From: the human T2T-CHM13v2.0 reference genome, Homo sapiens
NCBI RefSeq assembly: GCF_009914755.1
Contig: NC_060940.1
Strand: one strand, 5' to 3'
DNA length: 64,000 nucleotides
This document shows positions 1 through 64,000 of this stretch, piece after piece (position 1 is the first letter of the stretch; every line of letters starts with the position of its first letter). Under the pieces are notes generated by a model. The model searched no databases. It was not told where the DNA came from and saw only the letters and a list, made by a program, of their open reading frames with translations. The position numbers were made by a program, and so were the translations under genes.

Positions 1-161
1 TGTCTCTTCTGACAAGGGCAGATAAGTCCATCATGCGGCCCCAACATTATGACCTTATCTAAGCCTAATAACTTCTCAAAAGCCTCATCTTCAAACACTA
101 TCACATTGAAGATTAAGGCTTGGTTTATGAATTTTCAAGGGCACAAACATTCAATCTATAA
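1..161 (-). mobile_element. ERVL-MaLR LTR fragment (MLT1-type), cut by the window edge
   Basis: Ends in '...atgaattttcaagggcacaaacattcaatctataa', the reverse complement of a typical MLT1 5' end. Confidence 0.65.
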
Positions 162-399
162 TAGGAACAGACCAGCCAAGTATCTTGATTACGATCACAC
201 AGCTAATAAGAATGCAGCCAGCATTCAAACCCACAGAGTCAGACTCCAAAATCCTTATTCTTAGTAATGGATAATGTAGCCTCTTTGATGTTCTATAACC
301 ATGAGCCTTAGTAAGTGAAATAAGAAGACATGGATATAATGGATCAATGTTTGTATGGAATTATGAACTCAGAATTATCTTCATTCAACATGTCCCACC

Positions 400-830
400 T
401 GTTAGCTTATTCTGGGTGTTTCTATGAGGATGTTTTTGGATGACATTAATATTTAAATGCCTGGAATGAGTATCCCAGACTGCCCTCCATTGTGTGGGTG
501 AGCCTCATCTAGTCAGTTGAAGACCTGAATAGGAAAAACCACTGATTCTCCTCTGAGTAAGAAAGAATTCTCCTACCTGATGACCTCCTATTAAGGACCT
601 CAGCTTTTCCTGGTTCTATAACAGGCTTCCAGCTTCTGACTTGAATTGGGATATTAGCCCTGCAGATTTTGGACTTGCCAGTCTATATAATCTCATGAAC
701 CCATTTTTTAAAATAATCAATCAATAAATCCCCCTTTTCTCTTTCTAGATAGATAGATAGATGGATAGATATAGACAGATAGACAGATCGATCCCATCAA
801 TATTGTTTCTCTGGAAAACCCCAGAATAGT
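400..830 (+). mobile_element. ERVL LTR (MLT2 family) containing a (GATA)n run at ~748-785
   Basis: 'ttattctgggtgtttctatgaggatgtttttggatgacattaat', 'gcctcatctagtcagttgaagacctgaatag' and terminal 'tgtttctctggaaaaccc' resemble the recalled MLT2 consensus. Confidence 0.7.
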
Positions 831-2874
831 GTCATATTTCTTTTAGGCTGAGAGTTGTCTGAGTCCTTAGAAGTTGCACACAGATGTCTTTTTAGAAAAG
901 ACCTAGGGCAGAAATGGACAATATAAGTGATGCAATTCAGATGAATGTGTCACCAAGTTATACCTAGAGAAGCTGGTTTGCTACAGCAAAAGTTAAATTC
1001 AAATAGCTGGACTGGAGAAGCTGTGAGATGGGGCACTAGAGGCATCTGGCACATTTGCTTATAAAGAGAAGTTATGTAGAAGAGGTTAAGCAAATCACAA
1101 AAGCCCTTTCATTCTTCTGTATAAAACTGAAAAAACTAATAATTTCCTTGCCTATTTTAGTTTTATTTTCTTTTCCAAAAATTTAATTCTCAATTCTATT
1201 GAAATTTTGAGTAAAAGGTCCACTCTGGATGTCAGAATGGTTGAAATTCAGTATCATCAATGGGTGGAAAGAAAGAAAAAGCAAACAGAATATGATGTTT
1301 CTTTGTCTTTAATGACAGAATTTTTATGCAATGCATGATTTATTAAAGGAATTTGAGCTCGTTAAATCAGGACAAGAGAGAATGAAAATTCATATCCTGT
1401 TTATAATGAAGCTTTGAAAATGATGCCAATTCATCAAACAGTCACTTGATGAATATTTATTAAGAAGCTACTATACTCCAGGAATGCTACTATGTCGGAT
1501 ACATTAGTGAATTAAATAAATATACTTCCTACCCTCGTGCAGTTTGCCATCTAATGTGGGGTACAAATAACCTACCATGTGAACAGTCTGCTGGGAGACA
1601 AGAGGGTTAAGGAAAATTCTCCCGTAAAAATATCATAAGACCTTTGTTCTTAACGAATATAGGGTTTTAATAAGATTCACTTATGTGCAAAATGTCAAGT
1701 GCCAGACACATTCTCTTTTAGCTTAGATCATGGGAATATAAAGTCAACAGACACAATAGTTTAAAAAAAGGAAGGAGGAAAGGAAGAAAACAGCCTTGAA
1801 TCTTAATACCCACAGTCAATTCTCACTGGAAATTAGAATCTCTTTCCAAAAATTAATCTATCTTATGATGATTTACACAAAAAGAGGGTTTAGTGATCTC
1901 ACCTCTTACCAGTACCTCCTCTAGTGCTTCATGATAAAGGGAGGTTAGTCACTGCCTCTTCTGCTTCTATACTTGCTGACTTAACTAATTACTTCTCTGT
2001 GTAACTCTTATTATGAGAGAATGATTGGGCTGCAAATCACCCTTTTGAGCAAGGCTTTTATGCCAAGTCCCTTATAGGCTTCTGTGCAATTTGTCAGGAG
2101 ACATTGTGTGTTGTGGCAACAGTCGGTGATGGTGTCTAATGCAATAGCCTGCAGCTACTTCAGAAGGAACAACAGTCAAAAAAATGATAGAGCTCTACAC
2201 TGCGGAGACAAGATGTGTAAACACATTCTTTTATTCCTTCTTTCAGTCCACCAAAAATAAAACAAAGAAAATCAAAGGAAAAATGAGCATCTGGTTCTGT
2301 TCCAAGAATTAGAGAAAGCAAAACTTTCTTTCTTTATTTCAGGTTTTTTCTTCTCCAAAAATCTGATTCTCAATGCCATTGACTTAGGAAAATACAGCTC
2401 ATTACATCATGGAGCTTCTTTTCTGTCTAGCAGGAGAAATTGACGTTGAAACACAATTTCACTAATAAATATGCACCTGGGAATTCACTGGAAGCATCTT
2501 TGCTTCTTACGTCTGGTTACAATCAATCTCAGCTCATGCAGCTCCACAGCTGTATGAGTTCCTGTATTTTCCCCAAATTTTTATGAGTTCTTGGGGTTTG
2601 CTGCCTTATTTTTCCCTCTACCTTTGTACTTCTAGGTTCTCTTATCTGATTTGCTTCCCTACTCTAATAGAAATAACATAAAAGTCAGTTGTTTCATTGA
2701 TTTCTACCAAAAAATTCATTAAAATCACCATAGCCATCTTGAGGTTGATTTTATTGATGATATTAGGAGTCATGAGGAGAAGTGAGATCTTACCGGCCAT
2801 GACCTTAGGCAAACTTGCTCAATCTATAATAATTTTCTTTCTCTTATCCACTATTGGTTATTCCTCCATAATAG

Positions 2875-3205
<331 letters not shown>

Positions 3206-3239
3206 TACATGCTATTTCTTAACTTCTCTTTAAAATGTT

Positions 3240-4034
3240 TGTGGTAGGCAATTTCAAACTACACTTTTGAGTAGCTTTCTGCCCTCCAGTGTGGGCTGGA
3301 GTTATGAAGTCACTTATAATGAATAGGACATGGCAGAAATGATAAGCCATCTCTTCTGAGATTAGGATATTTTAAAAATGTTGCTTCCTGGCTGAGCGTG
3401 GTCGCTCATGCCTGTAATCCCAGCACTTTGGGAAGCTGAGGCGGGTGGATCACGAGGTCAGGAGATCGAAACCATCCTGGCTAACACGGGGAAACCCTGT
3501 CTATACTAAAAATACAAAAATTTAGCTGGGTGTGGTGGCGGGCGCCTGTAGTCCCAGCTACTAGGGAGGCTGAGGCAGGAGAATGATGAGAATCTGGGAG
3601 GCGGAGCTCGCAGTGAGCAGAGATGGTGCGCCACTGCACTCCAGCCTGGGCTACAGTGCGAGACTCCGTCTCAAAAAAAAAAAAAAAAAAAGTTGCTTCC
3701 CTGTTGGGTATTTTCTCACATTCTTTGGATTGCTTGATCTGGGGAAGTCCTGTGGAGAGGACCATGTGAGTGAGGTTGGAAGTGGATATTCTCAGCCTTG
3801 CCAACATCACATGCATAAGCATAGATGTGAGTCCTCCGAGAGTTGAGCCTTGAGATGCTGGCAGCCCCAGACAACACTTGGACGGCTGCTTTGTAAAAGA
3901 TCCTGGGCCATACCCACCAGCCAAGCCACTCTCAGATTCCTAACCCACAGAAATTGTGTAATAGTAAATGTTTATTGTTTTAAGCTATTAATTTTGGGGG
4001 ATAATTTGTTATGCAGCAGTAGATAATGAATACA
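3240..4034 (+). mobile_element. ERVL-MaLR LTR (MLT1F-like) interrupted by AluY
   Basis: Starts 'tgtggtaggca'; ends 'ttttgggggataatttgttatgcagcagtagataatgaataca'. Confidence 0.7.
3390..3691 (+). mobile_element. AluY with target-site duplication
   Basis: Y-type 'ccatcctggctaacacg', 'cctgtagtcccagc', 'gcggagctcgcagtg'; poly(A) tail; 'gttgcttcc' on both flanks. Confidence 0.93.
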
Positions 4035-5169
4035 ATGTTCAATCCAGACAACTAGATATTGTTTGAACACATTTAAGAGTAGGCATTAAGTATTGTTCAA
4101 TATATTGAAGGCAGAAAGGAGAATTGAAAATTGTTTGCTCCCTCAAAGAGAATTCAATCTATTGGGTGTAAATTAGGACTTAGATAAACGGAAAGTAAAA
4201 AGAAGAAATTTAACCAAGGGAATACACCACCCTTTTTTAACTCATGTCTTTTTTTAGACTTTTTTATTCCAAAACCTATTAGTTTTATTAATGTGCTTAG
4301 CCCAAATAGTGAGTTTTATAGGAAAACCTAAAGACATTCTCTCTGTGTATCGTCAGGTAAGCAGATATCTAAATTCAGCACAATTGTAGTAAATAACTGG
4401 GACTACAATATCTTAATTTTTCCTGCTGGAATCAAGCTTATATTTGACAATGTTGTTTTGTGCCAAACATAAGAGGCTTAGCCAGCAAAAGAAAATCTCT
4501 TGAGACAGCAGTGTGTTGCAAGCCTTAACTCTGTATTATGAGGTGTTCCTTGGTTTCTTTGTTTTATTGTCTATTGTTAAATGTGTTAGATTTGAAATTA
4601 CACTGTGTCACCAAGGAGCCCCCAGGCCTGGACACAACCTTGCTAACAGGCTGAACTCTGGAGCCTTATTTTTCATGATCTCCTGAGACTCTATGCTCAG
4701 ACATATGAAAGCTCTTGCATATTTCCAGTGTTCCAAGACCATTCCTAACTTCCAGGCCTTAGTATATTCTGTTCCATCTGTCTGAGATGCTCTTCTCCAT
4801 TTACATGGATGATATCTACTCATTCTTTAGCATTTAGGTAACACTACTTCCAGAATGCCATTCACAAGTGAATTCAGAGAACTCAACAGTTCCCTTCCCC
4901 CATAGAACCTTTTACCTGATATTAAATTATTTGCTTATATATCAGGACCAGAGGTTGCACATCAGAAAGCCCAAAAGTTATGCAGGCTATATCCAGCTCC
5001 CAAATATTTTTTTGTAACACAAACAAACAAACAAAACCCCCAAACCAAAACAAAACCAAACACCTGATATTGAATATTTTAAGAGCTTTGGCTCACAAAT
5101 TCTCCTAATCCACCACTGTTTCTTATTATCCTGTAGATGGCTGGCATCCCAGTTTGTATTACTTGCCCA

Positions 5170-5315
5170 CCTCTGCTTGATTTATATTTGAGACTTGTGA
5201 CCTTTTGGAGAGAGAAACATTTTTGGTTTACTTTCATGTCCACAACATCTGTCACAGTTCTTGGCACGTTGTATGAACTCAGTAAGCAAATGAATAAATG
5301 AATGAATGAGTGAGT
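5170..5315 (+). mobile_element. L2 3' end fragment
   Basis: 'cacagttcttggcacgttgtatgaactcagtaagcaaatgaataaatgaatgaatgag', a typical L2 tail. Confidence 0.6.
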
Positions 5316-6351
5316 GAGCAGTTTATTAATTAGTAAACATTTATGCTTTAAACTCTGTGTAATTAGAGCAATGTCTTCTTTCTACCGTTGATCTCTTCAA
5401 ACCGTTTGCCAGATTTGTTCTCCATAGGGAGCCATTGATCAACATTCTGATGAATGAATGGATTTTAAGTAAATCCTAGCAAGCCAATCCCACTCAGTAC
5501 CTTATATATTATTTTATCTCTCCACTCATATTCCCTTTTTAAAAATTTCTCTTTATTTTGTCCTTGCAAATGAGATGTTTTGTGAGCTACTCCTCTTAAA
5601 TGACTTTATTACATGTTTTCCCCTCTATTTAGAGAGAAAAACATGTTATATTCAAAACTCTTATTTACACCAACATTGCCATCAATAACCATTGTTTATT
5701 TTTTTAAAACTACCTACTATATCAGGCAGAGCTATTTTCTGGCAAGCGACAATAACTGGATCCAAAAAAAAAATTAACCATGAGGAATTGGTTGACTCAC
5801 CTGACCTAAAAAGTAGCTAGTTTTAGTGATGACTCCAGGAAAAGTACAAACCTTCTAACACTTGTTTCCTCATGTCACTGCATATCAGGTTCTTCTTCAG
5901 ACCAGCATTCTCACAATATAGAAGTCCTGAATACAACTGCTTAAAACTCAGTGTTCTTTCCTTTCTGCTTATACTATTCAAAGCTCAAATTTAAAATAAT
6001 AATTACAAGAAGAAGCATCAAGAAAGGGCTGCTGATTGGGTCCAGTGATAAACAAGTGCTCTAGGTTGGGCCAATCATGCTGATCAGGAGATTAAAATGG
6101 TCTCATTCGTGAGTCTAGAAAGCTTTAGATTGATTGGCAAGTTCTGTAGAATCCCATGAATTGAAAAGAAAGATGTGTGTGTGGGTATGAGCCCTTCTGC
6201 ACACAAAAAAATCAATAAATATCCATTATGACTACCTCTGTACCAGGAAATGTGGAAGACGTAATGTGGTCTATGCCATAGGGAAATTCACAATCGAGTT
6301 GTGACAGGTCATATAATTATAAGTAAATTGTTATTAATAAAAGTTAAATTG

Positions 6352-6718
<367 letters not shown>

Positions 6719-6764
6719 CTAGCAAATTAGCAAATATATAAAAATCTGGGAGGAAAATGGGCTA

Positions 6765-6771
<7 letters not shown>

Positions 6772-6813
<42 letters not shown>

Positions 6814-6870
6814 TATCTATATCATCTATATCTACATCTATATCCATATCTCTGTATCTATCTATATATC
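6772..6870. repeat. (TG)n microsatellite followed by degenerate (TATC)/(TA) repeat
   Basis: Direct inspection. Confidence 0.95.
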
Positions 6871-7299
6871 ACTTCTCTATCAGTTAATCAAAGTAAGGTC
6901 TCTAAAAGTGGAATTGGAGCCTAGAGATAAAAGGTTAGAAATGGGATCATCTTAGAGATAATAGAACCCAAACTGGTTATTTCATGTCTGAGGAAGGAAG
7001 CCCATAAAATTTCACCTCCAGAGAGTCAAGTATGTCATTTTATTATTAGGGGAAGTATTTTTTAAGAAAGTTTTTAAGCTTTTATTACAAACAGTTCTCC
7101 TTGTAGATTCTCTTAAAGGCTTCAATGACACCAGTCTCCTAATTTATACAAAACCCAGGTTTATGTGTACTGAGAGCAATAAAAAAAGAGCTTATACAAT
7201 TTCACTTATGAAAACTTGGCACTCAAGAGTAATCCTGAACTTCTCTTCTTCCCTCACCCTTCATTCAAGACTTCACCAAATCCTGTACATGAGTGATTC

Positions 7300-7382
7300 T
7301 GAAGAATGCAAAGAAGAGTTCCTCACAACAAATAATTGTTTACCTCAAAATGTCAATAGTTCAAAGGATGAGGCACCCCTTT
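7300..7382 (+). mobile_element. MER20-like hAT-Charlie fragment within L2 remnants
   Basis: 'cacaacaaataattgtttacctcaaaatgtcaatagt...gaggcaccct' resembles the MER20 end. Confidence 0.55.
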
Positions 7383-8118
7383 GCAGAATTTACCTCAGAA
7401 GAATATGTCCAAATATGTCCAGTACTCTTTGACTCCATTGCTACCTCATCTCTCCCTTGAACCATGTCCATCACCTCCTAGTTGGTTTCACTAACTCCTG
7501 TCTAGTACCCTGAAGCTCATTCTTTATAAAGCAGCCAAAATGAACTTTCCAGTCTATAATGCTGTGGTTAAAATATTGCTAAAACTTGTCCAGTGGCTTA
7601 CCAACACACAGAGGGAAAGGTGAAGAAATAAGCAAATCACACAAAATCACGTCAATTGTGGTAAGGAGTTTGGCTATTATTCTCAGATTCATTCTCTTTC
7701 CCTGGCTCTTTGTCTTTGCATCACCTTTCTGTTTTAAGAATATTCCAAACTTATTCTTGTTTATGACTTTGGTACCTTTCAATCCTTCTGTCTGAAGTAC
7801 CCTTTCCCTAGATATGTGCTTCATTAACTTCTTCTTGTTATTCATTTATCCAAGAGACTTTCCTTGTCTACTTTGAAATGGGCCCCTCTTCACACTCTCT
7901 CGTTGCCAATTCACCATCCATTCATAATATTTCCATATTTTAAATGTATCTTACTTTTCATCTTCATAGGCAGTATCATCTAAAATATGATGATTTCAGA
8001 TCATGGTAAGATTTATATTTCCATTCCCACGCTTTAGAAAAAAAGCCCCTGTGGTGGCAGAATAATGGCCTCCAAAGATGTCCACGAGCTGGACCTGTGA
8101 ATAGATTGGGATTCATGG

Positions 8119-8447
8119 TGTTTTAGTTCAGGTTGCAATAACAAATTTCCATAAATTGGGTGGCTTATAAACAACAGAAATTTGTTTCTCACAGTTCTGA
8201 AGGGTGAAAGTCTGATATCAGGGTATCAGCATGGTCAGGTTCTGCAGATTGCCTACTTCTCATTATGTCTTCACATGGCTGAAAGGGAGAACTATCTGGG
8301 GTCATTTCATAAAAGCATGAAGCTTCTTGAGGTCTCCACCTTTATGACCTAATTACCTCCCAAAGCCTCCACCTCCCCATATCATCATATTGGGGGTAGA
8401 GAAGATAGAATTTTAATGTATGAATTATGGAGGGACACAAACATTCT
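8119..8447 (-). mobile_element. MLT1A-like LTR nested in MLT1D
   Basis: 'tgggtggcttataaacaacagaaatttgtttctcacagttctg' through 'gagggacacaaacattc'. Confidence 0.7.
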
Positions 8448-9540
<1,093 letters not shown>

Positions 9541-11542
9541 TGAATTTGAGATGAGGAGATGATCCTGTGTTATCCAGATGGCACAATGTAATCACAAGGG
9601 TCTTTATAAATGGGAGAGGGAGGCAGAAGTTAGTGTCAGTGATGTGATGGAGCAAAATTCGACTGGGCATTGGTGACTTTAAAGATAGAAGGGTGGGCCT
9701 CAAACTAAGTAACACAGAAAGCCTCTAGAATCTGGAAAAAGAAAAGAAATGCATTCTCTCCTACAGCCTCTAGAAGGAACATAGCATTGCAGATGCCTTG
9801 ATTTTATCCCAGTGAGATGCATTCTAAACTTCTGACCTCCAGAGCTGTAAGATAATAAATAAATTTGTGTTGTATTAAGCAAAGATTCAATAGTATACAT
9901 TTAATACATTTTACAAAAGCACATTTTAAGAAAGGCATGGCTTCAAGTTATTTTCTTTTCTTTGATGAGAGACATGATTAAATAAATATTAAATATTCAA
10001 CTAAAAGCAAAAAACAAAGATTATGAGGAAGAAAACAAAAAATTGCAAATACAAAAACAAGTGCAAATACTTTGAAATATATAGATAAGTGACATTGATA
10101 AAAGTATCTAGTAGCTGATTCTTTGGAAAAAAATAATTATACCTGGATATTTTAGTTTGTAAAATTAAGATAAACAACTTAGAAATAAGAAAATGAATAA
10201 AACCATTGATGGAATTGAGATTTAAATGATAAAACAATGAAATTATTTTCATTCTTGAAGTGATTGTATTTACTTCTTTCATTGCTTTTCATCAGTGTTG
10301 GATTTATATCAGTGTAATACCTTGTTTGGGGACATAGAAAAACAAAATTACTAGAGCAGATCTTAGGGCAAATTTATCCTTGAAAGGTATCATTTAAGCA
10401 CCTCTCTCCTCTCCAGTGACCTACAGCTCACAATTTAAAATACATTCCTAATCTCAAAGCATAAAAAAAAAGAAAAAAAGGAAAAAATTTACAGTAACAG
10501 CACATAGGCATGCTTTCAAACAGAGGATAAAGCTTCTGTACTGAAAATTCTACAACTAAAGACAGCTTAAGAAGACTTCTTAAGTCTTGGGCAAATTGTC
10601 CTTGGCAGAGTGACAAATCCCAACAGCACATAACTTCTTAGAGTTATCCCTTAATGTTTGAACTATATTATAAACCAAGAAAATAATGACAAGACTGCAA
10701 GTCAACATAAACAAGACAAAAAAGAGGATCTAATCCACTAGCAAAGGAATTGTTCTCTGATAATAAGGAATGACTGGAAGCACTGGTTCCCTTATTGGCT
10801 CATCTGTCTAAACAGCTGTAAAGCTTATGGTTTTATTTATTCTTTTGAATGCTACTAGCTTTGAAACTCCATTGAGTAGTTTAACATACCCATTGTCTTT
10901 CTAAATTGTCACATCTTACTCCATGTGGCAGAGGGATCACCACAATGATTTGATTTCAGATTGCTGACGGTGAGTGCTTTTCTAGGCAGAAAGGGCTGAA
11001 TGCTCTGTGTTTGATTGAATTATATGGCCAACCAAATCATTAGAATACAGAAGAGAAAGTCCCTAAATTGGTAGAAGATATACCCTAGGAAGATTCCTCA
11101 TAACTTGTAATTAACTTAATGCCACGTATTTAGCACAATTGATGATGCCAAAAGCTGTGTGATTTGCTAGATATTAACTTGTTAAGCAATTGATTTACTC
11201 ATGAAAAAGTCAGTACTGTTTTATTTCTATTTAAAACAGAAACAGATTGTTTCTACTTCTTTCCACCTGTATGCATTATATTTCATTTCTAGATACCAGT
11301 GTTTCTCCATATCCCAAGAATCTTTCAATGAGATGCTACTTCAGGGCTGCTATACAAGCAAGTCCTATTTTAGTTCTTGAAAGAGCATGTCATGTCTGGA
11401 AGTAACAGATTACAGTGGCATGTTTCAACCACATTGTTTAGGAGTTCTACAATTTATTATTGTTGATATGAGGCTTAATTACACACTAAGAAAACATAGC
11501 CAGGCCCAAAATTTCTTTAATTAAACAATATTAATACATTAC

Positions 11543-11609
11543 ATATATATATAGAGAGAGAGAGAGAGAGCGAGACAGAGACAGAGAGAGAAAGATCAAG
11601 AGAGAGAGA
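11543..11609. repeat. (TA)n(GA)n compound microsatellite
   Basis: Direct inspection. Confidence 0.9.
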
Positions 11610-11772
11610 ATATCTTCAATGTGCAGGAGGACTTTTACCCAGGGTGCTGATAATTTTATGTTTGTTAAAATCCATGGGAAAGAAAGAATATGTGAACTTC
11701 ATTCACCATTGACTTGGTACTAATTAAGTGTTGAGAACTTCTGGGTCAAAGAGCAAAAAAGAGGTGATGTGT

Positions 11773-12233
11773 TATAAGTGGGAGAGAAAGTCCTCCTTTG
11801 AGGGTGGGGTGTTTAATGAATATTTCAACATAGCCATGGAAAACACACTTGGACAGGCAGTTAGAAATTAAAAGATTGATTATACTCACAGGTCCTACAG
11901 ACAGGTGGCAGGGCATGTGACACAAGGGGCCATATGGGAGGAGCTTCAGGGGAGCAGTTTCAACCATGCAGGAGGGGAGTCAAGAAAGAGAGTGAGGACT
12001 AGTGGGCAAGTGCCTTTACTGGGGAGTACACAAGTGAAAGGTATGAGGGAGTTTTATGAATGCAATTCAATGTCACTAGGCCACAGTCAGACTGAGGCAA
12101 GAGGAACTTGTGGCTGGGACTAGCCTTTTCTCACTAGACCGTCTGGTTGTCTGGGCAGGGTGCTCACAGCCTGTTTGTGAGGCTATTGATTGAGGCATCA
12201 GGAAAATATAGAGTTGTAAAAATTTATAATACA
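11773..12233 (-). mobile_element. Probable ERVL solo LTR (MER54/MER74-like)
   Basis: TG...CA bounded, GC-elevated block with 'attatactcacaggtcct...gggccatatggg' motif. Confidence 0.4.
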
Positions 12234-12714
12234 GATGCTATCTTTGCAAAGCTGAGTCAAAAACCCTAAATATAAATCAAATTTTCTTGAAAGATATTTT
12301 ATTTTCTAAAATTGCTAATTATTTTATCTGCCTCTTTAAGAAAACTAACAGATTTAAGGCTGATTGGATCATTGTTCTTGAGCACCAATATCATAAAAAT
12401 AGACTTTTTTCCCCACTTCATTTTGCTATTTTCTTCTGTATTTACAGTCATATGGACATTTTTCTAAGAATCACAGTGTATAGAATAGTATTGAAAGAAA
12501 GACATCCTTGATATTTAGAAACTGTGTAACCTTATGCAAGGAAAAAATCCTCAACAAGACTTATATATCTTTATTCATCCTCAAGTATCATCAGATCTAC
12601 TTTAAAGAGGTGTAATGAGGACTCAGTGAGCTAATACTCAGAAAAGGATTAGCAAAATGATAGGCACATGAAAATAAATATAAAAATATTGAGATCTCGC
12701 TGTTACTAAAAAAG

Positions 12715-13015
12715 GACCACAATCCTAGTCTAAAACCCTTGGGGTCAAATGTTTCAGAAATTAGAATCTTTTTGCAGATTTTAGAAAGATAATAATGAGC
12801 ATATATTCTGTATTATATAGGACTGATATATTAACAATTCAATAATTTTTGAATATAAAGACAGATTTTTAAAATACTACAATTGACTTACACCCTTTCA
12901 GGTCAGGTTCTGAGACAAAATGAGTTTAGGTCAGGTCAGATTTTGCATTAATAAGTTACAAAAATGTATTATTGAAAGATTTGGGATTTCAGAATGGAAG
13001 TTTATCATATACATT
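12715..13015. mobile_element. MER96B-like DNA transposon fossil
   Basis: 'aaaacccttggggtcaaatgtttcagaaattagaat' and distal 'ttgggatttcagaatgg'. Confidence 0.45.
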
Positions 13016-13019
13016 ATAG

Positions 13020-13342
<323 letters not shown>

Positions 13343-16183
13343 GAGGCAGGACATTTTAAATGCCTAGCAAACATCTGGCTATACATTGGGTTGAGTGCAT
13401 GTTAAAACCTCATTCCTTCTTCATATTTCCTCCTTCCTCCTCTTAAAATTTGTCCCATTCCTCACTTCCCCAGTGCTGTGGGCTCCAATCTCTGAGAAAC
13501 CCTGCAGGAAAGCTCTATGTTTCAGCATGAGTTCACACAGGGTGCTGAACTTCAAAACAGTTTTTACTCTTGGAGTTTCTTGCCATTTCTTGTACAGTGT
13601 CATCTTTCAGCCATCATTTCCTACTTCCCCCTTTCTGTGAATTTTCTACTTCCTTTGACATGTTGTTGTTAACACTAGTGATGTTAGCTCCTATCTGGTG
13701 ATTTTCTCAATGAGCTGAGTTGAACTTACTGGGAATATTCCCCAGCAAAAAGTTTTTTCAAATACTTCCATCCTGTTTGTTCTGATTTAATAATGATTGC
13801 AGCATCAGGTGAAGGTTTTGGTGCAAATAACACATACAACACACACACAAATGTGTATATACAGAAATCTATACCTATACCCATATATTTCTGTATGCCA
13901 TAATGAATAATACATACAAACACATACATGCATACATACATACATACATACGTAATTTTCCCCTTAGGGATATAGACTCATGACAAGACTGAGATGTGTC
14001 TTCCTGACCTATATTCACTGGAAAATTATGCATATCTTAAGGGATGGGTCTGTGATTAAGCTGCACGGGAGGCAGGAGAAGAGCTACTTCCCATGTCTTT
14101 AAAATCTCCTTCCTTGAAGGGCAACTCATTAAAAACAAAACAAAACAAAACCCCAAAAACAACTCAGTGGAGATTTAAAACAGTTTAGGCATCACAGTAG
14201 ATTCTATTCTGGGTCACTTTGCATACCCAAATTGTTTTTTTGAGACTATTAACAATGTCATGCTGAGCAATTTGATACACATTCAGTGGTAAAGCCTGTT
14301 ACTTTTGTTTTACTGGTTTGAAAAATCATCCTCATATATATCCACCCATGGTTATAAGCCTACTTTCTTAACTAGGTAATCTTAAAGAATAACTTCTGCA
14401 TGTATGATGGGGATTTTTTATTCTGGGTGACAGAACCTATTTTGCAGTTTCTATTCACACCCAAATTGTTCTTGAGGAACAATTCAGGCATTATTTGTGT
14501 GGGCCTCCCACACTCAGAATAGGTTAATAGCCAATGTCACCTTCACTGGGCTATTCTTTGGATAAAGACCATTAAGGGAAATAGCTATTTCAGTGAGTGG
14601 CATATTAAAGTTCTAGCCTAGAGCTCTGTCTGCCTCTGGTTCCAATATTTGTGAGCGTGGCTTAGTGAAGAAGCTACAGTCATACTTTCTCCAGGATGTA
14701 AATACCGGGGAATTTAGCCATAAAGCTGGAGCATGAGAAAGATCAGGGCTTGGAGTAAACCAAAAGAGGCTGAAAGAGAATGCTCACTTCTCACTACTCC
14801 ATCACTTTCTTCTCTAAGTACCACAAAACCTCCCAATTTTCTGCGTGTTGTCCCGCCCTCATATCAAGCATCCTTTCGTTCTTTTCATTAGCTCTCCAGT
14901 CACCCTTATTCATGAGTTTATTAGTTCAGGCCTGGAATCTTGCCTCTGAACTGATTTCCAGCCCCCATGTACCATTTCTTAATATCTATGCCCATAAAAT
15001 GTTATTTTAGAGTTAAGTGCTAGGCAAAGCTTTGTTTCTCCCTAAGGATTTGTATGTTTACTGCATGTAGATTATAAGAATGATAAAACCAATTATCTTT
15101 CTCTTTTAATTTTGGCTGCCTGGAAGCTCAGAGCCAAATGTTTGGGTTAATCAAGAGTCTAAAGACTTACTCTAACTACTTTTTTGGCGTTGTCTTTATT
15201 TCTCAGTCCAGGTCTAGAGTTCACATTATAATGCTTTGCTTGCCTTTCTTGGCCTAGATATCTTATTTTAACTCACTTGCCCTGTTCCCATTTTGACTTT
15301 GGCTGAATGGAACTGAATTAATCATAATCTTGTGTTCATATTGTATTTACATTTTATTTTAAAACATTTTTTCTAATTGCAGTTAATCTTATAATACAAT
15401 AAATTCTTTGTGGAATGAGGCGAGGTATAAATAAATAGCTAGTAAGTGGTGCCTTTGCAGCAGGAAGGAAAATGAAGATAAGAGCAGGACTAGGAGGAAT
15501 AAGATCTAATTACTCTGCATGACAAACTGGGATGAGGATGAGGTGACATTTGCTGAGCACAAGGAAAGGAAAGAGATGTGGGGGTTGGGTAAGATAGAAA
15601 ATAAATCACAGTGACCATGGATAAATTATCTGTGTGGGAAATACTCATCGATTTGTAGGAACAGTGAAATGTTATATTAAATATGAGGGTTTTCTGCCCT
15701 AAAAAGAAATTTCCCTTTGCTACAGCAAATGTTTACTAAATTCTGCTACAATAGCCTGGAATTAATGGCACATGGAAGAAAAGATGACTTCCACTGTGTA
15801 ACTTGACAGATAATTGAGATAGGATGGCAAGACTACGAAAGTTGGGATTGTTAAAAAATAATAAAGCAAATGGTAACGGTGACTCACAAGGAAATAGTGA
15901 GTCTTCCAGTATATGAGACAGGGCTTGAGTTACTTCTCTCTTCCTTCTTGCCATTCTTTCCTTTTCCTTTGCCCTTTCTTTGCGTCCTCCTTTTTTTTTC
16001 ATTCCTATTTTTCTCCCTTCTCTCTTTCCTTCATTTTCTTTCTTTATTATCTTCCTTCCTCCCTTCCTTCTCAGAGAGTGTTTGACTGACTTCTATGTGT
16101 CAGAGATTCTGCTAGGCATTTAGATCCCTAGGAGTAAAAAAGAAATGCACGGCTTCTCACATCCTGAAGCTTATATCTTAGTA

Positions 16184-16254
16184 TTAGGTTGGCGCAAAAG
16201 TTATTGCCATTAAAAGAAATGGCAAAAACCGCAATTGTTTTTGCACCAACCTGA
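16184..16254. mobile_element. MADE1 (Hsmar1-derived MITE) with an internal deletion
   Basis: TIRs 'ttaggttggcgcaaaagt' and 'tttttgcaccaacctga'; TA on the left flank; shorter than the ~80-bp consensus. Confidence 0.9.
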
Positions 16255-17468
16255 CAGATAACATATAAAAAAAATTAAATAAAAAATAATGATTAGAATT
16301 TTTTATTAATAATATAATAAAATACTATAATAAAAAATTCAAGAGGAGAGAAAGAGAGAGAGGGGATGAGAGTTATTTTTGTTGGAGAACTTAGTTCTTA
16401 AACCATAGGACTTGATAATTGAAGTAAAGGAAGGATCCTCAAAAGGCTAGAGGAATTCAGGACATTAAATCTCATTTAAGTATTTATTCTCATTAATGGT
16501 GTTACAATTGGGTGTAGGAAGGAAAGCAAATGAGTTCATTGTTGTACATTTTCTACTTGGGCTTTGGTTCCCTTATATTCTGAATTAGCTACTGAAAAGT
16601 CGATGCCTTTATGTAAAAGTAAATCAAGTAGGTTCTCAAAATATTTTAAATATAAATCTATTTGAATTTTCATCAAGAAACTAAGAATCTCCATATCACA
16701 GTCTCCTTCAACCATGCTTTCATTCAATGTATGAATCTTGAGTGTTTTAATTTTAATTTTATTATTTTAATTTTTTCTATGAAGTTTTAAGAAAATTTAT
16801 TTACAGAAAATATTTTAATTGTTCCAAATTAAGTTTTTGAGCTTCAAAATTAGAAAACATTCCATTAACCCTGTCATGAGAAAGATAAGTTTTAATGATA
16901 ATTTCTGATTGTTTTGTGCATTAGCCTACGAGTAGCGCCTATCAGTCTAGTGACCCTCCTGACCAAGACAGTCACTTTTACTATCACCAGAGAGAAAAAC
17001 AAGGGAAAGGCTAGAATCTAAGGTTTATTTTTAGACTATGAATGAGAGCATTACCAGTTAGTACTATGTTTTAAAAACTGATGAAATAATAATTAGTAAT
17101 AGCTTCCATTTTTCTACATTCAGGTATTTTGCAGACATTTACTTCATTTAATTCTTAAAAAGCCTTACAAAATAAGGATTATTGGCTCTCATTATATTAA
17201 TTAAAGAAACCGAGTCTTAGAAGAATTGAGTAAGAATTTCACAGCTAAATTGTGTCAATTAGGGAGAGGCCAATTTGTGAATCTATGGCTCCAAAATTTA
17301 TTCTCTTAACTACTATGCTACAGAATTGCTGTCTAGCCAAAGATATCAACAGACTAACAAACAAATAGATAAGACTCTCACAGGAGCTCCTGGAAGGTAG
17401 GTATTCAGAAAGTACTGAGGAAAGTAATAGGAAAAACTGACTATATCATAGTAATCTAATGGAAAATG

Positions 17469-17790
17469 GGCTGGGCATGGTGCTCATGCCTGTAACACTA
17501 GCACTTTGGGAGGCCAAGACAGGAGGATTGCTTGTGGCCAGGAGTTCGAGATTAGCCTGGGCAATGCAGCAAGACCTCATCTCTTAAAAAATAATAATAA
17601 ATAAAAAATCATTAGCCAAGTATGGTGGCTTATGTCTGTAGTTCCAGCTACTTAGGAGGCTGAGGAGGGAGGATCACTTGAGCCCAGGAGTTTGAGCTTG
17701 AGCTTGCAGTGAGCTATGATTGAGCCACTGCACTGCAGCCTGGGTGACAGAGCATGACCTCCAACTCTAAAAACAAACAAACACAAAGAA
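17469..17790 (+). mobile_element. AluJ
   Basis: J-type 'ggaggattgcttg' and 'ggatcacttgagcccagg'; (AAAC)n tail. Confidence 0.9.
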
Positions 17791-18369
17791 TAGAAAACAG
17801 AAAGTTAGATGTGTATAAAAGTCTCTGAAGATATACTTGGCATTTAGTTCAAGTTGTCATAATTTCAATCCTCATGGCACCTCCTTGAAAGTCGTTGTTA
17901 TCTTGCTTTGCAGATTAGGAAATTAAATTTAGAGAAGTTAAGTGATGTGACACTTACTGGCTGAGTGAATGGTCTTCACAGAGCCTGGGTCTGTATTCTC
18001 TTCTTTAAGATGGAGAAGAAATAACTCCTTATAGAATTATTATGTCTAATGTGAGCATTAGAGGTAATTCAGATGAAATGTTTTTAGAGTAACTAGTGAA
18101 TAGAAGTCATCTACTAATAATCACAATTTTTATTTATTATTATCATGAGTATCACCTGAAACTATTGCATTTTTCTCTATGTCATGCCATGGCCTTTTAC
18201 AATGTGGCCCTTGTTTCTTGCCAACAGTGAGTCATCGCCCATGGCCAAATAGAACCTCTTTTTAGAGAACAGGAAACACAGCTGATATATTTGAACAATA
18301 TTAGAGGACAATCTTTAGATAGATGAGAAAAATGTTAAATAGTTTAGGAAATTAAGGGACATCTGACAT

Positions 18370-18760
18370 GTCTGTCTCAGATCCTGACCTGCAGGAAGCC
18401 TACTTGATAATGGCCCCAGTTGCTGTGTTCTAGGATCCATCAAAGTGGCGCTTCCCACAGCCTGCTCCAAGCCTGTGTCTGAGCTGGGCAAACTTGCCAC
18501 TGAGAGGCACAGGACTCCTCTGATCAGCAGCCTTGGCTCCAGGACTCAGCATTGCATCTGACAGAACTTTCCTAGAACCACAGTGCAGCCTCAGACTTTT
18601 CCTAGACATTCTTCCTTTCCCTCTTGATTCCACAAGGGTTAAATTGGCATTGAGGTCTGATGATGTACCTAATCTCCGCATCTTCATTTTCCTCTCACAG
18701 GGCTTTTCCCTAATTAATCTCCTGCATATCTAACCCTCTTCTGGCATCCGCTTCTAACAA
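18370..18760 (+). mobile_element. ERVL LTR (LTR33-like)
   Basis: 'cagtgcagcctcagacttttcctag' and terminal 'aatctcctgcatatctaaccctcttctggcatccgcttct'. Confidence 0.55.
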
Positions 18761-18827
18761 AGAAAAACGAACTATTTAGAGATTCTCAAAGGTCTTGATC
18801 TCCATCTCTCGTTATCAACATTTTTGA

Positions 18828-19158
<331 letters not shown>

Positions 19159-22100
19159 TGGATTGTCTGTTTTTTAACCAAACTGGAAAAAGACGAGGTT
19201 GTAGTAGATGACTCTTTCAATTGCTTTTTATTTTATAATTCTAGACCTACCAAATGCTCTCTGTAGTTTGGATGAACACATTGTTTCTTATATTTCAGTA
19301 CTAGATCAGAGTGTCGTTAAATGGTTGTTCCATGCGTAAATTATTCCTTGATCTAATAAAGATTGTTTCATCAAAAAGTAAACACTGCTTCGATTTTTGG
19401 CTCATAGGTACCAACGTTTGTAACATAAGAACAACAGCAACAAAACTCAAGTCTTTGAAGTTTGACTATTATTAACACTTCTGTTCCAAAACTACTTATA
19501 TAATTATATATTAAAGCATGCAATTCTTTCCTAATTATTTTTTTCTTCCCATTAAAAGTACTTTAAAGAAGGAAAATTATATGTCCATCAAAAGCTGACT
19601 TCAAATTCAACTATTCTATTAGTTTTGAACTAGTGGCAATAGTAACAAAATTTTAAATCCCATCACGATAGAAAATACAATCTTGCTTCTAGGTAGATTG
19701 CTTCTTCCGAAGTCAATATTTGATTCTTTGAAGGCACAATAGCTGTATTATTCACCTAAATGACAAATAGATGAAATATAGGGGTTTTAGAACAGAAGAG
19801 AAAGGTTATGGTATTTGCGCTACAACTACAAGAAGCAATAGTTATTGTTTGTCCTTAATTAAGCGGCACACACTGATAATCCATCTTTATCAGTAGAATG
19901 GAACATGAACCTGAGAAACCACAAGATTTAATCTAAAATGGAGTGTTGAGATTTTCCAAAATCTCTTACACATTATCTCAGTGTAGGACTACTTTTGATA
20001 ATCTTGTTCTAAGGCTATGATCAATGAGAACTTAAAGAAGGATTTAGTGGTGATGATAGGATTTTCTTCCCTTGAAAGATGCCACACTGGGGAAAAATGC
20101 ATTAATGGATAAGAATTTTTGAAACTTGTTACTTGATAAAATTTTACAATAGACGTTTAAGAACTTTGTTTTCAAAGGGCTTTCAAGCACAATTTTCACA
20201 GTAATTGTCTTAATATAATGGCATATCCAACCTTAATATGCAAGAACTGAAGAGATAGTCATTCCAGGTTTTGAGGTGTCCTCAACTGAAATGCAATGAA
20301 ATTTTGCTTAGAAAAAGTTTGTCAATAACAGGTTTCCTTAAATCCATCCTAGCTGTGAGATGCACGTTCAAATTTTATTAAAGTCACTTAAATTTTAAGC
20401 ATTTTCCTCACATTTGCAGAATTGTACAAATTTGGGTTCCATTCAAATGAAATCAGGAAGAAAGCAGATGCATCATTAGTGTCCATGGAAGTCAGGTCCA
20501 GAAATAAAACCGTGCCTGCCATCCAGTTGGTGTTACCTGCCTGAGCTCTATTTGTGATCAGGTTAGCTATCACTTTAGTTAGAAAAAATCAGTTGCAAAA
20601 ATATTAGCCATCCTTAGAGATGAAAGACAAGTTATTTCAAGGAATTTGTACTGTTCCTCAACCCCAAAGTGAGGGCTGAAATATTTAGTACTCTGCACCA
20701 ACTCGGTCTGATTTGGCAGGCTGCACTTAGATTTTAGCAATTACCGCCAACATTTTAAAATTTGATAAAACCAAATGTGGTTGGCCAAGATTCTGTCATT
20801 TTCATTTTTAAACCCATTTGTAAGGTACACTAAATCTTCCCCTTCACAGTGGGGAGAGCTGGACTCACTAAATTGCATTTAGGGAGAAGATTTTAATTTT
20901 AAACAGAACGTTCTTCTCTGCCTAAGTATTTCTTCTATACACCACGGTAACTATATTTCTCTTGTCTCTCTGTATCTTGCTCTCAAAAAAAAAATGTGAT
21001 GTATGTGTGTGTGTGCACATCCTTTCAGAAATCCAGAGGTTTAATTGTGTTCATATATTTCGACTCATTATTAAACAGATTCTTCGTTTGGAAAATCTCT
21101 TTCCTTCCTGATATCAGTTGCATTCTAATTCTATGATCTCATCAACATATTTTATCAACAAAGTAACATAGATTAGAAAGGGAAGACTCCCATGTTCTTA
21201 CGTATTTGCATTTCCAGTTGGATATTTTTAAGACTTAGTGGTCATTTATTCATTGAAAAAAAATTATTTTCTTTTTGAAGAGAGTCTGGCAATAGTCCTA
21301 ATATCCTTAACTTTGGTTACTATCATGGTTTCAAATTATCATGTCCTCCCCAAACCTTTACAGCCTCCGATCCCCTGTAACTTCAAATGTTTCTTCACTC
21401 TTTATCTTATGTGTGTCACATCTTCTTATTTGCTTGCTTGTCTTCTGATCGTCTTCCACTACAGTCACATTTTCTGGACAAAGTCTTCTTTCATGCCCCC
21501 ATGCTTTCTTCCAGTCAATTATTTTTGCTGAAAACCTGGACTTTCTCCGCCCTCCAATCCAGCTAACATTTTTCTGATTTTATGGCTAGAAAAACGCTTA
21601 AGCCATTCATTACTCTAAAATATAAGCATACTTCTCTCTTTTTTGTATCTTTTTAAAAAAACATTTAAGTTCAGGGGTACATGTGCAGCTTTGTTACGTA
21701 GGTAAACTCATGTTACAGGGGTTTGTCATACAGATTATTTCATCACCCAGGTATGAAGCCTAGTACCTATTAGTTATTTTTCCTGATCCTCTCTTTCCTT
21801 CCACCCTCCAGTCTCAGGTAGACACCAGTGTCTTTTGTTCCCCTCTATGTGTCCATGTGTTCTCATCATTTACCTGCCACTTGTAAGTGAGAACATGAGG
21901 GATTTACTTTTCTTTTCCTGCATTAATTTGCTAAGGATAATGGCCTCCAGCTCTGTCTATGTTTCTGCAAAAGATATGATTGTATTCATTTTTATGTCTG
22001 CATAGTATTCCATGGTGTCTATGTACCACGTTTTCTTTATACAGTCTACCATTGATGGATATTTAGGTTGATTTCATGTCTTTGCTATTATGAATAATGT

Positions 22101-22820
22101 TGCAATGAACATATGTGTCTGTGTGTCTTTATGATAGAGTGATTTATATTCCTTTGGATATATACCCAGTAATGGGATTGCTGGGTCGAATGGTAGTTCT
22201 GTTTTTAGGTCTTTGAGGAAACGCCACACTGCTTTCCACAATGGTTGAACTATTTACACTCCCACCAACAGCGTATAAGCATTCCTTTTTCTCCACAAAC
22301 TTGCTAGCACCTGTTATTTTTTTGACTGTTTAATAATAGCCATTCTGACTGGTGTTAGATGGTATTGCATTGTGGTTTTGATTTGCATTTCTCTAATGAT
22401 CAGTGACATTGAGTTTTTTCATATGCTTTTTGGCTACAAGTATGTCTTCTTTTGAAAAGTGTCTGTTCATGTCCTTTGCCCACTTTTTAATGGGGTTGTT
22501 TGTTTTTTCCTCAGAAATTTGTTAAAATTCATTATAGATGCTAGATAGTAGACAGTTGTCAGATGTATAGTTTGCAAAAATATTCTCCTATTGTGTATGT
22601 TGTCTGTCTACTTTGGTTATAGTTTCTTCTGCTGTGCAGAGACTCTTTAATTAGATCCCATTTGTCAATTTTTGCTTTTGTCTTAATTGCTTTTGGCATC
22701 TTAGTCATGAAGTCTTTGCCCATGCCTATGTCCAGAATGGTATTGCCTAGGTTGTCTTCCAGGGTTTTTATATTTTTGTGTTTTACAGTTAAGTCTTTAA
22801 TTCATCCTGAGTTGATTTTT

Positions 22821-23442
<622 letters not shown>

Positions 23443-25850
23443 CCTTGAGTTGATTTTTGTATACGCTTAAAGAAGGGGTCCAGTTTTAATCTTCTGCATA
23501 TGGCTGGCCAGTTATCCTATAACTATTTATTGACTAGGGAGTCCTTTCTTCATTGGTTATTTTTGTCAAGTTTCTAAAAGATTAGATTGTTGTAGGCGTG
23601 TGGGCTTATTTCTGGGCTCTCTATTCTGTTCCATTTGTCTATGTGTCTGTTTTTCTGTCAGTACAAAGCTGTTTTAGTTACTGTAGCCCCATAGTATAGT
23701 TTGAAGTTGGGTAGCATGATGCCTTCAGCTATGTTCTTTTTGCTTAGGATTGCCTTGGTTATTTGGGCTATTTTTTGGTTTTGGTTTTGGTTTTATATGA
23801 ATTTTAAAATAGCTTTTCTTTTTCGTTGTTTGTTTGTTTATTTTATTTTTGTAAAGAATATCATTGGTCATTTGATAAGAATAGCACTGAATCTGCAAAT
23901 TGCTTTGGGCAGTATGGACATTTTAATGAATTGATTCTTCCTATCTGTAAACATGGGATATTTTTTCATTTGTTTGTGTCATCTCTGATTTCTTTGAGGA
24001 GTGTTTTGTAATTCTCATTGTAGAGATTATTCTCCTCCCTAGTTAGCTGTATTCCTAAGTGTATATGTATATATACACAGATGATATGTAGACCATTGAG
24101 AATAATTGTATTCTACAAGATGTTATAAAAAAAAATAGGCGGTAAGCTGGATTTGCTTGACAAGTTGTAGTTGCTGAGTCCTACTCTAGATGATCACATG
24201 CCAAAGTGTTTTGTCCAGAACATTATATATATGAACTGCTCCATGTAAAAAAGGATCCCTTGATCAATAAGTTTAGAGAATAAAATATACACATATCAGG
24301 GATTTCAATTATGCAAAAAACTATGACATTGAGAGGACTTTACCTTTACTTACTTATTTCATTTTTAATCATATTGGACTATGCAATCTTTATTTTAAAT
24401 TTTATAACTCTTAATATGTTAAAGGCATTGAACCATGTTTTCCAGTGGAAGTCTTGAATCTGTCCCTGCTTCTCTATCTCACTGCCACTGATCTGGTTCA
24501 GTTCCTTGGTTTTCCTTTCCTTTATATTTCATTTTGTTTTGTTGTTCTGTTTTATTTATCTCAAAAAATAATGCATGCATATGAGAAAAAAATTGAAAAG
24601 TAACAAAAGTTATCTTATAAAAAGTAGATCCCTTCCGCCTTAGAGCCCTAAATCCTACTGCAGAGTCAAATGGTATTGGTTTTGTGTGTATCTACTATTT
24701 TCTTACACATATAAAAGCAAAATATGAATGTGTGTGTGCATGTATGCATTCTTTTGATCTCTTTCTTTCACGTGAGTTTGGGGATTCTATAAAAATATAT
24801 AAATTGGAAACTTTCAGTGTTCTATTGGCTGAAGACAGAACCAGAACTCTTATATGGAGAAAAATGTATAACATTCCAATTAGAATTTGATCATTTCCTA
24901 TCTCCAGACCCATTTCCTACTACTCTCCCTTTAATAGCACTTAGATTTTATGGACCTCAGTTTTCCTATCTGTAAAATGGAAGGAGGAGAGGAAATAATA
25001 ACAGTATTATCATACATATTTTATGGGTATTAATGAGGTCTTGTCTATAAAATATTAAGCACATAATAAGTATTCAATAGATGGTGGCTACAGGATAGTG
25101 ATGATAGGAGTGGTGTTACACGTAATGTTTGGGAGCCATTGTACAGTTGGGGTATTGCCAACAAGGGTCTGATATTTCATGGCATTCTGGAGTTTAAAAA
25201 CCATTTGAAGTGTGTAATCCCATTTAATCCTTATTCATCAATTATTTATATATCTATTCTTCCAATCATGAGACAGAAACATAGTAAGAATTCAAATGTT
25301 AGACAATATTAACAAGAATTTCAAGGAACTTATATTCTAGGATGGGAAATAGATGGTAAATAAACCAATGTATCAATTTAATAATTGTCTATTATGGTGA
25401 GGACTCTGCAGGCAATAAAGAAGATTGCATAGTACGAGTTAAAGGGTGCTTTGCTACTATAGATAGCTAGGCTGGAGCTGTACTTTATGTGGGCACCAAT
25501 CTCATAAAATATAAAATGTCATTGGTGGCTCTGGGGTTGGGCGACCAAAGTGGACATGTTGAATCTTAAGAGTTCCAGGTATATTCTTGGAACATATTTT
25601 AAACTATACTCAGAAAATAAAAGTAATTCAAATTCTTACAGAATTTATTTATTTCCTTTAGGACTTGAGGAACTTAGTAAAACAAGACAGTCTCTTGCCA
25701 TAGACTGTTGGTGGAAGGATGAAAGTTTGTAATAGAACAAATCAACAAGAAAAGAAACTCCAACTAACTTTTTGATTAAGTGCAACAGTGCAAAAGCACA
25801 AATGGCAAAAACAACTTATCCAAAGCTGCTGCTGCTTCTCTTCAATGCTT

Positions 25851-26163
25851 TCTTTTTTTTTTTTCCCCAAGGTCTGGCTCTGTTGCTCAGTCTGGAGTGC
25901 AGTGGTGCAGTGGCACAATCTTGGCTAACTGCAACCTCTGTGCCTCCCAGACTCAAGTGATCCTCCTACCTCAGCCTCCCAAGTAGCTGGAACTACAGGT
26001 GCATGCCACCATACCCAGCTAATTTTTATACTTTTTTGGTAGACACTAGATACAGGATTTTGCCATGTTGCCCAGGCTGGTCTCGAACTCCTGGGTTTAA
26101 GTGATCCTCCAGTCTCAGCCTCCCAAAGTGCTGGAATTGCAGCTGTGACCCACCGTGTCCAGC
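25851..26163 (-). mobile_element. AluJ
   Basis: J-type 'ctcaagtgatcctcctacctcagcc' and 'gttgcccaggctggtctcgaactcctggg'. Confidence 0.9.
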
Positions 26164-26786
26164 TTCTTCAATACTTCTTAACAGACATTTGGGTGACAGA
26201 ATGAGAGAAAGTGCAATATCCTTTTCAGGAAAGGTTGGCTCATTCCACTTTTGCTGGGATGTAATATATATTTTGGGAAGAAATATGTAGTCAAATTAGA
26301 ACATATTAAGTAGAAGTTTAGAATTGTGTAATAAATTTTGGCCATTTTTTCTGTAGACAAAAGGAAGTCATTGAATCATTTTCTAATTACCCAGAGCATT
26401 TACTAAAAAAAGAAATACTGTGTAGCTCTTACAAGCATTACCTATATTATAGGCACTTTCTATCCATTTCTCTATGAACCCACATAGCAACCTCGAAAAG
26501 TAAACATTAATATCTCTACTTTACAAGTGAAGAAACACCACTAAGTCTTTGAGATAAACAGGAAACAATGTTCTGCAACCTGTATTTCAGTCCTGATGTG
26601 CAGATGTATATATTGTCTACCACCTCAGTTCCTTAAATACATAGATTCTCACCATATACCGATTGCCGTCAATATGGTTTCCCATCAAAGCAGCACCATG
26701 AATGGTGTTTATGTTCTTTGCCAATGTTGCTCTATTTTATTTATAGCTGAATAGTATAGAATCTTTTAAATATAAGTTAGCTTCAT

Positions 26787-26860
26787 TATATATCTGTATC
26801 TATATATGTGTGTATATATATGTGTGTATATATATGTGTGTGTATATATATGTGTGTGTG

Positions 26861-26902
<42 letters not shown>
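26787..26902. repeat. Compound (TA/TG)n-(CA)n microsatellite
   Basis: Direct inspection. Confidence 0.95.
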
Positions 26903-26904
<2 letters not shown>

Positions 26905-27223
26905 TATCTCAAAATTCTGAGGTTCTTCTGACCCATCTGAAGGCTGGACTCCAATTAGGTACAGAGTAATCAGAGCGAGGGGCTGCAGGAGTGTCCATGT
27001 TGGGAGAGAGCTTTGCAGACATGGATAGGAAAGATACGGTGGAGAGGTGTGTGCATCAGCAGCCCTGGTGGAGGACATTAGTAAGGATTACAGGAACAGG
27101 TTGTGACCATGCAGAGTCTTCAGTGACAAAAACATTTTCAGCCATGGGTAGGATTATCTGTGAGCAGGGCCAGCAGGTGCTCATATAATCTTTAGCAGAA
27201 TAAAAGGTATTTAAAAGTCAGAA

Positions 27224-27276
27224 ACGTGTGTGTGTGTGTGTGCATGCGTGCGCACACACATGCGTGTGTGTGTGTG
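27224..27276. repeat. Alternating purine-pyrimidine tract (TG/CG/CA)
   Basis: 'acgtgtgtgtgtgtgtgtgcatgcgtgcgcacacacatgcgtgtgtgtgtgtg'. Confidence 0.9.
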
Positions 27277-29210
27277 AAATATTCTTAATTTGAGTGGAAA
27301 ATCACCATTACCTTTTTCCTGTGTGCTTTTGATTTTTTTAGTCTTAAATGTTGTGCCACTGTCTGCTGCTGGGAAACTCCTATTAACTTTCCAAACTCAG
27401 CTCCATCATAAACTCTTCCAGGAAGTCTTCCTTGATGCCACTCACAATCCTTTCCTGTTCACTTTGCACATTCCTCTATTTGTGTGCTTTCCACACCACA
27501 CTAAATGTTGTTTATCTGACTGTCTCTCTTAAATCTAAAGCTGCTGAGGACAGGGCCAGTGCCTTATTCATCCTCTGTTCCACGTATCAGTATCTGTAGA
27601 TATACCGATACCGGTATATCAAGACAGCAAAAATACTCTGTCTTGAATTGAATTAAACAAATGGTAAATTAATAGATGCAATTTCACCATAGGAAGGCGC
27701 AAGTGGGGTTAATTAGTAAAAGATTCTAAGAAACAGTGGATGAAACATCAAGTGCAGTTTTCCCTCTCAAATCCAGTTCTTTGCCCTCCCTCCCATTTCC
27801 TGATTTGTGATGAAAGATGTAAAGCTGTTGGGCTTTTATGAATCTTGCCACTAGCCTCCAAAACCTTTCAAATATGATTCAATTTCATGCAGACAGAGAC
27901 TCAGAGCAACTTGGCAGTTAACAGCTAATGGCTTTTAAGGGTTTAAGTCAGCCCTAAACATTACTCCAATGAGTTTTTGTGGTTTAATTACCTTAAAACA
28001 TTAAGTAGTCAAGCAGTCCATCAATACACATGCATTTAGAGATATCAAATGTGCGCTCTTCACAAATATAGCCTTGAAGGTGTCTAATACAGCATCTTAT
28101 TTTGCCAAAGAAACATGTAAAAATAGTTTAAGTCTACCTATTTGAGGCTAATGATGTGTGCCATCATTAAGCTGGAAAAAATGCTTAACTCAAAAATTAT
28201 TCTTTAAACAGTAAGGAAGAGCTTTACAACGCAAGGGACAGAGCGATTTCTGCCTTACCCTATTCTCCCCCATACCATGTTAATTTTAAGCAGTGCACCT
28301 AGAGGCTAAGATGCCCGACTCTGGATTTCAACAGCTCTGAGTTCATATCCCACGTCTGCAATTTGTAGGAAAGTAAAGTAATAAGATAATACGTTTGTGG
28401 AGAATAATCATAATAATTATTCAGCTGGGATTTTGTGAATATTTTATGAAATTATGCATGTAAAGGTGTTAATAATAATAGATAATATGTGCTAGGCAGT
28501 CTTTGATTTTAAAAGCCTATTCTTGAGGACACGGAGGAAAGGAAAAAAATGAGTTTGAAGGGTCAGTATCCAATTTTAAGGCTGTAAAAATGAGCTTAAT
28601 ATCTCCATTGTGATTTTCCTTATTCAGACTGTAATTAAAGAAGCTAACAATTGTCACTTATTTTATGCACCGTTTGAGATGTTTTCTTCTCCAAAACTCA
28701 TTTCCATCCTTGGACTCACAATAATAACTTCATTACTCTTTTCAAGTCAAATCACGTCCCAATCTCAACCATTCAAATTGGCCTAAGATCCCACACTAAC
28801 AAAATGTTAATATATATGAGTAATGCATTTTGGGTTCAGAGATAGGAAGAGAAACCTTCAGGGAGGCAGAAATGAGTCATTGACCTGCTATAGAATGTGT
28901 CATTTGGAGAGAACCGCACTGTAGAAAGAGATGATTCAAATGCCTGATTTCAAGGGGCAATGCAATCTAGTTTACTAATCTCTCATTATACTAAGGTGAG
29001 GCTTTTATGAACACTGCTCATTAGCATCTCAATAGCATTAAAAATCCAGATAATGGGTGACAATTTTATTCTTATTACTAAGCAATTCCAAAAATTTTCA
29101 TTCATTAATCCATCATTCAAAAATTAAGAATGGTGAAAGGTAAAAGCAGATCATTTGAACCATATACGTTTGAACCATATAGACATGGGCATTATATGTT
29201 ACTTATTGTT

Positions 29211-29517
<307 letters not shown>

Positions 29518-30087
29518 CTGTTTATTTATTTTTAATTTACAGATTTCTGAGTAATGTAAGTGAACACCTCCATGGCCTCTGAAGTCATTTTTCTCCCTGA
29601 GCCACCTCTTCACCTAGGCTGCCATTGCTCTCCTTTCTTCTTTCCTCACATCCTGTTTTGCCCCCTCTCCATGCAAGCTGATGTCTCCCCTGTAGTAGAA
29701 CTCAGTGTTGAGGCTGGAACTGAAATCATATGGTCAAGTTTCATCTAATGCATATAAAAATGTTTTCGCCCATTATCTGGTTAGAGGAAAAGGTAAATTT
29801 TTGTTTTTGTTGCTTTTTGCCTTAGAGGGATAACATGAAAGTTGGATTGGCTGGTAAAAAGCCTTAACTTAACATCTGTTAGTTGAAGCTGGGCAAGCCA
29901 GTTCCCCCAAAATTGGCACATAATCCTCTTGAGTGAGCAAAGCTGCCATGTGAGCTCAGAGGTTTCAATTAGAGTATAAAGGGATCTGAATTTATATTCT
30001 GCAGTGGGAAAGGGTGACTTAACAAAGGAAAGAAAGAATATGTAATCGGCTTTTCTTCTTTTATTTTGATGGAGTAAATCTATCATT

Positions 30088-30725
30088 GTTTACAATGAGA
30101 CATATGAAATTTACTCTCTTGGTTATTTTGACATATATAATACAATGTTATTGACTATAGTCACCCTGCTGTGTAATAGATCTCAAAACCTATTTCTCCT
30201 ATCTATCTTAAATGTTGTACCCTGGCTGGGCATGATGGCTTACACCTGTAATCCCAGCACTTTGGGAGGTCACCATAGTTGGAGGCATCACACTCCTTGA
30301 TTTCAAAACATAGAGCACTTATAATCAAACAGCATGGTACTGGCATTAAAACAGACATATCAACCAAGGGTATAGGTTAATAAAAAACCCAGAAATAAAT
30401 CCATGCATTAATGATCAACTAATTTTTGACAGAGGCGGCATGAACCCACAATGGGGAAGACATTCTCTACATTAAATGGTATTAGAAAAACTGAATATTT
30501 ACATGCAGAAGAATGAAATTAGACACTCATACTATATAAAAATGCAAAGTGAATAAAGATTTAAATATAATAAATGAAATTGGAAAATTGCCAGAAAAAT
30601 ACATATGGGGAAAGCTTCATGTCACAAGCTCCAGCACAGTATGTGGAGACAACGTACAGATTGGGAGGAAATATTTCGAAATTATCCATCTGATAAGGGA
30701 TTAATATCCAAAAAAAACAAGGCTT
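30088..30725. mobile_element. Old L1 (L1MA-like) fragments in opposite orientations joined by a short Alu 5' fragment
   Basis: Antisense 3'UTR 30088-30222; Alu head 30224-30271; sense ORF2 fragment ~30278-30725 ('cagcatggtactggcattaaaacagacatat'). Confidence 0.7.
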
Positions 30726-31907
30726 TTCTTCTTTATTTCAAGCATAGTTAGGTTGACTAAGGTGTTCTTTCCAACAACCAGTGTACTGATACAAGAAAAA
30801 GAATAAACAGAAATAAGTTCAGCTCTCAATATCTGAACATACATATAGATGATCCTGTAAGTGGGGTGAGAGGTGAAGCTACATGTGAGAAATACAAGCT
30901 TGGTATGAGAACCAGTGAAGTCAATCACATAAAAAACATGTGTAAGTTATATTGCACAATATAAATCTAAGATGCCGTTAGATTAACAGAATAATGATTA
31001 ACTGTGACTTGCCAATTTATTAGCTTTTAATTGCCCTAAGCATAATGAACATAGGAAGTACTTGGATAATTATAAACCTGTCTATATTGTGGTATAGTTG
31101 GATGAGCATAGGGTTGCAGTCAGGCAAGCCTGAGTTAACACTGCAGTCTTGTTCTCATAGCTCTGTGACATTGGACAATGTACTTTACCTCTGTGCAATG
31201 TGAATAATAATTTCCATTTCCAGAGTTGTTTTAATGGTGAGAGATAATGTATCTAAAGCAGCTAGCTTAGTGCCTGACACATAGATACTCAATACTCAGT
31301 AGCAGCAGTGGCAGCAGCAACTGCTGTTATTATAGTCCTTACTCCAAGAAATTTCCCTCATTAAAAAAGAGAATGAACTCCTTTGGAAATAAAACAGAGT
31401 CAGTGTACCTTCTAAAGGGGCCTGAGGCAGGAGTGACAATGATGTGAGCACAGCAGAAAGACTGAGGTCTAGATTCTGCTGGTTCAGTGAGGCCTGGCAG
31501 ATGCTATGGATGAGGCATGGGGACAGATACTTCTTCAGGATCATTTTGGCTCTCTGCATTATAGGACACCCAGGAAAGACTTTCACTCAGGGGCCTTTTT
31601 TTTTTTTTTAATGCATGCACAGTACTGAACTCAATAGCTGATATTCTCTGCCCGCATCACTGGCTACTACCAGAAGAGAAATAGGAATCAAGTTTTCCTC
31701 TTGGCTTTATCACAGAAGGAAGCCACTGAGTATTTACTTATGTCCCTGGCTTAGATTCATCATTGGCCTGGCTCTAAGTTTTTAGATAAGCTACTAAACT
31801 GCTCTAAGTGTCAGTTTAGTAATGAGGGAACTGCCTCATTATTAAAATGGTCCTAGTGATGGAATCTTATATACAAGGTCACTCGGTACCATTCAACTCC
31901 ATCCTCG

Positions 31908-32454
31908 TGAGAGGTGAAGTCAGCTGGATTTCCTGGGTCAAGTGAGGACTTGGAGAACTTTTCTGTGTCTAGCTAAAGGATTGTAAATGCACCAATCAGC
32001 ACTCTGTCAAAACGCACCAATCAGCACTCTGTGTCTAGCTAAAAGATTGTAAATGCACCAATCAGCACTCTGTCAAAACGCACCAATCAGAACTCCTTGT
32101 ATAGCTAAAGGATTGTAAATGAACCAATCAGCAATCTGCAAAATGGACCAATCAGCACTCTATAAAATGGACCAATCAGCACTCTGTAAAATGGACCAAT
32201 CAGCAGGATGTGGGTGGGGTCAAATAAGGGAATAAAAGCTGGCCACCCCTCTAGCCAGCAGCAGCAACTAGCTTGGGTCCCCTTCCATGCTGTGGAGGCT
32301 TTGTTCTTTCGCTCTTCACGATAATCTTGCTGCTGCTCACTCTTTGGGTCTGTGCCACCTTTAAGAGCTGTAACACTCACCGTGAAGGTCTGTGGCTTCA
32401 TTCTTGAAGTCAGCGAGACCAAGAACCCACTGGAAGGAACCAACTTCAGACACA
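31908..32454 (+). mobile_element. ERV9 solo LTR (LTR12 family, LTR12F-like)
   Basis: TG...CA termini 'tgagaggtgaag' and 'cagacaca'; 4-bp TSD ctcg/ctca; tandem 'caccaatcagcactctg' repeats. Confidence 0.93.
31990..32240 (+). promoter_or_regulatory. LTR12 U3 enhancer/promoter: 8 CCAAT boxes, GT/GC box, AATAAAA TATA-like element
   Basis: Eight CCAATCAG motifs counted between 31990 and 32203, then 'tgggtgggg' and 'aataaaag'. Confidence 0.7.
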
Positions 32455-33084
32455 CTCATATCAAGTGCCTGAAACAGAGCCGTGGCAAGTTAAAAGTTTA
32501 AGCTTCTGCTTTAATCCCTGCCTGGAAGAGCTCATCCATGACCAGGTGGAACTGAGGTAGTGTCCTTAGTGTTATCATGGTACTTTCATTTTCGTGATGT
32601 ACTGTATCATTGTCATCAAGTAATACCATATTCTGTCCCCCTCCTTAATACTAAAACATAGGCTGGTGCTTTTAATCCAGTTATTAAGCCATTGTTAACA
32701 ACTAGACCTTTACACTCATTCATACGAGATTAAATGGTTTTATACAAAACAAAATTACATGTTTTCTTTATCATCATTTGTTAAATGTGTTCCATGTGGC
32801 CATAATTGAACTATGCTACATACGTTATCTCATTTAACCCCTAAAATAATTTACAGGGTGTCTTAATTCATTCAGGCTGTCATAACATAATACCATTTAC
32901 TGGGTGGCTTATAAATGACAGACATGTATTGCTCACAATTCTGGAGAATGGGAAGCTCAATATCAAGGTGTTGGCAGATTCGGTTTCTGGTAAGGGCTTG
33001 CTTGCTCCCTGGTTCATAGCTAGCACCTTCTGGATGTGTCCTTATAAGGTGGAAGGGGCTAGCTCACTCTATGGAGTCTCTCTC

Positions 33085-33755
<671 letters not shown>

Positions 33756-34656
33756 TGGAGTCTCTTTTATAAGGGGACAAATTCAACTCATGAGGGCAGA
33801 GCCCTCAAGATCTAATTTCCTCCTTAAGGCTCTACTTTCTAATACTATCACGTTGGGGATTTGGTTTTAGCATATGAACTTTGAGGAAAGGGCATGAAAT
33901 AAGTGTTATTATTGTCCCCATTTGATTGATGAGGAAGCTGAGGCTTATTTTAGTGAATAATCTGCCCCATGTTTTAGAGCAAACATACAAGATGCTGGAG
34001 TATGGACCATGCTTTCTGGTTGTGATGTTGATTTATAATTCTTTATACACTACCCTCTTCTAAAATCATGTGACTAAGTCTCAGTAACTTAAAATCATTA
34101 GGACATTTTCATGTCACATAACTTGCGATTGGTTTGCCATCATTCCAATGTACAATGATGAGGTTATTTGTTTCTTTATTTCCCATGAAATGCCTTTATC
34201 ACTGAGAAAAATTCTGTTCTTATTGGAGTCAGCAATAACAATTGTAAACACATCTTCTCATAAGTGTCTGTATATAATATGCTCCTGAATTGTTTTAATT
34301 TATAGTAAGACTGGAGGAATATTATGCACATCAGTCTTATAAATAATGTGACATAAATAACAGCTGCATTTAGTGCCAAAGCAATTATTTTCTTCCCAAG
34401 TAATCATTCATTTTTTAGTGGAAACTGAAAATTTGCATCCAACATTGTCTCCTTACATAATTAGGGTGAGTCTCCTTTACTCTCTTGCCTTGATGTTTAA
34501 TACACGAAAATAATTAGTTTTTCTTAGGGAAGTGTCAAGATCTACTGACACTTTTTATTTTTGCCTAGGGTAAGGAGCAAGATTATGTTTATGGTAACAG
34601 TGATATTAGTACCTATTTTGTATCATCATTGTGGGTTGCTTTAAAGAGTTGATATA

Positions 34657-34932
<276 letters not shown>

Positions 34933-37900
34933 TCAAGTGCCTGGTACTGTGGTTGGCTTATTCATGTATTGCCTCATCCTACAATTACTTGTAGAAAACA
35001 TTCTATATGCTGCACCCTGTGCTATATCTTAGGTACACAATGGGGAATATAACAAAATGGACAGACCTGAACCCTGAGTTCAAAAAGGTTTTGTTTTGGG
35101 TAAGATACAAACAATAAAAATGCAAATTTCAGTAACTTATATAAAATATAGAAACCTATGAAAGAGAATAGCTTAATGATCAGGGACTATGGGAGTTTCA
35201 CTTTCTAGTAGGGCTCTGAAGTAGTAGTCGTTCAGGCCAGTAAGGGCAAAGGTGTGATCCTGGAAGAGGCAAAAGACTGTGTGATTCTTTGGATGTGGAA
35301 ACTACTTGATGTTTTTGAGGAACTGAAAGAAAGCCGGTGTAGACTGAACTTAGTAAGCAAAAATGAATTTCAGGTCATGGGAAGGTCATAGAATTTGATG
35401 GAAAACAAAGAAATTTCACAGTTAAGGAACTTTGGGCCACCTGGCTATTAAGTAATCATTTGATCCCAGATTTCTGTGATTGCAAATTTCAGTTTGTTTA
35501 TTACAGTTCTTGGAATTGAACCATTCAATAAAATAATGATGATACTAAGAATGTTGATAATACAGCTACACTGATGGATGTAGTGCTTCTATGTGTCAAG
35601 CACTCTTCCAATCACGTTTCAGGCACTAAAAATCTTAATCCTCACAGAAAACCTATGAATTATTTTAATCTTTGCATGAAACTTAAGGTTATCCCCATTG
35701 TGCAAATGTATGTAAGTTAAATAACTTGTCCATATCATATAGCTTTTAAGGGATAAACTTGAATTTGAATTCAAGTTCAAACTCAAACTTGAATTTAAAC
35801 TCAAGGTTATATGGCTCTTTAGAGATTGGACAGTTAATCCTCCTCTTAATGCCAGCTTAAAGTTTTTTTTTTTTTTTTTGGAGCAATTTAAAAGTTACTA
35901 AGAAGTTGTAACATCAATACAATTTTTAAAAAACTGTTTGAGAGGAAGTGGTTAATGTGATTGTACTACAACCCCTGAAACTTCTGTGTGTAATACCTAC
36001 CACCAAGATTTTCTCTTATATTACCTCAACACAACCATCAAAATCAGAAAATTGAAATTAATGCCTTTTTTCTTACCCAAGACTATGTCTTCGCAGTAAA
36101 AGAATCCAGTTCAGAATCTCACATTGCATTTAGTTGCCATGTCTATTTAGTGTCTCTCAATCTGCAGAATTGTCAATGTTTGGCTTGACTTTCATGACCT
36201 TGCCACTTTTGAAGACATAGGTCAGTTATTTCATAGAATCTCCCTTAATTTGGGTTTATCTTATATTTTCTCATGATTAGATTCATGTTACACAGCATTT
36301 TGGGCAGGAATATGACAGAGACATTGCTGTGTTCGTCTCATTGCCTCTTAGCAGGTGATGTGCAATTTCAATTTGTCCCAATTTTGAGTATAATAACATT
36401 GATTACTTGATTAAGGTGATGTCTGCGAGGCTTCTTTGCAGTGCCTGAGCTCCAACATCCTGCACTGGGCTTCCGCTGTCACCCACAACCTCCCTACACA
36501 AACTCTTTCTCCTTGACTTCCTGTGACAAGCCATTGCTGCCACTCTGTCTCTTTTCCCCAAATGCTTGTGCCCTACTCCCCTCCTTGTGGGTACCCCATA
36601 CTCCCCCATCAGGTTCTGGCCTTCCTATGTAGTTGCCTACTTGAGTCTCATCTAATGGCTGTTGAAAGAATTACAAAGGAAGGAGAAAAGAAAAGAAGGG
36701 AAAAAGAAAGGGAAGTATAGACAGAGAAAGAAAGAAAATAAGGAAGGAAGGTCAAAGGATAACTTTTAATTTAAACCAAAGACATAGAGAAAAAATACTG
36801 AAATCAATTGTTTTCATCTGGGAAAAAGGCTCAGAGTGATGCTAGCTGAAATAATGTTGAACACATTGTTCTTTCTCATTGCACTCTACAGAAATGATTG
36901 CCTTTGCCCAAGACACCACCGACAAAAACAACAGCAAAAAGCATTGCAATTTGAACTTATTTTTTTTCAATAAAATATGATTAGAGTATTCTCAGAGTAT
37001 AGTCAAAGCATACCCATTATTAGCAAAAGGGCCAACTATATACGCAAATACATTGTGGCTTCTCTGGTGCTAAGATCCCTGGGTCTGTCTCTTTTTATCT
37101 GCTATTCAGCTGTTTAATCACTGCTCTCAGGAACTTAGGTGTTTTTCTGGTGGGAAGAGGCTGTCATTAATCATTATTTATCCAGGTTATTTTTTCAATT
37201 TATTCTGGGCAATATAAATGTAAAACTGGACAACACAAGTCTGCTCTTTCTCACTTTTATACCATGATGCTTTTAACATCTGTCCTTTCCATGAAGGCAA
37301 CCTAACATAATAGTTACAAGAACTAGTATGGGGTCAAATTCAAGATCGGCTACTTATGACTTGAATTTGGCCATGTGATTTAACTTACTTAAGCTTCACG
37401 CCATTTATTTCTAAAATGAGTCTAACTCTATAATAGCAATTATTGTTGGGAGAACTGCCAACAATATGCCCCGGATAAAGTGCTTAGCACGGGTCATGGA
37501 CCACAAAGTACAGACTTAAATGCATCAAATGTGCCTCCCATACTTGGAAATCCTTTCCTTTTGAGAACCGCTCTCCTTTGTACTCAGTAGTACTTTATTT
37601 ATTTCTCTTTCATAACACAAGTTGTTTCTTATTTGTGATTATATAGAGGTCATCTCCACTTGGCTGAGTTCTGCTTGTGGTCAGGAATCATTACTCATCC
37701 CTATATCCTCACCACTTAACAAAGTTATTTGTAACATAAAAAGTGGCCAATGTGTTTGTGGATTGAAGGATGGAAAATGGGAGAATTGTGAGTTGATTAG
37801 ATGAATGGATAAAAGTGTGAAAGAATGAATGGATGAAATTATAAGTACAACAAATAATAAAAATTGTAACAAAGCCTGGAATAAAGGATTCAATGTTTAT

Positions 37901-38169
37901 GGAACATCAATTAACTGGCTATTTCACGTACATTATCATGTTAATACATCATCATGTTATTATGTTATAGAAGAGAAATGTAAGGTGTAGGAAAGTAAAA
38001 ACAAAAACTTAGCTCACACTTCTGTCTCTATGCATTAAGTCTGAAATTCAAGTCCAACTCTGTCTGAATTTAAGGTTCTCATTTTTTTCCCACAGCTCCA
38101 TGCTAGTGATATACGGATACTGAGTTAGAAAGTACACGGGAGTATTATCTTCCCAATCTCTTAGTATTA

Positions 38170-38469
38170 GGCCGGGCACGGTGGCTCATGCCTGTAATCC
38201 CAGCACTTTGGGAGGCCCAGATAGGTGGATCATCTGAGGTAAGGGGTTCGAGACTAGCCTGTCCAACATGGTGAAACCCCATCTCTACTAAAAATACAAA
38301 AAAATTAGCCAGGCGTGGTGGTGGGCACTTGTAATTCCAGCTACTCGAGAATCTGAGGCAGGAGAATCACTTGAACCTGGGAGGTGGCCGTTTCAGTGAG
38401 CCGAGATTGCGCCACACCACTCCAACCTGGGTGAGAGTGAGACTTTATCTCCAAAAAAAAAAAAAAAAA
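38170..38469 (+). mobile_element. AluSx-like
   Basis: Full-length Alu with poly(A). Confidence 0.92.
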
Positions 38470-40458
38470 GTGAATTTGAAAGAATTATCCTCTTTGCACA
38501 ACAGCCAGAAGATGAAATACTTCTCAACCTGGGTATGCACAGTGACTATATATTTTTAAAAATAGAGTTTCAAACAAACTTAACTGTTTAAATATTTACA
38601 AATTTTTCTGGAGCAAATGATGTCACCTCAAATATCACTTCCTGTCGTTGCAGCATGAAACCAAAGGAACCCAAGACTCCAGCCTTCACTGTGGGCTGAA
38701 GCACAACATTTACTTGATATTAAACAAAAAAATTCGGGTGGAATAGAAACAGGTAAGAAATAGAGGAAATGTCAGGTGATTTTAGCCAAATTAAAAGATT
38801 TCAACTAAATACGGAAAACCTTTTTAGTGAGAATAGGATTCTTTAAATTAACTCAACATCTTCATTGTTGAATATATTCTTTTCCACCAAACATGTTTTT
38901 GCTATGTTAGATGATGATTAATCAGGGATTCCAGAGAGGAGACTTATTAATAGAGCATATAATTGAGCTATTTCGATTTATCAGGTGGGCATTCTAATTT
39001 TTAAAAATTTTTTCAACAAATGCCAAATAATACTGTGTATAAATATTAGAGATGGAAGAGTCAAGATATATATAGAGAGATCTATATCTCCATATACTTA
39101 TCCTGTCCTACGTTTACTTCAAATACACAGAAATATCCAAGTTTAAAAGGATAGTCTCTGCATAGGTATTGTGGCGTGTCTTTTCCCTTCAAAAGGGTGT
39201 TCTATTTTCTCTTTCACTAATGGATTTACAGGTCTAAAAACAATAGTCCATATGGTCAGAAGCCATAATTTAAAAATGCCTCAATGATTTCATTACAAAG
39301 ACATTCTTTAATAAACTCCAAACTTCCTTGCTTGGAATTTTACCAAAATGATTTGACAAGTATTCTTCCTGCTTTGATATGGCAGATAGTGAACTTCATC
39401 TATGTAATGCAAGATTGAAATATTTGAAATGAAAAGTTTGCTGAGCATTTCCAAATACAATCAAGCCTGTGGTGTTCTCTAGAGGAGATGTATTATTTTT
39501 AATGCTCTATTTCTGTATTAAATTGAATATTGTAAAAGATGGAGAACCTATAAAGATTTCTGAAGGATAACTCAGAGATTGTGTAGACAAAAAATTTATA
39601 CAGATCACCACTAAAACATTATATATAATTTCTTGCAAAAGTTCATGCTTTTGAATAGGACGATCTAAACTAAAATGTGAACAAAGTGGAGCTTACAATA
39701 GAGGAGTGGTTATGAAATGCTTAAAAGGGAAAAAATATATTTTTTTCCCATTCATTGTGAATGTTTTTAGGATATGACTCTACTCTAGTATTCTAGAATG
39801 TAGTTTTAGGTATTTGGGAGCAAAAGCCAGTGATATAGCTTTCGTGCCTTTTGGTATCTCCTAGTCTGTGGAGATGAAGCATCTAGAAAAATAAGTAAAT
39901 AATTGCAGAAATGTGAGGCATATTGGCATAGCAGCGTGAAAGAGATGCCAGGAGAGGACTGAGCAGATAGCTGTTTATGGGCTGAAGGAGTCAGTGATGA
40001 TTCTCTAAAATGACTGGCATTTTATTTTGTTCGTGAAAGATGAGTGGAAATTGAGTGGGAATTGGCCAGATGGATACAGTGAGGCATATTCTGAAACAAG
40101 AAAGCACAAGAAAACACACAAATGTGCACTTGGGACTACAAATTGTTCCTTATGGCTCTAATGGTTCTGTGGGACTCAAAGGCTGAGATACCAAGGCTCA
40201 TGTTGCGGCATGACGGTTGATGCTGGGTTGAGATCAAACCCTAAGCCATGAACGGGAATGCACAGAAGCACATCTTATTTCTTATTTGCTGTCATTTTGA
40301 AGCCTCTTCAAATTACAGACACACACACACACACACACACACAAATATATATATATATATACACGTATAAGTTTAAATATAAATTTATATAAATATAGAT
40401 TTTATATACTGTATATTTAGAAATAATTTCCAAATATCAGTGTATATATATTCACATG

Positions 40459-41198
<740 letters not shown>

Positions 41199-41265
41199 CC
41201 CTGCTTTTAAAAATATTTTCTGATAATATTCACATTTGGTTCCTCTTGACCGATATTCTTTTTCC

Positions 41266-41621
41266 TTTTCTTCTTGTTTTTTTTTTTTAGATGGAGTTTC
41301 TCTCTTGTTGCCCAGGCTGGAATGCAATGGTGCGATCTAAGCTACTGCAACTGCGGCCTCCCGGGTTCAAGCGAGTGTGATGGTGCGATCTCAGCTACCG
41401 CAACTGCCGCCTCCCGTGTTCAAGTGATTCTCCTGCCTCAGCCTCCCGAGTAGCTGGGATTACAGGTATGCACCACCGCATCTGGCTAATTTTGTATTTT
41501 CAGTAGAGACAGGGTTTCTCCATGTTGGTCAGACTGGTCTCAAACTCCCAACTTGAGGTGATCTGCCCGCCTTGGCCTCCCAAAGTTTTGGGATTATAGG
41601 CGTGAGTCACCGCGCCTGGCC
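41266..41621 (-). mobile_element. AluSp/Sq-like element with internal 53-bp duplication
   Basis: 'tggtgcgatct..gctac.gcaactgc.gcctccc..gttcaag' repeated at 41328 and 41381. Confidence 0.9.
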
Positions 41622-44600
41622 TATTCTTTTTTATTTTGTTTTGCACAGCACTGAAAATGTGGATGAATGATAAAAGATTTTCTTGTACCCTTCCTTATTA
41701 TTTTTAGTCCTGATAAGGAGTGACCCTAACAGGATTAGGAAATTCAAGACACCCCTGTTTATGACCTGATTAGGAGCATAGTTCAGTCTTCAGTATTTTC
41801 AACTCCATGTCATACCGTAATAATTAAGGTCACTTGCGTTCCGATGATTATCAACCCCAAGAAGACCTCCCTGAGAACCTAAGGTACCATTTAACTTGTG
41901 GGAGGAGTGTGCTCATCGGAGTGTTTCTCTTGGCCCATTTCCCAGCCCACGTGGCCTTTCCCAGGAACAGCATCCCTGATGTGCTCTGTAGGCAATTTCT
42001 GAAATGCCTATGAATATGTGCATTTTGTCAAAGAGCCTAAATAAGTAAAAATAGCTTTGTATAGCAAAAAACATGCATTGTCTCAATCCTTTTATTTATT
42101 GGATGAGAATGAGCACATCAAACACCACTTAACTCTCTAAAACACTGGCTCAATTGCAATTACCGTTCCTCTTTTTTTATCTAGGTTGTATTTTGTGCCA
42201 CTCATATTCTGTATTTGAAAGATATCTTTAGTTTCCCTAAGCAGGTTATTAGGTTTTCAATGATGAGATAAGGCAGTTTGGATTTTTAAAAAGCAAAGAG
42301 CCTCTTCAGGAAAGACTCTCTCATCCCTTTCCTATGAAGGTAACCATTTGTTGGAAACAGTAAGCCAGGTGCATCAACAACAACACCATTATCACGGCAG
42401 CATAACTAAACCTTAGAGAATTTGTTCAGAAAAGCTTCCGAAATGTAGATCGTTTAGAGCCAATAATTTAAACCTCTGACACACTGTCTCACTGGCCTCA
42501 ACATGCAGGGTCATCTGATTACACCGACTCATAAATGACCAAATTAATCTCAATCTCTTTAAAAGTTATTATGCCTGCAGAACTCAAGAATACATGGTTA
42601 GTTTAGTGTCACTTTTGGAAGGTTCTATTTCTCTGGTAGTAACTGATAAAGAAGGAGTTTTCTCAAAGTCAATCACTCAAAATAAAGAACTTAAATCCAT
42701 GTTAACATACCTCTGGGAAGCAGATCTACATTAACCTAGTCTATGACTTCTCTGACAATAGTAAGGTTTAAGAGAGTGCTCAGCCACTGGTGATTTCTGC
42801 AAGTGATACAATGAGGGGACAGAGACAATGAGGCAAGAATAAAATGGGACCTGGGATTAAGGGATCTTCCACTCAGCCATGTGCAGAAAGTTGAAAATTA
42901 ATGCAGCATTGTTTAGCAAGCAGCTGTCAAGTTATTGTAATTTGCAAAATGTTTTTTTTTAAGTCTTCTCCTTCACTGAAGGCATATTAGAAATGGCTTC
43001 ATTTCTGAAGAATGACAAAATTAATCCTATTTTGAGTTTCATTTGAAGAAAATGACACTTTAAGCTTGTTTTGCATTTGTCAAATAAGCCAATGAGTTCA
43101 ACATTTACTGAGTACCTCTGAATAGAAGACACAGTATTAGATATTAGAGTTCTAAAGATGAATTAAGAACAATAACTTTCATCAAGATATGTAATATTTG
43201 TTGGAAGTTACAAACAGAGCAGAACACTGTAATTCTCTGTGCCTGTAAATATAAGAGTTGAGATAAGCAAAGGGTGGTAGGGGAGGATGTAGGTGAATCT
43301 AATGGGTGGCCTCAAAGTTATAGGGCAAAGGCCTGAGGACAGAGGTAAGACAAACCCAGAGGAACTGGCATGGTGCTAAGAGACGGGTCTTTTGAGATTA
43401 GCCTGGAGAGATGGGTCTTTCAGGGCCTTTATTTAAAGTATTCAGTGGCAGTCCATGTCTGTATAGAAACATCTCACTGTATTGTAATAATACAGTAATG
43501 TATATTAAGTACAACTTAATTACATGTGCATGAGCGAGAGTACTGTGTTTTCATCTTCCAGCATTTAGCAGTGTGTAATATCTTGCATTCTGAAATTAAA
43601 TATTTGAATAAATGAACCAAAAAACCACAAAATAGTCATGCCTAAATAAAGCTTAACAGAACAGTATTAGGACCACAATTTCCAAGCTCAAAAGGAGCAT
43701 GAGCTCAGGGCTATTATCATTATACAAAATAGCAATCCAGAAGTTAGGACAATAACAACCAGTTCAGGGAATAGGAATCTAAGATGTGCAAGGAGAAACT
43801 GTCTAGGATATTGTCCATAAACAGTGTTGGAATGCCTAAAAATAAGTCATAAGTGGTGATTTGTGATGGTGTACAGGCAGTTGGTAAGCTTAACAGTGTA
43901 GAAGTTGCTCAGATGGGATGAAAAACAAAAAAAAGAAAAGAAAAGAAAGGAAAGAAAAGAAAAAAAATAAAGAAAAAATGACCTTCATCCTGTGGCACCT
44001 ACTTTCATGCCAAGGCATGTCTGAATCACAATCACTTTAAATTTCCACGAGCCCTTCCCTATATTGCTCTGCTGATAAAAAACCTTCCAATAATAAAAAC
44101 TGCACTGCACCCCCAGATAGAAATGCCATGAAGTTTATTTTGATAAATTGAACTCATTCCACCTCTTGGGGGTCTGCTATGGACAGAGCATACATCAGAT
44201 GATTACCTGAGTTTCTGCTCATTGGAGACTTCCCATTCTGCAGTTGGTCAGAGGCTGATCAGCTGCTGCAGTTTCACTTTGATTTATTATATTTTATTTT
44301 TTCTACAGCCAAAGAACACAGCATTCAAGCAAAAGTGTCATCACCTGATAATAAATATGCTTATGCCATCTAAGCCACTCACTCAGCAGAAGGATATTTG
44401 CAGAAAAGAAGATTCTTTAGAAAAAGTTTATCTCATTCTTATAGATTTTCAAGATTGGCGGTTCCCATTCGGCTATGTGTTTGGCTTCTAATTTTGTTGT
44501 CTTTGGTGAAGAAAATTGCCGAGGGAAAGAGGAGAATTTAAGTATACCTATTCTCAGACATTAGAGCAGTAACATAGATAATGGATCAACCAGTTTTTAG

Positions 44601-45059
44601 ATGACTTTAGGTAAATCTCTCAACTTCTCTGGGCTTCACTTTGTCTATAAAAATTTTTACATCATTCACTCAGGCATTCATTCATTCAATAAATATAGGT
44701 GGAGAGTATAGTATGTGCCAATTTCGATATTGGGAACTCAGTGATTAAAAAATAAATCAGTCATTAAGCTTAATATGCTTTATGTTTACTCTAAAACTTC
44801 ACATACCATACGCTTATATAGTAGGTACTTTAATCTGGTCAGAAAGATGCCCATGAAAAAAATGACACTTGCACTGAGATTTAATGTTTAAAGACATGTT
44901 AACTAGGTAACGGAAAGAAGAGTAGAGGTTTTGAGGCGAGAAAATAGCATTTGCAAAGGCCCTGTGGTTGAGAAAGGTTGGGGAAGTTCAAAAAATATCC
45001 AGTTGAATTTAACACAGAGAGCAGCAAAAATAAATAAAAAATAAATAAAGCAACTGTAT

Positions 45060-45228
45060 CAGTGCTTCTCATTGTTTCATGTGCATGTGAAATACCTGGG
45101 AATTTTCTTTAAAATGCACAATCTGGTTCAGTAGGTTTGGAGAGGAACCTAAGATTTTTCTTTTCCAAAAGACACCTCCCAAGGAATGTCAGTGTTTCTG
45201 GTCCACAGCCACATTTTGAGAAGCAGAG
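45060..45228. mobile_element. MER5A-like hAT MITE
   Basis: 'cagtgcttctca...' through 'ccacattttgagaagca'. Confidence 0.65.
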
Positions 45229-47610
45229 TCCTAGATGGAGTTTACTTTCTGTCACTGTCACCAAAAAGGAGGACTTTCATTTTTTTTCTTTCAATATTAT
45301 CTAGGAATGGGTAGAGATGATACATCAGGCATACTAAAGCAACTTTATCATTTTCTTGGTTTACCCTCCTTTTTCTCCTCTCACTCTTTTTCAGTTTTTA
45401 CTGCTAAGCTCTCTCCAAAGAAAATATAGAGAAAGAAGTATTTTGCTCTATACAGTTAGCCAATTTCTACCCAAAGAGAATGGGGCATGAATGTCCTGGG
45501 TAGAATCTCATGCCAATAATTTGAACCAGTCTCTGTCAGTAGGGAGTGAGTTATTAAACCGTCTCAGGTCATAAGGCTGTCCTTGTAAGGAGTGACCTGA
45601 TTTACCTGAATATGTGATTATAAAGATACCAACACTGGAGGAGGAATAATTGTGAGCTTATCAGTGACCCCAATGTGTGTTTCCCAATACTGTCACAACA
45701 ATAGAATAAATATGAAGCTATAGTTCAGGATTTATGAATGTTTAAGCAAAGTACAGAAAAGATGCCGTTCAACCTTTAAATAATTCTATTTATTTATGCA
45801 CTAACACAAGTAAGACATAATTATTTAGAAAGGGAAGAAAGTGACACATTAACTGCTACTACTACGAACTCTTCAAAGTGTATGCTGGAACTTAATGAAT
45901 AGAAGTCTACTTTGAGTCACTCTAATTCTACAGACAATTCCTGTGTATGTTCAGAATAGAGTCAGTAAAGGTCAAAAGCATCACATGTGATCCAGGACCT
46001 CACCACAAGGTCCTCTGGCATGTGGAGAATTATAATGAGACCATGAATTCTTTCTTTATTTAGCAGGTCCCTTTTAGTGGAAAGAAAGCCTCAGTTGAAA
46101 AGGAAGAAGCCAATGTAAAAATGTGAAATCAAAGCTCTTCTGATATGGTTGAAAACAAGTAACACACTATAAAAAGCTGCAAGCTTGAGTTATACACATG
46201 TGACCTTGGAAATACCATTGGCTCATCTACTATTCATGGTAAGTACATACCATAATATGCCTTTGACTTCAAGAAGCTTACATTCTACTGAGGAGGACAA
46301 TAATGGTTACAAGCAATTCCCATAATAAAAGAAGCTTCAATGGTAGAAGAAATTGTAATAAGGAGAAATATCTTTGGGAGACAAAGAACCAAAACTTGCC
46401 TTTGTGGATTTCAGACATTACAGCTGAGGCCTGAAGAATCAGGGAAAGATTTTTAGGTGGCAAGGAACTTGACAGAGCAAACAGCCATTTACCATTTCCT
46501 CACATGCTTCCTGAGACTGTATCAGCAGGAAGAATGACAGGTGGAAACAGGGTATGGGTATTTGTGTGTGAGTTGGGAGAGGAGACAGCATTGGGGGTAA
46601 ATTACCATGAAAGGAGATTAACCTGGATAGGTAGGAGGAAGATAGCACAAATATAGTTTCTTGGAAATTCAACTGGACTTTCAACTGGAAATTCAATTGG
46701 CATGAAAATACATCTCTTTTCTCTTTTAATGGCCAGGATAAACTCGAAAGGTAAAAGAAGTGTCTGGAAGATTGTTAGACATCTATTAATGTTGGTAAAC
46801 AGGAGCCCTATTAATACTAAAATGTAGAGTAGTGCATGTGTGTATATGTCTGTGTGTACCATGTGTAAACAGAGGTTTGCAAAATTCCTGTAAGTATGAA
46901 AGATGGAAAGGAATACCCTTACTTCTAGCTTTTCTACATAAAGTTAAGGATGGACAACCAAAAAGTATTCTAGAAGGATTTTTCATCTCTAAGGGTTAGT
47001 TGGAAAACATTATTTATTTTATTAACCGAACATTTTTAACTTTGTTTAGAGCTTCAAATGCCAGGCATTTTTGATAAATGTCTTATATTAAAGATTCTCT
47101 TTGATTCTGTATACTTCCAGATCAATGTGGTCTCATGGCAACCCCATTAAGGAGTTAATTATTGTCCCAAGGTTACAAATGAGGAATTGTGTGTACATGT
47201 AGTTTGCTGGTTAGAGAATTGGACAGGATTTACAATACCGAGTAGCAGAAACTGTGACACATGTGATTGTAGTAACAGCCTTCTAAAACCTAGATCTAAT
47301 TCTACTGTCACATGCTTTACAAGGCAGGGTGAGAAGGAAGAACGGAGAAGATGGCAATTACCTCTTTGCTTTACTTTTAATCCATCCTCATTAGAGGACT
47401 GTTAATGATTCACATATTCTTGTTTAATACTATATAGTAACTTTGACATATATCTATTAAAATTGTATTCTTCTAGTGAATGCTGCATCTATCTGGAAAA
47501 CAAAACACAATAAAATAAAACACACACAGAAAAATAAGGTCATAAGCCAATTTAAATGGCAAATATAGAAGAACACACAGGAAGAGGACAGACAGATGGG
47601 AGAGAGGTGT

Positions 47611-47790
47611 CGTGTTAATTCGTTCTCAAACTGCTATAAAGAACTACCTAAGACTACAAAGAAAAGAGGTTTAATTGACTCACAGTTCTGCAGGCTGCAC
47701 AGTAAGCATGGATGGGGATAATTCAGGAAACTTACAATTGTGGCAGAAGGTGAAGGGGAAGCAAGCACATCTTTACCATGCCGGAACGGG

Positions 47791-47834
<44 letters not shown>

Positions 47835-48008
47835 GTACCAAACACATTTAAATGAACAGATCTTGTGAGAACTCACTCACTATCACAAGAACAGCAAGGG
47901 GGAACCCACCCCCATGATCCAATCACCTCCCACCAGATGCCTCCTCCAACATTGGAAATTACAATTCAACATGAGATTCGGTTGGGGACACAGAGCCAAA
48001 CCATATCA
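47611..48008 (-). mobile_element. MSTA-like MaLR solo LTR with internal (GA)n
   Basis: 'ctgctataaagaactacct' through 'ggggacacagagccaaaccatatca'; 5-bp TSD ggtgt/ggtat. Confidence 0.88.
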
Positions 48009-48504
48009 GGTATTTTATAGTTTCTCAAGACTTGTGTTTGTCTTTTGATTTAGGGGAAAAAGTAATCCATAGAGGGAGAGGCAAAGACAAGGGATTTGGG
48101 GGCATATCTTGCTTTCCATGAAGTTATTAGTATCTTCATTGAACTTGCAAGACATATCAAGCTGCTTCCACAATTCTGCAATACATTTACAATGTATTAA
48201 GAAAATGAAAAAATGCTTCTATATTCAGCGATGTTAATATGATGCATGCTTTACACGGACTGGGGCATTCAGACAGGACCTGGCACATAGTCAGTGTTCA
48301 GGAAACGATTAAATGTTTAACTAAAGTGACTTAATTATCAGAAAGGAAAGCATAATAGCTTTTTTTGGTATAGGCAATGATTTTATAATTGCTTTTTTTT
48401 TTCTTTTTGTATTTCTCTCTTTTGCTAGAAGCATCTCATCTAGCTTTTCTCCTTTAATTTCAAGCAATTCTGTTCAATTCCAAAAGCATGTGACAGAAGA
48501 GATA

Positions 48505-48900
48505 TGAGTATGTGCATGTATATATGTGTCTAGGTGTCTGTATGCATGAGTTTGTGTCTATATATATGTGTATCTGTGAGCATATGTTCTTGTTTGTGTA
48601 TAAATTTATGTATATGAGCTGTGTGTATACATGGCTATGTAACTGTGTGCAATTGGATCAGTATGTGTGTTTCTATATATAGATTTGTGTGTTTGCCAGT
48701 CTGCATGTGTTTAAATCAGTGTGGGTGCATGTGTACATGTTTATATGTGTGTGTCTCTAGTCTATGTGTATATGTGCCTCTGTAGATATCTGTGTGTCTC
48801 CTTGTTCACATATGCCTTTATGTATCTGTACCTGTAAGTATGAATTTATGTGTATATTTGGGTGACTGTGTGTAGGTAACTATGTGATTGTGTGTCTTTA
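48505..48900. repeat. Degenerate TG/TA low-complexity tract
   Basis: Direct inspection. Confidence 0.8.
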
Positions 48901-49879
48901 CACATGCACCATTAGACATATTTCCTACATTTTAAGTAAGTGAAAGTGTTGTTTGCAGAAAAAATAAGCTATTTAGAACCTAATGTTCTGGAAATATTCA
49001 TATTAAAATACATCTGCTTTTATCATATTCTATATTGTCTACATTTAGCCACAGGTGTTAACAAAATGATAAGCACCTGGAAAGTAGACAATCTAAAAAT
49101 TGTAATGGTATTCATATTAATCTTAGCTTTCTCCATGAATCAAAGTATAAACAATGAGGAAAAATCAGTCTAAGATTTTCATAGCCGGTGTAAACAGGAC
49201 TTATTTCTCATAGAAATATGCTGACACTAGGCACATTCTGAAAGCTTATAGTGTGATGAATCCACTTTCTTAATATTAATTTACTCTTATAGTTTGTTTA
49301 ATATAATATTGATTAAATTAGTATTTGGATTAATGATCTTTTAAATGCAAAGGAACTAAAACAGTATTCTCTTAATACAGAATGATAACTGAAAGACTAA
49401 AATGTTTGGAAATCAGTTTTTAAAGTATTTTATTCTATTGTTCTATTTCATATATCATTACATATCAAAGTATATATTATACTAATTTATACTATATTAA
49501 AGTATAATCATAAATATGTAGAATTCAGGTGTTACCCACCTACATATTGTACACACACACACACACACACACAAACACACAGATGTATATATAACATAAA
49601 TCAAATATATGTAAATGATCTCAAAAAAAGCATTTATTGAATATTTGATAAATGCCAGATATTATGCTAGGTACAGAAAAGCAAGTTAAAAAAGCATGTA
49701 CTCCAATTTTCAGGGACTCAGTTTTAATTAGGTACAGAGCTTGCTACTTGGTTTGTAGGTCCTGGTGAAAAAATATAATCTTTTGTTTGAAAAGCCAGAA
49801 AAAAATGCCATTAAAAATGCACACAAAGATGTTTCCTTTCTTTTTAATCATCTCTTCCTCTCCAGTTGTCTTATAATTT

Positions 49880-50233
<354 letters not shown>

Positions 50234-50628
50234 TAAGCAAGTGATTAGCATTAATTTTCCCATTGGTTATACTGTGCAATGATAGTTTTAAATGTAAACA
50301 TCAGAGCATTTTAGCCCTTAATCAGAATCACTGAAATTGCATGCTTGTATCACAGTTTATCCTTGGAGGGTGCCTTGAGGGTTCCTTGAGTTGGTCTGAA
50401 GAGATAAACACAAGCCAGATTCAGAGAAGGTTAGAAGGAGATCTTCACCCTAGACAGGAGTCTGCAGAAGGAATGCTCTAGAGCAAGGTTATACTCATGG
50501 GGCAAGAGCAGACTGTCACAGGTACCCTGGGATTGCCCTTCCTGCCAACTCCTAGACCTGCTCAGTGTCCCAGCCAGATGTGGGGTCTTGAACATTGAGC
50601 TAGATATTTCCATTTTTCATGAGTCTGC

Positions 50629-50828
50629 CACTCCAACCCATGGCAGATAGCCAACTCCACAAAGATATTTAAACCTATGTGCCAGGTTACACGAACAGAG
50701 GTTGGAAAAGCTCACTCTCACCAAGAGACACTCCAACCCATGGCAGATAGCCAACTTCACAAAGATCTTTAAACCTGTGTGCCAGGTTACACGGACAGAG
50801 GTTGGAAAAGCTCACTCTCACAAAGAGA
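50629..50828. repeat. 100-bp tandem duplication (2 copies, 5 mismatches)
   Basis: 'cactccaacccatggcagatagccaac...ctcactctcac.aagaga' at 50629 and 50729. Confidence 0.95.
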
Positions 50829-51069
50829 CAGGTGTTCTGGGGTGCTGTCAGCCCAGTGTAGGGTGGCTGCCACAGTGCCCCATCCCAAGAGGCCATGGAG
50901 CAGTGTACCCAACTCTCCAGACACTCATAGGGTGAAAGATGGCAGCAGTGGCAGGGTGAGGATGGGGAGGGGAGGATGGGGGGCTTGGGGTAGAGGGAGT
51001 GGGAGAGTGAACTGCTGAGAATCTGCTCTTGGGAGGCTGTGGGAAGTTGTACTACTGATAAACCAAGGC

Positions 51070-51235
51070 TCCAAACCCCAGGGACATGCTCCATTGACAC
51101 ATCATTCAAAACATAAATTTCAAGATAAAATTATTAAATATTTAAAAATGACTATTGCAGTGCATTATTCTCTAAGCAGAAACCCTTCTGGAGAGGGTAA
51201 GGCATAACTGGTCACACACTCTGAAGCCAGCCCTG
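51070..51235. mobile_element. MER91-like hAT-Tip100 fragment
   Basis: 'aaaacataaatttcaagataaaattattaa' through 'tgaagccagccctg'. Confidence 0.55.
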
Positions 51236-51282
51236 GATAGGAGAGAAAGATGCATAGTTTATCTAAACAATTGAAATAGGTA

Positions 51283-51365
51283 CAGATGTAGCTTGTTTTA
51301 TGGAACTTTGCTTTATTGCACTTCACAGGAATTGTATTTTTAACAAATTGGAGATTTGGTGTTAA
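51283..51365 (+). mobile_element. Tigger1-like 5' terminal fragment
   Basis: 'ttgctttattgcacttcacagg...ttttaacaaattggagatttg'. Confidence 0.65.
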
Positions 51366-52010
51366 CGGTATCAAATCTCCAATTTTTTAAAAATGCAATT
51401 TTTAATTTTTATTAATGGTTATTAATGGTAGTGATTATCTGAAGTAGGTTTAGAGATGAATATGAATTTTCTGAGATAAAAAATCATTGGAAATGGAACA
51501 AGAAATCTCATGTCCAAAGTCTCAGAAATGTGGAAGATCATGGCATATTTGCAAAGCTGCAAATAATGACATACCAGTAATGTGTCCCTGCATGCGTGTT
51601 TACATATGCATTGGGGGTGAAAAAAAGATGCAGGAGAAGGTAGTAGGGAGTTGCAGTTGGTTGCATTGTGATAAAACTTCTGTTCCTCCATAAAAGGCTT
51701 GTGTTCTTTAGGGACATGAAATGAATTAAGACATATATCTCAAACTCAAAAATGAGACCTCCAATGCCAAACAGTAAAAGATAACAGGATAAATTATATC
51801 AATGCTTTACAGTCTCAAGGTGTCAGAAATTCTTCATTGATACTGCAGCAACATCAAACATTCAAAGGTCTTAAGTTAGATTAGAAATTGGAAGAACAGA
51901 GCATGCTTGATATTAGACTCTTAAGATTTCTCTGATTTCCTTCCATTAGGATATGTCATTTATGTTATTAGAGAACTACAGTTAAATTCAACTTAGTGAT
52001 GGGTGTTTAG

Positions 52011-52402
<392 letters not shown>

Positions 52403-55400
52403 TGAAAAATTCCCATTTGATTTGTGTTTTATTTTTCAGGAAGAGAATGTATAGATGTTCAATGTCTAAGCAAGAGAAACAAACATTCTTTTCCCTCTCT
52501 CCTCTATCTTGTTCATAAAGCAAGAATTATAAGCCTGCAGTGCGGCTTACAGGTAAAACCAGAAATATTTACATTACATACTCTTTGGCTTATGACCAAA
52601 GAAGAGACTTTTAGTGGTTACTAAGAAATCTGCCCTCTAAACAATAGAACTATTAGAGAATCCCTAACCTTTCTTCATCTCCATAGAGGAGTGTTCATTT
52701 CTGATTTCCTCAAAGTGTATGTGTTATTCCTGTTTCATGTAGCCCAGAAATCCTGCACTAACTTATCACAATGATTGTGAATATATTTATTTATGTCTAT
52801 ATGCCAAAATGTGCTCAATTACAATATTCCCTTCTAGCCTGATCTTTGGCTATTTTTTTCTAACCAAAATCCCTTTGGGTAGGATCCACTGGGCAGGATC
52901 CATCCATTGGATCCTGCTCAATGGATCCCTGCCCAAAGGACCAATGAGAAAAACATGCTTCCTACCCAGTGAGAGCAGGGCCATCTTTTTCTCATTTCCT
53001 CTGGTATATACAGGCTATCAGTATTGATTTTGGCTTACAGATAGCACTGAATATTTTTTGTATTAATTTGAAGTCAATTAAGTTAATTAGTCATAGTAAT
53101 TAACTATGGCTTTAAAATCATAAAGCAGAGAATCAATTGTTAATTTAATTTTTCAAAACCATGCTTAAAACTTTTTTCTTAATGTATAGCTTAGGTTACA
53201 GAGTCACTACCTCTGAGTTACAGACCCCTTTACCCGGGATTAAAAGGGTGGGAGTAGATCATGTAGAGGTGGGTGTAGAATTATACTAGGGATTCATTAA
53301 CCCATAAGCATATTCACACTCCTCAATACTCAAGTGCATACTAAAGCTTAAGTAATATTATGTAAATGTCCATGGACTTCGGACTTGTTAAAAAGATCTC
53401 CTCATTTCCAAAAGAGTGAGGAATCTACGGCCTATTAGAAACCAAAAGAGTTTATCAACGTGTTAATGTATGTGTCTGTGAGTGTCTGGGATGAATGGGC
53501 GTAGTCAGTTCTACCCCCATTCATCCCAGTGAGTGTCTGTGAGTGTCTGGGATGAATGGGGGTAGTCAGTAGTAGTTTCGCACGGTGAAAGTACTACCTT
53601 TTGTCCTGGTTAAAAGGGTGTGTTACTGCACCACAGAATTTGGCCATTTTTGCCATCATCCTCATTTTCATCCTCGCTCGTTAAAAATGGAATAACATTT
53701 TTAATAAATGATACTTTATTGAGTCTTTGCAACATGTAAACACAGCCCAAGGTAATAAACAGCCATTACTTTCCATTCTCAAAACAGTTCTTCCAGGTAA
53801 ACATTCTTATCCCTATTTTATAAATGAGAAAACTGAAGCGTCCAGGGACTCAGAGACTTTGTCTCAAAGTCCTGGAGTTCTTGATTGGGTAGAGCCCAGG
53901 ATTCAAACCCAAGTCACTGTGACTGCAGAGCCATTTTTCTTTTCTTCATAATATGTTTCTCAAAGTGCAGTTCATGGGCCACCTGTGGGTGTAGATTCTT
54001 GGATAGAAATGCATTTCACATGTTTAGGGAGTATAATTCATGGGGCATTCCTTCCTGTGTCCCATCTCTAGAACTATAATCTCTGAAGGTGGGATGAAAG
54101 AATCTGCATTTGAACAGGTAGCATTTGAGAACCACTACCATGGACTATACTGTTATGGAAGAAAAAATGTACTTTGTGAAACTCTAAATTTCCATTTAAA
54201 ATCAAAATTGGGAGAGGTAAGAAATGGCAAAACAGGACATGATACTTGCTAAAGCAAGAAGGTCCCTCCTTGCATCTGTTTTTAAAACCTCTCAGGTCCA
54301 TATTGCTGAGTCTTCACTGGCCATAAACACTTCCAGGAACTTCAGGCTGATTGAATTGGGCACCAGATTTTATCATTGGGCAGCATTTGCTGTGGCTATG
54401 ACTTGGGCATTGGAGTTGCTGCTTGTATAATAACTTGAGTGTGTGTGACATCAAAAGTCTATTTTCAGCATTTGCATATTGCATATTTAAACATATTGGG
54501 ATTTTCTTAGTCTTTGTTTATAGTTTAATCTTTATATTCTAAGAAAATGTCATTTTTAGCTCCAGTCCAAATACTGTATAATCACAGCACTCTGATGTAA
54601 ACTGCAGAGCTGAACTTGAGAAAACTTAATACATTCCACTTCGTAATGTAATAACCAAGTTGAAATCCAACTGCACTAGGAAATGACCAAGAATGTAAGG
54701 GCAGTTTAAAGCCTAATGATCATATTTGCTGCTGCTGATGGTGATGATGATGCCCATTGCCTAAAATGACTGTAGCCAAGGAAAGAAAAGCAATTGATTC
54801 TGAGCTCGTAAAAAAAATTTTTTTTTAAAGAAAATTGTTTCATTCAGGAAATGTTCTTGTGCTTTCCCAAAATGCCAAAAATAAATAAATAAATAATTTT
54901 CGATAGCTTTTCTTCTATCCTCCTTGGCCCAAATCCCAAATCAGGAAAGATGAAGCTTCTAGCTCCCCATTTGTGTCATACTGACTCTGGATACTCAATA
55001 CGTATTTCTTGTTTTCCACTTGTTTTGTCCATCAGCTTGCTGCAGGAGGCAGCTTAAGCTTAGAGGTTAAGAACACGTGTACTGTGAATAGACTGTTACG
55101 AATCAGGACTCTGTCTCTTTATAATTGTGTAAAGAAACTTGACCTTGTCACTCTTTGGACTATTATTCCATCCCCTAAAAACAGAGATGATAAGAGTGCC
55201 TATCTCCTAGGGATTGTTTTGAATATTAAGCAAGATCATATATGCAAAACAGTGAGCCAAGAGGCTGCCCCACATTACATTCTCTGAAATGGTAGTTATT
55301 ATTAATAAACCACTGTACATTTTAGAACAAAGGACTGGTAAAGCCATTTCTAAGGATGATTAATTTAGAGTTCTAGACTGGAGGGAGTTGGCCAACAGGC

Positions 55401-56743
55401 TAAGGGATGAGACAGGAGGTGTTGACGATTCTACAGCTTAACATGCAGAGTTTGCGCCAGAGTGGTGACGATGTAGGTTCTTAAAAAGAAGGAAAAGAGA
55501 CCTTACATCGATTAATTGATTTTTAGGAGCAAGCACTGTGCTCTGTGCTCACATTTATTAATTCACGTATCCAGGTTTGAAACTTAGAATTAACCACAAA
55601 GCAACAGTAAGAAAAGATGGAATAAAGCACTTTACTTTATAGGCTGTCATGGATTACACAGGTAGTAGAAATAGAAGGCCTGGAGTCCCTTCATTTGCTG
55701 GCTACATTTACTGGCCCTAAAAACCTCAGCAGATCATTTTACCTTTATGGGCATCCACTTTTGCATCTGTAAAATGTGGGTAATACTGCTTTGGAGACAA
55801 TGAGCAGGACATTTGCACACATTAGAATTTATAAAGTAATTTTTCAGGAATTATAACATTATAATTTATCCTGAATGTCTTCTGTTTCATCTTTCCCGAT
55901 TTCCCTCCTAATGGAACTGATAGTCCTATCTGCTCACTAATCTGTAGAATTGCTATAACTTATACATACCAATACCTACACTTGTTTTCTGTGTCTTTTT
56001 TTTTTTAAATACTCATTTTACTTGGCCATTGAGTTCCAAGTTAGATGAGCTTTCATTGTTCTTTGAGATACATCAAAATGTTCTCTGTGAGGCCTTCCTT
56101 ACTCCTGCCACCTAATTTCCTGCGTTTGACCATTCATTTTCCTGTGGTCACATAGCAATTTCCATGTACCTCTTAGTACTCGTATCACATTATTTTATAA
56201 TTGTCTACAAGCTCCTAGAAAAAAAGGCTTATTCATTTTTGTATCCATAGCACCTGGCATGGCTTCTGGCAGGGAAGTGGCATGCAATAAATTTTTTTAA
56301 ATGTAATAATTTTAGCTCATTGTTATTAGTACTATGTGTATTAGTGGGGCATTCCCATTTCAGTTTTGGACACATTACCATGAGGGAGAAAATCAGAAAT
56401 CAAAGAAGAAATTTCTACTAAGCTTCATATAATACATGAAAATAATCCTAGCATATCTAATATATGTAAGAAATAATGGTGCAGTTACTAATATAATACA
56501 TTATACAATGTTTCATAGCATATATACTATGTGAGACGTGTCACTTTTTCAAAATGAATGCTAGATCTTTCTGGCTCTAACGTGTTAAAAGGGTCCTGCG
56601 GTTTCTTTCTGCATTCAGTCCTTTGCCCCCTCACTTCATCCACACTTCTGACATCAGTATATACACAGTCACATCATAAATTCAAATACTTTCTGATCTA
56701 GTAGCTCCCTTTTTTTCTCATCAGCTATTCATTTTATCATTAG

Positions 56744-58032
<1,289 letters not shown>

Positions 58033-58060
<28 letters not shown>

Positions 58061-59279
58061 TGCCGTCTCTCCTTTCTCCTCCTAAGCAGCTCTCTTAGTC
58101 TCCTGAATTTTGATGTTCTACTTAGCACCCTCATGTTCTTATGCATGTTGCCCTGCTGGAGGCGTCCTTCTCTTTGGGAAGCCTGACCCACCAACAGTGC
58201 CTCAGGAGATAGACATGGAAGCTTAGCCGGTGGGGGCCCCTCGTCTCTATCCCACCTCAGTTGCAGGGGAGGGGTCGGTTGCAGCTGCAGCGGTGGCCCC
58301 GACAGTTTTCTTTTGCGGGAACTGTGGCCGGCAGCTCTGGGTAGAGAAGACCTACTTGATCCAAGAGCTGCAGGATCCTTGGGCTGCATGTCCTCCCCCA
58401 CCATCAGCAAGCCTGGAGAGCTGGGCAGGTGGTCTTTACCCAGCACCTTCAAGGCCCCCTTCTCTGGCCACAGGGAGCAGCCCGGAACTGGGCAGGGAGC
58501 ACTGTTGGAAGTGGGTCAGGCTTCCCAAAGGGAAGGATGCCTCCAGCAGGGCTGTGTGAACTGGCGACTCCATGGCCCTTGGAGTAGAAACTCACTGCAT
58601 GCACCTGGGCCTTGTCAGTCTGGTTGTTTTCTGTCAAGCTCTTGAGGTGGACATTTCCCTCCAAGGTCCTGGGATTGTACCAGGAGGAAGTGAGGTTTCC
58701 CTGAGTCTCCAGGGGCCTAGAGGTGGAGGCTGCTTCCCCATTGCTACAGGGGCCCCTTTTATTGTCCTCCTGCCCCTGGGTCTCTACCTGGTCTTTCACC
58801 TCCGTTGCTTCTTTGGGCTCTTCTGCCCTCATCTCCGTCTTCGGGAGCCTGGCTGGGATCACCTGCTCATCAAATGAAGGAAGTTGAAGGTTAAACTTGC
58901 CTCTGAGATGAGGGATCCTCAGGGGCCTGAGGTGTCCAAACATCGTGGAGTTGCGAGCAGACAGCGCAGGTTTCTTCCTCGAGGGGGGGCTCCAGACCAC
59001 AGGAGGCAGGACCCTCTGTGGGGTGCCCGTGTTCTGAGGGCTAAGACACAGCCTCATAGGGGCACCATCCCACCTGACTGGAAAAGAAGGCCCAAGATGT
59101 CGCTGACGGTTGAAGAGTGGGAAATGGCCCCAGATTCCCCGGGCAGGCACAGGTGCAGGAGCCGCGGGGTGAGCCCGGCCAGCTGGGAAGGCCTCACGGA
59201 CAAGACGAGCAGGTGGCCGATGGCATGGCCAGGACCTGCGGCGGAACCAGGAACAAAATACGCTTAGTGAGTTGCCCAT
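58033..59279 (-). pseudogene. UPF0607-family (POM121/NPAP1-related) retrogene copy with a 1-bp frameshift at ~58490-58492
   Basis: MGNSLSVFCSWFRRR...MRLCLSPQNTGTPQRVLPPVVWSPPSRKKP...LPTVLPA continues in another frame as PVPGCSLWPEKGALKVLGKDHLPSSPG...RKRKLSGPPLQL...RRGGPRL*; recognised from recalled UPF0607 proteins. Confidence 0.85.
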
Positions 59280-59386
59280 TTTGAGCGAGTTGTGCACAGA
59301 CGAAAGTAAGGGTGAGAAGCGGAGAGGATACTCCTAAGTCACCCACTTCTCTGTGGCCGGGTGCACACTGGGCATCTGGGAGTTTA

Positions 59387-59394
59387 TGACATCA
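59387..59394. promoter_or_regulatory. CRE-like motif TGACATCA ~108 bp upstream of the UPF0607 ATG
   Basis: 'tatgacatcacaatgg'; one mismatch from TGACGTCA. Confidence 0.35.
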
Positions 59395-60658
59395 CAATGG
59401 GGCTGGTGACAGAGCTAGGGTGTGGAGGAGTGCTTAGGAGCCCAGCGAGGGTGCCTACAAGAGGAGTCAAAGGGCAAAGGGTGAGACCCTTCCACCGGTT
59501 CCCCTGGACTCTAGCCTCAGGGACGTCCTGCTCCTGGGGGCAGGTGTGTGGCCCTGGATGGGCCCCCTGTGGGGCTGTTGGGGATGCGGGGCTGATCTCC
59601 CAGAGCGCTTCCGCCTGGCGCCTGGCCCAGGTGCTGGCTGGCACCCAGTGGCCCTGTCTTGGCCGGCCCTGTACCCCGGGTTGCAGGGCCAGAACCTGGA
59701 AGCAGAGCGCAGGACCAGCCAGATCCCGCCAGGCTCTCCAGTGCCTCTGTGCTGCCTGGAGCCAGGCCTGCCTTCTCCATGGCTGCCGTGGCCTCAAGGG
59801 CCACCAGCCTCGCTCCACAGGTTTCCAAGAGAGGATGCAGTGCCCTGACCTGACTGGATGCACCTCTTACCACATGCCTCCCTGGCAGGCAGGGTCTCCA
59901 CTTTTTACAAGTTTGCCTGAGACCATTCCTCAGGTCATTCAGGTGATCATGGCCCAGCCAGGCTTTGAACCTGGGCTGTGCGATTCCACAGCTGGCACTC
60001 TGGCCTGTGTGCCTCATGATCATGGATACAGCATCTATTCTTATTTTTTCCTCTAGTCCTGGGGTACTTAGCACCGTGGCATATCTGTAATAAGCACATG
60101 CACACCTCGAAGGAGGTCTTCACTTCAACATACAAGTTGACCATGGCATGCTCTGGGCTCCAGTCCTCTACAAAGATGTAGGGCAGGAACTACCAGTTGT
60201 CAGCACAGCACCATCCCACATTGCTCTTCTAATGGAGACTTTCACCCCAGATGTTCTTTCTCGTCTGATGGGAAGGATCCAAGTATGTAAAGATTATGTT
60301 CTAGATCAGCTTTGGTCTGTCCTAAAAGAAATTTGCCAGTGGATTATTCCATATGGATAAAAGTCAGTTTCTCTGGTCTTCCTGGAATGTGTCTAGAAAG
60401 CAAATACATTATTTACAATTCATAGTAGATCAATGTATTGGATTAAAATATGACAAACATAATTTGGTCATTGTGAGCATGCCAGCTCGGTCAACTATTC
60501 ACCATACATGATGCCCTAAATATAACTCTAGGTTTTCTTATGCCCAAGAGAGGGACATACTCTTGGGTGTCTGGACTAGGGAAACATGCATGAAAAACCA
60601 TTTGGCCACTCTACATCTTGTTACTGGAGAATTGAAACCATCTATATTCAAAGATATT

Positions 60659-60664
60659 ATTAAA
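60659..60664 (+). terminator. ATTAAA polyadenylation signal of the retrocopied transcript
   Basis: 12 nt upstream of the A-run at 60677. Confidence 0.8.
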
Positions 60665-61519
60665 AGGCAAGAAGTTAAAAAAAAAAAGAACATTGATCTC
60701 ATGATTCTTTCATTATATCCATTTTACATTATCCTGCCTTATACCCACAATTGAAGAGTTGCCACTTTATACCTAGGATAGAGGAGTTGCCACATCATGA
60801 GCATGCTGGCACCAAGTGGAGGCACATCCAGGTTTTTCAGCATTCTCCTGGTAAGGTTGATTAGCTCTCGGAAGCTGAGCATATGTTTAAAATCCTTAAC
60901 CAACATCACTTAGATTTCCTTATAGTTGCATCTCAGTCTATAGCTAAATGGACATGAAATCAATATGCACTCATGGAAAGCTAGCCCCCGTGAGATACAT
61001 TCTAAATAATGCAGCATATCGTAACAATTGGATGGTACATAATTCCCTCCATCTAAAACAAAATTGATTTTTGTCCTCTATTATCCCAGTACTGCAAAGG
61101 GATCTATTTTCATTTAAAGTTTCAAACTTTTCAGCCGTGCACCATAAACAAACACTAAAAGATTTCATAATATTCTCAAGATTGTCCACTCTCAGCAGCA
61201 AAGAGTGCCACTACGAATGCTGAAGGCTAAGAAGTAATAAACCATCAAAAGCTTCATTGCAAATGCTCTGAAAAATCTCTTTTCCTTCCACAGCTCAGCA
61301 GGGTGCAGCTCTGCTTACATTTTCAGGCCATGAATGAGAAAGTTGCCTTTGGCCTTATCTGACCCCTTTCTCCATGTCAGAAAGGGAGAGAACACTCACA
61401 AGATGGAATAAAAGAATTGAATGGTTTGCTTCTTGTTTCCGTCAACCCAATGTCTGCTGCCAAAAAAAAAAAAAAAAAAAAAAGGAAAAAAAACACACAT
61501 TCGAAGCAAATGCTTCTTA

Positions 61520-61658
61520 TTAATATGCATATGGATCTCCTGATGATCTTGATAAATTACTGTTTCAGGACATCTGGGGTGAGGCCTGAAATTCTGCATT
61601 TCTAACAAGCTTCCATGTGATGTTGATGCTGCCAGCCCAAGGACCACATTTTGAGTGG
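61520..61658. mobile_element. MER5A-like MITE
   Basis: 'tctggggtgaggcctgaaattctgcatttctaacaagcttccatgtgatgttgatgctg...ggaccacattttgag'. Confidence 0.75.
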
Positions 61659-62245
61659 TGTGTTGGGCAGAATCCTAACAATGCCCTTCTTCCTCTAAGA
61701 TTCTTATACCCTGGTTATTTAATCAAAGATCAATTTAGGTTCTGCTGGAAGGGAAGTTTGCAGTTATAATTGAAGTTCCAAATCAGTTTTAATTGACCTT
61801 AAGATGCAGAGGTTATCCAGGTGGGCCTGCTCTAATCACATGAGACCTTTAAAAAGCAGGATAAGGGAGCAGAAAGGAGGTAAAGAAATTCAAAAGATGC
61901 GAGGGGTTTGACATGCTGTTGTTGCTTTGAACATGGAGCATGCGTGTGAGAAGGAATGTGTCAGCTTCAAAGAGATGAGGGTGGCCTCCAGATGACAGCC
62001 GGCAAGGAAATGGGGTCTTGTGAGGAACTGGATCCTGCCAAAAACTTGAATGAGCTTGGAAGGGAGTTTATCCCCAGAACCTCCAGAAGAGAATGCAGCC
62101 TTGCTGATACATGGATGTCTTGAGAACAACTGAGAAACTCTAGATAGAAAAAAACAGCTCAACCATGCTGTGCCCAGACTCCTGGAGTCATTTTAAATGG
62201 CTAAGTTTGTAATAATTTGTTAGGTAGCAGCAGAAAACTAATACA
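61659..62245 (+). mobile_element. MLT1E-like MaLR LTR
   Basis: 'tgtgttgggcagaatcctaa' through 'ctaagtttgtaataatttgttaggtagcagcagaaaactaataca'. Confidence 0.75.
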
Positions 62246-63759
62246 AGTAGGAAGGTTGTAATTCAATAAAACTAAGTGAAATCTTGCCATTCATATTTGG
62301 GGTAAAAAACAAGTTTTGATCCTTGTTTCTTGATAACCAAACATAGAATCATTTTTAATGCAAAGAACACAGAATTTGCAATTGACAATATACATATAGT
62401 GGTCTCAACTCTTTCTCTTTTACTTCTTTGACTTTGAAGAAACCTTTAAACCTTTCTGGACTTCAGTGTCCTCAAGATTTTTTTTTAAAAAAAGATTAAT
62501 ATTACCTCTTTCAACTAACTGCTATAGAGAGGTTAAGAATAGCATACAAAATAAGTGAAAAAGTCTTGTAAACTATAAAATGCTAGTCATATATACAGAA
62601 TCAGATATAGTGTACGTTTAAATTACGCCTCATTGAACTTTTCTCTGGTCATAAGAAAGTTCTTCAGATGTTGAAATACCATAATTTACTGTTCAAAAAT
62701 CTCATCATTGCAAGTGACAGTAGATGAAAGTGAAAACAAACACTTTGAAAACCCCTTGTCGTCACCCACCCTTCTTATCAGAGGTAGTTTTTTAATAGTA
62801 GAGTCTCAGACACAAATGTATATCACGTCCTTTTTTTTTTTTTTTAAGAGCTGTAAAGTAAAAGCTGTATTTTATTGGATTAATTGAAAAAACTAGTCCA
62901 TCCAACTTTTTCTCTTTTGATGTCAAATGTACTCAGGTACGTTGTAAATAATTCAGGTGTTATTTGTAAACAAGATTGCTCTCAGATGAACAGGATGGAA
63001 ATTACTGAGAGACAGGATATGGGTGAGTTGTGTGTTGTGAAAGAGCCATGCAGAAATGAACTCGGGGTTAACAGAAGATATATCTAATATGTAATACCTT
63101 CCTATGCACGGTGCCAAATCATTAGTTTATGGCAACCTTTCCTCTGCTTTTAGTGTGTGTTAACTTTTGCAGTGAGCAGATGCAGCCACGCACATTCTGT
63201 TCGGCAGAAGGCAGATGCCAGTCCCTGAAATGGGCGCCCAGTTCCAAGGGCAACATCTGGATCCCTGGGCTTGGCTCTGTTCCTGTCTGTGCTTGTGGCT
63301 ATACAATGCCCCCTGGAGACATTTTATGATTAGTCTGCGACAGAGTTGGCATGAGTGTCTTGTCTCCCTGGCAACCATTTTCCCTTTGATTCTTATACAT
63401 CTGCTCAGCAATATACTGTATTTGGGAAACTGCTCCCTACCTTATTTCCAATCACAAAGCCAATGACAGAGGACTTTTGCTGAATGGGATATCATTTTCC
63501 CCGGCGTCTGAAGCTATTGTTTTCCAGTGTGCTCATAACTGCATCAAACTGCAGAGTACATCTTCTCTGCAAGGCCACTAAGTTTAGGACAAGCATTAGA
63601 TTCTAATGAATACTCAGAGGCACCTCTTGAATAAGTGAGGAGTTTTCAGAAGCTAAGTGGGAGCTAAGTGGTTAGAGCAGCCTGGCCAGCCTTGTTTCTT
63701 GGCTAAGAAGAACCTGGTTGGATGAATCTGTATTTTTCACTTAAAACAAATTATTAATA

Positions 63760-63975
63760 CAATTTTTGATTGACAAAGCATAATTGTATATGTTTCTGGG
63801 GTATGATGTGATGTTTTGATATATGTATACAATGTAGCATGATTAAATCAAGCTAATTTACCTGTCTATCACCTTGCTTACCTATCATTTTTTAAGTTGA
63901 GACATTTAAAACTTATTCTCTTTGTTGTTTTGAGATATATAATACATTATTGTTGACTGTATTCCTCACTGTCTC
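63760..63975 (-). mobile_element. L1MA-like 3' end
   Basis: 'taattgtatatgtttctggggtatgatgtgatgttttgatatatgtatacaatgtagcatgattaaatcaagctaatt'. Confidence 0.8.
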
Positions 63976-64000
63976 TCTCTTGCTCTTTTTTATTGTCAGA

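What the first reader, a model, noticed from the sequence alone, without database searches (positions are those of the whole stretch)
59280..60676. Retrocopy that brings its own upstream region: promoter co-mobilised because the cargo gene is antisense
Seen: ~1.4 kb upstream of the minus-strand UPF0607 ATG lies inside the TSD-bounded insert. It includes a GC-rich block (~59340-59900), a MIR-like remnant (~59890-60000) and a CRE-like TGACATCA at 59387-59394. Established: ordinary retrocopies lose their promoters, and CRE variants are bound by CREM-tau in post-meiotic germ cells. Inference: antisense carriage duplicates gene and promoter together, so copies could be transcribed on arrival and help explain expansion of the UPF0607 family.
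Basis: inference. Interest (0 to 1): 0.75.

Follow-up and report, generated by a model that had tools for sequence, protein, structure and literature searches.

The report
Host-gene retrocopy carrying whole antisense gene
This stretch is the native upstream flank of a small testis-type gene that was copied to chromosome 16, gene and flank together, because the whole unit rode backwards inside a retrotransposed side-transcript of the housekeeping gene SPTLC1.

Summary
The main observation holds. Window 59280-60676 is the 1,397-bp 5' flank of a minus-strand UPF0607/POM121-family ORF. It lies inside a 3.9-kb insert (56769-60687) bounded by a 10-bp target-site duplication and ending in a plus-strand poly(A).

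The carrier is identified. The insert starts with SPTLC1 exons 1-3, spliced. Exon 3 is joined by an exact GT-AG junction to an antisense-Alu exon. The RNA then runs antisense through the whole UPF0607 unit and ends at an ATTAAA site.

The unspliced source lies 2.3 kb downstream of SPTLC1 exon 3 on chr9 and has no poly(A). Nine dispersed full-length retrocopies exist (JC distance 2.8-5.0%, star tree), plus one older 5'-truncated copy. Six of nine keep ORFs of at least 407 aa. The source ORF is broken.

Promoter function is not shown:
- The GC-rich block is CpG-poor (o/e 0.24).
- The TGACATCA motif occurs at chance frequency, sits at -18 to -25, and is not kept in older paralogs.
- The MIR-like remnant is unsupported.
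- The flank evolves about neutrally.

In favour, the hub annotation puts two opposed transcript ends at 59359 and 59370, and papers report testis RNA and antisense piRNAs for a family member.

Verdict: the structure is firmly supported and the promoter claim is plausible. This is a new variant of a known kind.

The parts
56759..56768 (.). 5' target-site duplication AGAACTTTGA
   Evidence: matches 60687-60696 at 9 of 10 bases
56769..57047 (+). SPTLC1 exons 1-3, spliced (5'UTR plus codons 1 to about 86, with an in-frame TAA acquired). This is the 5' end of the retrotransposed RNA, at the SPTLC1 start region.
   Evidence: 62 of 64 residues identical to PDB 6m4n_A residues 1-64; three separate exon blocks at C9:104281800-878, 104278941-9051 and 104275231-323. 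GT donors and AG acceptors in the source.
57048..57252 (+). Antisense-Alu exon. The splice acceptor in the source is ...ttttgag|ACGGAGTC, and the window reads ...TTTCAGG|ACGGAGTC.
   Evidence: Rfam Metazoa_SRP sub-threshold hit on the minus strand, so the Alu is sense on minus.
57253..57977 (-). SVA2-type insert in the UPF0607 3'UTR: A-run 57253-57260, 99-bp 3' unique piece with ATTAAA at 57261-57359, and a 40-bp VNTR at 57360-57977.
   Evidence: period 40, 15.1 copies, scored over 57360-57963. (155 candidate loci; 40 of 40 scored are at least 95% identical). (VNTR span 625-1228 bp among copies).
57978..58060 (-). 5' part of the same Alu. It supplies the last 9 codons and the TAA stop of the 416-aa ORF.
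58029..59279 (-). UPF0607 (POM121-family) coding region. In this copy it is broken by a 1-bp deletion near 58489 (plus a 3-bp deletion near 59117), leaving a 276-aa ORF at 58449-59279.
   Evidence: Pfam PF15229 POM121, E 6.4e-15 (window copy) and 2e-21 (C13 copy).
59280..59370 (-). 5'UTR up to the annotated 5' end of the NPAP1L pseudogene (59370)
   Evidence: hub annotation; sequence
59359..59480 (+). Exon 1 of predicted lncRNA LOC101927605. It starts 11 bp inside the pseudogene's 5' end, giving a head-to-head arrangement. The GT donor is kept in 11 of 11 young copies.
   Evidence: hub annotation
59387..59394 (.). TGACATCA, 7 of 8 match to the CRE palindrome. It lies 18-25 bp upstream of the annotated minus-strand 5' end.
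59400..59900 (.). GC-rich (65-71%) but CpG-poor block (o/e 0.24)
60057..60282 (+). Exon 2 of LOC101927605. The AG acceptor and GT donor are kept in 11 of 11 young copies.
   Evidence: hub annotation
60593..60676 (+). Tail derived from another dispersed repeat. It carries the plus-strand poly(A) signal ATTAAA at 60659-60664.
   Evidence: 9 extra loci at 76-81% for this stretch only..
60677..60687 (+). Poly(A) tail of the retrocopy. It is absent from the source locus.
60687..60696 (.). 3' target-site duplication AGAACATTGA

Best explanation
Window 56769-60687 is an L1-type retrocopy of an alternative SPTLC1 transcript.

Shown:
- Transcription began at the SPTLC1 start region on chr9.
- Exons 1, 2 and 3 were spliced together, and exon 3 was spliced to a cryptic acceptor in an antisense Alu 2.3 kb further down.
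- The RNA then ran unspliced through about 3.6 kb and was polyadenylated after an ATTAAA.
- That 3.6 kb holds, in antisense, a complete intronless UPF0607 unit: about 1.3 kb of ancestral 5' flank, 5'UTR, a 416-codon ORF, and a 3'UTR made of Alu plus an SVA2-type VNTR element with its own poly(A) signal.
- Reverse transcription and insertion of this RNA placed gene and flank together at 9 or more new sites, one of them here.

Inferred: the later SPTLC1 exons lie further downstream, so the 3.6 kb is intronic.

The finding region 59280-60676 is therefore the passenger gene's native upstream DNA. It survived because, on the carrier RNA, it is internal 3'-terminal-exon sequence rather than untranscribed promoter.

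Inferred, not shown: the flank keeps a CpG-poor, probably testis-type and probably bidirectional promoter around 59360-59370, so copies could be transcribed at their new sites. The CRE-like motif is probably incidental.

The burst itself was driven by the carrier, through its SPTLC1 promoter and the intronic poly(A) site. Daughters begin at the SPTLC1 start and so lack that promoter, which fits the star-like tree.
For: Dispersal:
- The 1,397-bp flank is full-length at 10 other loci at 95-96% identity.
- The CDS search finds the same 11 loci at 95% or more and no young copy without the flank.

Carrier identity:
- 62 of 64 residues match Serine palmitoyltransferase 1.
- The exon part has 13 genome matches: the window itself, 8 other retrocopies with contiguous exons, 3 separate exons at C9:104.28M, and 1 exon-3 copy at C9:94.58M.

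Splicing: the source has ...TTTCAGG|gtaaat and ttttgag|ACGGAGTC, and the window has ...TTTCAGG|ACGGAGTC.

Retrotransposition marks:
- Nine copies carry A-rich tails where the source reads on without one.
- By eye, a duplicated 7-17 bp flank (at least a 7-bp candidate in C2) is visible in 8 of the 9: window, C9:28.16M, C10, C8:27.29M, C1, C13, C6:64.37M and C2.
- C6:23.72M shows only an imperfect one.
- 5' ends fall within about 30 bp of each other around the SPTLC1 start.

Older event: C8:36.60M (82-88% identity) is 5'-truncated in the VNTR, uses the same poly(A) site and has TSD AAGAAAGAGTG.

Phylogeny: JC distances are 2.8-5.0%, and the tree is star-like with terminal branches of 1.2-2.6%.

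Ancestral flank: 59621-60588 aligns collinearly upstream of NPAP1 on C15 at 70-77% and upstream of two chr9 paralogs.

Passenger integrity:
- ORFs of 416 aa survive in C13, C1, C10, C8:27.29M and C2, and 407 aa in C9:28.16M.
- The source has 130 aa and the segmental-duplicate copy 58 aa.
- Six of nine intact against a neutral expectation of about 0.20-0.24 per copy gives P of 0.003-0.008.

Promoter hints:
- The hub annotation places the pseudogene 5' end at 59370 (-) and a lncRNA start at 59359 (+). The lncRNA continues 187 kb into unique chr16 DNA.
- Its splice sites are kept in 11 of 11 young copies.
- NPAP1P6, a family member on chr9, is reported as mainly testis-expressed (PMC4423968, passages). 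It also has sperm and testis piRNAs from the strand antisense to the pseudogene (PMC4436662, passages).
Against: No expression or promoter assay was available, and the annotation used is the hub's table. The lncRNA is a predicted model.

Sequence evidence against a constrained promoter:
- The flank shows no constraint. Mean pairwise difference among the 9 retrocopies is 3.07% for 59280-60676 (2.11% outside CpG), against 4.44% (2.96%) for the CDS. The core 59371-59480 is at 2.40%.
- CpG o/e of 0.24 in the GC block means long-term germline methylation, so this is not a CpG-island promoter.
- TGACATCA is at chance frequency. In older paralogs it reads TAACATCA in C9:100.01M, loses its first base and 5' flank to an 8-bp deletion in C8:36.60M, is absent in C9:99.98M, and reads TGACATCC in C9:92.52M.

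Coding evidence:
- dN/dS among five long ORFs is 0.74-1.72, so there is no purifying selection on the protein.
- ORF retention is only moderately beyond neutral and rests on rough rates.

Gaps:
- Whether the later SPTLC1 exons lie downstream of the source unit was not tested here. A Pfam PF00155 genome search returned only other loci.
- The window copy itself has a broken ORF (276 aa).
Confidence: 0.8

Rival explanations
1. The flank is inert passenger DNA. The copies were dead on arrival, and the open reading frames and annotated transcript ends reflect chance, cross-mapping of reads among 95-96% identical copies, or transcription driven from outside the insert.
For: - The flank is no more conserved than the rest of the unit.
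- dN/dS is 0.74-1.72.
- The GC block is CpG-poor.
- The CRE-like motif is at chance frequency.
- Three of nine retrocopies, the source and the segmental duplicate have broken ORFs.
- The lncRNA is only a predicted model (hub table).
Against: - Two opposed annotated ends lie within 11 bp of each other, at 59359 and 59370, inside the insert.
- The lncRNA model splices from insert exons into unique chr16 sequence, which cross-mapping would not produce (hub table).
- Six of nine ORFs of at least 407 aa compare with about 2 expected.
- Testis RNA and antisense piRNAs are reported for NPAP1P6 (PMC4423968 and PMC4436662, passages).
Confidence: 0.3
2. The copies arose by DNA-level (segmental) duplication, not through RNA.
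For: Two family members are DNA-level duplicates. C9:94.58M keeps exon 3 unspliced 2.3 kb upstream and shares the source's 3' flank, as does C9:100.01M. NPAP1 and C9:92.52M share flank beyond the unit.
Against: For the 9 dispersed copies, SPTLC1 introns 1 and 2 and the first 2.3 kb after exon 3 are removed precisely. A-rich tails stand where the source has none. Flank duplications of 7-17 bp are visible in 8 of 9. Both ends are sharp and common to all copies.
Confidence: 0.02
3. The burst reflects special retrotransposition competence of the carrier RNA. It contains antisense Alu plus a VNTR-element sequence, features shared with SVA-type composites. On this reading the unit behaves as a short-lived composite retrotransposon and the gene and its flank are irrelevant cargo.
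For: - There are 9 full-length copies of the alternative isoform. Exons 1-3 were found nowhere else outside the gene and its duplicate, so there is no full-length retrocopy of the canonical mRNA.
- The 5' exons are spliced into an antisense Alu, as reported for MAST2 in SVA_F1 (PMC3287187, passage).
- The VNTR is said there to be important for SVA mobilisation (PMC3287187, passage).
Against: - The VNTR element's own A-run and its ATTAAA, read on the minus strand, show its sense strand is minus. On the carrier RNA it is therefore antisense.
- There is no CT-hexamer 5' end.
- Daughters lack a promoter for the carrier strand, and the tree is star-like.
- Only about 10 copies exist.
- One copy without the VNTR does not tell either way.
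Confidence: 0.15
4. The flank is a CREM-tau-dependent post-meiotic promoter acting through the TGACATCA site.
For: The motif is present in 11 of 11 young copies. NPAP1 is cited as a testis-specific gene (Farber 2000, seen only as a reference in PMC4436662 and PMC4423968).
Against: - The match is 7 of 8, at chance density.
- Conservation among copies that are 95-96% identical carries no information.
- The motif is not kept in the four older paralogs.
- It lies at -18 to -25 from the annotated 5' end. From recall, characterised CREM sites sit further upstream.
Confidence: 0.1

Closest known systems
Retrocopies that inherit a parental promoter through an upstream start site (Okamura and Nakai 2008, PMC2386082, abstract; Carelli et al. 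2016, PMC4772013, passages: about 3% of expressed retrocopies)
   Same: Promoter DNA is transcribed as part of a longer RNA, reverse-transcribed and inserted, so the copy arrives with regulatory sequence.
   Different: In those cases the promoter lies in sense, inside the same gene's own longer transcript. Here the whole gene with about 1.3 kb of native flank lies antisense inside another gene's transcript. The words 'antisense' and 'nested' have 0 occurrences in PMC4772013.
SVA_F1 / MAST2 and other VNTR composite retrotransposons (Raiz et al. 2011, PMC3287187; Lupan et al. 2015, PMC4432496; passages)
   Same: Host-gene 5' exon(s) are joined by splicing to an antisense Alu, followed by VNTR-element sequence and a 3' poly(A). 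Mobilisation is by L1 in trans, with TSDs.
   Different: The VNTR element is antisense on the carrier. There is no hexamer or SINE-R. Only about 10 copies come from one master. The cargo is a complete protein-coding unit.
Gene duplication by L1 or SVA 3' transduction
   Same: Read-through RNA carries a whole neighbouring gene to new loci.
   Different: Here no retrotransposon heads the RNA. A housekeeping gene's promoter and an intronic poly(A) site do the work, and the cargo is antisense, so it escapes splicing and 5' loss.
NPAP1 / NPAP1L / UPF0607 'POM121-related retrogenes' (Neumann et al. 2014, PMC3942032)
   Same: The gene family is the same: intronless, primate-restricted, with a POM121 domain.
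   Different: That paper gives 'duplicated or retrotransposed' for the UPF0607 copies without a mechanism, and it has 0 occurrences of SVA. SPTLC1 was not among the terms searched in it. A later review calls NPAP1P6 a retrocopy with NPAP1 as parent (PMC5408686, passage). The data here indicate that the 9 young dispersed copies are not retrocopies of an NPAP1 or UPF0607 mRNA at all. Which locus NPAP1P6 is could not be determined here.

Membership tests
L1-mediated processed retrocopy | Target-site duplications flanking the insert | tested here: met
   Window: AGAACTTTGA / AGAACATTGA. Duplications of 7-17 bp (C2 only a 7-bp candidate) are read in 8 of 9 young copies, and the older C8:36.60M has an 11-bp one. 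C6:23.72M is imperfect.
L1-mediated processed retrocopy | 3' poly(A) tail not encoded at the source, downstream of a poly(A) signal | tested here: met
   ATTAAA at 60659-60664 and an A-run at 60677-60687. The source and two DNA-level duplicates read on without an A-run.
L1-mediated processed retrocopy | Introns of the template removed | tested here: met
   SPTLC1 exons lie 2.7-3.6 kb apart at C9:104.28M and are contiguous in 9 copies. The GT-AG junction into the Alu exon is exact.
Retrocopy with inherited promoter | Parental sequence lies upstream of the copy's transcription start | tested here: inconclusive
   1.3 kb of source-derived DNA lies upstream of the annotated 5' end at 59370 (hub table). 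The start itself was not measured here.
UPF0607 / NPAP1 / POM121 family | POM121-family domain in an intronless ORF | tested here: met
   PF15229, E 6.4e-15 (window, 276 aa) and 2e-21 (C13 copy, 416 aa), both above the 27-bit cut-off.
CRE / CREM-dependent promoter | CRE (8-bp palindrome or conserved half-site) suitably placed upstream of the start, beyond chance | tested here: not met
   The match is 7 of 8 at chance density. It lies at -18 to -25 and is not conserved in 4 older paralogs.
CRE / CREM-dependent promoter | CREM binding and post-meiotic expression | not testable with these tools
   No ChIP or expression data were available.
CpG-island promoter | CpG observed/expected of about 0.6 or more in a GC-rich stretch | tested here: not met
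   o/e is 0.24 in the window and 0.18-0.31 in the 11 other copies.
SVA-type VNTR composite retrotransposon | CT-hexamer, then Alu-like region, then VNTR, all in sense on the mobilised RNA, with a family-specific 3' end and many copies | tested here: not met
   There is no hexamer. The VNTR element's A-run shows it is antisense on the carrier. About 10 copies exist.
MIR SINE remnant (59890-60000) | Similarity to MIR copies or consensus | tested here: inconclusive
   There are no matches outside the family and none within the window above control level. No repeat library was available.

The most novel reading that the evidence does not exclude
A side-isoform of a housekeeping gene (SPTLC1 exons 1-3, an Alu exon and an intronic poly(A) site) acted as a vehicle. 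It seeded at least nine new, self-contained testis transcription units across the genome, each landing with a working bidirectional promoter at about 59360-59370.

That promoter would now drive, inward, UPF0607 mRNAs. These are the only intact members of the family, since the parent is dead. Outward, it would drive long non-coding or piRNA-precursor transcripts that read into whatever DNA lies beside the insert. LOC101927605, reaching 187 kb into chr16, and the chr9 NPAP1P6 piRNA cluster would be examples.

Antisense hitch-hiking of nested genes would then be a general way to duplicate a gene together with its regulation through RNA.
Probability: 0.3. Interest if true: 0.75.

Novelty: new variant of a known kind. 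Interest (0 to 1): 0.58.

Why it matters
Retrocopies are used as the textbook case of genes born without promoters. Here a whole gene family expanded through RNA while keeping its native upstream DNA, because the gene sat backwards inside another gene's transcript.

This result does three things:
- It links annotation entries that exist as separate gene symbols (SPTLC1P and NPAP1P are both in use). The window carries both parts in a single insertion.
- It shows the young NPAP1-like pseudogenes are not retrocopies of NPAP1.
- It gives a set of nine dated, near-identical insertions at different sites. These form a natural experiment on whether a carried promoter works independently of context, and on how new testis lncRNA or piRNA loci arise.

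Four library searches found no paper that describes this composite origin.

Tried and rejected
- MIR-like remnant: a genome search and a within-window sensitive blastn with seven control segments gave no support. No repeat library was available.
- Rfam scan of 56700-60800: only sub-threshold SRP and miRNA-family hits on the Alu pieces, useful only for Alu orientation.
- Finding the later SPTLC1 exons with Pfam PF00155 over the genome: only 9 of 54 candidates were scored, all at other loci. 'Intronic' therefore rests on the 473-residue chain length against about 86 residues in exons 1-3.
- NPAP1 itself made by the same retro route: rejected. NPAP1 and C9:92.52M share sequence beyond the point where the UPF0607 lineage has a repeat, and there is no A-run there.
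- CpG-island promoter: rejected.
- Selection on the flank: none detectable.
- Which chr9 locus is NPAP1P6: not given in the text of PMC4436662.
- Literature: 'LOC101927605' appears in 1 unrelated paper. A search for AMAC1 found no paper holding that word among the 8 listed.
- In one search the C2 copy was mis-scored as lacking a start codon because of my search string. This was corrected: ATG is present and the ORF is 416 aa.
Full report
WHAT IS THERE

The finding region 59280-60676 lies directly upstream of a minus-strand ORF at 58449-59279 (276 aa). That ORF carries a POM121-family domain (PF15229, E 6.4e-15), so it belongs to the UPF0607/NPAP1 group described by Neumann et al. 2014 (PMC3942032; first part of the text, passages and Table S2 passages read).

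On the plus strand the region ends with ATTAAA (60659-60664), GAAGTT and an A-run (60677-60687). After the A-run comes AGAACATTGA (60687-60696). The same ten bases, with one difference, stand at 56759-56768.

HOW OFTEN, AND WHERE ELSE

A search of the window's own assembly with the 1,397 bp gave these results:
- full-length matches at 10 other loci at 95-96% identity (C13, C2, C9 three times, C10, C1, C6 twice, C8);
- 2 full-length matches at 87-88%;
- partial matches at 70-81% on C9 and at the NPAP1 locus on C15.

A search with the coding part found the same 11 loci at 95% or more. It found no young copy that lacks the flank. I fetched 15 loci. By blastn, the shared unit does not stop at the gene. 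It runs from 56771-56777 to 60678-60696 in 9 copies.

THE CARRIER

The first 280 bp of the unit translate to residues 1-64 of serine palmitoyltransferase 1, with 62 of 64 identical (PDB 6m4n_A).

In the genome this part has 13 matches:
- the window itself;
- 8 other copies where it is contiguous;
- three separate blocks at C9:104281800-878, 104278941-9051 and 104275231-323 on the minus strand, which are SPTLC1 exons 1-3;
- one extra exon-3 copy at C9:94.58M.

The copy at C9:104269282-104272957 lacks the exon part. It begins 2.3 kb downstream of exon 3 on the same strand.

At that source, exon 3 ends ...TTTCAGG followed by gtaaat. The Alu there is preceded by a T-run and gag, then ACGGAGTC. The window reads ...TTTCAGG|ACGGAGTC. 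This is an exact GT-AG splice into an antisense Alu.

After GAAGTT the source reads on into ordinary sequence, whereas the nine dispersed copies have A-rich tails. By eye, duplicated flanks of 7-17 bp are visible in 8 of the 9; in C2 the best is a 7-bp candidate. C6:23.72M has only an imperfect one. The 5' ends fall within about 30 bp of each other around the SPTLC1 start.

C9:94.58M keeps exon 3 unspliced and shares the source's 3' flank, as does C9:100.01M. Both are therefore DNA-level duplicates.

C8:36.60M (82-88% identity) uses the same poly(A) site, is 5'-truncated in the VNTR and has an 11-bp duplication. It is an older event of the same kind.

THE PASSENGER

Read on the minus strand, the unit holds the following, in order:
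- about 1.3 kb of flank;
- a 91-nt leader, taking the hub's 5' end at 59370;
- a 416-codon ORF;
- a 3'UTR built from an Alu that was split by an SVA2-type element.

The SVA2-type element consists of:
- a 40-bp VNTR;
- a 99-bp unique piece that is itself dispersed, with 155 candidate loci and 40 of 40 scored at 95% or more;
- an A-run, with duplicated Alu target on either side.

The description of SVA2 as a VNTR plus a short unique 3' sequence, with 39-40-bp units, comes from passages of PMC4432496 and PMC3287187. I could not compare with a consensus.

The last nine codons and the stop codon of the ORF come from the Alu.

The flank is ancestral to the family. Window 59621-60588 aligns collinearly upstream of NPAP1 (70-77%) and upstream of two chr9 paralogs. 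NPAP1 and C9:92.52M share further flank with each other, so they arose by DNA duplication rather than by this route.

AGE AND FATE

Among the 11 young copies, pairwise JC distances over 2.7 kb are 2.8-5.0%. The tree is star-like, with terminal branches of 1.2-2.6%. This fits one master locus and a burst. With a recalled rate of about 1e-9 per site per year, that is roughly 12-26 million years ago.

ORF lengths:

| Copy | ORF (aa) |
|---|---|
| C13, C1, C10, C8:27.29M, C2 | 416 |
| C9:28.16M | 407 |
| Window (C16) | 276 |
| C6:64.37M | 222 |
| C6:23.72M | 109 |
| Source (C9:104.27M) | 130 |
| Segmental duplicate (C9:94.58M) | 58 |

I estimated the neutral chance of a copy staying intact from two figures. 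The flank's own indel rate is 11 events in 11 copies. A weighted 3.1% of substitutions create stops. This gives a chance of 0.20-0.24 per copy. Six or more of nine intact then has P of 0.003-0.008.

Against protein-level constraint, dN/dS among five long ORFs is 0.74-1.72 (the C2 copy was left out of that run). The CDS also differs more between copies than the flank does (4.44% against 3.07%).

THE PROMOTER QUESTION

This part is inference. In favour:
- The hub's annotation gives the pseudogene a 5' end at 59370 (-).
- It gives a predicted lncRNA, LOC101927605, a start at 59359 (+), with exons at 59359-59480 and 60057-60282. The model continues 187 kb into unique chr16 DNA.
- That head-to-head pair sits 1.3 kb inside the insert.
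- The lncRNA's three splice sites are intact in 11 of 11 young copies.
- NPAP1P6 on chr9 is called mainly or exclusively testis-expressed (PMC4423968, passage).
- Sperm and testis piRNAs come from the strand antisense to NPAP1P6 (PMC4436662, passages). That is the strand of the lncRNA here. I could not tell which chr9 copy NPAP1P6 is.

Against:
- The GC-rich block (65-71% GC) has CpG o/e of 0.24.
- The flank shows no extra conservation.
- TGACATCA occurs 5 times in the window against 3.34 expected, with 28 of 100 shuffles reaching 5.
- One-mismatch CREs number 20 per 64 kb, so about 0.3-0.44 are expected in this region.
- The motif lies only 18-25 bp from the annotated 5' end and is not kept in the four older paralogs.
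- The MIR-like remnant found no support.

WHAT DROVE THE EXPANSION

The copies begin at the SPTLC1 start, so they do not carry the carrier's promoter. That agrees with the star tree. The passenger's promoter, if it is active, explains possible expression of the copies but not their number.

Exons 1-3 occur nowhere else in the assembly. No full-length retrocopy of the canonical SPTLC1 mRNA exists beside nine of this isoform. This leaves room for a special competence of the carrier RNA, given its Alu and VNTR content. However, the VNTR element is antisense on the carrier, so it is not an SVA-like element in the strict sense.

COMPARISON AND NOVELTY

Promoter inheritance by retrocopies is known for sense transcripts from upstream starts:
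- Okamura and Nakai 2008 (PMC2386082, abstract);
- Carelli et al. 2016 (PMC4772013, passages), who put it at about 3% of expressed retrocopies. That text has 0 occurrences of 'antisense' or 'nested'.

Splicing of host exons into an antisense Alu is known from SVA_F1 (PMC3287187, passage). Whole-gene transduction by SVA is recalled, not seen here.

Searches for UPF0607 (3 papers), SPTLC1 with retrocopy terms, nested-gene and retrocopy terms, and SPTLC1P or NPAP1P (20 papers; the two opened were a gene list and a review) found no description of the composite origin. SPTLC1P and NPAP1P symbols are listed as separate entries. A review treats NPAP1P6 as a retrocopy of NPAP1 (PMC5408686, passage).

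I rate this a new variant of a known kind. It is structurally secure and functionally open.

Noticed in passing
window 57253-57977 (minus strand), with 57048-57252 and 57978-58060: An SVA2-type element sits inside a minus-strand Alu, with about 13 bp of duplicated Alu target (57240-57252 against 57981-57993). The element has a 40-bp VNTR, a 99-bp unique 3' piece with ATTAAA, and an A-run. It provides the UPF0607 3'UTR and poly(A) signal. The 99-bp piece alone has 155 candidate loci in the assembly. The VNTR span ranges from 625 to 1228 bp among the family copies and is missing in C8:27.29M.
   Followed up: partly
window 58030-58059 (minus strand): The last nine codons and the TAA stop of the 416-aa UPF0607 ORF are Alu-derived.
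   Followed up: partly
window 60593-60676: The last 84 bp before the poly(A) match 9 unrelated loci at 76-81%. They are missing from NPAP1 and two old chr9 paralogs. This is a dispersed repeat of unknown family that donates the carrier's ATTAAA.
   Followed up: partly
L041 (C9:100.01M) 3638-3925: The older DNA-level paralog has about five tandem copies, roughly 63 bp apart, of the stretch around the start codon.
   Followed up: no
G000 C10:88260511-88260803, C10:51544211-51544503, C10:80729938-80730230: Three 293-bp fragments of the UPF0607 coding region at 87-88% identity lie on chromosome 10, each with a further short piece next to it. Their origin was not examined.
   Followed up: no
window 59397-60056 (+) and 59517-60023 (-): Long ORFs of 219 and 168 aa lie on both strands of the GC-rich block. 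They are most likely by-products of base composition and were not tested.
   Followed up: no
window 56955-57047: The SPTLC1-derived part of this copy has acquired an in-frame TAA (W-stop-PEP, where the source reads WQPEP). The carrier's short reading frame is therefore also dead here.
   Followed up: no
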